Below, piece by piece: positions 1-64,000 of a DNA stretch of 64,000 nucleotides. Under the pieces are notes generated by a model. That model saw nothing but the letters and a program-made list of their open reading frames with translations, did not search any database and was not told where the DNA came from. The translations under genes and the position numbers were made by a program. The stretch's first letter is position 1. Each line of letters begins with the position of its first letter. The stretch is from assembly GCF_006345805.1 (NCBI RefSeq), contig NC_043009.1:14198001-14262000 (forward strand), written 5' to 3'. The stretch comes from Octopus sinensis. Taxonomy: Eukaryota.

Positions 1-488
1 ATTTGATCAAGTCCTTTCGAGCAGAGCTGACCTGTGCTAAACTACAACGTGAACAACATGAATAGTACTGCCACCGTAACTACAATTACCACCATCCTGA
101 ACAACATCAACAGCATTCTCGCCCCATCGTCACTCCAATACCAATATCATCATAGCCATTATATTCATCATCATCATCGTCATGTTGACGACGGCGACGT
201 CGACGGCCTCCCCTACCATCATCATCATCATCATCATCGCCACTACCGCGGCCCGCGCCGCCGCAACGACCCCACTCCGTCTACCACAACCACTGCTGTC
301 GCAGTCGTCAGTTATAATCGCTTTCCTCCTCGTCATATTCGTTATTATTGACAGTTGAATAATCAAATAAATTCTGACAGAAATTATAATTAAATGTAAA
401 AATATGAACAAAATGAATAAATATAAAATTGAAAAGAAACAAAAAAAAAACAAACTGAAGAACACGGCAGTAAAACTCATTAACTCAC

Positions 489-742
489 CCACATCTTTGC
501 GAATGTTTCGATTTTCGTATTCTTAAAGAAAGCCATGACACCACTGTTTTTGACAGTGCCGTATTTGATTTTGGTTTGTTTTGGAAGATCAGAAATTGTT
601 TTGATGGGAGTATTGATCTTCTTCACTGTAAGGAAGGCAGCTAGATTAGCAGTGTACGAAGAGATGAGGATAAGGGCAAAAAACCACCAAGCGCTGGTAA
701 GGATACGTCCGGGCACTGTGTTTGGGGAAGCATCTGTGTTTC
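489..742 (-). CDS. iGluR-family subunit exon: end of pore loop, M3 (SYTANLAAF), start of S2
   Basis: Minus-strand acceptor tctaacAG at 744-743 and donor GTGAGT at 488-483. Translation: (G)[93 protein letters not shown] is the hallmark iGluR gate motif. Confidence 0.96.
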
Positions 743-972
743 CTGTTAGAGTAAAAGATGAAAATAATTATGGCAAGGATTTTGTGTAAATAAAAATACA
801 AATGTATTATAACTTTGGACAAACTAAACTGTTTCTTGCAGATATAATAAACTTTCTAAACAAGCCTTCCTTGCTGGATTTATACAGAAGTCATTAATTC
901 TGTATAAAAACAAAAATGTAGTGTCTCAAATAAAAAGCGGACTGTTTATGCAACCAAATCAAAAGGAATTTG

Positions 973-1044
973 TACATGTAGGTCTAGTGGTTAGAATTTC
1001 GCGCTCTCACCGTAGCGGCCTGGTTTCGATTCCCCACTTGGGAA
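973..1044 (+). pseudogene. tRNA-Glu(CTC)-derived pseudogene
   Basis: GGTCTAGTGGTTAGAATTTCGCGCTCTCACCGTAGCGGCCTGGTTTCGATTCCCC resembles tRNA-Glu with a CTC anticodon. The acceptor stem (TACATGT/CTTGGGA) and anticodon stem are mispaired. Confidence 0.7.
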
Positions 1045-1058
1045 ATAGTTATTTCGTC

Positions 1059-1434
1059 GCAAGCGTGGCTGTACGGTAAGAAGCTTGCTTGCCAACCCCA
1101 TGGTTCAGCATTCAGTCCAGTTGTATGGCACCTTCGGCAAGCCTTGGGCCGATTAAAGCCTTGTGAGTGGATTTGGTAGACGGAAACTAAAAGAAGCCTG
1201 TCGTGTATATGTGTGTGTGTGTGCATTAGTATAAATGTGTGTGTGTGTCTGTATTTGTCTCCCAACCATCGCTTGACAACCGATGCTGGTGTGTTTATGT
1301 CCTCGTAACTTAGCTGTTCGGCAAAAGAGGCCGATAGAATAAGCACTAGGCTTACACAGAATAAATCCTTGTGTCGATTTCTTCGACTAAAAACCCTTTA
1401 AGGTGGTACTTAAAAAATTAAGAATAAAAGAATA
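1059..1434 (+). mobile_element. tRNA-derived SINE, family 1
   Basis: GTGGCTGTACGGTAAG head, the GCCTTGTGAGTGGATTTGGTAGACGGAAACT body shared with at least six other copies in the window, and a short-repeat tail. Confidence 0.8.
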
Positions 1435-1541
1435 AATGATTGTTGAAGTGCAAAATAGACTAAGCGTGATTATAAAGTTATTCGTCTGTACTGAACTCCA
1501 CTCAAGCGGCCAGCGCTATTTGAGTATAGTTCAATAAAGTT

Positions 1542-1923
1542 GGAATCTTTTCGGTTTGAACGGCAGCTTTTCTAGCGGTGTCATATGAAATTGTCACCCA
1601 TAATTATGACCCTAGAATCGATCTATTGCATTTCAATCTCTTTTAGGGTTAGGGTTAGGGGTGGTGGGAAGGGTATCTGTTTTTTCTTCACAAATGTAAA
1701 TAAACCCAATTTGTTTCTTAAACGAGGGACATATTCATACGGCACAGAATGCTTTTTACCTCAATAGACGTCACTGATTGGTTGGAATTGCAGAAATTGA
1801 AGAAATAACAAATATCTTACAAACTATAGAATTTTCTCAATAAAGGCAAGAGAATAAGAAGTTTAACATTTTTTAATTATCTAGAAATTATGTTAAAAAC
1901 TGCTGTTCAAACCGAAAAGATCC
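1542..1923. mobile_element. MITE / non-autonomous DNA transposon with ~28-bp TIRs and internal (TTAGGG)3
   Basis: Left GGAATCTTTTCGGTTTGAACGGCAGC versus right revcomp GGATCTTTTCGGTTTGAACAGCAGT. Flanks TAAAGTT / AAAAGTT are a possible TSD. Confidence 0.75.
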
Positions 1924-2762
1924 AAAAGTTGAACATCAGACACGATAAATTAATGGAACGACTCAAATTGGAACTCTAATATTATCTGTTGACTTTAACG
2001 AAGCAATTGAGTTTTATCTTAATTTAGTCACAGAATTATCGTGTACACAATATTTCCTACCACTTTACTAATTAATCGAATGTACTGGCATACAGATACA
2101 TTTGAAGTTAATGTTTTCAAAATTAAAAAAAACAAAAACAACAGCCAGCACTAATAGACGTATAGTATATATTAGAGATGTTTGAATGAGTTAAAAACTG
2201 AGAGGAATGTGTATAGAAGGAAGAGGGGGTTGTAGGAATAAAATTGACAATCCTTAAAAATAAAAAAAAGAGGAAATTTCTTAAAAAATAGCCAAGAAAG
2301 GGATGGGATAGCTGAAAATTGTTTTACAAGTGTCATAAATGAAAAAAGAAGAATACACACACACACACACACACACAGTGTATATCGAGCGTGAACAGTT
2401 AGATCTACGACTGCTACTTTTGATTTTAGAGCTCTTCGTAGATTTTCACCATCCATTCTACTTCCAGTATAGTACTTAAGTTACAGCTAAGTAGTACAAC
2501 TAGTTATGATGTACAGAGCAAGTTTATCATTTCTCTTTCTCTCGCCCCCCCATATATATATATATGTATATATATATATAGAGAGAGGGTAGAGAGATAA
2601 ATACGTATCTAGCTAGCTATTTATCTATATAAAAAAACATACAAAATGGGACAAGAACGCAAAACATCCAGAAGACGATACAAAAAACACGACCGGGTCA
2701 TTCGAAGCCAATCATCTTCAGTCAAGAACCGGATCATCCTCGCAATTTCGGCTGATTAACAG

Positions 2763-2826
<64 letters not shown>

Positions 2827-2902
2827 TGATACATTGCCAACAGCCTTACGCGTTATACAGATTCAGGGATGCATATATTTATACATACAGAGATATACTT
2901 GC

Positions 2903-3206
2903 CTTGTAGTAAAGATCCAAAGATGAACCAGAAGCTCTCCCTGAACGAAATCGAAGGATAATCCTTTTTCTTACGCATGCCCAGTTTCTCCAGGAAGTAC
3001 AGTATTACACTGACGACAATAAATGCCCCGAATGTGCATATCCAAACAGGTGGCGAGAGGGGGTTGAGGAACTCAAAATATGATGTTTCTAGTTTAGTTT
3101 TCTTCATGATTACACTAATGTAGCGAGTCATAAAAGGTTTAGTGAAATCCACTGCCTCCTCGCGCTGTGAATTGATGCTGAGGGGCGATACTGTCATAGT
3201 GGCATT
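2903..3206 (-). CDS. iGluR-family subunit exon: end of S1, M1, M2 up to the Q/R-equivalent site
   Basis: Acceptor ttattttAG at 3208-3207. Translation: NATMTVSPLSINSQREEAVDFTKPFMTRYISVIMKK...FLNPLSPPVWICTFGAFIVVSVILYFLEK...SFRESFWFIFGSLLQ(G). The only frame-compatible donor is the non-canonical AAG|GCAAGT at 2902. Confidence 0.94.
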
Positions 3207-3382
3207 CTAAAATAAAGTGAAGAGATTAATCAATTAGTGAAGTGAGAAAAAGATGAGACAGAACGTGAGATATTTACATAGATAAACGAAGAGAGGGTTA
3301 AACAATGACAGAATAAATATTTGCTAGAAAGATTTGATAACCATTAAAATAACAAACCTGGAATAAAAAGATGTTAAATAAA

Positions 3383-3950
3383 TATTAGGGTTACCGAAAA
3401 GTAATCTCATATTTCATGCCATGAACTCAAATGAGCATAAAGCATATCGTTCATATATTTATTGATTCAAAATAAAAGGGCCTCGTTAGCAACAACATAC
3501 GGTCCACAAATCAGGTTTTTTAAAGAGAAAAGTTTTTAGTGTGCCTTTTCCACATCCACTATTCTTCTGAATGTCTTTCCTCTTGTAGACCAGAGTGGTG
3601 CTAGGTGTTAAGAGTAGAGAGTGGGAGCTCATGAAGTACCTGCTTCGATTTTCTGTACACTTACTCAATCTACTGCTTCATCAGCACTTGTAAAGTGAAC
3701 CAGGTATTATTAAGCTCTCAGAATAAGTACCCGATACTTTAACAGTTTTCACTGTGTCACTATACAGAGCATAGTTGATCTTCCTGATCGAAACCCGACT
3801 CAATGATCGAAATAACCGATTTTGCATTTGCTGAAGCCTCTTTGACATTTTCGAACACTAGCACCATCATATTACACATTTTCCTCTTGTACTTGTGGCG
3901 TTTTTGCTCATAGGAAATTAGTAAAGCATGCTATGCCGAATATGCACCTT
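3383..3950 (-). mobile_element. Decayed mariner-like transposon fragment
   Basis: The minus strand reads HIRHSMLY*F..KNAT, like the mariner N-terminal HTH region. A TIR-like TATTAGGGTTACCGAAAAGTAA lies at the left end. Many stops. Confidence 0.45.
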
Positions 3951-4006
3951 ACTTAGATTCTTGTCTCTCAAGAGCTATTAGATAGAGAATATATATATAT
4001 ATATAT

Positions 4007-4091
4007 ATCAAAACAAGCAACGAGGATATCCAAGGTAGAGTAGTACAATTGTTTTTACTCTACCTTGGATATCCTTGTTGTTTATTTCGAT
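4007..4091. repeat. ~36-bp inverted repeat (hairpin) from a Penelope-associated repeat
   Basis: ATCAAAACAAGCAACGAGGATATCCAAGGTAGAGTA and TACTCTACCTTGGATATCCTTGTTGTTTATTTCGAT are near-complementary. Related sequence occurs at 40620-40780. Confidence 0.7.
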
Positions 4092-4504
4092 TTATATGGA
4101 TAATACCATGCAAAATTCTGCTGCCTTTAACTTAAGTACCATATTCATCTGAACGCACACACACACACATATATATATATAAACTTTTATTAAAGTTGCG
4201 AAATCTTCACAAAACTGTTACTCAGAGTTACACGTTCCTATTCATTGGACAGTTATTAAGTATTCGAGTACTAATTATTTCAACCTTGTTTTGCATTCAT
4301 ATACTTGCTTGTGTGTGTGTTGTATGTGTGAGTATCATGAAATTAGGCAGCAATTTAGAAATGTACCACCCAACAGGAAAACTATAATTGTTATTAGAAC
4401 TCCTACAAGGTAAAGTGGTCTGATGCTCAGTCAACGCACATAATTGTCTACATACATACTGACAGTCAGCGTAAACGGACAATAGTGGCAGTCGTAATAC
4501 ACGT

Positions 4505-4572
4505 AAACCGTCGACGGTTTCGGCTTTAACTCCGCAGTCACTTCAGTAGAGTCAGCAAAACTCGTCAGATTC
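4505..4572 (-). ncRNA. Hammerhead ribozyme-like motif (minimal type I, palindromic stem III)
   Basis: Minus strand: CTGACGA-G...C-GAAAC-CGTCGACG-GTT. The core nucleotides are intact, stem II is partly paired (TGACTC/GAGTTA), and stem I is not evident. Confidence 0.5.
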
Positions 4573-5246
4573 CGGATAAGATCGCCACCAGTATATATGT
4601 CAACTCCATAGAAATCTGTGGATAATTTACCGAATCGTTAAAGTATATACAAATGATTAAATTAGGCATCGGTTTAGCAATGTATCAGAGCACTTTAGCT
4701 CTTATTTCTAGCATTTTAGGTGTTCTAACATAATGTCATATTTAATGATAATCATAATTTTCCTCTGTGTGTGTGTGTAATATTTTGGACTAATAGGTAT
4801 ACATACATACATACATACATACATACATACATACATACATACATACATACATGCATGCATACATCGTGTGTCCACATTAACGTATAATCATTAAATCTAT
4901 CCTGGTTGGATGACTTCAAAGACACCTTTGATTGTCTTGTTATACCAAAAGTATCGTTGGTATGATGTCAAAAATGTTTTCTTGAAAAACGACTTTTCTT
5001 TTCGGTACCTCTGATAGAATAGAATGTACAATACAAAATGTGCAGAAATACTGCATAGAGTACATAATCTATAGAATTAAACGATTTAACTGATCGATTG
5101 ATGCACTTAATTTTACTCTCTACAGTGAAGTCTTTCTGTGTTTGCATCAACGTACACCCTGTATTGAACTGACCCATCTCCAGACAATAAATCTACAGCA
5201 AATGTAGTCTCCAGCCGCAAGCGTTTACGATGGAGGGGTATTTGAT

Positions 5247-5482
5247 GTGAAGGCGGCGAGCTGGCAGAACCGTTAGCACGCCGGGTGAAATGAGTAGCCG
5301 TATTTCGTCTGCCGTTACGTTCTGAGTTCAAATTCCGCCTGGGTCGACTTTGCCTTTCATCCTTTCGGGGTCGATAAATTGAGTACCAGTTACTCACTGG
5401 GGTCGATGTAATCGACTTAATTCGTTTGTCTGTCCTTCTTTGTCCCCTCTGTGTTTAGTCCCTTGTGGGCAGTAAAGAAATA
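5247..5482 (+). mobile_element. tRNA-derived SINE, family 2, with TSD
   Basis: GGCGGCGAGCTGGCAGAA head, GAGTTCAAATTCC B-box, tail ...GTAAAGAAATA. TSD GGTATTTGAT at 5237-5246 and 5483-5492. Confidence 0.85.
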
Positions 5483-6702
5483 GGTATTTGATATTGAGTG
5501 GTATTGGAATGGAAATAGGCCCTTGTCATTCTAAAGGATCACAACCATGAGAGAATCAGTAACGAGTCAACGAGGGAATTTCTACGGAATCCATCACAAT
5601 GCTAGAAATAATAGCAGTTAAATATTCCTTAACTTCCTTCATTGCATTTTATATGACAAGACGTTTTAAAAATATAGTGATTATACTAAAAAAAAAAATG
5701 GATGCCCATTATCTGAATTCTATTGACCATAAGTCTCCCCGATTAGGGTTGACTTCTGGCTAAGCAATGATACAAACTAACGGGATACTCAAAGTGGTTT
5801 CTGCTAATGATAATTATAACCGCTAATCATTTGACCCTTTAGTTCCTACTTACAAATAGGTGGAGTGAACTATTGAGAATAAGTGTAATGCTAGTATCAA
5901 TATACAAACCGCGCTATCCTCTTGCTTGGTTGCACAGTATCCTATTCATTCGATTTATGAAACTCCCAATCGATAGGATTGTCTATTTCACTTTATCGTA
6001 TTCAGATATTTCTTCTTAAAGCACATCAATATACATCACACTTCGACTTTCATCAGTAATCTGTCTACTTAACAGTTTACAGATAAAAAATTATCTATTT
6101 GACAGTTTGCTAAGACAGCCTTTTAATCAAAATTATTTAACAATCAATGTTCAGTCAGTAAATTATGTCCTAGCTTCCTCTCTAGCTAGGATTCTGCACC
6201 TATAAACGAGTCAGATATTTCAAACTAACTCGATGCACCATCATTATTTCTGTCAATTACTCTGATATGTCGCACTCTGGGCTTTGTTTTAAATACTTTA
6301 TCTTGTCTTACTCTCTCTGAATTACAACCCATTGAAAACCTGGAAACGTTCAACAAGATATACTAATCTTATATTCTAGCATTAAAACTTTTTTTCTACT
6401 AACAAATGAGATGCAAATCCAGTCTATAAATGTATAAGTCGATTAAACTATAATCATATAACTAGGTATTTCCACGGTTATCTTGAAAGTTTTAAAATTA
6501 GCAGAAGTTTATGCAGAATTATCATAATTTCTCATGAAAGTTATCAGTTGTTGAAGCAATGGATGCTTTAGATGATGTGAAGTGAACGGGCTTGAGGAAA
6601 TGTTACTTACGATTTTCTTGAGAAACACCTGATCCACTCTTGTTTCTTTTCTATTAAGATTTTGCTATGAAAATTATTATACATGTTTTCTAAGAATAAT
6701 AT

Positions 6703-7116
6703 ATACTCTTTTACTCTTTTTACTCTTTTACTTGTTTCAGTCATTTGACTGCAGCCATGCTGGAGCACCGCCTTTAGTCGAGCAAATCGACCCGGGACTT
6801 ATTCTTTGTGAGCCCAGTACTTATTCTATCGGTCTCTTTTGCCGAACCGCTAAGTAACGGGGACGTAAACACACCAGCATCGGTTGTCAAGCAATGCTAG
6901 GGGGGACAAACACAGACACACAAACATATACATACACATACATACATATATATATACATATATACGACAGGCTTCTTTCAGTTTCCGTCTACGAAATCCA
7001 CTCACAAGGTATTGGTCGGCCCGAGGCTATAGCAGAAGACACTTGATGCCACGCGGTGGGACTGAACCCAGAACCATGTGGTTGGTAGGCAAGATACTTA
7101 CCACACAGCCACTCCT
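6703..7116 (-). mobile_element. tRNA-derived SINE, family 1
   Basis: Full-length copy with AGGAGTGGCTGTGTGGTAAG head and (TAAAAGAG)n tail; highly similar to 12984-13419 and 14546-14984. Confidence 0.88.
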
Positions 7117-8199
7117 GGAAAATATTAAGTAATCTTAACTCTAAAAGGAAATTGAACACATGATCTATCCATATCATTATTCTATTAGACTACATAAAAA
7201 CAAACGCTTTAACAAATCAGAATACGATACACTATGATACATGGGAAAAGTGGAGCTGACTGAACTTAAACCTACATTCGTAATGTATGAAGTACAATAG
7301 CTTGCCCTGCGAGTTATGAATCCTATCAAAATATATCACTTATATATATTAAATTTAGTTTTAAATATTGATTTTCCAGTCAATGAATGCTGAAACTATA
7401 ATAAGTTAATTCTTTGATTCAATTTCATAGTTTAACAGCCAATTGTTTACAGAGAGTATAAATGTTGTGTGTGTAACTGTTTAAGTATTCCATTTCATCC
7501 CATCGTTAAAGCATTACATACGTTGACAGTAACAGAATAATGTAATACACTTCAAATGAAAACAGTATTTTATCTGCACTGGAAGGTGGGAATTATGATA
7601 AACTCCCCAATCGCATTGTATCATATGATAAAGTAAATTAAGCACGCACTTGAAAGTGTTCACTCGGAACAAAGCTACATGGAATACGAAGAATTATTGT
7701 TTATCGTTAGATAAACAATAAATATATCATAGATACTTCTGGTCGTAAAACAGACTTTATCTTTTGACTTTCATGATATCATCAGTATTTTGACACACAT
7801 GTGAAACAGATATGTTTTACTTGATAAAACGTTTATCACAGAGGTGAGCACTATACAAGCGACATCCACAAGTTTCCATATCTGATAACCGTTTTACGTC
7901 TCTCAGCTGTTTTGTTTAACTAAGCATATCTATCATGGGTTTTCTTTGTTGCTATCACCGGGAGATAAAACTTACATACTTTATCAGAAATAGGAAACGA
8001 TACGATTTCTTTTGTTGACAAGCGCAGAAGATTCCGACAATTAGCATTGACGATCCAGGTTCACCTCCCAGACGAATCTGTTTATTTCACTTATGTCACT
8101 AATCTACAAAAGTCTCTCTCAATCGAATATGAACACCGCAGTAAAAGAACTGTTTGTTAAAATTTTAAAGACCACCACAACAAGGTAAATAACTCTAAG

Positions 8200-8720
8200 A
8201 ACTCTTTCTTCAACAGGCACAAGGCCTGACATTTTTTTGAGAAAGGACCTAGTCTATTACATCCGCCCCATGATGGAAGTCAACATCGATCTCAGTGGAG
8301 ATTGAACTCAGAACTAAACATTTCGTCCGATCCGCTAACTATTCTGCCAGTTTGCTGTATTAACAATAATTATAATAGCAAAATATTGTTCTACTATAGG
8401 TACAAGGCCCTATATCTTTTGGGGTGGGGGCTAGTCAATTAGATAGACCCTAGTACGCAACTGCTACTTAATTTGTCGACCTCGATGGATAAAATGTAAA
8501 GTCGACCTCGGCGGAATTTGAACTCAGAACGTAAAGACAGACGAAATACCTATTTCTTCACTACCCACAAGGAGCTAAACACAGAGAGGACAAACAAGGA
8601 CAGACAAACGGATTAAGTCGATTATATCGACTCCAACGACCCCGAAAGGTAAAGGCGACCTCGGCAGAATTTGAACTCAGAACGAAATACAGCTGAGCAT
8701 TTCGCCCGGCGTGCTAACGC
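8200..8720 (-). mobile_element. Cluster / nested copies of SINE family 2
   Basis: Repeated GTCGACCTCGGCGGAATTTGAACTCAGAAC blocks, with an internal tail|GGTATTTCGTC junction near 8550. Confidence 0.75.
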
Positions 8721-8751
8721 TTCTGCCAGCTTATCGCCTTATATCATAATC

Positions 8752-8824
<73 letters not shown>

Positions 8825-8825
8825 A

Positions 8826-8890
<65 letters not shown>

Positions 8891-9024
8891 TTAATTATTT
8901 ATGTCTCACTTTAACAACAAGAACATTAACAGCAATAAATACAACAATATTCATAAAGGAAATAAAAATACCGTAAAAATAAATGAAGCCAAAATATAAA
9001 AAAGCAAGATTATATCATAATTAC

Positions 9025-9228
9025 CCCAGCAAGGACTTCGCCAATCATTCCATTCCAATCTCCGTTGTCCATTTTAGCGCCAAAGTTTCCATCGCCAACG
9101 AGATACAAATCATATTCAAAGCCCAAGCGTTTCGATACGACATCCATTAAATCAACCGCGAAACCTTTAAACCGGTCGTTTCCGTATCGTTTTTCGTAAT
9201 CGTCTTTATACATAGTGAATGGCTTTTC
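9025..9228 (-). CDS. iGluR-family subunit exon: S1 ligand-binding lobe
   Basis: Acceptor tttttccAG, donor GTAATT, 204 nt, phase 0/0. Translation EKPFTMYKDDYEKRYGNDRFKGFAVDLMDVVSKRLGFEYDLYLVGDGNFGAKMDNGDWNGMIGEVLAG matches the iGluR S1 motifs (GF.VDL, DG.FG, WNGMIGE). Confidence 0.96.
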
Positions 9229-10002
9229 CTGGAAAAAAACAACAAGCTTGACTGTGTGTAAGTACGCATGCGTATGTACATGTACAACCATAGACACACG
9301 TTTGCATATATATATAGTTGCAATTGGTGTTAGGAAAAGCGGAATAAGTTGAACAAATGAAAGTATACTCAATATCTGAAGCAGAGTGAATATCTAACAT
9401 CGTATAAACTTGATTGCTTCTCATTAATTCAAGTTGCTTCACTTTAGTCAGCACAACGTGACCGAAGCCCACAAGAAACTTGGAGTAACGGTAAAATAGT
9501 ATACTTTAATATATATATACATTATTTCTGCTCTGTTATAGCTAGATAAATAACCATACGTTAGAACTCAATATTCTCATAATCACTGGCCTCTGCGAGC
9601 ATTGACACGTCAAGTGACAGCGATACTCTCACTCGGACCAGAAGAGAGCAACAGAAGTGCAAAATACAGGGCTAATTGTAAATGTCAAAAGAACACGGAT
9701 TAGTATCTAAATCCATTAGCTTACAGGTGTTTGAGTACGAAATTAAAACCGTGTATAGTAATGAATATTGTCTCATTCAAATTCATTTCCTTTAATCAGA
9801 GCCACGTTGAATATGATTATTTGAGAAAAAAAAAACCTTAGAGAAAACAAGATTTTAAACTCTAATAACATTTTTGCATTTACCACAAGGAAGGAGAGTG
9901 AAAAATCATTAAAATAACAACTTACAGAACCTGTATGTTTCCATGCAAAATCTATTACAATAACCACTTATGGAACTGTTTACAAGAGGTGTTGCAGTAA
10001 TA

Positions 10003-10214
10003 TTGGTTTCAAACTTTGTACAATGCCAACAACTTGGCGGAGGAGTTACATCGATTACATCGATCCCAATTCTCAGCTGGTACTAACTTTATCGACCCCC
10101 AAAAGATGAAAGCAAAATCGATCTCGGCGGAATCTGAACCCAGAAGGTGAAGACGGACGAAATGCCGCAGTGCATTTCGCCCGGCCTGCTAATGCTTCTG
10201 CCAGCTCACCGCCT
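10003..10214 (-). mobile_element. SINE family 2 copy
   Basis: Similar to the other family-2 copies (GGCGGTGAGCTGGCAGAA head on the minus strand). Confidence 0.75.
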
Positions 10215-10679
10215 TATTGTTATTGTGGTAACATTAATATCAATATTTTCTTCAGTCTTTATCGAAAATTTGTACATTTTCACGAGGGGTTATGGTCGGT
10301 TATATTCTCCTGGTAATTATGTTCCTGATATCCAGGAGTATGAGATAAAAAAAGAGACTTGAACTCTGTAAGTAAAAATTACGCAACTAAATACCGAAAG
10401 GCCCGACATTGAATCATTACTGCAAATATACGGAATCGAATAAAATCACAGTAATGCTTAATTCATTTCATTACTGAAAGCAGACAGAAATGTCTTGTGT
10501 AGACCCATAAAGATTATAAGAAAACCTCGAGCGTAAAAGAAGGCAAAGACTAAATATACTTATATATATTTTCAGGTTCTATCTTCCTAACTTTGATAGT
10601 TAAAGAAATATTCTGGTGGAAATGGCATAGTCGATATGATGCATTAGAGTACTTCCCTGGAATTATAACAATAACTTAC

Positions 10680-10799
10680 CAAGATAGAGACCACTTTCAC
10701 TCTGCGTCCCTTTAAAGGAAACATATATGTGATATTCGGATGGATTTTACGTTGATACACATGAAACTGTTTGGAAGTAGTAGAATTCCAGATTGCAAT
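10680..10799 (-). CDS. iGluR-family subunit exon: ATD-S1 linker (absent from the ORF track in this frame)
   Basis: Acceptor tattttcAG at 10801-10800, donor GTAAGT at 10679, 120 nt, phase 0/0. Translation IAIWNSTTSKQFHVYQRKIHPNITYMFPLKGRRVKVVSIL joins EKPF, like the iGluR 'IG.W...L.NRTL.V.TIL-E.P' segment. Confidence 0.9.
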
Positions 10800-11038
10800 C
10801 TGAAAATATATGTAACAAATAAATATTTAGAGAAAAAATTTGAGGGAAATAACCATACAAATATTAAATCAGGGAACTTGTATTGAAATAGTAAAAATAT
10901 CTGATTCATCAATGAATAATTAGATTTTCAAATTATACATGTTACTTGAGTCGTTACATACATGTAACCTAAGTTATATACATACTATTTAATAGTTTGC
11001 TGCTTAAGGTATCATATATTTGGCTCCAGCTGCTACAT

Positions 11039-11505
11039 AAATCCTTTCTACTAAAGGCACAAAGCCTGAGATTTCAGGAGAGGGGCTAGTCGATTACAAC
11101 GACCCCAGTGAAACGCAGGTACTTAATTCATCGACCCCGAAAGGATGAAAGGCAAAGTCGACCTCGGCGGAATTTGAACTCAGAACGCAAAGACAGAGAC
11201 GAAATACCTATTTCTTTACTACCCACAAGGGGCTAAACACAGAGACACAAACAAGGACAGACAAACATATTAAGTCGATTATATTGACCCCAGTGCGCAA
11301 CTGGTACTTATTTAATCGACCCCGAAAGGATGAAAGGCAAAGTCGACCTCGGCGGAATTTGAACTCAGAACGTAGCGGCAGACGAAATACCACTAAGCAT
11401 TTCGCCCGGCGTGCTAACCATTCTACCAGCTCACCGCTCAAAGAAGGATAAATACCGCTATGCATTTTCCCGGCGGGCTAACAATTCTGCCAGTGCGTCG
11501 CCTTA
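11039..11505 (-). mobile_element. Nested SINE family 2 (younger copy inserted into an older copy)
   Basis: The outer head at 11505-11445 ends in GCGGTATTT. An inner copy spans ~11440-11209, and the outer body resumes with GGTATTTCGTC. Confidence 0.75.
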
Positions 11506-11924
11506 CAGCTGCCACGTATAAGCCACTTTTACTATCATGCACACTGATCCAATTCGCAAAAACATACAACTTCAGTTGTTATATACATGTTGACCTTACA
11601 TATAATTTGTCACGTTAGGGTATATTACATGCAGGAACATACTCCTTAAGAAGAAACTCAATCTCAAAGTTAGTAAAGATCAAAAATGTTCACACACTGA
11701 GTAGAATGTTTAAAATATGAATTGAGGGATTACATGTTGTAGAACCGTATTACTGAAGGAATTACATTTTATAAGAAAGTTTAAAATATCGCTCAAGGCT
11801 TCTGCTATGTATTTCGGTTATGGCTTTTGCTCCAATATATTGTATAGCACGCTAGGGTTTCTGAAAAGAAATGGCTTTTATATATATCCTAGAGAAAACA
11901 TATTAAAGAGAATGAAATACTCAC

Positions 11925-12029
11925 TTTTTGTGTCATTTCCCCAAAAACTGCTGTAAAGTATAGATTAATACCTTTTCTTTTCCCTCTTTTGTTTAAGTGC
12001 ATACATCCAGTTTCCAAATGTTTCTTAAA
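11925..12029 (-). CDS. iGluR-family subunit exon: distal ATD
   Basis: Acceptor tggtttcAG, donor GTGAGT, 105 nt, phase 0/0. Translation FKKHLETGCMHLNKRGKRKGINLYFTAVFGEMTQK resembles the 'GLTG.I.F...G.R....' ATD segment. Confidence 0.85.
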
Positions 12030-12153
12030 CTGAAACCAAAGCAAAAGCAAGTTGTTTTGAAAATACTGAGGAAAACTACAGAAAAAGAGACAGATCGGAA
12101 ACAAATTTGTTTGCAGAGAGCTCGTGTGTACTCATTTCAAATATATACCAAGA

Positions 12154-12195
<42 letters not shown>

Positions 12196-12983
12196 ACACA
12201 CACACACACACTCACACACACACTATATTTGGTCTAACAGACAATTTTAGATGAGTTCATTTATGAACTGTTGGTTGACAACTAAAGACAACTAAAGCTT
12301 CTAAACGTTGATTATAGTTTATTCTTATAATTGTTGTTACACCGGGTTGTGTTAGTAAATGTACAAACATGATTACGTTAGCAAATGTTTGAACAGAAAC
12401 TGCGAGATAATGCGATTTTCGAGTATGGAAAAAAAAGTGTGGGAATTCAGTCTGTAAGCAGGAGAGTAAATATATACAGAAGTTTTAAATGCGTGCTATA
12501 TGACTCTGCATAGTTTCTATGTGAGTCTTAAAGAAGCTTCGTTTTTTACAGATATGATATTTCTCAAGGTCTGACACACTCACGCACGTGCGTACATACT
12601 CGTATTTGGATACGAATAATGATATATAAACTGAAGCGAATGATTGACCGCTTTTTACGTTTTCTTCAATCTTAGTCCTTTGAATGATTTTCTTTGATTG
12701 ACTGAGCACAAAATCCCTTTATTATTAACGGTGAACTGTATCCTGTGACATTGTAACAGTTATACATGTCCTAAAGTAATTAATTAACAACGTGAACGGT
12801 TACTTGCAAGAAATGAAAATTAAAAGTTGATTGCTGTTTCAATTCACAGCGAGCTTACACGATGCTCCTTGGTGCACACCAATCATGCGTACATGATTTT
12901 AATCGATGAAATCCTCATTAAAGGAACAAGAATTACGTCATAGGCTTTAGTTCGTCTGATGGATATTCTGTCAAATTCAGTCA

Positions 12984-13419
12984 TACTCTTTACTCTTTTA
13001 CTCTTTTACTCTTTTACTCTTTTACTTGTTTCAGTCATTTGACTGCGGCCATGCTGGAGCACCGCCTTTAGTCGAGCAACTCGACCCCGGGACTTATTCT
13101 TTTGTAAGCCCAGTACTTATTCTATCGGTCGCTTTTGCCGAACCGCTAAGTAACTGGGACATAAACACACCAGCATCGGTTGTCAAGCAATGCTAGGGGG
13201 ACACACACAGACACACAAACACACACACGCATATATATATATATATATACATATATACGACGGGCTTCTTTCAGTTTCCATCTACCAAATCCACTCACAA
13301 GGCTTTGGTCGGCCCGAGGCTATAGTAGAAAACACTTGCCCAAGGTGCCACGCAGTGGGACTGAACCCAGAACAATGTGGTTGGTAAGCAAGCTACTTAC
13401 CACACAGCCACTCCTGCGC
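12984..13419 (-). mobile_element. tRNA-derived SINE, family 1
   Basis: Near-consensus copy with (TAAAAGAG)n tail. Confidence 0.88.
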
Positions 13420-13751
13420 CATGAGTATTTTAATTGTTCAATCAGCGGTAGTACTTTCTGAGTTTTACGCAAACATATTAAATGGTTCAAGTTGATTCAG
13501 CTAGTCATTATGTGTGAAAAAAACTATATATTCGCATTGGAGGGATACTAAAGTGGACGGGCTTCCATTCAGTTTCCGTTGAAGCACTTCTACTACAGTT
13601 TAGAAACTAAGTTATTGTAGGAGAATCTTACCTACAGCTTTCCACTATGGAGTCGAATGTGAAATCTCTGGTTACAAACGAAATTACTGAATTATTTAGT
13701 CATCTCTGAGCCCAAATTTTTACAGAATTGTGTACATGCATAATCACAAAT

Positions 13752-14056
13752 GTGGAGGCGCAATGGCCTAGTGGTTAGGGCAGCGGACTCGCGGTCGCAG
13801 GATCGCGGTTTCGATTCCCAGACCGGGCGTTGTGAGTGCTTATTGAGCGAAAACACCTAAAAGCTCCACGAGGCTCCGGCAGGGGTTGGTGATCCCTGCT
13901 GTACTCTTTCACCACTCTTTCTCCCACACTTTCTTCTGTTGGCCTGCTCGCTTAGCCAGCGGGGTGGCGTCATTTGAAGGCTAAAACAATGCGAACGCAT
14001 TGTGACTAGCGATGTGTAACTACATCTGATGGTCTGGTCGGTCCCGTGATCTCGTG
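13752..14056 (+). mobile_element. tRNA-derived SINE, family 3, with 12-bp TSD
   Basis: A-box TGGCCTAGTGG, B-box GTTTCGATTCC. TSD ATAATCACAAAT at 13740-13751 and 14057-14068. Confidence 0.85.
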
Positions 14057-14167
14057 ATAATCACAAATAGTGGCATAGAAAACTACAGAATCTGACACGT
14101 TCTCCCCTTCACAGACACAGTTACACTCATATATAATCAATTATAGCATTATCATCTTTAACGTTAC

Positions 14168-14404
14168 CTTCTGTAGTTTCCGTTTAGTTTTCTCCCTCAT
14201 TTCCTCGATGTTAGGATATCGTTTCATCGATATAGATGTGTTCTTCAGCATTTCAACTATATCTGCAACCACTGCTCGGGGATAGTTTTCAGTGTTATTC
14301 AAGGTATCATCACTATGACCCTCTCTTAACGGTAAATAACCGAGAACAGTGAAATTGGTGTTCATGGCCACAAAGGAACGTAGGGTTGAGCTTATATAAC
14401 CGTC
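14168..14404 (-). CDS. iGluR-family subunit exon: ATD
   Basis: Acceptor ttctttctcAG at 14406-14405, donor AAG|GTAACG, 237 nt open frame, phase 0/0. Translation DGYISSTLRSFVAMNTNFTVLGYLPL...YPRAVVADIVEMLK...KLQK shows N.T.f and A...D.V ATD-like motifs. Confidence 0.82.
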
Positions 14405-14545
14405 CTGAGAAAGAAAATAATAACATTCAAGTTATTACATTATAGCAGAAATACATGTAGACATATAGACACATTTTCATACATGCACGCATAAACAGAT
14501 ATATATATATACATATTTAACTTCCACTTACATAAAAAATATATT

Positions 14546-14773
14546 ACTCTTTTACTCTCTCTTTTACTTGTTTCAGTCATTTGACCGTGGCCATGCTGGA
14601 GTACCGCCTTTAGTCGAGCAAATCGACCCTAGGACTTATTCTTTGTAAGCCTAGTACTTATTCTATCGGTCACTTTTGCCGAACCGCTAAGTTACGGGGA
14701 CGTAAACACACCAGCGTCGGTTGTCAAGCGATGTTGGGGAGACAAGCACAGACACACAAACATATATACAAAG

Positions 14774-14810
<37 letters not shown>

Positions 14811-14984
14811 AACATATATACAACGGGCTTCTTTCAGTTTCCGTCTACCAAATCCACTCACAAGGCTTTGGTCGGCCCGAGGCTATAGTAGAAAACACTT
14901 GCCCAAGGTGCCACGTAGTGGGACTGAACCCGGAATTATGTGGTTTGTAAACAAGATGCTTACCGCACAGCCACTCCTACGCCT
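14546..14984 (-). mobile_element. tRNA-derived SINE, family 1
   Basis: Near-consensus copy ~140 nt upstream of the 14404 acceptor. Confidence 0.88.
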
Positions 14985-16642
14985 ATGATATTATTATATT
15001 ATGATATTGTGGAAACTCACAAATTTCACAAATCTTTTCTATGAGTTGTACATAATCGAACTTAGGACGAAGGTGAATCAGTTGCAAAATAAAAATGTAT
15101 TTAAAGAATTCAAAGTGCATTTTGATGGAGAATATGGCATACGTCTTTGGCTGGGTGACTTTTGAGCATACTTTTAGAATTTAAGGAAGGCGTTGGATTG
15201 ATCGTATGAACGGTAGCGAATATGAAATAGTCATTTCCAAAGAAAATTTTTAAAGATATTAAAAATATTAAAAAAAAATCGATGCATTACGAAATAATTA
15301 TTAATGCATTGCTTGCTCTGGCAGATGTGAACTGCAATAAAAACAGCAACATATAATCAACTTTAAAAAACAAATTAAAATTAATATACGTGTGCTGAAG
15401 CTTGAATTTTAAAAGCAATAGCGTGATAGAAGAATGGGAGAAAGAAAAAGAGAGAGAACGAGAAAGGGAGAGAGAGAACGAGAAAGAGAGACTCACGCAC
15501 ATATTGCGTAGAGATTAGACATATGCTGAGCGCTGACTCCATTTCTCGCTTAATTTTAACAAAACGGAAGCATTCGAAACTTACATGCATGTGTTTATGT
15601 TTAAAGGAAACGCATGGAAATGATGAGGCACACCAAAGCATGTATGATAAAGAAGACCTGCATTATAGAAACCCTTAACATCAATTGACGGAAAATTCAA
15701 AAACAAAAGTTAAAGCAAAATAAATTATAATAAAATTATGTTAAATATAACAGATGATAAACAGTATTAATTTATTGACAGTCAAAAAGTTGAAATTCGA
15801 ACGCTTCATATTCGCCTCATAGGGTAGATAAACAGGGAACCTATTCCAAACATCTGGTAAAATGCATTTATTTAGGAGTGCCTATAAAAGCCGGAAGATG
15901 ACAGAATCGTTAGAGCGTCGGGAAAATGCTTTGCGTTGTTTCTTCAGATACTAAACATTCTGAGTTCAAATTCCTCCGCAGCCAACTTTGCCCCTCATCA
16001 GCCGCGTGGTTGATAAAATAAAGAATAGTCAAATACAACGGACGAGTGAGAGAACTACAGTAAGAGCCGTACATGTAAGAGTTTGATTTTCCCAAAATCT
16101 AAGCCGGATTTCTACATGTTTTAAATGTATTTAGAAATATTTGTTAAAAATCCATTTTCCGGAGTAGTTGAACGAATTCTCTTGCAAGTAGAGTTTGTTT
16201 TAAAATGTTTTGTTAATTTGGTATATGTATCATGTAGATCCTGTCTTAAGGAAATGCATGGAGATTTTGTTATTAGTTTGTACTTTTTCACTTGCCATTA
16301 AGGTGTAATATGTTGAGATCTGTACAAATACATGTTGGAAGTTTTCATTTTCCTTCACTTCAGAATGTCTTTTTACATTCATTTACCTTCAACATAATCA
16401 GTTTAATGGCCCCACAAACTAAAAATGCTTCTGGTGATGATCCCATAATAATTTTCGTCCCGTTGGAAAAATGTATAGGTACTAAATCTATGAATTACTG
16501 TACCATATTTATTTTTCACCAATGTTGAATGTTGGGTTAGCCAACTAAAATTCCCTGATTCTACAGTTCTATATTTAAGAGATGAGGAATTATGTACATT
16601 ATTTACATTTGACGGATATTTGTCCTCATCTTGCCTATTGTT

Positions 16643-16688
16643 AACACAACGTTTCGGCTGATATACTCTCCAGCCTTCATTAGGTGTC
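16643..16688 (-). ncRNA. Minimal hammerhead ribozyme motif (core-mutated)
   Basis: GACAC-CTAATGA-A-GGCTG(loop)CAGCC-GAAAC-GTT-GTGTT: stem I GACAC/GTGTT, stem II GGCTG/CAGCC, palindromic AACGTT stem III. G5>A change in the CUGAUGA core. Confidence 0.7.
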
Positions 16689-17422
16689 TTGGGAAAATTT
16701 CGAACCTGGGTTCTCATTCCTAAGGTATTTTCGATGTTATTCTTCTCCTTCTTCTTCTTCTTATTATTATTCAGGTCACTGTTTGGAATCGAACTCAGAA
16801 TCTTGGGGTTAGTAGCCCGGCTCTCAACCACTACACCACATGCACGTGGGAAATTTTGGAGTGAATTTTGGGGGTTATAAATCTAATATTTTCCTATCCT
16901 TCCTTAATACCGGTTCCCATATGCTGCTCATAACTGCACTCGGTCTGCTTAGGAGGTTGTTGTGTCCTAGCATATGTGCTGCTTCTTTTAGTTTTCGTAT
17001 TTTCCAGTGGTGTTCTCTATCTATTATTTTAACTTCATCCTACAGGATGGGGGGGATCTCCATTTTTCCACACATGATCAGCTCTACCCGATTTATCAAT
17101 ATCTCCTCGTATCACAGATTTGCGTTGTTCCTCTACCCTTATTTTGAGGGGGCGGCGTGTTTCGCCTTTGCATAACCTGAGTACACGCTGTCTTTGGTCA
17201 CATTCTCTTCTATTGGTGCTTTTAATAGAAGATATCGGCGAAGTGTTGCATTAATTTTGAATACTGTGCTGATGTCATATGGGCCGCATATCTTTTGTAT
17301 CTTTTCAGAGAGGCCTTCTATATATGTGAAAGGCCTCTCCTGAAAGATACATATGGCGTAGTGGTTAAGAGCGCGGGTTAATAACCCCAAGATTCGAGTT
17401 CGATTCCAAGCAGTGACCTGAA

Positions 17423-17464
<42 letters not shown>

Positions 17465-17651
17465 AACAACTACTACAACTACTACTACTACTACTACTAC
17501 TATACTACTACTACTACTACTACTACTACAACAACTACTACAACTACTACTACTACTACTACTAATAATAATAATATTAATAATAATAACAACAACAACA
17601 ACATCGAAAAAATACCTTAAGAATGAGAACCCAGGTTCGAAATTTTCCCAA

Positions 17652-17697
17652 GACACCGGATGATGGCTGGAAGATATGTTAGCCGAAACGTTGTGCT
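17652..17697 (+). ncRNA. Minimal hammerhead ribozyme motif (core-mutated)
   Basis: GACAC-CGGATGA-T-GGCTG(loop)TAGCC-GAAAC-GTT-GTGCT is an inverted copy of 16643-16688, with a U4>G change. Confidence 0.65.
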
Positions 17698-17883
17698 AAC
17701 AATAAACAAATATCCGTCAAATGTAAATAATGTCTCTGGTTCTAATTTTAAATAAGTTTCTAGCTCTCATAGTGCATCTATGCAATTGTTCTGCTCCGAG
17801 TCTTTATAATTGGGTACGACTGTTTGGAAGGTAGCTTCATCTACAGCTACATACACACTTACATACATACCTACCTACATACA

Positions 17884-17917
<34 letters not shown>

Positions 17918-19381
17918 CATACATACATACATACATACACACATACACACACACACACACACTCACACATACACACGCACACACACATACACACACATGT
18001 ATTCTATAATTAAAAACATAATTATAATTAGGGGTCAGCTGTAGTTGATTCACCACGCACCGATTTTAGAAATACGAGTTAAAATTCCTTTTCTGCTACC
18101 ATAAAGATCTCCCAGATAGTAACACACTCTTTTACGAGGGCAAAAAGAAAAACTAATGAATCCACACGACTCAGATTAGCTACATACGCGTTTCGGGATT
18201 AAAGTAAACTTGTATTTACTTACTTGTTTCGCCTCATCAGTGCAGAAGTTCAAATATAAATTTGAGAGTGCTAGGATTAAATATGTACGCGATCGAGAGT
18301 CATCGCATAACTGATATTCAACCAACACTTCCAAAAATATACAAAATATATGTGTGAACACATATTTATCCTTAATAGCCACGTGTATGACACGAGCAGG
18401 CCCGCATATATATGTGTGTGTGTGTTTTCAGGAATTTATCTGTGTTTGTCTATCTGTCAGTCTGTTTAACAATCAGTCTATCATTCTGAATATAACTAGT
18501 ATGTTAAATATCACACGACAAAAAATATTTCAGCTATTCCAATGATATACCCTTGCAGGAAGTAAACAAATACCTCATGTTACTTTACCCTTTTAATTCA
18601 AATCAGAAATTAAGACAACGGCAAGAACAAAGTTTCTCTTGAATTGGCATGCCATTGAAAACAAAAACAAAAACAAAAAAAGCCCCCCCCCCCCCCAAAA
18701 AAAACACGACAAAAAACCCCATCTCTGAATGTTGAGAGGTAAAGGTACAACTGCAAAAATAATTTTTCTCCCTCCATAGACATCATTATCAGGATAGTTC
18801 TCCAACCTTCAGGCGTGTGGCGTAGCTATGTGCAAAAAGAGGAAACAATATTCATGGCCTACTTTCATTAACGTAATTTATACAAAAACGAGTTGAGGGA
18901 AATAACGGAGAATGGTTATTGGTATGAAGATGGACAACAAATATGAATTAAATATATTTAATTAAAAACCATATAAGACAAATATTTGATTTATTAGTTT
19001 ATCGAAATTATCTTTCATCAATAGAAAATTAAACAAATGCCAAGTTATGAATAAATAAGTATATGTATATATGTGTGTATGTGTACTATGTTGCTATAGC
19101 TGCCATTTTCTCATTTGTATTTCTATATGTAAGTATGTCAGTGTTGTGCGTATACACACACAGATACACACACACGTATATATAATTACAAGCACACTTA
19201 TGTGTTTTTATGTAGAAGAAAATTGCAATTGAAACAAAATTTCATTTTTATATATATTTTTAATAGATACAGACATATATGCACATACATACATATTCAT
19301 ATATCTATCCATATACATATATATTTATACATATGTAGATGACTGTATGCGTATATTTGTTTACATATATTTATACACATA

Positions 19382-19417
<36 letters not shown>

Positions 19418-19423
19418 CATGCT

Positions 19424-19466
<43 letters not shown>

Positions 19467-20332
19467 TATATATATAATATATATATATATGTATATAAAC
19501 ACACAGATACACATATATATACACACATACAAATTCCCATCACCCAAATACATAAATGTGTATATTTGTGCTTATATTTAGAAAATTGCAATTCAAATGA
19601 AATATGTCATTTGACTATATATTTGTTTTTAGCGTAGAAAAAAATTATTATTAATCGAACTCTATTTAACGTAAGAAATCATTAATTACATAATTTGATT
19701 TTTACACACATTCGCACCCGCACACATACCACCCTACTCCCCACACCTGCAAGCACACATTTGCAGTCTAGAAAATCCGCCTTCCAGTGTCTTCAATAGA
19801 ATGTATTTCCTTTCTCTTTTCTCGCATATTTTCAAGCTTCTTCCCATTGCCAATTTCGTTAACAATCACGTTTCCTCCAGCATAAAGCAATGTTTATTCT
19901 GCCTTAAATGTCGATATTTTCACAGTCTCAAAAGCCAGATTCTGTGTAATTTTCTATCTAGGTTCGTCTTTTTTATATTTGCTTTCATTTCCTAAAAATA
20001 ATTATTCTTTATATTTTCCAACTTTCTTATATTACTTTGAAGTCAATCTTTAACACGTACCATTCTAATTTCAATAGTCATTTTATATGTCTAAAAGATA
20101 AATTCTCAGCAAATCAATTCTAGTTATTTAATTTAGAAAATATTGATTCTTTTAGGCTCTCTTTAGGCAGTAAAATGAAGTTTTCGGTACAAGAAGAATT
20201 GTTTTCCTTATATTTCTTCTTCTTCCGCTTTTGAAACAAATTCAAATAAATTAACACAGCTACACGATAATACATGTCCACCCACATATACACACATATG
20301 CGCACATGCATATATACACATATATATATACA

Positions 20333-20423
<91 letters not shown>

Positions 20424-21050
20424 TCATTTTTAATCAATGGTATATTCCATAACTGATCTCCATCTTACAATAAGCTATCGTTGAAGCGTTGTGAAAATTA
20501 TTGTGAGAGAGTTTGAGCAATTATACACGCATGAAATCTAGAGTAACGATGGAGGGAATAATCGACTGAGCACACCATCAAGTAATTTCTGCCGCATATG
20601 TTGAGTTCTCTTCGCTTCTGTGCACAAACATGGATGGACTTTGCCTAGTCATCCCCTCGGAGTTGATAAAATAAGTACCATTTGAGTTACTGGGATCGAT
20701 GTAATCGACTAGCCCAGTCACTACAATTTCAGGCCATGTACCTATAGTAGAAAGGACGATTTTAAAAATTATTTTAATGCTTTTAGTCATAGAACAAATA
20801 GAACAATAGAGTGCTTGATTGGGTTATAGAGTACTTTGACTTACAGAAAAATGCACATTGTGCACAGGACATCCCCAACGAGTGTAAAATGCGTAAACAC
20901 ACGAGAGAAAAGTACAGGACAAAATACTGTACTTTAGTCCTGTACTTTTCGAAGATAACTCCTTATCATTTGTCAGATTGTTTATTACCCCTATTTCGTG
21001 CTTTTACCGACATTATAGGGAAATTTCATAAGGCAGCAACTCCCAGAAAT

Positions 21051-21455
21051 TTTTAAAATATAAAATTCATGGAGAGTTAGAACTTCGAACAAACAAACAA
21101 GAGAGGACGTGCAGAAAAACAATCGGTGAAACCAAACATTAAGGGCCGTTAGGTCTGATAGAAATTTTTTCAAAGCAATAGAATAATTAGAGAAGAAAAT
21201 AGTAGAATAGAATAAATAGAAGAGAAGAAATTAGCAGAAGAAAAAATATAGAAGAAAAAATGCCGGGAGCCGAGAAAAATGACAGCTAAAGGGGCAATAG
21301 AGAGAAAAGTATAGGAGAAATTACCAAAAGTAGATAAGTCCTCATCGGTTATTTTAAAAATATAAAATTCATGGAGAGTTAAAGCTTCGAACAAACAATA
21401 AAAAAGTGGATGGATAGAGTAAAACACGACGAGGACAAACATTAAGGGCCGTTAG
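21051..21455. repeat. Diverged ~100-bp direct repeat pair
   Basis: TATAAAATTCATGGAGAGTTA..CTTCGAACAAACAA...CAAACATTAAGGGCCGTTAGG occurs at ~21051-21153 and ~21352-21455. Confidence 0.75.
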
Positions 21456-22199
21456 GCAAAGATGAATTGTGATGACTTACGCCTCGATGCAGCTGTCTTA
21501 TGAAGTTTCCTTATATTCCTCTGGATTCTTGATTTTATTTTGGATTTACCTTCTTCGCACTTTTACAGTTTGCTTTAACTCGCTATTTATGAAACATGTC
21601 TTAACCTTTCTGTTGCAGGTGTACCAATGATACATAATCCTTTAATTTATGATCATGTAGTCTTAGTCTCCTTATTTATATACCTGTTATAGTTTATCAA
21701 TTTATAAACCCAGATTACTAGTTCTGACTATTTCTGTTAACTGTTTTGTAGTTATATGAGTTACTGGAAATTAAGTTGACAGATACTGATACTTCTCTTA
21801 GTAAAAACATAAGTGCATTTTGGCTCACATAGATTGCAAAAATATAGCAGTAAACGCCAAAAGTTTGGCACTGAACATAAAGAGCTTGTGGGGCATCACA
21901 TTTCATTATTGGATATCAAGGGTAAACGGTAGGCTTAAGGTTGATAGCAAAGAATAGGTGACCAAATTTTGTATAAATGTCACACTGACTAAATTCCAGA
22001 CTCTTTCTGTCATTTTCTATTTTTCTTTGGTTGTAGATTTATTTCGCCTCTCAAGAAGATATCATTGTACGGGTATCACTCAACATATTTTCATCTATTG
22101 ATAAAATTGAAGTATGAATCCCAGCAAATGTACGTCTGAAACATCTGTAGGCTTTTCATACATAAATAAATGTATGTAACCCATTATTTCTGTCTATTA

Positions 22200-22205
22200 T
22201 ACACA

Positions 22206-22248
<43 letters not shown>

Positions 22249-22259
22249 CACACACACAC

Positions 22260-22294
<35 letters not shown>

Positions 22295-22316
22295 TACACA
22301 CACTTACACACACACA

Positions 22317-22364
<48 letters not shown>

Positions 22365-22691
22365 GTATATATATGTCTGCATATATGTATATAATACATA
22401 TATACACATATACATATATGCTACGCCGTAGCACATCAACAAATAGATTCAAATCTATTGGCATATAAATCACTCTATTGGCATATAAATAATTGTGAAA
22501 TATCGTTATCTATCATTCGCAGTTATTTTGAAGCGATTTGTCTCGTCAGGTCAGTGACACCCAGGCGTTCTTTCACACTCGGTGAGTGTAGGGACCTTTC
22601 CCAGGAGTTTATTCTTTCGCAAATTCAGCATATAAACAAAATACATAGACTAAGTATATGCGATCATACACACACAAACACATATGTACAC

Positions 22692-22722
<31 letters not shown>

Positions 22723-22882
22723 TGTATGCATGCATGCATGTATGTATGTATGTATGTATGTATGTATGTATGTATGTATGTATGTATGTATGTATGTATG
22801 TATGTATGTATGCATGCATGTATGTATGTATGTATGTATGTATGTATGTATGTATCTATCTATCTATCTATCTATCCATCTA

Positions 22883-22940
<58 letters not shown>

Positions 22941-22954
22941 CATCTATCTGTCTG

Positions 22955-22992
<38 letters not shown>

Positions 22993-23002
22993 CATCTATC
23001 TG

Positions 23003-23034
<32 letters not shown>

Positions 23035-23637
23035 CCGGAAACGATATCATATTCAGGTTAAGAAAGAATATCTAGCTAATTAGAGGTATCTATGTGGTCA
23101 TCGCATACCTATGGCATGTCTCAGAATTGAGATGTCCACAAAAGTTTTGTCACACACACACATACATACACACTCACACGTACGCGCGCGCATACACACA
23201 CAAAAATACACACGCGTGTGTGTATGTGCGTGTATATACGCACATATATACATACCAATATATTCGTATGTACGTATATGTAGCTGTTTACTAAAAAAAT
23301 TGAAACAGAGAACTCCGAACAACTATACAGAATTTTAAAATTTTGTTTTCAAAATTTTGTCAACGTTCACAAAAAGGAAAGAGATTAATAACAACTGCGC
23401 AAACTATTGTCGGAGAATCTGACAGCTGTAATAAAAAACTATAGTTAATACAGCTTTAGAATATCATTCTCCATTTTGTCTTTTCTATTTCTCTTTCTCT
23501 CTGTAAATACATACATATATACATATCTATCTATCTATCTATCTTTCTCTCTCTCTCTCTGTCTCTCTATCTCTCTCTCTGTCTCTCTATCTCTCTCTCT
23601 GTCTCTCTCTGTCTCTCTCTCTCTGTCTCTCTATCTC

Positions 23638-23722
<85 letters not shown>
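22200..23722. repeat. Compound microsatellite zone (CA, TA, TATG, TATC, TC)
   Basis: Directly visible; explains the low-complexity ORFs in the track. Confidence 0.95.
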
Positions 23723-23725
<3 letters not shown>

Positions 23726-24278
23726 TCGGATGCCGAGGTGGAAATCCACACCACTATCTCTTCGGTTATCTGGCCATCTGAAGGACGCTATGAAAAATAT
23801 ATATATTGTTGTATCAATATATATAACATATTATTAGTCAATTCGTCAAATATCTAAATCAATTGTTTGTTTAATTTGGTTAAAGAATAAGTCGCTTGTT
23901 TTATTTTTGTTTGTTTTCTTGTCAAAGATCTCTCGTTACTATTTGCATCCTTTTCATAAAGAATCATACAAACCAGATAGAAAAACGAACTCAAAAGACA
24001 AATATATAGATATTGAGCTTCAGTACCTATGTGTGATGACTAGGTCTTATAAGTAGATTTGGTAGAAGGAAACTGTGAGGTTGTGATTGTCCCCAGAGCT
24101 GCTTGACAACCGGTGTTGGCTTGTCTACCTCCCTGTAAAGAAGCGGTTCGGCAAACAACACCGATTTAATAATTTACCAGACTTGAAAAGATAATTACTT
24201 GGGGTGATGGGGCAATATATTGGACTAAATCCGTGGTGGTGGTGCCCTAGCATAGCCGTAGTCCAATGATTTGAACAA

Positions 24279-24349
<71 letters not shown>

Positions 24350-24360
<11 letters not shown>

Positions 24361-25870
24361 TGAGAATGCGTGTCTGTCTGTCTGTGTGTTTCCCTAAAAC
24401 CTGAGAACTACACAACCAATTTCATTCAAATCTTACACATGCCTTACTTAGGGTCCGGGGAGTGTCATCGGCAAAAAGATTTTTTAACTTTTTGCCTAGG
24501 GCGAGCCCACAGCAATATCATATCTTCTCCACTACGACTCCCTAAAACTTGAGAACTACACAACCAATTTCATTCAAATTTTACACATGCCTTACTTAGG
24601 GTCCATGTAGTTTCATGGGCCAAAAAATGTTCAACTTCTTGCCTAGAGCGAGCCTATAGCAATATCATATCTTCTCCGCTATTTCAGTATTACGTGTTAA
24701 AAGTGAAACAAAAACATTTCTCTATTTTATGTCAGATACTTTCACTTTAACAATAAAAATAATAATAACAATTGAATTATATGTAGTAAGTAATAATTAA
24801 AATCAAACTAAATTATAATATAATCGTAACATAACAAAAGTAAAAATAGCAATTGGCATAAAATTGCATCAATTACTTGAACTTGAATAAGTGGTTTCAC
24901 ATGAATGGGAATAAATCAAAAATAAAATTAGCGTGCAGAAATGGAATAGTCCAGATGGAGCTGTGATTTTACATTAGATTATCTGCTAATTAGCTAGCAT
25001 TAAGTATCTATATGAAGTTTGGCTGTATGTAATATCTGTTTTCTCGAACAGCCGCTTCTACAGAGCACTGCTGTTGGTTTATTTCTTATACATAAAGGAC
25101 TAAAGCTTCAACTGCTTACTGCTTTCTGGTTCATCGTAAGGTTTGTTGTTATTATTATTACTGTTTAACTATTGTTATCACGTTTGTCGGGTCCTCGTAA
25201 AGGAAACATTGTTGTGTTGCATTTGTTAAATAATTGTAAACTGTAACCCTCCCCCTTTGGGAGAGGGAGCTTTGGTTATTGTGTAAAAATTGAATTGTGC
25301 CCCCGTTTGACAATATTTTCACCGTTTACACGGAAGCATTTTTGTTAGAATGCCTTCGATAGAAGAAAGTCCAAAAATGAATTTCGCTGCAGCCGTCGGT
25401 GGGCGCGAACTCATTGAAATTAAAATGGAAGAAATACGGATTGATCACCGACAAAGACGGTGAATGTAGGATAACACCACCAAATGAAATAAGAAATTAA
25501 ATTAAAGAAAAAACTATTGTCTATAAAGTATACAATGTAGAGAAAAAAAAGATTTGAACACCTGGAGGAAAGCACCATCGAAAAGTGTCTTGGTGCGACT
25601 ATGAAAGATATCTAACTAGAGGCGGTAAATTCGCCACAATAGAAGCAAGGTACGAGTCAACGAAGCGTGCAAGGGAGTACTCGACTCGAACCTTGCAAAG
25701 TGGAAATATTTTATTTTTACCTTTATATCATTTGGACGGTAAAAATACGAATTCTGTTGACGAGGTCAGAACAGTACTGGGGGACTATTTTTCGTCACAG
25801 ACAAGTGAATTTTGAAAACGGTGCCCTGCATGTTTACCAGAGAGATGGAAGGGCATTGTAGAAAATGAAG
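24350..25870 (+). mobile_element. Helitron-like relic with an internal ~147-bp tandem duplication
   Basis: The start TATATAAAACTGAGAATG-(TGTC)n...GAACTACACAACCAATTTCATTCAAAT resembles non-autonomous Helitron 5' ends. The block is duplicated (24391-24538, 24539-24680). Decayed peptides EIFYFYL / NSVDEVRTVLG near 25700-25790 resemble RepHel 'ERFYLR..S.EDLRTV.G'. The 3' end was not located. Confidence 0.45.
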
Positions 25871-26427
25871 GAGAGTATATTTCAGCTTAAAAAAGAACCT
25901 TGTTTATCTTAATTTTGAAACATAAGTGTTAAAAAACCACATTATTTATGGAATGACCCAATATATGTAAATATGTGTGTATGTGTACATATATATGCAT
26001 GTTTGTGTATGAATGAGTGTTTATATAGATACATTTCCCTGCTTCTAGTCACTTTCCCTTGGACAAATATATATTTATTATGTCGAAGGAAATATAATCT
26101 TGCTTCATAGTTTTATTTCGTTTCTACATCATTAACTGTTTACGTGAGGACTATCCTAAACCAATCAGCATTAATGATAAACGCTGCGAGTACTTTTCTC
26201 TAAACACCAATTTCATACCCTCATTCGTTTAACTTCTCTGCGGGGTAAGTGTATTCCATGCATACCTATGTCAGAGGAATCATAATAACTATTTGGTTGT
26301 GGAATCGTATATTTTCTGCTTATTTCTCAGTAATTACAGGAATTTTGAAAATTACACCATTTCAGCTATGTAATTCCGTGTGAGCTGGACGCACGCACGC
26401 ACACACGCACACACACACACACGCACA

Positions 26428-26471
<44 letters not shown>

Positions 26472-26555
26472 ACACACACACACAAACACATACACATACA
26501 CACGCACGCGCGCGAGCGAGAACAATCCTTATTTCGCTTTGGTTTAATGATACTG

Positions 26556-26792
26556 GTGAAAGGCGGCGAGCTGGCAGAACCGTTAGCACGCCGGGCGAAA
26601 TGCGTAGCCGTATTTCGTCTGCCGTTACGTTCTGAGTTCAAATTCCGCCGAGGTCGACTTTGCTTTTCATCCTTTCGGGGTCGATAAATTAAGTACCAAT
26701 TACGCTCTGGGGTCGATGTAATCGACTTAATCCGTTTATCTGTCGTTGTTTGTTCCCTCTGTGTTTAGCCCCTTGTGGGTAATAAAGAAAGA
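26556..26792 (+). mobile_element. SINE family 2 with TSD
   Basis: Near-consensus copy. TSD GGT(T/A)TAATGATACTG at 26541-26555 and 26793-26807. Confidence 0.85.
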
Positions 26793-26864
26793 GGTATAAT
26801 GATACTGGTGTTAGAACCCAGTGTGCTTCAGAAAAAAAAAAACGTCAGTAGAGCACAAAGAAGT

Positions 26865-27072
26865 AATAAGAAATGAAATAAATGACAAGGTAATAAGAAA
26901 TTATGACATGAACTTCATTAGGTTACAGCTGTTTCTGCTATAAGATGCAATGCAGTCATATTAAAGTGCTTCTGTATCACCCTATAGCGTCATATCTTAT
27001 ATCCGAAACAGCTGTAAGGTAACGAAGTTCATTACACAATTTATTTCCTTGTCCTTTATTTAGTTTCTTATA
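26865..27072. repeat. Inverted repeat carrying GAAACAGCTGTA hammerhead-like half motifs
   Basis: ATGAACTTCATTAGGTTACAGCTGTTTC versus GAAACAGCTGTAAGGTAACGAAGTTCAT, with further diverged complementary flanks. Confidence 0.6.
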
Positions 27073-30000
27073 TTGTCTTATATTATACATTATATAAATA
27101 TAAACATATGCTTATACATATGTGTCTATGTATATCTGTATACACACACACATACATATCTATGTGCGTGTATGTGTGTATGTGTGTGTGTGTGTGTGTG
27201 TGTCATCTGTTTTTGTGTGTATACATATATATTTATGCTTATGAGTGTATAATGGCGCACGCATAAATATCTGGTTAAAAGGACTGCTAAGTATTTTATA
27301 TCATGTCTGTATCTCGATGTGCTGCTGGCTGGGTGAGATATATTATTACACCAAATCAATACTTTGTGAGAAGGGCAAGCATGGATTTTTTGTGTCCTCA
27401 ATACACACACACACACACACACACACACATACGTACACATACATGCACACACATAGAGACACACATACACCCATACACATACACACACAAATATATTTTG
27501 ATTTTGTATTTGGTTTGCAAGATTCCTTATGTGAATTCGTGTGTTAAAGCATATTTTATTGTGTCTGGGAGGAGTCATGTGTTTTAATTTCTTATTAATT
27601 AACGCACTCACAGGTTCGATATCCACTCATTTACTTATTTATTAAAAAAAAAATCATTGCTTTTTGCAACCTCTTCAACAGTCGTTGACTATATCCGCTA
27701 TCGGAGCTGGGTTCCTTTTGATTGTTTTGTACGCATGTGTGTGCGTCAGTATGCCTGTGTATACACATATGTATGTAAATGATCTAGGTAGGATTTCAAC
27801 TCAGAATATTAAAAGTCAGAACAAATAATCCGTTCTCTTGCAGTCACAAGGCCCGAACATTTGTGCGGCGTTTGGGAAAGCAGATAACATCGACCACAGT
27901 TCTAAACTGGCACTTATTTGATCAAATCCGAAATGATGAAAGGCAAAGTCGACCTCGGCAGAATTTGAAATCATAACATAAAGACGGGACATTATATCCT
28001 TAACCAGACCTCATAAAAATAATACGATTGATTTAATCAAAGAGCCAGCATTTCTGAGGAGGAAGGTATTAATTGATACCAGGAATAGAATAATAAAAGG
28101 CGCATGCTTTCAATAAAAGTTTGTAGTAAAATACGCGTAATTTGCAAGGATGTCTTCCCACTTGAAATTCACTCACATTTCACTGACAATGATGGTTTTT
28201 TAAGTGTCTTGATGAAATCTGGCATTAAATGACAAAACACTGCTATGAGAGAACTTTGGCTACTTTAGAGAGAGGACCAAAAAAAAAAAAAAACAAAGAT
28301 TGATTGAAGAGATAGCGCCAAGAAAATTAGATTATAGCGATAGAGAAGTTTGAAAATTTATAGTTCAAGTTTAAACCAAATAATCGTGACTTACGTTATT
28401 GTGAAACGATTGAGACCGTATCTCTAAACTTTAATTGTTTGGTGCAATGTTCGAATACACCATACGAAATAGACCGTCAGAAACAGGAAAGAGCGAAATG
28501 CTTAAGTCTTGGCTGCCTAATAACTCAGCTGAATTACAATTAGGAAATGCCATGGTAGGAGTAATAGGATTGATATTATGGAGATAATTACATTTGTTTA
28601 GAAGGGTTTTTAACATTATCCTCTGATTAAATATTAGCATTGATCAATATCGAACCATAGAAGTTACTCATTGCAGTCTTTGACACTTTCACTGCAGAAC
28701 ATATTGATTGTGAGAGAGACTGATTCATTCCGAGCACGTAATTTATTGATATTTTATTTCGTGAAGCCAGCAATGAATTACCCCTATTCAGCTAATTAAA
28801 ATTTGTTCTTGGATTTCACAATGTCTTAAGACAATAATCCATCAATACTTGAGAATTTTGAAAATTTAGAAATAATAACTGTTGCCATTTTTTTTTGGTA
28901 AAAAAAAAAAAAAATTGCGACAGATTGCTGAATTAAGAAAACATACGATACAATTTGACTTCCTTAATTTAATCTATTTAAGCAAAGTAATTTGTTTCCC
29001 TAATATAATAATTTTGATTTTGAAAATCTAATAAATTCTGATTTTTGGCGATTAAGCTTACGAAAACTAACTACGCTGGCATCTTCTCGTCTTAAAGAAA
29101 TAATATATAGAAATGAGAAGGATGGCTAAAAAAGGCTTCTTAGAAAACCAAATTTCAAGAAGATATACACTGTTCTGCAAATAAATTTTAAATATTTGGT
29201 CCCATAATGGGGCCTTGCTGCATATTTCATCTATCTTTCAATGAAAATAATATACCTCTTAATCAGTTGTTTTGGTATCTTATAGATATAGAATAAAACT
29301 ATTTCAAAGTAGAATCACCGATGCCCATATTTATGGAGGATATTCAATCGAATTTCACGGCCCACATTATCAAATACAAAAGAATCACAGATACGAATAG
29401 ATCTATGGAGGATATCTATCTAATCAAAATTCTTGGTCCACTGCATCAATTCAGCAATGGGATAAGCAATAATCATGTTGTAAAATTTTCCATATACAAT
29501 TCAAGATGGTGAATATAGTAATCAACATTACTTCATTAAGATTTACTCGTTTACTAACTTGAAATTTAAAAAAAATCATAAAAATCAAGTGGCAGTTTTT
29601 CACTGTTGATCTTGAATTACTTCTTATTCCACTATAATTTTCCGGTGTCTATTCACAGAAATCTACATCTGAAATGTTCGGCGCAATGTAGCTGGCTGTC
29701 TTTCCCGTCTTCCTCCTTCTCCTTTTGTTGTTCACATTAGTTCTGCTTTTGCATATTGAAAACCGTTCGCTTTCTTCACCCAGTGAGTATGCACCCCTCG
29801 TTTTTTCATAAAACTATGTCTTATTTTCATTACGACCATGGTTCAAAGTTCTTAGAGGTTCTCAAACATCAGTTGTAAAAACAACTTATGTCTTTGAGAT
29901 TTTCGTAGCTCACCCAAGTTTTCCCCGCATATAACGCTGATTGTATTGTATAGGGTGGACTTTGATGTCACTGTCCTGCCTGTTCGTGAAGCAGATTGTT

Positions 30001-30708
30001 AAATACGCTTGATATACTCTAGGGGTCTCATAGAAAGCTTCACTGAGCTGACAGTGGTATGTTTACACTTTTGCTATAAACAAGAATGTTTTCCTCTGCA
30101 ATAAACTGCAGTGAAATTGCCTTCAGAAGTTAAAATATCAGAAACATTTGAACTAACCTAAACTTTGATATAATCTCTTTAAAATGCTACCATTAAACAT
30201 GGCCGGCACGTAATGGACTTGAGGTGGATGAACAGAGACACAGATTTTTTTTTTATCAGTTGTTGCGTCAAGTACTTAAATCAACTGCATTAATAGCCAC
30301 AAGAAAGACATTCTGTACAACGAGACTCAGTTTCCATAAATGTGGTGAATAAGTATCAAATTTTCTCGTAAAAGTTCCTCCTATAATATGGAAAAAATTT
30401 TCATCCAAAACAGAAACTTGGTATCTAACGTAAAAGGTTTTATGTGAACTAATTCAGGTGTCAGACGGATTAATTTGTACATCGCATAAACCACAATTAT
30501 CCTTGCTGCTAAGTGTTGCCACCACATCACTACCTGTAATAATTTCTAGCATTAGCACGACCACTACCTCCCCCACAACCACAACAATAACCACCAGTGA
30601 AAATCATTATTTCCATCAACAATAGTGTCACCAGCACCACCATTCTACGTATCGCCAGTATCGCCAGTATCACTAGTATCATCACCACCAACCAAATATC
30701 ATCATATC

Positions 30709-30932
30709 AATAACGGACTGTACCAACCAAAAAGATCCTGTGTTGGTAGAATCGAATTTCAGAAGCTTAATGAAACAAGCTCAGCAGACATACGTCCTAT
30801 CCCAATATTCATGAACTTCTAATAACGGACTGTACCAACCAAAAAGATCCTGTGTTGGTAGAATCGAATTTCAGAAGCTTAATGAAACAAGCTCAGCAGA
30901 CATACGTCCTATCCCAATATTCATGAACTTCT
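30709..30932. repeat. Perfect 112-bp tandem duplication
   Basis: AATAACGGACTGTACC...ATGAACTTCT is repeated at 30709-30820 and 30821-30932. Confidence 0.92.
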
Positions 30933-32219
30933 AAGTTGTAGGTCTTGTTTTCTTATTCCACATACATCATTCACGTTACACTGTTAATTTAATGTTAACA
31001 TGCGACTGATGACAAATTCTAATTGCTAGTGACGTGTTACCTCTAAAGGGATCGTGTTACCAGACATTTTCATCCCACCTCGTCCAATCCCGTTTTTTGA
31101 TTCTCTCACATTTCGACGTGACTATATAACCATAGAAAACTGGCAACCTCCAAAATTACCTCCCACTCTCTCCTAAATCTTCTCCCACTCTCTCATAAAT
31201 CTTCTCCTTCTGCTAATTTCATACTGTTTATCATTTTCTATAAAGTGTTCCCATTTCTCTTCATCCACATGGATTCTATTTTAACTGTTTTTCTAACCGA
31301 TTATCTCTATACGGTTATGATGATAGTGGTAATAGTGATGGTGGCAATGATGATGATTGCGGCGGGGTTATTGGTGTTGATGACAATGGATGCGCTCTGG
31401 AAGTGGTGGTATTTATGGTGGGGATGAGGGTTGTTTAGCGGGAGGTGGGTGACAATGGTAAGGAGTTGACAGCGTTAGAGGTGGCAATAGTGAAGATGGT
31501 GATGATTTGTGGCTATGGTAGCAGCGCTATTGACAGTCGTAAATATGATTATCGTGGTGACACTAATGTAAAAGGTGATAATGACCTCTACTGGAGTCAG
31601 TTGTTTTGAGGATAACGTCGTTACAAATAGTAGTGATGCTGAAGGAGGAGGTGTTGCTGTGGTGATGTGGCGATAATGCTTTTGAATGTGATCAGTTTCG
31701 TAAGCTGTTGTGAATATGAATACAGTGGTCTCAAAAATATGATACTAGTGTGTTATAATAGTAATGTTGTTAAATATGATAACAACGGTGGTATTATGGG
31801 CTTAATGCTGTTGTAGGTAGTAAGACAAGTAGAATCAGAAGTCTTTCCCCCCTTTGGATGGAATTTATGTATATCGACAGTAGAGTTGATAACTATGTTT
31901 GATGTTATCTGTGTGTGTGTCTCTGTGTGTAAGTACATGCGTTTGTGTTCATTGCTATATGTTTTTAAATATGATAATATATGTATATGTGTATGTATGT
32001 CTGTAATTTGATATCTATGTTCAGTACTTTTGAGTCTGTTTATACGCTTTGTATATTGGCAGATGTTTCTTTATTTTCTTGTCTTTACTCATATCCGTCT
32101 GCCTGTGCTTTTGAAGGTGTCTACTAAATAATGACGAAAATGTTGATTTATATAGTTGCTTGTGTGTTTTAACCTGTGTATAATATATCTATCTATCTAT
32201 CTATATATCTATCTATCTT

Positions 32220-32298
<79 letters not shown>

Positions 32299-33274
32299 GC
32301 CTAGGAATACCTGACCCGCCTGTTTCAAACGACTTTCGGCCCGGGACCTATGGACAACTTCCAGAGATCCCTGGCCTGGCGGTGCTACCGAGAAGCGCTA
32401 CCCGTTCGGGATAAGCTCTATAGGCATGGCTCGAGAAACACGGGGCCGACCTGCCCGAGATGCGGGCAGAGCGACGAAATCGCTCTGCACGCAATCGTGC
32501 AGTGTCCAGCAATTTCCCACCTGTGGGCTTATGTCGAACGACTGCTGTCACGTGTGGGACGTGTCGGTTTATCCGCCGAGTCTATCGTTAATATCGTCAC
32601 GCCTCCTTCCTTCAAACGGGAAGGAAGAGCTATTTTTATCATACTTGTGGCTATGGCGAAAGAATGTATCTGGTGGACGCGTCTGAAAGGATTAGAGACA
32701 AACACTTTCCTCTCTGGTCAATCTCTCATCAACTTCTTCAAGTATCACTTGAAGAAAAAAGTGAGAGTAGAGAGGCAAGTTTTGTCTAGTGAATGTTTTA
32801 AAAAAAGATGGGTGAATGTAGCAAGGATGGCACGTATGAATGACGAAGCCACCTTGACTATGATTCTATGAACCGTAAAAATTAATACAGAGAGTTGCTT
32901 ATTTGCAAAAAAAAAAGAAATATAACATGTGACTTCATTGACCGAGGTTACCGTGGTCTTTTCCGTAGGCTTTTCTTTCCACGGGTAAACCTCACCTGTC
33001 CTCCCCTTTACACTTCATATTGACATTTCTGTGATAACGATCCCTATTGATCAATTTTTTTTCCTCTCCCCTTTTTTTTAACCCCCCCCCCCCTTTTTTG
33101 TCCTCTTTCTCTCCTTTTACGATCCCTTTTGATCGACCCCCCCTTTTTTATTTTATTTTATTTTTTATTTTATTATTTTTTTTATTTTTTTATTTTTTTA
33201 AACCTTCAAAAGAAAAGCTCTACCTTGTAATTTGTTCTATCTGTGTGCAGCCCTGTGTGGCTAATAAAGAAACA
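32299..33274 (+). mobile_element. 5'-truncated Tx1/L1-clade LINE (zf-RVT C-terminus + 3' UTR)
   Basis: ORF 32350-32871 contains LAWR...ALPV..KL...CPRCGQSDEIALHAIVQCP (CCHC zf-RVT). The 3' UTR ends AATAAAGAAACA. (TATC)n lies on both sides. Confidence 0.85.
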
Positions 33275-33319
<45 letters not shown>

Positions 33320-33320
33320 C

Positions 33321-33359
<39 letters not shown>

Positions 33360-33869
33360 CTCTCTCTATATATATATATCTAGCTATCTATCTATCTACC
33401 TATCTATCTATTTATCTGTCTGTCTGTCTGTCAGTCTGCCTGCTTCTCTGTCTGCACTTCTGCCTGTCTCTGTCTATCTGTGTGTGTGTCATTCTCTCAG
33501 CTTATACCTGTGTGCGTGTTTCACTGATGGTTCTAACACAACTGTCAATCATATAAACCCCGGAAGAGTCCTCCCCTGTTTACTATGCGTGTGGATGTCA
33601 AAATCAGTAGAGCGGTAGACGACGAACTACTTTTTTCACAATTTGGCCCTGATCCACGTTGTCTTTCAGTACTCTCAGACCAACAAACTACGAACTTACT
33701 GATACGTTAAGTATTGCAGTCGAAAGAAGCAAACATAAATTAGAAAACGTTGTCACAGCATGGCCTCAGCGACTGCTACTCGCAACCACGAATACATATT
33801 ATTTTACGAGATGGGAAATACTGATTAATATTCTCTAAATATTTCTTTTGAATGGTACTGTAAAAGCGG

Positions 33870-34173
33870 GTGAAGGCGTGTGGCTTAATGGTTAGGGTAT
33901 CCGGTTCACAATCGTAAGGTCGTGAATTCAATTCCCGGCGACACGCTGTGTCCTTGAGCAAGAAACTTTATTTCAAAAAGGCGGCGAACAGGCAGGAGCA
34001 TAGCCATTACGTTCTGAGTTCAAATTCCGCCGAGGTCGACTTTGCCTTTCATCCTTTCGGGGTCGATAAATAAGTACCAGTTACGCACTGGGGTCGATAT
34101 TATCGACTTAATCCGTTTGTCTGTCCTTGTTAGTCTTCTCTGTGTTTAGTCCCTTGTGGGTAGTAAAGAAATA
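33870..34173 (+). mobile_element. Chimeric SINE (different tRNA head fused to a family-2 body) with 16-bp TSD
   Basis: TSD GGTACTGTAAAAGCGG at 33854-33869 and 34174-34189 encloses both parts. Confidence 0.8.
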
Positions 34174-34579
34174 GGTACTGTAAAAGCGGTAGAATATCGC
34201 AAAAAAACCGTGTATTATTGCAGAATTTCACATTCTGAGTCCAAATGTTGACAAGGACAACATTACCTTTATTTTATATGACATCAGTTAGGAAGAGGGT
34301 TCAATAAAATCCCCTGTTCTATAAAATCCTCTTTCCCCCACTTCCTATTTCCGACTTCCTGCTTATATCAGCAGCCAATATTCTTTGATCTTTCATAAAT
34401 TGTTTAATCTAATGTAATCTGAAGTGAACCATTGGAGTGTCTGATTGAACACAACATATGACTCTCGACAAAAAGTTGTTACATATATTTGGTGTATAAA
34501 CAGAATAATGGACAACAATTAAAGGATTAGTTCCGTTGTCAATACCTGGGCATGTATAGAGGCGTCGAACTGGGAGAAT

Positions 34580-34960
34580 CATAAACGCGCCAGGCAAAAT
34601 GGTTAGGGGCATTTCCTCCATCTTTACGATCTGTGTTCAAATTCTGATGAGGTTGACTTTACCGTTCATTCTCGCGGGGGTCGGTAAATTAAGTACTAGT
34701 TAAGCCATGGATCAGTGTAATTGATTGGTCGTTTGCCAAAATTTTAAACCAATATCTGTACACGTACCGTTGGTGCGCTGGCCGTAGTGCTTAGTGGTAT
34801 TTCGTCCGTTTTTACGTTCTGCGTTCAAATTCCGCCGGGGTCGACTTTCATCCTTTCAGGGTTGATAAAATAAGTACCATTTGAACACTGACGTCAATGT
34901 AATCGATTTGACCTCTCCCCCGCAATCACTGGTCTTGTGCCAAAGTTTGAATTCATTATG
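34580..34960 (+). mobile_element. Diverged SINE family 2 copies
   Basis: Two degenerate GTTCAAATTC...GTCGACTTT...GATAAAATAAGTAC blocks. Confidence 0.6.
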
Positions 34961-35446
34961 TGTGCAAGTATACGCTTATCGATATAAGCATATCTGTCTT
35001 TTTAACAAGTCCGCAAAAGGTTGTAGATGAAAATCTTTTTCAACACTTTTATTCATCTGGACATCTAATGCCTTTTACATTACATTAAGTCTCGCATAAG
35101 TTATATAGTTTTAAATTAGCATTAGAATACCATCGAGAGAGTTGTTTGGGCATTCTGGATGTTTTGAAGCATATAGCTCAGCAACCAGCTCCACTTACTT
35201 TAGAAATACGCCAACAAAGGGTCTTAATGTAGTTTATCAACCTGCTAGAAACAACAACAAAATCACACTCAAACCGCGTTCTAAAAATGACTTTCTAAAA
35301 CTAGAAAACCGTTTTGGATATGTAGTTCTGAAAGCGCCAAAGAGAGGATGGTCATAAATGGCAAGTCTTTTATCTTTTTTTTTCATAATGTGTGCTCGAT
35401 TAGGTTTATCTTGAATCACGCCTGAACGTCTCTCATCATATTTTTC

Positions 35447-35852
35447 TATCTTATATCTTTTACTTGTTTCAGTCATTAGACTGCGGCCACCGCCTTGAAG
35501 CATTGTTATCCGAATAAATCGACCCTAATACTTTGTTTCTTAAGCCTGATACTGACTGAATCGGTTACTTTTTTTTGAACCGCTATGTAACGGTAACATA
35601 AACACACCAACATCGGTTGTTAAGCGGTGGTGGTGGAAGGCAAACACAGACACGAATAAACACAAACACACAAAAACACATTCAAACACACATACTACAG
35701 ACTTTTTTTCAGATTTCGTCAACCGAATCCACGTACAAGGTTTTTGTCGGTCCGAGGCTATAGTAGAATAGACTTGCTCATGGTGCCACGCAGTGGAATT
35801 GAACCCGGAACCATGTGGTTAGGCAGCAAATTTAATTACAACACGGCCGCAC
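35447..35852 (-). mobile_element. Diverged SINE family 1
   Basis: TACTTGTTTCAGTCATTAGACTGCGGCC...GGAACCATGTGGTT shared with the other copies. Confidence 0.75.
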
Positions 35853-36474
35853 TTGTTTGAAGATTAGAGCAGATTTGGGTTAAACGACCTCAAAAGTGAA
35901 AGTTCGTTGCTGAAGACTTTATCTTTTACACACCATATCCAGACACAACTCAAGATCTGCAAGAAATATTATGCCACTATTCCAATTCCCTGTATCCATT
36001 GGCCGCTTTAAAAGCTGAAAGCTTACCATAACAACAATTAGCTGCAACAATATGACTTTAACTTCGACTGCCTTTAGCAAGAACAGGAACATGTCAACTC
36101 CTACCAGGTTGCCTGGAGTGATGACAGCGCCTCCTTAGAAAACCTATGTTCAACAAATCAAATTTTAGAAATAAGTTTAAAGTATCTTGCCAGATCATTT
36201 ATATGTCTACTTGATGTCTCAATAGATCCAAACACACATGCGCACGCACGCACACACACAAAACACACATACCCACATACAGATACGTACATACTTAAAA
36301 GGCATGCACACACGCCCCTGTTGCAATCGACTATAAGTTTATATTACATGCACATAATTGCTCCAACTTTAAGGAGTGGAGTCAGAGTAATTCGTGATTT
36401 AGATATGTAAAGCGGTATTTACTATCTTTCTTAGTTCCATCCATCCATCATCATCATCATCATCTCCCTCTTTC

Positions 36475-37500
<1,026 letters not shown>

Positions 37501-37655
37501 TCACGCACACGCATTCGTCTGCACTCAGTTGCAGACGTTTCCACCGGATAAATAGCTTTCATGATAACAAATCAGAACATGATGTTAATTTGAAAAACTT
37601 CAACTAAACAGAAATTCTCTCTTTCTCGGCATACACGCACGCACACTCACACAAT

Positions 37656-37686
<31 letters not shown>

Positions 37687-37854
37687 GCCACACATGTATA
37701 TATATGTATACATAAATATATAGATATATAATATATACATATATTCTACACGAATATATGCATAATGCATATATATACATATATACATACGTGCATACAT
37801 ATATACATATATTTATAGACACTTGTGTGTATGTTTGCGTGTATGTACGTATGA

Positions 37855-37892
<38 letters not shown>

Positions 37893-39869
37893 TTATAATA
37901 TATCTATGTATGTGTGTGTGCGTGTTAATGCATTTTCGTATATATACACTATGTTTTTAAGTATGTATGTGTAGCTATGTATATCTGTGAGTGAGATCCG
38001 TATGAATACGTCTGTTACATGTATATATGTGTATGTGTGTAGGAAGAGAAAGTGTTTAGTTCCACTTCAAACAGACGTTCCAGTTTCCTGGAGACGAGAA
38101 ATCTGCAGTAAACACTCATGACTACAATTTCACAACGGATAGATTTTTATGTCAGTCATTCACAACAACAACAACAGCAACAACAAAAGCAACAACAAGA
38201 AAAACCAATATTCCCACAACATCGGTAAGAGTACCAATCACAGCAACAACTACACTACCATCAATCAGGGCAACCCATTACGAAAACAACAGCAATAACA
38301 ACAATAAACAATCAATTAATAAGCCATAATAAAACTTTAAACGATGGGAAAGAATCTGTTATTAAGTATTTCTATTCCTTTGAATGGAAAATTTGCAAGA
38401 AATTGCTTTTAAAATTTCTCTCATAATTTTCTTAGAATTTTTACTTTGAAAACTTTGCGGAACTTTTCGTTTTTGGCCGCTCTCCTTCACAAACGATTGA
38501 CCATTGCCTGGCAATGTTACTGTTCTGTGCTGTATTGACCGAGACAATTTAGTCTTGAATTAAAGTCAATATAATATCCCGGCATGTTAGCAAACTATCA
38601 TTTACAGTGTTTGTTTATAAACATGTCATATTTAATTAAAGCAATAGAAATCTAATTTTCACAAATGAGGATGAAAAAAAGATGTAATATAAATAACTTA
38701 ATCATTTTCATAGACGTATGGGAACCGAAAATTTAACGAAGGAATGAAAACTGGTATGAAGAACATTTATTAAAGTAACACAGGGATTTTTCTGACGTAT
38801 AAATTGATCTTGTTTAACAATAAATATTTGAATTGTTATGCCTGGCTAAAATAATTGAAATGTCTCACAAGAAAATAGTGAATTGTTCAGCACAGTTTTC
38901 TTCTAAGCTCAATAAAATATGTCTTCTGTCCGGGTAAGTCTGTTTGCAAACAACTTTGCAAAGTTTCATAATGATCATAAACCGTAGATTGATTCTAATA
39001 TTTGTGTTAAAATATTCACTCCATTTCACACAAATGTATAAACGTTAGACGGGTGCAGCTTGTTGCAAAAATCGTTAAAGCGTCGGACTAAGTGCTTAGC
39101 GGAATTACTTTCGGCTTTACGTTATGCGTTCAAATGCCGCGGAGGTCGACTTTACCGATCGTCCACGGTTGATCAAAGAAGTAACAGCTGAGCACTGGGG
39201 TCAATGTAATCGACTGGCGCTCCACCCCACGACAATTTTAGGCCTTGTGCCTATATAAAGTATAATTTATCGATGGGAGATATTTGTAGTGGTCTTTAGC
39301 AGAGATACAATGCTGTCAGCCTATGTAATTTCACTGTCAGCCTTTATAATTTTGTTGGCAGATTAAGAACAAGAAACAATTTAATCTGATCTTTGAATAA
39401 TTACTGTACTCATTAATTTCAATTAATTGGTTTCTTCCAGGGAGATAATATATACAAGTGGTAGCGAATTTTAAAGGACTGAAAGATAAGAAGACAGCTG
39501 TTTAGATCTTGATACATTCACGTTCGACAGATAACAAGTAGATTGATTCCGGGTTTACCACCCCGACCAAAGGACAAAATCAATATTCAATTATTAATAA
39601 GTTATCGTGAGATGATATCAAAACTTTTAATATATCCCTTCATTGAGATTGAAATTTTAATTTATTTTTGGGCTCATTAACTGTTTTTGTCCCCATTGAA
39701 ATATTTATAGGGATATGTGTGTGTGTATGTATGTGAGTGTGCGCGAGTTTAGGTACGAACGCTCCCGTTTGTTTTAGACCCGTTTTTTATTAAGATATGC
39801 AACGATGCGTCTGCAGTGGATAAGAACTCGAAACCTAGGGGCTAGTAATAACACACATAATGTTAATTT

Positions 39870-40254
39870 CTTTTATCTTTTATCTTTTATTTCTTTCAGC
39901 ACTTAGACTGCGGCCATGCTGGGGCACCGCTTTGAAGCATTTTTAGTCGAATGTATCGGACCCAGTACTATTTTGTTTTTAAACCTGGTACTTATTCTAT
40001 CTGTGTCCTAAGTTACGGGGACGTAAATACACAAGCACCGGCTGTAAAGCGGTCGTGGAGGACACACACACACACACACATCCATATATAAGACGCGCTT
40101 CTTTCAGTTTCCGTCTCACAAATACATTTACAAGACTTTGGTCGTCCCGGGTCTATAATGGAAGTCACTTGCTCAAGGTGCACGCAGTGGGAGTGAAACC
40201 GAAACTATGTGGTTGAGAAGCAAGCTTCTAACCACACAACCATACCTACGCCTA
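39870..40254 (-). mobile_element. Diverged SINE family 1
   Basis: Same body motifs, with a (TAAAAGA)n tail. Confidence 0.75.
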
Positions 40255-40619
40255 TATTTACTTTTTTATTATAGGAAAGAAAGGAGATAAAAGCTAATTT
40301 TATTGCTAATTGAATTTTTATGCTTAAAGTAAAACCTGACCTTTAATAGCAGGTGACCTGTTAGTTATAAGACATCACCAGAAAATGTTTGAAGTTGCTT
40401 TAATCAAGACATTGTCCTGTAACTTAAAAATAAAGTTATGGAGCAGCTTTGGCCAACTGAATTTGCGTTATTACAGAAAGTAAACTATAGGAAATAATTA
40501 AAATGAAACAATTACTTGAATTTAGACAGTTAATGAAGATAGAAATTAATTATTCGACTTTTAGATCCCAAATGAACACACACACACACACACACACATA
40601 TGTATATGTATATATATAT

Positions 40620-42236
40620 AAGTTCAGCAAACAATTTAGATTCAAATGAATATGGTACTTAATTTAGATGCACCACAATTTTTTATGGTATTACTCATAA
40701 AAATATGCGGGGTGATTATAATCAAAAATAAGCAACAAAAATGGAGCCGGTAATTTAGTACAATTGTTTCATACTATAACATTTTATTAAAGCTGTAAAT
40801 ATTACAGCAGATATAATATGTCAAGTAATCTTCAACTAATTTCATATAGGTTTTCCAATAATATAAAGTTCTCAAATCAATTAGTAACATCCTAGAGAAG
40901 GTAAATATACCGATAAAGCTGTAGATATGAATTTCAAGAACTTGAAGTAGGATGCCAAACAGACCAAAATTAAGTTCACAACTAACTGTTGTAAGAAAAA
41001 GTTCCTTAGTTATAAGAATGGTAGTAAGGTCAGGTTAAGGAATCAAGTTAGTTGAAGGAAAGAAGGGGAAACAATTTAGGAGATGTAAAAAGACAAAACA
41101 GATTGACACTAGAACAAAGGGTCAATCTATTTCTGTGGTGACAGAAGATTTAGGTCAGTGTGGGAGGAACACTAAATTCTTAAGAGACTGTGAAGCTGAC
41201 CTGACCTTACTTTCAAATGAAAGCCATTAGAATTTTTAGTAGGAATTTAGAGAAGGGAGATATAAGGAAAGCTGTAAAAGGAGCTTAAGTTAGCAGCAGA
41301 GAAAGATACATTAAGGAAATCAAGGTTATCATTAGAATAGAAGGTTATTTATTTTTATTTTTATTTTTATATGGTGAGAAAAAATCTAGCTCAATGTCCA
41401 GAGGTCAATTAAATTCTTTAGCAAAGGGTAGGGGAACAGCACCTATTCAAATTTATAGTAGATATCGAATTTTATAACTAGGGGAATAGTATTAAATGTT
41501 AAAATTAGAATAGAAAATGTGCAATTTCATGATTAAAGTAAGGCTAATTTAGCTGACTATAAAAGTCAATTAAAGGTTGGTATAGTATATCTCATATTAT
41601 TATTATATTAAAAAATACAGTTAGAAATAGTAGGAAAACCTTAAAATTTCTATTTAAAATATTTGAAAGTTCTAATTGTTGAATGAATGCAAGACATACC
41701 TAACTCTAGACGATTATTTAGTAGATTTTTATTATTTCAATACTTTAAAATCTCGTAGGTCTCCATAGAACAGAGTTGACAGCCTACTCTATTATTTCTA
41801 TAAGGTTTTGCCCTCCTAACTATTTCCCATTTTAGGTTGTATTCTATATTAGTAGTTTTAAGTTCCCAAATTTTGCTAGATAGTGTAGTGCACTAGATCA
41901 AATTGTCCGGCATCTGGTCGTTGTTCGGTCCAAAATGTAATCTATAAATGTACTATAATAACTTCTAACAGTAACTTCTTTTATATTGGTTGTTCTATTA
42001 ATTTTAAACAGAGGATTAGCAATCATCTTTCCTCTTTCCGGTTGGAACATAAGGCAGGTTGCACTACACTATCTAGCAAAATTTGGGAACTTAAAACTAA
42101 TGATATAGAATACAACCTAAAATGGGAAATAGTTAGGAGGGCAAAACCTTATAGAAATAATAGAGTAGGCTGTCAACTCATTTCTATGGAGACCTACGGG
42201 ATTTTAAAATATCGAAATAATAAAAATCTACTAAAT
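40620..42236. mobile_element. Penelope-like element 3' part (GIY-YIG) with inverted duplication
   Basis: The plus frame from ~41903 reads CPASGRCSVQNVIYKCTII...FYIGCSINFKQRISNH...TLSSKIWELK...CQLISME...LLN (GIY-YIG). 41716-41892 is the reverse complement of 42060-42236. The minus arm continues into a long 3' region. Confidence 0.8.
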
Positions 42237-42276
42237 ATATATATATATATTATATATATATATTATATATATATAT

Positions 42277-42780
42277 AAACTAGAGGAGATTGTTGACAAA
42301 TCTAAAAAAGGGGAGGTAATTTCAACTCTACCCTCTCCAGCGCCGCTGTGAGCGGTACATCATTTGTATGATGTGGAGAATATACTGCCAACTTTGCCCA
42401 AACTTTTGACCATTAGCTTCAAGATTCACCCAAGACTGGGACCACGGGCCATACGTCCCCTGCCCGATTCAGGATCACAGCATATATGTACACTGCAACA
42501 TAATTTATTTTCCTCAACAGGCCCTGCCCTATTTAACATTGTCCCGAAAGAGATCAAAGAGGAAAAAGATCCCATCAACTTTAAACGGAGTCTGGATAGA
42601 TTCCTTCAAAGAATACCAGATAAGTCACCCATAATTGGATAAAACTCACCCAACAAGAACTCACTACTTGAATGGACCATAAACAAAACTTGACTTGAAC
42701 AGGATTTAGATAATCATATCAGTGCTATTAAGTTAGACATGGCCTGGACCAATCCTTGGTCAAAACATATCTAAGTTTAT
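42277..42780 (+). mobile_element. LINE 3' fragment (CR1/L2-like group)
   Basis: LYPLQRRCERYIICMMWRI...STGPALFNIVPKEIK...FKRSLDRFLQRIPD is typical of LINE ORF2 C-termini. Confidence 0.7.
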
Positions 42781-43367
42781 CATTAAGTGAAAAATTGCAT
42801 AAGAGAAGTCATAAATCTATAGAGACCGCTTGCATTTGCTATGTATTTATTATGTAAATTTTTGAAAGCACACAATTTTACAGGAACACACACACACACA
42901 CTCACAAACACACACACACACGCAATCACACACACAGGCACGCACACCTTCGCAGACAGATGCCTCAGTGCTCACACACTGATACACAATACTAGCGCTA
43001 TGATCCCATATGACAGTCTCTCAATGGATAATTTGGCTGATGTTGCTGGTGCTGCGATTTATAAGATATAGAATGGTTGTTCTGCTTCACTTTGTTTCTA
43101 GAGGTAAAGTGTTAAGCGGACTCAAAGACCTTGAACCAAACAATTACGTTGTAGTTTGTAAACCTGCAGGAAAGAACTGATTTCAGACCCGTACGACAAA
43201 TCATATTATAATTCTGTTATTGGGTGTAACTCTAGTGAAACTTATTTGCATGATCTGATGGTGGTGGAGGGAAATACGTGCCCTTAGAGACTGGTTCTTC
43301 TAGTCAACAGCTGAAAGACAAAAAAAAAAAGAAAAACATTGGCAGGAAGAAAATTCCAGTGAACTGA

Positions 43368-43584
43368 GCCGTTCAAGAATTTGGACCTGGAGATCTCCAT
43401 TTCCAGCGACTTCAAGGGCCATCTTCCAGTGGTGTCGGGTGTCGACGAAGAGCCCTCGACTACAACAAGACGACCAAAGTTTTTTTTTCCAAGGTCTGAG
43501 GCCTCCCGCCCCTAAGCCTTAGACCATCACCTAATCACCCTTACCCGTCTTGTTGCTCAACAACAACAACAACAACAACAACAA
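43368..43584 (+). mobile_element. Short 5'-truncated retroposon (RTE-like 3' end) with (CAA)n tail and 12-bp TSD
   Basis: TSD CCAGTGAACTGA at 43356-43367 and 43585-43596; (CAA)n tail. Confidence 0.75.
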
Positions 43585-45279
43585 CCAGTGAACTGATGTT
43601 TTGGGAAGGAAGAACAAGCTGCCTAATGAGGTATAGAGGACACTGTAGATATGTGTTGAAAGGTAGAGAGAAGACACAGCATACCTTACTTTTTTATGTC
43701 CTTACTTTTTTATGTTAGCTAGGGTACCTAGCGAATATAGCTATAAAACAGTCATTTTTAGTTGCTATTCACTCGAATATGTTTATCGGATAAATAATGG
43801 TATAATGATAATTTTAAAAGGGAAATACAGATGTAAGAATATCGAAGACGTTCGGAAGAAATGTTCACTATAAATGCACCAAGATTCTAATGAATGGCAA
43901 TATCTATTGTGTCAAAGGAAAGACGGCTGTTCTCAACTTTTGAACGTGCAACTGAATAGGTACATTACGTTTCATGACGTTATTCTGGTTCTGTAATTAT
44001 CTTATTTCGGAGAATGGAATTTTTCATGACTCTATGCATTAATTTTCTGAATCAAATAAAATTGATATACCATTCAGTATTAAGATTTGTCATCCTGCTG
44101 ATAAATGCCATCGAGTACTTGTCACATGTCTTCCTTCTTAACATTTCTGGCTTATAATCTTTCATAGTACAGGCTTAATAATAAGCTTTATTCATAATGT
44201 TGGCATGCCTTCTGAGACGAGTGAGTTTTATACGATATATTTTTAAGATGAAAAAATATTGAAGGGTTGACGATCAAAGAAAGAATTATTGCACGAATCA
44301 GTAAGAAGAAAAACCGAGAATGCCAGAACGAGAAAATATTGGTTAGTATAGGTGGAGTAGGTAGTTAAGTAGGTGGTTTGGGTGAGCAGAAAGTTTTATA
44401 TTAGCTATGGAATAAACAGAGAGATAAAGCAACAAGTTCGTCGACTAAGAGTCGTTATGCTACTAAGGCAGTTTTTATCACCCACTCAAATGGTCATATT
44501 TTAGATGAGGTCTAGGATATTTCTCTGTCAACAAACAATATAGTCTCAAATGTAAATACACTACACTATTGAGGCGTGTAATTAGCTTTGCAGATGTTTC
44601 ATAGCTCTTCAGAGCTGAAGATTTTTCTGATTTGGAAGACAGACACATTAGTCTTCGGTACATAGTGTTTTGCTATGTTCTGTAAATCACTATGAAAGAA
44701 CAGACATCAGCAATCAACATCTGTAGCGATATTGAGGACTTTTAGTAGCGCTTTGCCCATTATTAGAAAGAGCAAGAGAAAGGATTCCTTTCAGGTGTCA
44801 TATCTTGATCTATTGGTTGGAGCAAAGTTATACACTTGGCGGGATTGGTAAATTAAACTTTGTGTAACAATAGTAACGAGTGTGTATATGTGTGTATGCG
44901 GGTGTAACGCATTGTACTCAGTGTGCAAAAATTTGAAATGGAATTAGCGGTATATAAATAGATATTACGAAGTACAATCAAAGCATTTGTCATTATTGTT
45001 TATTACACAAACATTTACAAATCCTCTCACGTTCAATCACAAGCAGTTTGCTGATATATTTAGAAATACGTAGGAAGTGCGTGTCCTGTGAGTGACAAGG
45101 ATGCTGATTAGATGGGACAATTTAGAGGCAATCATCCTTGTAATAGCAGTCAACTGCAGCCGGTTCGTTGTTGCTGTGTGTTGTTATATCTGTGATGATG
45201 GCAGAGGCTGCAATCCTCCACCATTATCAACGTCACATGACCATATCAGCATACCACCTCACTCTCCAACTCAGTACAT

Positions 45280-46460
45280 CTGATCCTCTCAGGTCATTTG
45301 TGCTCTTTAATTGATGTACACTAACATTCCAGACATAGTGAAGCATGCTAATCTCATTTCTTTCGAGGAACAGCGCATCTTACACACTCACTGCTCGTTC
45401 TTTGCTACTATGCAGAACTGTACTTTGCACTTTGTACAAATGTATCATATGATGTAGCTTTCACTTGAAGAAAGACTCCATTAGTTGTCAGGAGAGGTAA
45501 TATCTCCTTGAGGTTTTCTCCTAATTTTTAGTCCATATACTATACTTTTTAGCACCTTCTGTTCACTGTTAATTTGGCTGTACAGGTAACTTACGTTATT
45601 TAATACTTATAAAGAGCCTTCTGGGCATTTGATTTATTTACGAGGGCTCTGATTCCTCACTGTTCTTACACATCTGTCACATACATAGCCTTATTCCCTG
45701 TCAGCCTACAAGTGACACTAGTACACCACTTGTACACCATAGTTAACATTAGATACGCCCTATAGAGTTCTTACGTACTCCTTTTCTGCACATCTTATTT
45801 TCAGTTATTTTCCCAATGGAAGCAAGGACCCTATCTTGTCTCCTACATACTGAGACCTTTGGTTTTGTCAAGTTCACTCTGAGGTTTCTTTCTTCTATAT
45901 CACTTTTCTGATGCTCATTTAAATCACACATTCATCAGAGGAAGCTTGCTTCTTTTCTCTTTGGTTTTTGCTCATCCACTACAATCAATGCCCAGTCTCA
46001 ATACGAACACAAGCAATGTCCAATCTCCCTTACACTTTAAAAGAAACTATTTTTGTTACCAGCAGATATAATTGCTCCCTGAACTTTTACGGCCCTCTTC
46101 TTACTCTCGCTACTGCACTTTCAGGACACCTTCTTTCAAGCAATCAGCTACATGCAAAGTACTTTTTTAGCCCCTGTAATCTCTTAGCATCTCATTTGTT
46201 TCTATAACTTACATTGGGTATTGAATATAGCTTCCTGCCTACTTCTCATCTATGTAAGTTTGAACATTTCACAAATGGCCGTATAATCTTGTCTCTTGTT
46301 TCCGAGTAACTAAAACATTTTTGTATTTGTTAGGTTTACTTTAAGACCCCTTGATTCTAGGTTTTGATTCCATATATCTGAAATGATTTCCTTGGCAGAT
46401 TCAGCTTTGAGAATCAAGCCATCAGCATACAAAACAAATAACTGGTCTTAACCTCTCCTG
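45280..46460 (-). mobile_element. Decayed RTE-clade LINE fragments
   Basis: Minus-strand VLYADGLILKAES (RT YADD-like), LRVNLTKPKV and CRKGVRKNSI segments; many stops. Confidence 0.6.
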
Positions 46461-46819
46461 CAAATGACGTGTGATTATGCCGTTATGTTGATGGATGACA
46501 ATATGGTATTGTATACCTAACAAAGGATGTTTTCTTCAGTCATATCTAAGAAGGCAATGTACATTTATCGCGAGGTATCAGTGTTACAAGTGGATAACAA
46601 CCTCTTTTGTTGATGAGAAATTTTAAACAGAGTACAAACAATTAAATGGCAGAACTAAGTCGTGAGTTCACTGTATTGTGATTTTCTTTATTTGTACTGG
46701 AAATATCTGCTGAAATAGTGTCTACACAAAGATTTACCTGTCATATTTTTGCAATTACTCATAATATATACAAGAGAGGGCAGTCAAACTTAAATTATAA
46801 GAACTATATTTTACCTATC

Positions 46820-47993
46820 TAACACACGGATCAGATTTCAAAAGAGCCTCCTCTTGCTCTGCTCATGGCCTGCAAACTTGTGGTTACCGAACTGTAACAG
46901 TCCCGCACCACTTTTTCGTCAATTTTACTCCACATAAGTAAGAAGGGCTTTTTTCAGATACGCCACACTTGGGTATGAGACAGCTGAGATATCAGTCTTT
47001 AAGAGAGACCAAACGGAAAACTACATAGGCTGGATGTCTCTCTGGGCGTGAGGGACGCCAAAAGTTCTTATCTGCAAAACAGCAAAAATGCTCTTTGCAG
47101 CATTTTTGCGTTAAATTCGAGGTGTGGGCTGGGCCACCGTCCTGATTGAAGATATACCTGTTTCTAAATGTTTCATTTAACCAAGGTACTACGTTCTCTC
47201 TCAACATTTTGATGAAAAATGTGCTATTCACATTAACACCCTCGTAAATAAAGATGAAAGAAGACTTGATCCATAAGATGCTTCGGCATCCCACACCATA
47301 ACCCCAGCTCTTTTTTGACGACGAAAATGGGTTCGGTTCTTTTCCAGCAAATCTTACGCATCGCTATCATACAGTCAGTCGTTCTGTTTGTTCGTAACAA
47401 CCTCCAAAGTGAAGATCTTCTCGTCAATCTAAATGAAGATTTTGTGGGGCCCTTCCTCTCCGCTAACATCACTTTCCCATGTCGAGCCGTTTCTTCTTTG
47501 AAACTGCTGAAATTACTTTCCGGCTCGATTACTTTTTGTATGCCTTTAGCCTAAAATCTTCTTTAGCAATCCTGTGCACTGAAGATTTTGAAATATTAAG
47601 CACTTTTCCTATTTTTTCGCATGTATCGACGCGGATTCCAGTGAACTCTTTTTCTCATAGTATCAATCGCAAGTTTGATGCGAACAGTTCTTTAACGCCC
47701 TGGAATTTGCTTATTTGATGTCATGCCAGATTAACTGTAACGTTTCCAGACAATTATACACCGCCTTACAATAATCATTGAGTTGTTTTGCAACATCTTC
47801 GTTAGATTTTCCTGCTGAGTTTAATGCAACAATTTTATCACGTTTAACTGACAAAATTATTATAGTGACACAAAGCTATAGGCGCTTAAAGCTTATCACT
47901 TAATTAATGTGCAAAATCAAAAATATAACTGCTTTATCCAACAATTTTCAAGAAATTCTTAATCATAGATAAATTTTTCTGGGACACTCAGTA
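46820..47993 (-). mobile_element. Decayed Tc1/mariner (maT-like) transposon
   Basis: Frameshifted transposase: TDEKIF-like motif, VMVW, IFIYEGVNVNS, YIFNQDGGPAHTSNLTQ, FWRPSRP (WPPSSPDLNP-like). TIR-like end CTGGGACACTCAGTA at ~47980-47993; the left TIR was not recognised. Confidence 0.8.
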
Positions 47994-48855
47994 TTTTACC
48001 TTATATTGTTCAATTGATGTGTGACGTTGCAGTCATCTTTGTCAGACGTATCCACAATGAATAGAAATCATATCCGTCTAATAATGAACAAGAAATATGC
48101 TGTCTTGGTATTCAGTGGAAATTTACAATAAGAGAAACCACAAGAGGTGGAGAAACGTCTGCGAATTCTCTCGATGTTAATGCAGTTGTATAATGTTGCC
48201 GTTGTTTTGCTCCTGGTCGACTCTATCTTTGTAAACCAAAATATTCCAGACTTAACACCGTATTTAGGGGTACTTAGAATTACATTAGAATGTGATTTAA
48301 GAGAGACATGTCTGTTATATTTAGCAGATCGAATAATCATGCGAAACCTACCACCCTGGCTCGAAATAAGCGAAGCCTAAAGAGTAGAAATTTAATTGAT
48401 AATATCTTTCTTCTTTAATGCATCTGAATTATTATGCGCTACTTCCATGCTTTCAGAAGCTTGTTACTCTTAAGTAACCTTTGAAATATCATCTGGATTA
48501 GTTTTGGAAAAGTTCTTCGAACATGCGTTTAGGAAACCTGAGTTGATGTCGACTTAAAGAAAATAAAACAAATGGATAGAACTATTTCATGTCTATCTAT
48601 TTTCATTTTATTTACTTTTACACTGACCTTTAACTTTTAGTTATACGTTATTTCAGTTTTTTTATATTCATTACTTATGAAATCTTGTTACTTTCTCACA
48701 CCAGTGAGGTTTACGTCACAGAGGGAAAATTGATTTTTATACAGAAACGCAGAAGATTCACACATACGCACATATAGACACACATATATGAATGCATGTA
48801 TCTATGCATATATATATATATATATATACATATATATACATACATACATATATAT

Positions 48856-48964
<109 letters not shown>

Positions 48965-50219
48965 TATATATACTGTACGTATCTACACAAGAAATGCATA
49001 GATATAGTACTGCACACACACAGACACGTGTGTATATAGTGTATGAACAGTATATATTTATATGTATGTGCCTTCGTATCTATATGCATTTACTCCTAAA
49101 AATGTATTCGTCTATTTGTATATCTATCTATCTTCGTCTGTCTCAAGGCATACAAAAAAAACATTATATATCTGGAGAGTACATTTGCAACTAGAGTGTT
49201 TGTTCATATTGATTATTATTAATATTGATTAGTATTAATTCTAACAGTACCGAAGCTGAAAGCGATACAACTAGAGCGTGATTACAGAGATGCGTACAAC
49301 TCAAGGGGGTTATGACACTAAAATTGTTTTAGATGTAGTCTAGAAATATCGTCTGACATGTAGTTAAGTTATAGAAACACATAAAATATCTATAGATATT
49401 TACACAAAAAGACTCACTCATACCATACACATGTATAGCTACACACACACACACACATGCAGATACAAGACACATACATATTAATATACATATACACGCG
49501 TTGTATTGCAACTGTGTTCCAACAAGTAATTTCGATTTTTTAAGTTAACATATTTTCAGAAATCTTGCTCTCCCTTAATTTTGATATTTACATTTTTTAT
49601 CCTAAGCGATCATTTCATGTTTTTCCGTTCAACTTCGTATCCAGTCTGATGACCGGGAACGTGAGATTCGAAAAACTAAATGTGAAGTGCCGCTACAATA
49701 TCGATAAACACTCCTTGAATACTGCTTTGAAGTGGTGGATGCGTCTATGTATATTACACACACACACACAAACACATGCGCGCGCACTTTGGGGTTCAAC
49801 TGCCGCTGAGATCAATTTTATATTTCGTGTTTTCGGGATCGTTAAAGCAACGTACAATCCAAGTATTGGGGTTGAAACAATAAACTAATCCCCACCTAAA
49901 AATGTTCAGGCTGTGTGCAAAAATTTGAAGACATTAGCAGACAGAATTGTTAGAATGGCAGACAAAGTGCATAGAAGCATTTCGTACGTCTTTATCTTTC
50001 GGGATCCTTTCGGGATCGATGAGATAAGTACCATCTGAACACTAGGATCAATGTAATGAGCTAGTGCCCACCTCCAAAATTCGGGCTCTATAATTGTTAT
50101 ATCACATACGCACAACAAATTAAACTGTTGGAAGAGAAAAAAACATCCTAACATCGGGTTACAAGTAACCTTAGATGCCAAGAAGCGTCCTAAGTAATCT
50201 AGCAGTCCGTAATAACGCT

Positions 50220-51457
<1,238 letters not shown>

Positions 51458-51467
51458 CATTATTATT

Positions 51468-51502
<35 letters not shown>

Positions 51503-51503
51503 T

Positions 51504-51886
51504 TAGTAGTTTTATTTTAATATCGTGCTTCCACTTCACTACCGAGCGCAGCTCTGTGTGCCTTGGGTGTGTGCTGTGTTTTGTTGTGATGCTCAGATGG
51601 TTAATGTATTGAAAGTGTTCTGCGTAGGATGTGTGCAGTGCCTAGTAGTACAATTTTCTGTATGTTATATGTGTTTGTAAGTCCTGGTGTTTTTGTTATG
51701 TATTGTTATGTGTTTTTGTTATGTATTTTTATCATGCCTAATGCACTTACTATGATAGAAATTGTTTCTGTTTTTAGATTCCACATTCGAGTTACCTCTA
51801 TTTCCAGGTCTTTGTATTTTGAAAGGTTCTCCCTTTTTTTAAGAGCCACGTTGTATTCTGCTGGTATTGATACATCAATTAGAAAG

Positions 51887-51890
<4 letters not shown>
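51504..51890 (-). mobile_element. Dong/R4-like 3' fragment, copy B (more diverged)
   Basis: Same 3' end and RLE C-terminus with substitutions and a small duplication; flanked by (TAA)n. Confidence 0.82.
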
Positions 51891-51959
<69 letters not shown>

Positions 51960-51962
<3 letters not shown>

Positions 51963-52810
51963 TAGTTTTATTTTTATAGCGTGCTTTCACTTCACTACCG
52001 AGCGCAGCTCTGTGTGCCTTGGGTATGTGCTGTGATTTGTTGTGATGCTCTGATGGTTATTGTATGGAAAGTGTTCTGCGTAGGATGTGTGCAGTGCCTA
52101 GTAGTGCAATTTTCTGTATGTTATATGTGTTTGTAAGTCCTGGTGTTTTTGTTATGTATTTGTCTGAATATCTTTTTATCATGCCTACTATGATAGGAAT
52201 TGTTTCTGTTTTCAGGTTCCACATTCTAGTTACCTCTATCTCCAGGTCTTTGTATTTTGAGAGTTTCTCCATTTCTTTTAGAGACACGTTGTCATCTGCC
52301 GGTATTGATACATCAATTAGAAAGCATTTTTTTTCTTCATGATCTCTGACAACTATATCTGGTCTGTTGGCCTTAATTTCTCTATCTGTGTGTATCGGCA
52401 TATCCCAGAGTATGGTTGCTTTCTCGTTTTCTGTGACCTTTTCTGGTGTGTGCCTATACCATCTTTTTTCTGTTGTTATTCCATAATGTTGGCATAGCTT
52501 CCAATGTATGTAGGTTCCAACTCTGTCATGTCTGTGAATATATTCCTTCTTAGCCAGGACTGGGCAGCTAGAGATAATATGATTTATTGTTTCTTGTCCA
52601 TCTCCACATATTCTGCAGTTACTTGTAATATTTCTTTTCATTACATGTTTTTGGTAATTTCTGGTGGGGAGGCTTTGGTCTTGTGCTGCAATTAAAAATC
52701 CCTCTGTTTCTGCTTTGAGTCCTGAGCTTCTCAAACATTGCTGGGATTTTTCTTTGTCTATTTTTTTTTGCGTTTAGTTTAGTGCAGTATTTACCATGAA
52801 GGGGTTTTTC

Positions 52811-52811
<1 letters not shown>
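51960..52811 (-). mobile_element. Dong/R4-like 3' fragment, copy C
   Basis: ORF 52057-52734: ETEGFLIAAQDQ, CRICGDGQETINHIISSC (CCHC), RHD, PDIVV, KY.DL; flanked by (TAA)n. Confidence 0.9.
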
Positions 52812-52876
<65 letters not shown>

Positions 52877-52899
52877 CATTATTATTATTATTGTTGTTG

Positions 52900-52935
<36 letters not shown>

Positions 52936-53944
52936 TATTATTATTTTATTATTATTATTATTATTTTCGCTGTAACTATTGATATATATTTCACAGACAT
53001 GATCTTAAGTTAAGCTACCATGTACCACTAACCTGAAGCTGACAATATGGTAGACACTCACTTTCGAAAACAGAAGGCATGTGCTCATGAGAAACAGGAA
53101 CAGACTTATATGAATTATGCATTATAGCACAGAAACAATAATTTATAAACCAATGTGACGCATAAAGGATCGAAAAGGACATACAGAAAAGGTTATGTTC
53201 CAGAACTACATGTATACAGTTAGACCAAAAGAAATAAAGTATAATAGGCATAATCTGGCAATTAAGTGAAACGGCATCCAATAAATATATTAAATGGAAG
53301 ATTATTGAGTCATCAAAGCCTTACAAACATGGACGGAAAAGACATTGTCTTTGTATTGCAGAGAAAATGCTTAGTTCTAAAAATCCTCAAGGTAATGACC
53401 TTTAGTTTTTTAATACTTTGTCAGAATCAGAATTGTTAGGGAGGTGAAATATTTTATGACGCACTCAGCCATATCAAATTTACCAGATTAATTTCACCAA
53501 ACTTTTCTTTTTTTTTCTTTCTTTACTTGACCGTCCTCTGCTATTTTTAATATTTGCATTCTTCACAGATTTTGTTGTTAAATTTTGATATTTCTTTTCG
53601 TTATTTGCGATCTACTTTTGTCTAGTTTTTACAATAATCCTTGAATTTTCATTGTACTGCCTAGGAACGAGGAATTCGATTCTACCACCTAAAAATGATT
53701 GCATTCAGACAGAATCGTAAATGATTTTTATAATAAAACTTTTCTTTGACAATGTAATACAAAGCAAACCGGTTTGCTATATGGTTAGTGATAGTGAACT
53801 TGAAGTAACATCGGTGGAAAATTTGAAATTGTATCACTATATACGCACATCAAAATGTTAACAGACAAGTGTACCCGTGCTCTAGCGCATATATATTGGT
53901 AGATGCATGCTTTATGTGTGATTGCGTCTTGTTAGAAAGACGTA

Positions 53945-54065
53945 CCAACTAAGCTTTCTTTTTAAGTGTGGGGAGCTTTACACGAGGGCCACTGTGATGG
54001 CAAATAGCTTGGTTGGTCATCTCATTTGTAATATGGTCTAAGTAAGAGACGCCTAAAACGTTAGA
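53945..54065 (-). mobile_element. Small RTE-like LINE fragment
   Basis: LGVSYLDHITNEM...GP...LKKK resembles RTE ORF C-terminal motifs. Confidence 0.45.
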
Positions 54066-54341
54066 GTTAGGCCTAATTTCCAGTGTCTTTATACACACAC
54101 ACCCACCCATGTACAAACACACTCGCTCACACATACATACAAATTTGTATATATTGCTGCCCAACGTGCATTTTCGACTTTCTGTATTCCAATTTTAACC
54201 CAATATTTATTCGATATTATTCATAGCTTTATCTACTTCCACATTCACCATTCTCCAAAAGAGTGTATATATATATATATAAATAAAATATATATATTCT
54301 CACCAAGCCATATTTTAAGTTTACGTAATGTATCTACTTAC

Positions 54342-54395
54342 TGGATCATGAAATATCCATTCATATGGATTAGACAGCATTGCCAAATTTCGAGC
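54342..54395 (-). CDS. iGluR-family subunit 54-nt ATD exon
   Basis: Strong acceptor tttctttattttcAG, donor CCA|GTAAGT, phase 0/0. Translation ARNLAMLSNPYEWIFHDP aligns with the kainate-receptor segment ALAMGMMTEYYHYIFTTL of the same length and joins DGY of the next exon. Confidence 0.8.
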
Positions 54396-54454
54396 CTGAA
54401 AATAAAGAAAAACAGAAACAAATAATATTGAGAAAATAATAAAAGTAGCAATAA

Positions 54455-54492
<38 letters not shown>

Positions 54493-54523
54493 TTGGTAGT
54501 GGTGGTAGTAGTAGTAGTAGTAG

Positions 54524-54591
<68 letters not shown>

Positions 54592-55036
54592 ACAACAATG
54601 ATGATAGTAATGATCATGATAAAAATCATCAAATATATTTCAACTAAGATCAATAAAGAGAAAAATACGTAAAAGAAAAGGAATAAACGGCAGTTAAATT
54701 ACGATAATGTAAAAATAAGCAAATAAAACAATAACAAAAAAAACCCCAGCTTATAATCAAATAATCAAATCACCAAAATATGGGTACAAAAAGTAAACAT
54801 CTACAAAATTATTCAGATTATGTCTATAGTTGTTGACGTTTTCCTTCTCATTGTCGCCATTTTTGTTCTAAATGTGAAAGAAAGTCTTTTGGAATCTATT
54901 ATCAAATATTCAGTCATACTTTTATGTGTATGCATAAGCACACGATTATAATGGTCGAATGTTACGCATAAGCACAAACATACACGTACACGTGCATTTC
55001 CACTTATGTACACAAAATCTATTTATATGTGCATAT

Positions 55037-55073
<37 letters not shown>

Positions 55074-55103
55074 GCAAAAACTGTAGTTCAAATTCTTGGA
55101 GAG

Positions 55104-55143
<40 letters not shown>

Positions 55144-55760
55144 TTTGTACATATATATTATTTAAATATATATATATATGTATGTATATATACAGATATG
55201 CTTGTATGTATTATATAATATATATAATTGTGTATATAATGCATGCGCGCTTACACTTACATACACATACACATGTATATATGGAGTGAAAGAGAAAGAA
55301 AGAGAGAGAAAGAATGTCTTGATAGATACAAATCCACATCATACTCCTGGCATACACAAACACAAATTATATGGGAAAATACATGTATATGTGTATATTC
55401 TACACAACATTTGAACATATGTAATTTGTAAAGAAATAAAAACTAAATATGTTACATAGGTATATGAATGCGTTTATAGTATATATATATGTATATAAAG
55501 AATCAGGCAACGAGTTAAATTAATGTGTAGAAAAAAAGCCCAAAGTATAAATAAAAAGTGAATCCGGTCTATAGAATATTCAAAAACAAGAGCTCATCCA
55601 TGTAGCTAATATCTGATATTACATTTTTATTCCTAGAAATATTTTACCAATATAACTTTGAGAGAGAAATGAGAATGGAATACAAAAATATAAACATACG
55701 AAAACATGTATGTATGGATGGATGTATGTATAACCGCTATGCCTGTATATGCCTGTGCAT

Positions 55761-55791
<31 letters not shown>

Positions 55792-56679
55792 AGCACACAG
55801 CACACAAACAAACGAAGAGAAAAAAATAAAACAAGTTAGCAGCGCTATGCTATGAAAGGCAAAGAAAGCCAAAACTAAAAGAAATATGAAAAATATTACA
55901 AATACAACAATGCGTGGACTGTTATCCTAAATTTTAAAAAGTTTAATGGAAAGTTCTGTAAATAGCATAGAGATTGTTTCAGGGTAGATGTTTCGAGAAA
56001 ATCGAAGCTGTATAAAGGAAACGAGCAAATAAATGCACACGCACACACATACCCAAACCCACCCTCATACATACCTCTTGTACACATATGCACACACAGA
56101 AATGCACTCACACGTACATACATGCATGCATGCTGAAAAGATATATTTAAAAGAAATAAAAAATAAGCCAAAACTATAAGGCAAAATTTCAGTGAAAGCA
56201 AGAAAATATTAAAGTGAAAACATCATAACATCCACAAGAGAACTCTAAAATGTTTTTCTCATTTATTTTTCTTTTGATGCTTTTCTAGAATGAAACAAAA
56301 ATGCAAAACATGAAGATGGTGCAATATCTGGGAATGATGAAATGTATTGCGTGAGAGAGGGAGACAACAAGGCGTGGCTGTGAGAATAAGATGGGAGAGA
56401 GAGAGAAAACGGAACAAAACAGTATGGTGGGCTTGAGAGTGTAAAACATAAAGCGAATTCTATAGACACTGGACAAAGTGGAAGAGAAAGAGAACGGAAG
56501 AGAAAAAGATGGAAAAAGAGGGAGATGAGAACAGAAAGTTTGGAACAGTAAAACGTAAAGTGAAAAATGTTAACAGGGAGGAGATAAAAGAAGGAGAAGC
56601 ATAAAAAGAAGATATGAGGGGAGAAGGTAAGAGTGTGGGAGCGCTACATAATACATACATACATACATACATACATACA

Positions 56680-56711
<32 letters not shown>

Positions 56712-56820
56712 CACACATATACATACTCATAAATATACGTATATTAAATGTAACTACACGTGCACTGATGGCGATTTTCCCCCTCTTTCTTTGTTTTCTT
56801 TTGGACTTTCCTATTTCTTC

Positions 56821-56857
56821 TGTTCCCGAAGAAGAGCTTTGCTCGAAACGTAAAACA
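56821..56857 (+). ncRNA. Minimal hammerhead ribozyme-like motif
   Basis: TGTTC-CCGAAGA-A-GAGC-TTT-GCTC-GAAAC-GTA-AAACA: stem I TGTT/AACA, stem II GAGC/GCTC, palindromic ACGT stem III, GUA site. U4>C change in the core. Confidence 0.6.
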
Positions 56858-57829
56858 ACCACTCTTTCTTTCCTTATCTGAGCGTCTCCTTAATACTTTG
56901 CATGTACTACGTCTTCAAGTTGTTGCTTTTTACTTGTCTTTTTACTCCGTTTTTTAATTACATATATATACATAGATACATACATACATACATACATACA
57001 TACATACACACACACACATATATATATGTATATATATATACATATGTGCGTGTGAGCGCATGTGTTTATAGTCATATGTATACATACATACATTCATATA
57101 TATATATATATATATATATGTGTCTGTGTGTGTGTGTGTGTGTTGGTGTGTGTGTGTACACATATTCAAATGTATGATGTATGTACGTATGCATTCAGTG
57201 TCCCCTAAAGGGTTGAATCGATGGAAAATGTACTCTATATGCATTGTTCCCATCCAAAACTTATCATTTGGACAGATTAATAGTCCACATTTCTTCAATA
57301 ATAATGTCACAGGAGGGACATAAAACCAAATCAAATGTTACAACTATTATTATCCAGTTTCCCATGCAATATAACATTTGCATTCCATGATTGTATAAAC
57401 TTTCCGGAACAGAAAGGCAACTTCTACTTTCAGATTGAAATATCCTTCGGGAAATATTATGAAAATCATTTTGGACAGTTGTCAGGTGACGAAAATGGTC
57501 CATGTCGAACTAAAGCATTTCCAAACCACATTCCTCATTCCGTTTAGAGCATGAATGCAGCTAATTTGAGGCTTTCGGAGTTATTTACTTATCTAAACAA
57601 TATTGTCAGACTTGTGTGGTAACAGAAAGCTCATAAAATATTTTGCGTTGTTTGATAATCTCTCACTAATAATTCTGCTGCACAAACACACACACCCACA
57701 CCCACACATTTGTATAAGGGAAAATATGATAGCTTTTGATTATGCGTTAAGTTTAACAAGACCTATATATTTCATCGCAATGGGCCAACCTCAGAAGAAA
57801 AACAGTCTAGGAAAGTTCCATTAACCCAT

Positions 57830-59680
57830 TCAAGTCCCTCAGCATTATTTCAGCAGAAGCAGTCACTCCCAAAATATCGGTGCAACCGACTAGCCAAGCG
57901 CCGGTGTGAAGAAACTTCCAACTGTTGTTGCAAGCAATTCACCATCCATCGGATGATGTGAGGGTGTTATATTAACAGCAGCAGCAGTCACTCTCCAGTT
58001 TTTACCCGCTATTGGTGTAGGCCCTTAATCACGGACATCACATAATCCCTAAACCAAGATGAGCTAGAGCTCCTCCACCTGGGGGTCCACATAAATCCTA
58101 ACACAGAAACTCAATGACAAGTTGAAGCTTGACATCGAGGCCAACTTCCACAGGGTTCAAATGGGTCTCAAATACAGACTCAAATGGGCCTCCAGCCACG
58201 ATGCTTCGAATGGCTCCACTACTGAGGGCACTGGTCATTCTTTTCTACAAAACCCTCTCGTCTACCAACCTCATACCATGCTCCACCAACCCCACCAACC
58301 AATGTTTGGACTGCAAACTCCCTCTCCAGTAACAGTCCATTTTAACAATCCTGACCAAAAATCGCCAACACTTCCAACCGACCCCACCCAAGAGACTGAT
58401 CAGTATATTAAAAATATCTTACGGTGAGTAAGCTACCATCAGTTATAGTCACCACACTTCGATTTCTTGGGCAACATGTAAAAACAGTGTCCAGGCCTGC
58501 CTGTGGGGTCCAACCTCTCAAGCCTGTTCGCTATTGCTTAGACCGGTTGGAACGTAGGGCACTTAGTACCTGCGACTCATATGTCAGGCATGAGGACGAT
58601 ATTCTCATGCTCACCCCATCCGAAGAGGAAGACTCCGTTATACTAGAGAATTTCAGAAAAGATGGACCAACATATTAGCTTTACGCTTGAACACCCAGAC
58701 AGTGATGGTTCCTTCATCTGGCTTGACTTTCGGTTAAGCAACACCGGCGAGGTAAAGATTGACAAGTGTTCTAGAGAAAATCAGCTTGCCGAGACCTTCT
58801 CGTCCATTATTAATCAGCTCTCCCTATCAAGACCAAGATGAACTACGTCCGGATAAATAAAAGATGCAATGATACACCCGCCTTGACGCACATGTTACTC
58901 AGTTCCTAAAGGTACTTGAGGCAAATGGATACCCAGAGTCCGTTAAACACCTTACGAGAACACAAACCACATAAACGTCGCCAGAGGGACCTATCTAAAA
59001 CCTGCTTCTTGAAGATCTTTCACTCCAATGAGAAAGACTACCTCCGCCATCTACAAGGCTATCCGCAGGAAATAACTCGTCATTCTATTGGCCCATTCAG
59101 GACCGTCCCTACGTAACGCCTATCAACGAGATGGTCTCGCGCAGTAGAACAGCCCTGTACACTTATGAACAGCCCAATTCGTAACACTAACATATGCCTA
59201 CGTACGTGCGTAGTATACCAATTACGATGTTCCAAATGCACAAGCGAATATATCGGTAGCACATTACGACCACTCCACGCACAAATTAAGGAGCATCTTC
59301 TTCTTGCAAACAGTTGACCAGATGTGGCAACACGATCAAGGAGACAAACGCTTCCATACTAGCCTCGGAGGGGAATACTGACAATCTACGTATAAAAGAG
59401 TCTTCTTTACAGCGGCAACAGCCCGGATACTTATTGATCAGACCACGTATTTTATATTTCGATTTTAAATAAGCATGATTTGTATAGAAGCAGGATATCA
59501 AGATACTTAGATTGTTTGTTTTAGCCAATTAGCATGGCGTAGATCATGTCTACCAATGAAAATGAGAGAGAGTTAATTGTTTAGATTAGCTTCTTTAATC
59601 AGCCAATTAACATTGAATTTTATACCCTGATTACAATATCTTTCCAGATGTTTCTAATGGAAAGAAATGCATCTTGTGAA
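57830..59680 (+). mobile_element. Decayed Penelope-like element (RT + GIY-YIG)
   Basis: YVRHEDDILML (RT motif C-like), ISFTLEHPDSDGSFIWLDF, and CVVYQLRCSKCTSEYIGSTLRPLHAQIKEH at ~59205-59300 (GIY-YIG). Frameshifted; boundaries approximate. Confidence 0.8.
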
Positions 59681-60512
59681 CAGTGCTTACGTCGAATGAT
59701 CATAATTTCCTTAAGTTTCTCAAAGCTAGATCTATTATAAAACTCAGACTTATATTATTTAACATAGAAAGACGCGTATTTGTATATAATTTTGTCGTTA
59801 TTTTACGGCTTTTAAAATTATACTCCATATGCACAGTGGACGCAAAAATAGTCCCATCGCCATAACTAGCAAGTTCAATGACTTATGACAACACTTAAAG
59901 ATAATAACTATGCATTTAGCTTAGATGTCAATTCCAGCTTCAACTCTTGCTATTCCTAGTATCAGTCCAGTGACGGATATCAATTTCTTTCGAACTCTAC
60001 AGTTTCGGTATCACGTCCTTAGAAAACTAATAAATCTACATTTAGGTAACTCTACATACAAACAGCTTTCATGTTTATTCGTTAGATGAATGTTTATCAA
60101 AGTGTAGCTATCGTATATTTGGACAAACTTGAATGCAGAGTACTTAACATCTATTACTCATGAGCATTCTATCCAGATATGTAGATAATGTCATCAAACT
60201 CAATTCCTTTCGTGAAGCGTCAAACAGAATAAATGGTATATCAAATGACGCTGGTGACCATGTAATCTTGAAAACAGAAAGTGTTCAGTTTCAGACTCAA
60301 AGTCACGACCACGATTTTCACAACATTAATATCCTTGTGAGATACATCATAAGAAGCAATCTGCAACCATTTAAATTAAAAGCGGAGTTATGAAAACATA
60401 AAATGCAATGAAGCATGTTTTTCTTTTTCTAGAAATGATTTTACAAAAAGCAATGCCATAATAATCTGCTAATCCGAATAATTTTTCATGGTAATTGTAT
60501 TTGGTCGATATT

Positions 60513-60808
60513 GTTGTTTGTTCCTTCTCGAGCCACGCCTGGCTCATAGGGCCGGTTTCCCGGTTTCCTTGGCGTATAGGTTCCCCACCTGGACGGGACG
60601 TCGGTCCGTCGCAGGTGAGCTGCAAGATGCAGGAGGAAAGAATGAGAGAAAGTTGTGGCGAAAGAGTCAGCCGAAGTTCGCCATTACCTTCTGCCGGAGC
60701 CGCGTGGAGCTTAAGTGTTTCACTCATAAACACATACATCGCCCGGTCTGAGATGCGAACCTACGATCCCCCGACCGCTGCTCTAACCACTAGGCCACGT
60801 GCCTCCAC
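60513..60808 (-). mobile_element. tRNA-derived SINE, family-3 head with a different tail, 14-bp TSD
   Basis: Head GGAGGCACGTGGCCTAGTGGTTAG and AAGCTCCACG.GGCTCCGGCAG are shared with 13752-14056. TSD ATTTGGTCG(A/G)TATT at 60499-60512 and 60809-60822. Confidence 0.82.
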
Positions 60809-63800
60809 ATTTGGTCGGTATTAGTATTCACAGAGATACTATTGCTAATAGAAATAAATCTGATCCGTGTGAATTAACTTGCGATTGTAGAAGTAGTAAC
60901 TGAAGCTGTATTTTTAAATACAATGTTATTGGTATTATCTTTTAGCACATGGTCATGCAACATACAGCAGACGTTTCATCAAAGCCATGGCATAAGTAAC
61001 TATCCCATGTGTGTTATCTTGTCCTATAGCATCAAGAAGTATATCATCCAATATGTTTCACTTCTTAATACGGTGGAGTGTGAAATGAGGGCAATTTGGT
61101 TGCTATTATTACGAAATCGACTGACAATGTCTGTCTTCATGGGTTAGATCGAATATTACAAAAACGTTGCAAGATACTTCGTGTAAAATGGGTCAGATTG
61201 GAATTGAACTCCTAATATGAAAGATATATATGCGTGGAATAAACCACTATTCAAATGCATAAAAAGAAAGAAACGTACAAAAACAGACCAACGAAGGAAA
61301 CTCTATTCGATTGATAGAGTTGTTAGAAATAGATGTTAATTTACCTCAAATTACATTCTAAAGTCTTAAAACACAATCTAGTCCTAAATATACACAAAAA
61401 GACGTGATGGTCAATGCTGGAACATCTTTAATCGGTTTAATACATTAGTGCAACACGCACGCAAGCACACAGACGCTCTCACGAACACATATCTGCATAA
61501 GATAGAGGTCAAATAGAAAATAAATAAATCAGACAGACAGGTAACTGGATGGACATGTATAATGATAAAGCTAGTTTTAAGTACTGTAGCATTTTTCTTT
61601 GAATCTAAAACCAGTATCGATGAAGGAAATTCTTGAAGAAATCCATGAAATATAATTACTATTTCAAATTGTGACTTCTGATCTGAAAGACGGCCTAAGT
61701 ATATGTATACCATTGAAATAACATCTATTAGGTTAATTTACATCATTTGACTATTGTGAATATGGGAGAAGAGAAAAAAATCACCAAACATAAAATTTTC
61801 CAAAATTAGTATTCATATGGCACGGCACGTTGTATATCGCTTAATTCATGCAAGCGTATCACATCATTCATGATATTTCTCTTCCTGTAGTGAAGGCAGG
61901 AAAATAGAATGAATTGAAACTCTGCTACTACCTCTTACGTAAAGGTTGCTTTCAATGTAGTGCTATAGAATTCGGAAATTAAGATGTGCAATCATGTTCG
62001 AATAATTATATGAGTAGATTCCGATTATTGAGGAAGTGAGTGTTCATTTTGCGTTGTAAATGATGATAACGAATACGTTTTAAGAGATAAGGACGGATAT
62101 ATTGTTAGTTTGATGGTAGCCTGGGAAAGACTGCATGTAAATTTTGAAGACACGTGAACTGGGTAGGTGTGGGATGGATGTGGAAGGATGTAGTTATTTT
62201 TGATTTTCGAAATTGAATTGTGTTGTGTCACAATGTGAAATAGTATTAATAATATAAAATGCACGTTATGCCAATTTGGTTATATGCTGACCTTATAATA
62301 ATACTCATGCTATTTCTTTCCTGTCCTGAATTTTAAAATTTGGTTTGTGAGCAGGATTTTAACCTAATGGTAAATTGTCTACTTAACGGAATATAGCAGC
62401 GAACTTTTCTTCATACTTTCATTTAAACGAAAGATATTTAGGAGTGCTTTTTCTTTCTTTTTCAGGGACAGTGCAAATATTACTGAAATGCTATAAGTCA
62501 ATGAAATTTTGTTCGTTAGCTGACACTTTTGGATTTAACCAGCTGCGATTTTCCCATGGTAAGTATTATTGGAAGTGAAAATCAATGGTACACATATGCA
62601 TATTTTCGTCTTCATATATAGAATAGACTTCTTAGTGAGTGCTAATTAATTCTGATTTTTGTCTTCTGACGTCACTCGACATGCCATTATATAGCGGGAA
62701 TTAAGCAAGATACGGGTTTGATAGTTACCGTAAAAATATTTCAGAATATATTTTCTCTGATGTAATTCAGGTTACAGAATATAAACAGCTGATGAATTGA
62801 CGCAGTCGAAGAAATGTCTTCACAATTTTCCTTGCTGTACTCTACTCCACACTGACATCAAAGTTATTCAAAACATGTTAGAATATTTTTTCTTTGACAA
62901 GATGTGAAAACATTTGAACTGGCATATTTCCATCGAAGGAAAAACTTGAGATCTCCATCAAGAACACACATAATACTACCTTTGTATACTTCCATACATT
63001 ATGATTGTAGATATATGCATAAAAAAAATTCATACAAAATGTTTGTTTGCGTACAAATGTGGATGTATGTGTAATTCTCTTTTCTTCTTACTTTTATCTC
63101 TCTCTATACACACATACACATATGTATACGTAAGTACAAATTCACAAATACACACACACACATTGAATGAGAAAGAAAGAGAGAGAGAGGGAAAGCGAGG
63201 TGCTGAGAGAGAGAGAGAGGAAAAGCGAGGTGCTGAGAGAGAGAGAGAGAGAGTAGAATAAATGAAAATATGTACGAATATATCTTATTTTATTTTTATT
63301 ATACCTTTCAAAGACAAGTTCAATTCACGTCAAGACGAATATCATTATGTCCATTTTTTTTTACTGAGGGATGGTTAAATTGGTTGAATGAGTTTAGTAT
63401 GAATACACTAAATTTCATTTTGGTATCACGTCAGTTCATATTTATTGGTTTTGACACTAATTTCTCTCTTCTCAGATCCACAATACTTAACCATCTTTTT
63501 TGTTTATCCAGAAGAAAGGTTAAATGAAGATAAAAAGTCTAGGGTATGCATGTACACATGCATACTACATACATACATACACACATACATACATAATACA
63601 TACACACACACACACATATATATATATGTATGTATATATATGTCAATACATGTATATATTCATATATAGATCTATGTAAATATATATATATATATATATA
63701 CGTACAACACTCCCAATATGTGTGTATGTATTATATATATATATATATATATACATAACGCATAAAATATATTATGTAAATATTAAATACCTCTAGGCAT

Positions 63801-64000
63801 ATAAACATACATTCAGAGTGTAAAAAATAAACAAAAACATGATTTTTTTTTATGTAAATGTCATAGAACACATCAAAAACTAAATGTAATACTTGCAGGG
63901 ATGATGAATGAAAAAAAAAAAAACTTCTTCAACCAATAATTCAATGCAAATGTTTTTCAAAAATATTCTTGTTTTTATTTTGCAATATGATATAGAGATT

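What the first reader, a model, noticed from the sequence alone, without database searches (positions are those of the whole stretch)
489..9228. Non-NMDA iGluR scaffold with a glycine/delta-type (non-glutamate) agonist-site signature
Seen: S1 has DGNFG and PLSINSQR, and S2 starts [13 protein letters not shown]. Aligned by eye to GluA2 (DGKYG, PLTITLVR, YGTLDSGSTKEFF), this gives Y450>F, T480>S, R485 kept, and G653>S, S654>G, T655>V. Established: T655 binds the glutamate gamma-carboxylate. S at 653 plus V at 655 is the pattern of glycine/D-serine-binding GluN1 (VKQSSV; DGKFG; PLTINNER) and of delta subunits (DSAV). However, S1 lacks the NMDA Cys loops, and M3 ([16 protein letters not shown]) is AMPA/kainate/delta-like. 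Inference: a molluscan receptor possibly gated by glycine, D-serine, alanine or GABA rather than glutamate.
Basis: partly seen in the sequence, partly recalled or inferred. Interest (0 to 1): 0.72.

Follow-up and report, generated by a model that had tools for sequence, protein, structure and literature searches.

The report
Zeta-class receptor with glycine-type site
This octopus gene is GluZ1, a named but functionally untested 'Zeta' glutamate-receptor relative of molluscs and ribbon worms, and its conserved binding pocket lacks the glutamate-gripping residues, so it is likely an excitatory channel opened by glycine-like amino acids (or GABA) instead of glutamate.

Summary
Three spliced exons (9228-9025, 3206-2903, 742-489, minus strand) encode S1, M1-M3 and the start of S2 of an intact 803-aa iGluR, with F450, S480, R485, S653-G654-V655 (GluA2 numbering). 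The next exon, 12.5 kb left of the window, adds W704, D705 and F732, completing the glycine/D-serine-type pattern. This pocket is near-invariant in 56 mollusc and nemertean orthologues and absent from 95 AMPA/kainate proteins. Trees without the ligand-site columns reject nesting in AMPA or kainate (AU p about 0.009); the gene lies outside deuterostome delta, and a sister relation to delta is unresolved. It is not a new class: the O. bimaculoides orthologue XP_014768777 is GluZ1 of the 'Zeta' class of Zeng et al. 2021, and Aplysia GluR8 is the same gene (earlier filed as AMPA). No recording or ligand prediction for Zeta turned up in eight literature searches. Best reading: a cation-channel subunit likely gated by glycine/alanine/serine, with GABA the main rival. 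A linked paralogue has a genome-encoded arginine at the Q/R site. The ligand is inferred, not shown.

The parts
54342..54395 (-). Coding exon, amino-terminal domain (about residues 217-234 of P0115)
   Evidence: tblastn; AG/GT limits read
14168..14404 (-). Coding exon, amino-terminal domain (about residues 235-313)
   Evidence: AG...GT
11925..12029 (-). Coding exon, amino-terminal domain (about residues 314-348)
10680..10799 (-). Coding exon, ATD-S1 linker (about residues 349-388)
9025..9228 (-). Exon: first part of S1 with E402 (9228-9226) and F450 (9084-9082); no NMDA-type Cys loops
   Evidence: splice to 3206 seen in 4 of 4 laid contigs
2903..3206 (-). Exon: end of S1 (P478, S480, R485, unusual Y499), M1, M2 up to the Q/R site (Q586, CAA at 2906-2904)
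743..2902 (-). GC-AG intron directly after the Q/R-site codon
   Evidence: donor AG|GCAAGT; joint confirmed by contig loose ends
489..742 (-). Exon: pore loop (G587-N588-T-D590), M3 SYTANLAAF gate, start of S2 with helix-F motif S653-G654-V655 (545-537)

Best explanation
The locus encodes GluZ1, an intact, spliced Zeta-class (Aplysia GluR8-type) iGluR subunit conserved across molluscs and nemerteans, whose pocket keeps the backbone-binding residues but lacks the glutamate side-chain contacts, so it likely binds a small neutral amino acid (glycine, alanine or D/L-serine) and likely opens a cation channel. Shown: gene structure, splicing, residues, conservation, a position outside AMPA and kainate. 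[quoted passage not shown] Cleft closure would pull the canonical SYTANLAAF gate. Q at the Q/R site and D590 predict an excitatory, probably Ca-permeable, polyamine-blocked current. Whether it works alone or needs a partner (for example the linked paralogue with a genomic R at the Q/R site) is untested.
For: Conservation among 56 GluZ1-type proteins: S653 53 (T 3), V/I655 56, W704 55, D705 55, F732 50, R485 56, S480 56; among 95 AMPA/kainate proteins G653 94, T655 93, W704 0, Y732 91. S653 + hydrophobic 655 + F732 is the stated glycine/D-serine rule, and the placozoan receptor with S653/I655/F732 is gated by Gly, Ser, Ala, Val and not Glu, switching to Glu when all three are reverted (PMC12226733). 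Rat GluA2 GST>SSV responds best to alanine (glycine 84%, glutamate 15%); S653 plus W704 raised glycine and lowered glutamate potency 5-fold in an amphioxus receptor; placozoan 19383 (SEA, WD mutant, hinge F) is best gated by Gly/D-Ser/Ala (PMC13648236). D705 is kept, so the leak-channel type is not expected (abstract). The S2 exon's best PDB matches are GluD1 ligand-binding domains. Full ATD-LBD-TMD architecture, AlphaFold mean pLDDT 85, iGluR fold.
Against: No recording exists for any Zeta receptor that I found. The S/x/hydrophobic + WD pocket also occurs in the GABA-preferring starfish GluD (SSL, WD), and placozoan 19383 passes GABA currents nearly as large as glycine's. The same paper warns that motifs mispredict: a Nematostella receptor with SQP answered to glutamate (small currents), and a Y>S mutant became glutamate-selective. 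G654 lacks the hydroxyl whose loss (S713A) silenced starfish GluD, and Y499 replaces a glycine whose change (G567S) altered that receptor. The 56 proteins include near-duplicates and are one clade, so they are not independent evidence about the ligand.
Confidence: 0.5

Rival explanations
1. GluZ1 is an excitatory GABA receptor that works like invertebrate delta receptors: GABA's carboxylate held by R485, its amine by D705 and E402.
For: E402, S653, hydrophobic 655, W704 and D705 match GABA-gated starfish GluD (P0257; PMC10861852). Zeta as sister of delta is not rejected (AU p 0.25). The S2 exon scores best on GluD1.
Against: F732 (50 of 56) differs from Y732 of the three delta proteins counted and belongs to the glycine rule. 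Polar S480 is kept in 56 of 56, which suits an alpha-amine, although Rosano et al. found that this position does not decide GABA versus D-serine. Zeta lies outside the delta clade (100/99).
Confidence: 0.2
2. GluZ1 is not a stand-alone channel but a co-agonist or structural subunit: it binds ambient glycine/D-serine in a heteromer (with the R-pore paralogue or a glutamate-binding subunit), or signals without current like vertebrate delta.
For: G654 and Y499 sit at positions whose change silenced or altered starfish GluD. The filter is atypical (Q-G-N/S-T-D instead of Q-Q-G-C-D; G587 in 56 of 56). Spiralian AMPA subunits were obligate heteromers (PMC13520880). The paralogue has R586 in 12 of 12 and lies on the same contig.
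Against: The M3 gate is canonical and the LBD/TMD core is 67-73% identical across oyster, sea slug and chiton. Most tested invertebrate AKDF and epsilon receptors work as homomers. Kainate receptors also lack the 654 hydroxyl (A654).
Confidence: 0.2
3. It is a glutamate (or aspartate) receptor with a divergent pocket, as databases imply ('kainate 2-like') and as the AMPA filing of Aplysia GluR8 assumed.
For: [quoted passage not shown]
Against: T655 and G653 are lost and W704 gained in every or nearly every orthologue; nesting in AMPA or kainate is rejected; starfish GluD also scores almost equally on kainate and delta structures, so the best-hit label is weak.
Confidence: 0.1

Closest known systems
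Zeta class (GluZ) of AKDF iGluRs, Zeng et al. 2021 (PMC8437780); GluZ1_Obi = XP_014768777.1
   Same: Direct orthologue: XP_014768777.1 is P0001, 100% identical (rounded) over the 406-residue core.
   Different: Zeng et al. call the class mollusc-only and sister of Phi, and analyse ligand residues for GluF only in the passages read. Here the clade also holds nemertean and Owenia proteins; the sister relation to Phi was not testable.
Aplysia californica GluR8 (NP_001191669) and GluR6
   Same: GluR8 is the orthologue (70% core identity, same S-G-V, WD, F732); GluR6 is the R-pore paralogue.
   Different: Greer et al. 2017 filed GluR8 as AMPA and GluR6 as orphan; the AMPA placement is rejected here.
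Invertebrate delta receptors (Acanthaster GluD, GABA-gated; Rosano et al. 2024)
   Same: E402, R485, S653, hydrophobic 655, W704, D705; non-NMDA scaffold.
   Different: Separate clade; 38% core identity; G654, S480, F450, F732 and a Q-G-N pore instead of S654, V480, Y450, Y732 and Q-Q-G. The oyster 'CraGluD' they tested (XM_011429946, no currents) is another gene than the oyster orthologue XP_011426148.
Glycine-gated epsilon/AKDF homomers (Trichoplax GluE1alphaA, Trichoplax 19383, amphioxus GluE1)
   Same: S653 + hydrophobic 655 + F732 and/or WD; non-NMDA, non-glutamate gating.
   Different: Other lineages; none has the S-G-V/I motif in the passages read; no verified epsilon sequence was in my trees.
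NMDA GluN1 glycine site
   Same: S-x-V and WD (octopus GluN1 has S-A-V and WD); F at 450 and 732 is also GluN1-like in mammals (recalled, no call).
   Different: No Cys loops, AKDF-type M2/M3, Q at the pore tip; octopus has its own GluN1 on contig C19.

Membership tests
iGluR superfamily | ATD + S1/S2 clamshell + M1-M2-M3-M4 with SYTANLAAF | tested here: met
   Pfam PF01094, PF10613, PF00060 all above cut-off; model and fold search
Zeta (GluZ) class | Orthology to a listed GluZ protein | tested here: met
   XP_014768777.1 = GluZ1_Obi = P0001; exon 3206-2904 100% identical to it
Zeta (GluZ) class | Sister group of Phi | tested here: inconclusive
   No verified Phi sequence obtained; two octopus rows guessed to be GluF went with AMPA/kainate on long branches
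Zeta (GluZ) class | Restricted to molluscs | tested here: not met
   Lineus and Tubulanus proteins join GluZ1 at 100/97; further nemertean and Owenia proteins join the wider clade at 91/90. This widens the class rather than excluding the gene
AMPA receptors | Inside the AMPA clade | tested here: not met
   AU p 0.0087 and 4e-41
AMPA receptors | G653-S-T655, L/I704-E705, Y732 | tested here: not met
   S-G-V, W-D, F
Kainate receptors | Inside the kainate clade | tested here: not met
   AU p 0.0086
Delta receptors | Inside the clade of vertebrate, tunicate, amphioxus, hemichordate and echinoderm GluD | tested here: not met
   Delta rows form their own clade, 100/99, without Zeta
Delta receptors | Sister group to delta (protostome co-orthologue) | tested here: inconclusive
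   AU p 0.25; FastTree 0.858 for it, IQ-TREE unresolved
Delta receptors | S/T653, hydrophobic 655, W704-D705 pocket | tested here: met
NMDA receptors | Cys-containing S1 loops, N at the pore tip, GluN clade | tested here: not met
   0 Cys in S1, Q586; separate GluN1 gene
Epsilon receptors | Inside the epsilon clade | tested here: inconclusive
   Only three hemichordate proteins, probably epsilon by their SQP/SQT motif (inference); union with Zeta neither recovered nor rejected (AU p 0.11)
Glycine/D-serine-gated iGluRs (functional kind) | Current gated by glycine, alanine or serine and not glutamate | not testable with these tools
   needs electrophysiology

The most novel reading that the evidence does not exclude
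Zeta is a spiralian-wide class of excitatory glycine/alanine/D-serine (or GABA) receptors, independent of NMDA and delta, in which Q-pore GluZ1 pairs with its linked paralogue carrying a genome-encoded arginine at the Q/R site, giving molluscan neurons a non-glutamate excitatory channel whose calcium permeability is set by subunit mix without RNA editing.
Probability: 0.2. Interest if true: 0.72.

Novelty: new member of a known kind. Interest (0 to 1): 0.42.

Why it matters
Non-glutamate iGluRs are recorded from ctenophores, placozoans, a cnidarian, acoels and deuterostomes, but I found no recording from a protostome non-NMDA receptor of this kind; the one oyster candidate tried gave no current and is a different gene. 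GluZ1 is strongly conserved, full-length and transcribed, so it is a ready test of excitatory glycine or GABA signalling in octopus and Aplysia circuits. It also means that Aplysia GluR8 should not be counted as an AMPA subunit in expression studies.

Tried and rejected
(1) Oyster CraGluD as orthologue: rejected; its accession and its motifs, read by eye from the cDNA in the supplement (S-N-L, T-D, K-P before helix F), differ from oyster XP_011426148. (2) IR25a/IR8a-type co-receptor: rejected; octopus IR25a-like gene is on C7 and falls elsewhere (the label IR25a is from recalled motifs). (3) Pseudogene or mis-splice: rejected; open frame and spliced contigs. (4) Long-branch or convergence artefact: the tree was rebuilt without 23 ligand-site columns, without 8 long rows and with 17 redundant rows thinned (54 of 79 rows); result unchanged. 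(5) Zeta as sister of AMPA+kainate: not rejected (p 0.079), so the deep order is open. (6) A search for Phi references with the Ptychodera protein returned only two hemichordate orthologues and then vertebrate AMPA proteins. (7) Motif search in the 2018 alignment was uninformative because the rows are cut. (8) Q/R editing: no other letters in exon 3206-2903 in 4 of 4 contigs; contigs drop rare variants, so this is no evidence of absence. Exon 742-489 was not examined in reads, so recoding of the helix-F motif is open. No run was on record as RNA, and tissue or level cannot be told. (9) Earlier scan findings: none by sequence or words.
Full report
OBSERVATION. The three exons 9228-9025, 3206-2903 and 742-489 join in one frame and equal residues 389-642 of an annotated 803-aa octopus protein, P0115 (CAI9731618 / XP_029644262). 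The intron after the pore codon is GC-AG. In 4 of 4 laid runs from 4 studies, one contig covers the middle exon and runs on into both neighbours, so both joints are real (the tool only guesses that these runs are RNA).

WHOLE GENE. The window is G000:C13:14198001-14262000. Four more exons lie in the window (54395-54342, 14404-14168, 12029-11925, 10799-10680), four 5' exons lie at C13:14420488-14286345 and three 3' exons at C13:14185497-14170749: 14 coding exons over about 250 kb, with no stop seen. The first 3' exon reads AFFWDTTV and PKGFG, that is W704, D705, V708, F732. Pfam finds ATD, LBD and channel. The AlphaFold model (50-row alignment) has mean pLDDT 85 and matches AMPA/kainate structures; this confirms the fold and says nothing about the ligand.

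CONSERVATION. Searches returned orthologues from cephalopods, bivalves, gastropods, a chiton and nemerteans, and a related group with the annelid Owenia. Counted on one alignment of 173 proteins of at least 440 aa (shorter hits and most cluster members left out, one hit lacking S2 dropped from the counts): in 56 GluZ1-type proteins R485 56, S480 56, S653 53 (T 3), G654 51 (A 5), V or I655 56, W704 55, D705 55 (1 gap each), F732 50, F450 52, Q586 50, G587 56, D/E590 56. In the 95 remaining AMPA/kainate-type proteins G653 94, T655 93, E705 90, Y732 91, W704 0. The 56 include near-duplicates and form one clade. Core identity to P0115: oyster 73%, Aplysia GluR8 70%, chiton 67%, Lineus 57%, and 38-41% to AMPA, kainate and delta references.

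PHYLOGENY. A FastTree of 198 of 203 rows separated this clade (0.998) from AMPA/kainate (0.998). IQ-TREE with LG+C20 on 79 rows, rooted on octopus GluN1 built from exons, gave GluZ1 100/98, the wider clade 91/99, delta 98/99 (with long octopus rows inside) and AMPA+kainate(+two long rows) 100/95, with the base open. Without the 23 ligand-site columns, 8 long rows and 17 redundant rows the groups held: GluZ1 100/97, wider clade 91/90, delta 100/99, AMPA+kainate 99/98. AU tests: with AMPA p 0.0087, with kainate p 0.0086, GluZ1 alone with AMPA p 4e-41; with delta p 0.25, with three hemichordate proteins p 0.11, with AMPA+kainate together p 0.079. So nesting in AMPA or kainate is rejected and the deep order is open. 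Limits: a single long outgroup, no verified Phi, epsilon or non-bilaterian sequence, and group labels that I set from names, motifs and the first tree.

WHAT IS KNOWN. Zeng et al. 2021 (PMC8437780; passages; supplement search and part 3 of 3; figures not seen) define a mollusc-only 'Zeta' class, sister of Phi, and list XP_014768777.1 as GluZ1_Obi. That accession is P0001, the O. bimaculoides orthologue. Their ligand analysis, in the passages read, covers GluF only. Greer et al. 2017 (PMC5225553; passages) and 2019 (PMC6532900; passages) treat Aplysia GluR8 as AMPA and measured it in sensory neurons. Ramos-Vicente et al. 2018 (PMC6307864; passages; supplement table part 1 of 2; alignment rows cut) give the 653/655 rule; their 14 Lottia genes do not include the Zeta paralogue LOTGIDRAFT_111488 found here. 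Singh et al. 2025 (PMC12226733; passages; supplement search; tree figures not seen) include XP_014768777 in their data and describe an uncharacterised 'AKDF group II' of molluscs, annelids, cephalochordates and Ptychodera; I could not see whether this gene is in it. Rosano et al. 2024 (PMC10861852; parts 1-3 of 8; supplement part 2 of 4) show GABA gating of invertebrate delta receptors; P0257 matches their starfish numbering at all 19 positions checked; their oyster CraGluD is another gene and gave no current. A squid atlas mentions spiralian 'Phi-like' iGluRs and glycinergic neurons (PMC12240821; passages). Eight searches found no recording and no ligand prediction for GluZ/GluR8. Moroz 2021 and Stroebel and Paoletti 2021, cited by these papers, were not read, and figure alignments and unseen supplements could hold such a prediction.

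MECHANISM. Shown: residues, gate, architecture, splicing. Established: T655 binds the glutamate side chain; S653 + hydrophobic 655 + F732 marks glycine/D-serine sites, and reverting these three switched a placozoan receptor to glutamate. Wang et al. 2026 (PMC13648236; parts 1-6 of 9) made GluA2 alanine/glycine-preferring with GST>SSV and found that W704 lowers glutamate potency when combined with S653. Inferred: GluZ1 binds a small neutral amino acid, closes its cleft and opens a cation pore; Q586 and D590 suggest Ca permeability and polyamine block. Against: the same pocket type is GABA-preferring in starfish GluD; an SQP receptor answered to glutamate; the authors warn that prediction from motifs is unreliable; G654 and Y499 fall at positions that silenced or altered starfish GluD. 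My odds: Gly/Ala/Ser-gated 0.5, GABA-gated 0.2, partner-dependent or silent 0.2, glutamate/aspartate 0.1.

PARALOGUE. A second Zeta gene lies 1.9 Mb away on C13 (L002, L082, L083), orthologous to Aplysia GluR6. All 12 proteins of this group have R at the Q/R site, none has an acidic residue at 590, and they read S-Q-I/T, W-D, Y732; the octopus R is genomic. Adjacent locus tags in Elysia (RRG08_006863/5/7) and equal contig lengths in other species suggest that the pair is linked elsewhere too (inference). A genome-encoded pore arginine that linearises a heteromer is known from an acoel AMPA receptor (PMC13520880; passages). A GluZ1/paralogue heteromer is a hypothesis only.

VERDICT. Real, well supported at sequence level, and already named as a class; the ligand is the open and testable part. 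Interest 0.42.

Noticed in passing
G000:C13:16.147-16.152 Mb (L002, L082, L083): Linked Zeta paralogue (Aplysia GluR6 type) with a genome-encoded R at the Q/R site and no acidic residue at 590; R in 12 of 12 proteins of the group.
   Followed up: partly
window 743-2902: GC-AG intron right after the Q/R-site codon; joint confirmed in 4 of 4 contigs.
   Followed up: yes
G000:C24:1.60-1.68 Mb (L077-L081): Cluster of divergent iGluR-like genes whose helix-F region resembles the oyster 'CraGluD' by eye; they group with the IR25a-like gene inside delta (99/88, long branches). The 'protostome delta' genes may be IR relatives, which could explain the lack of currents.
   Followed up: partly
G000:C6:116.33 and 116.48 Mb (L084, L049, L060): Two further divergent iGluR genes with S653 and D705 (S-N-T, F-D; S-D-L, N-D); possibly other GluZ members of Zeng's list; position unresolved.
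   Followed up: partly
P0199, P0263 (Owenia): Annelid members of the wider clade have T-Y-C and F-D in the pocket and G-F/I-G-P-E in the pore, a very unusual site.
   Followed up: no
window 3122-3120: Y499 (W in Lineus) replaces a glycine found in most other iGluRs aligned, near the LBD hinge.
   Followed up: partly
window 51051-52773 (-): Two or three fragments of a non-LTR retrotransposon C-terminus (zinc knuckle and endonuclease-like motif, judged by eye).
   Followed up: no
window 46995-47550 (-) and 17038-17504 (-): Tc1/mariner-like transposase fragment and a GIY-YIG-like fragment, judged by eye.
   Followed up: no
window 978-1045 (+): tRNA-like sequence (A- and B-box-like) in the GC-AG intron, probably a tRNA-derived SINE head; judged by eye.
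   Followed up: no
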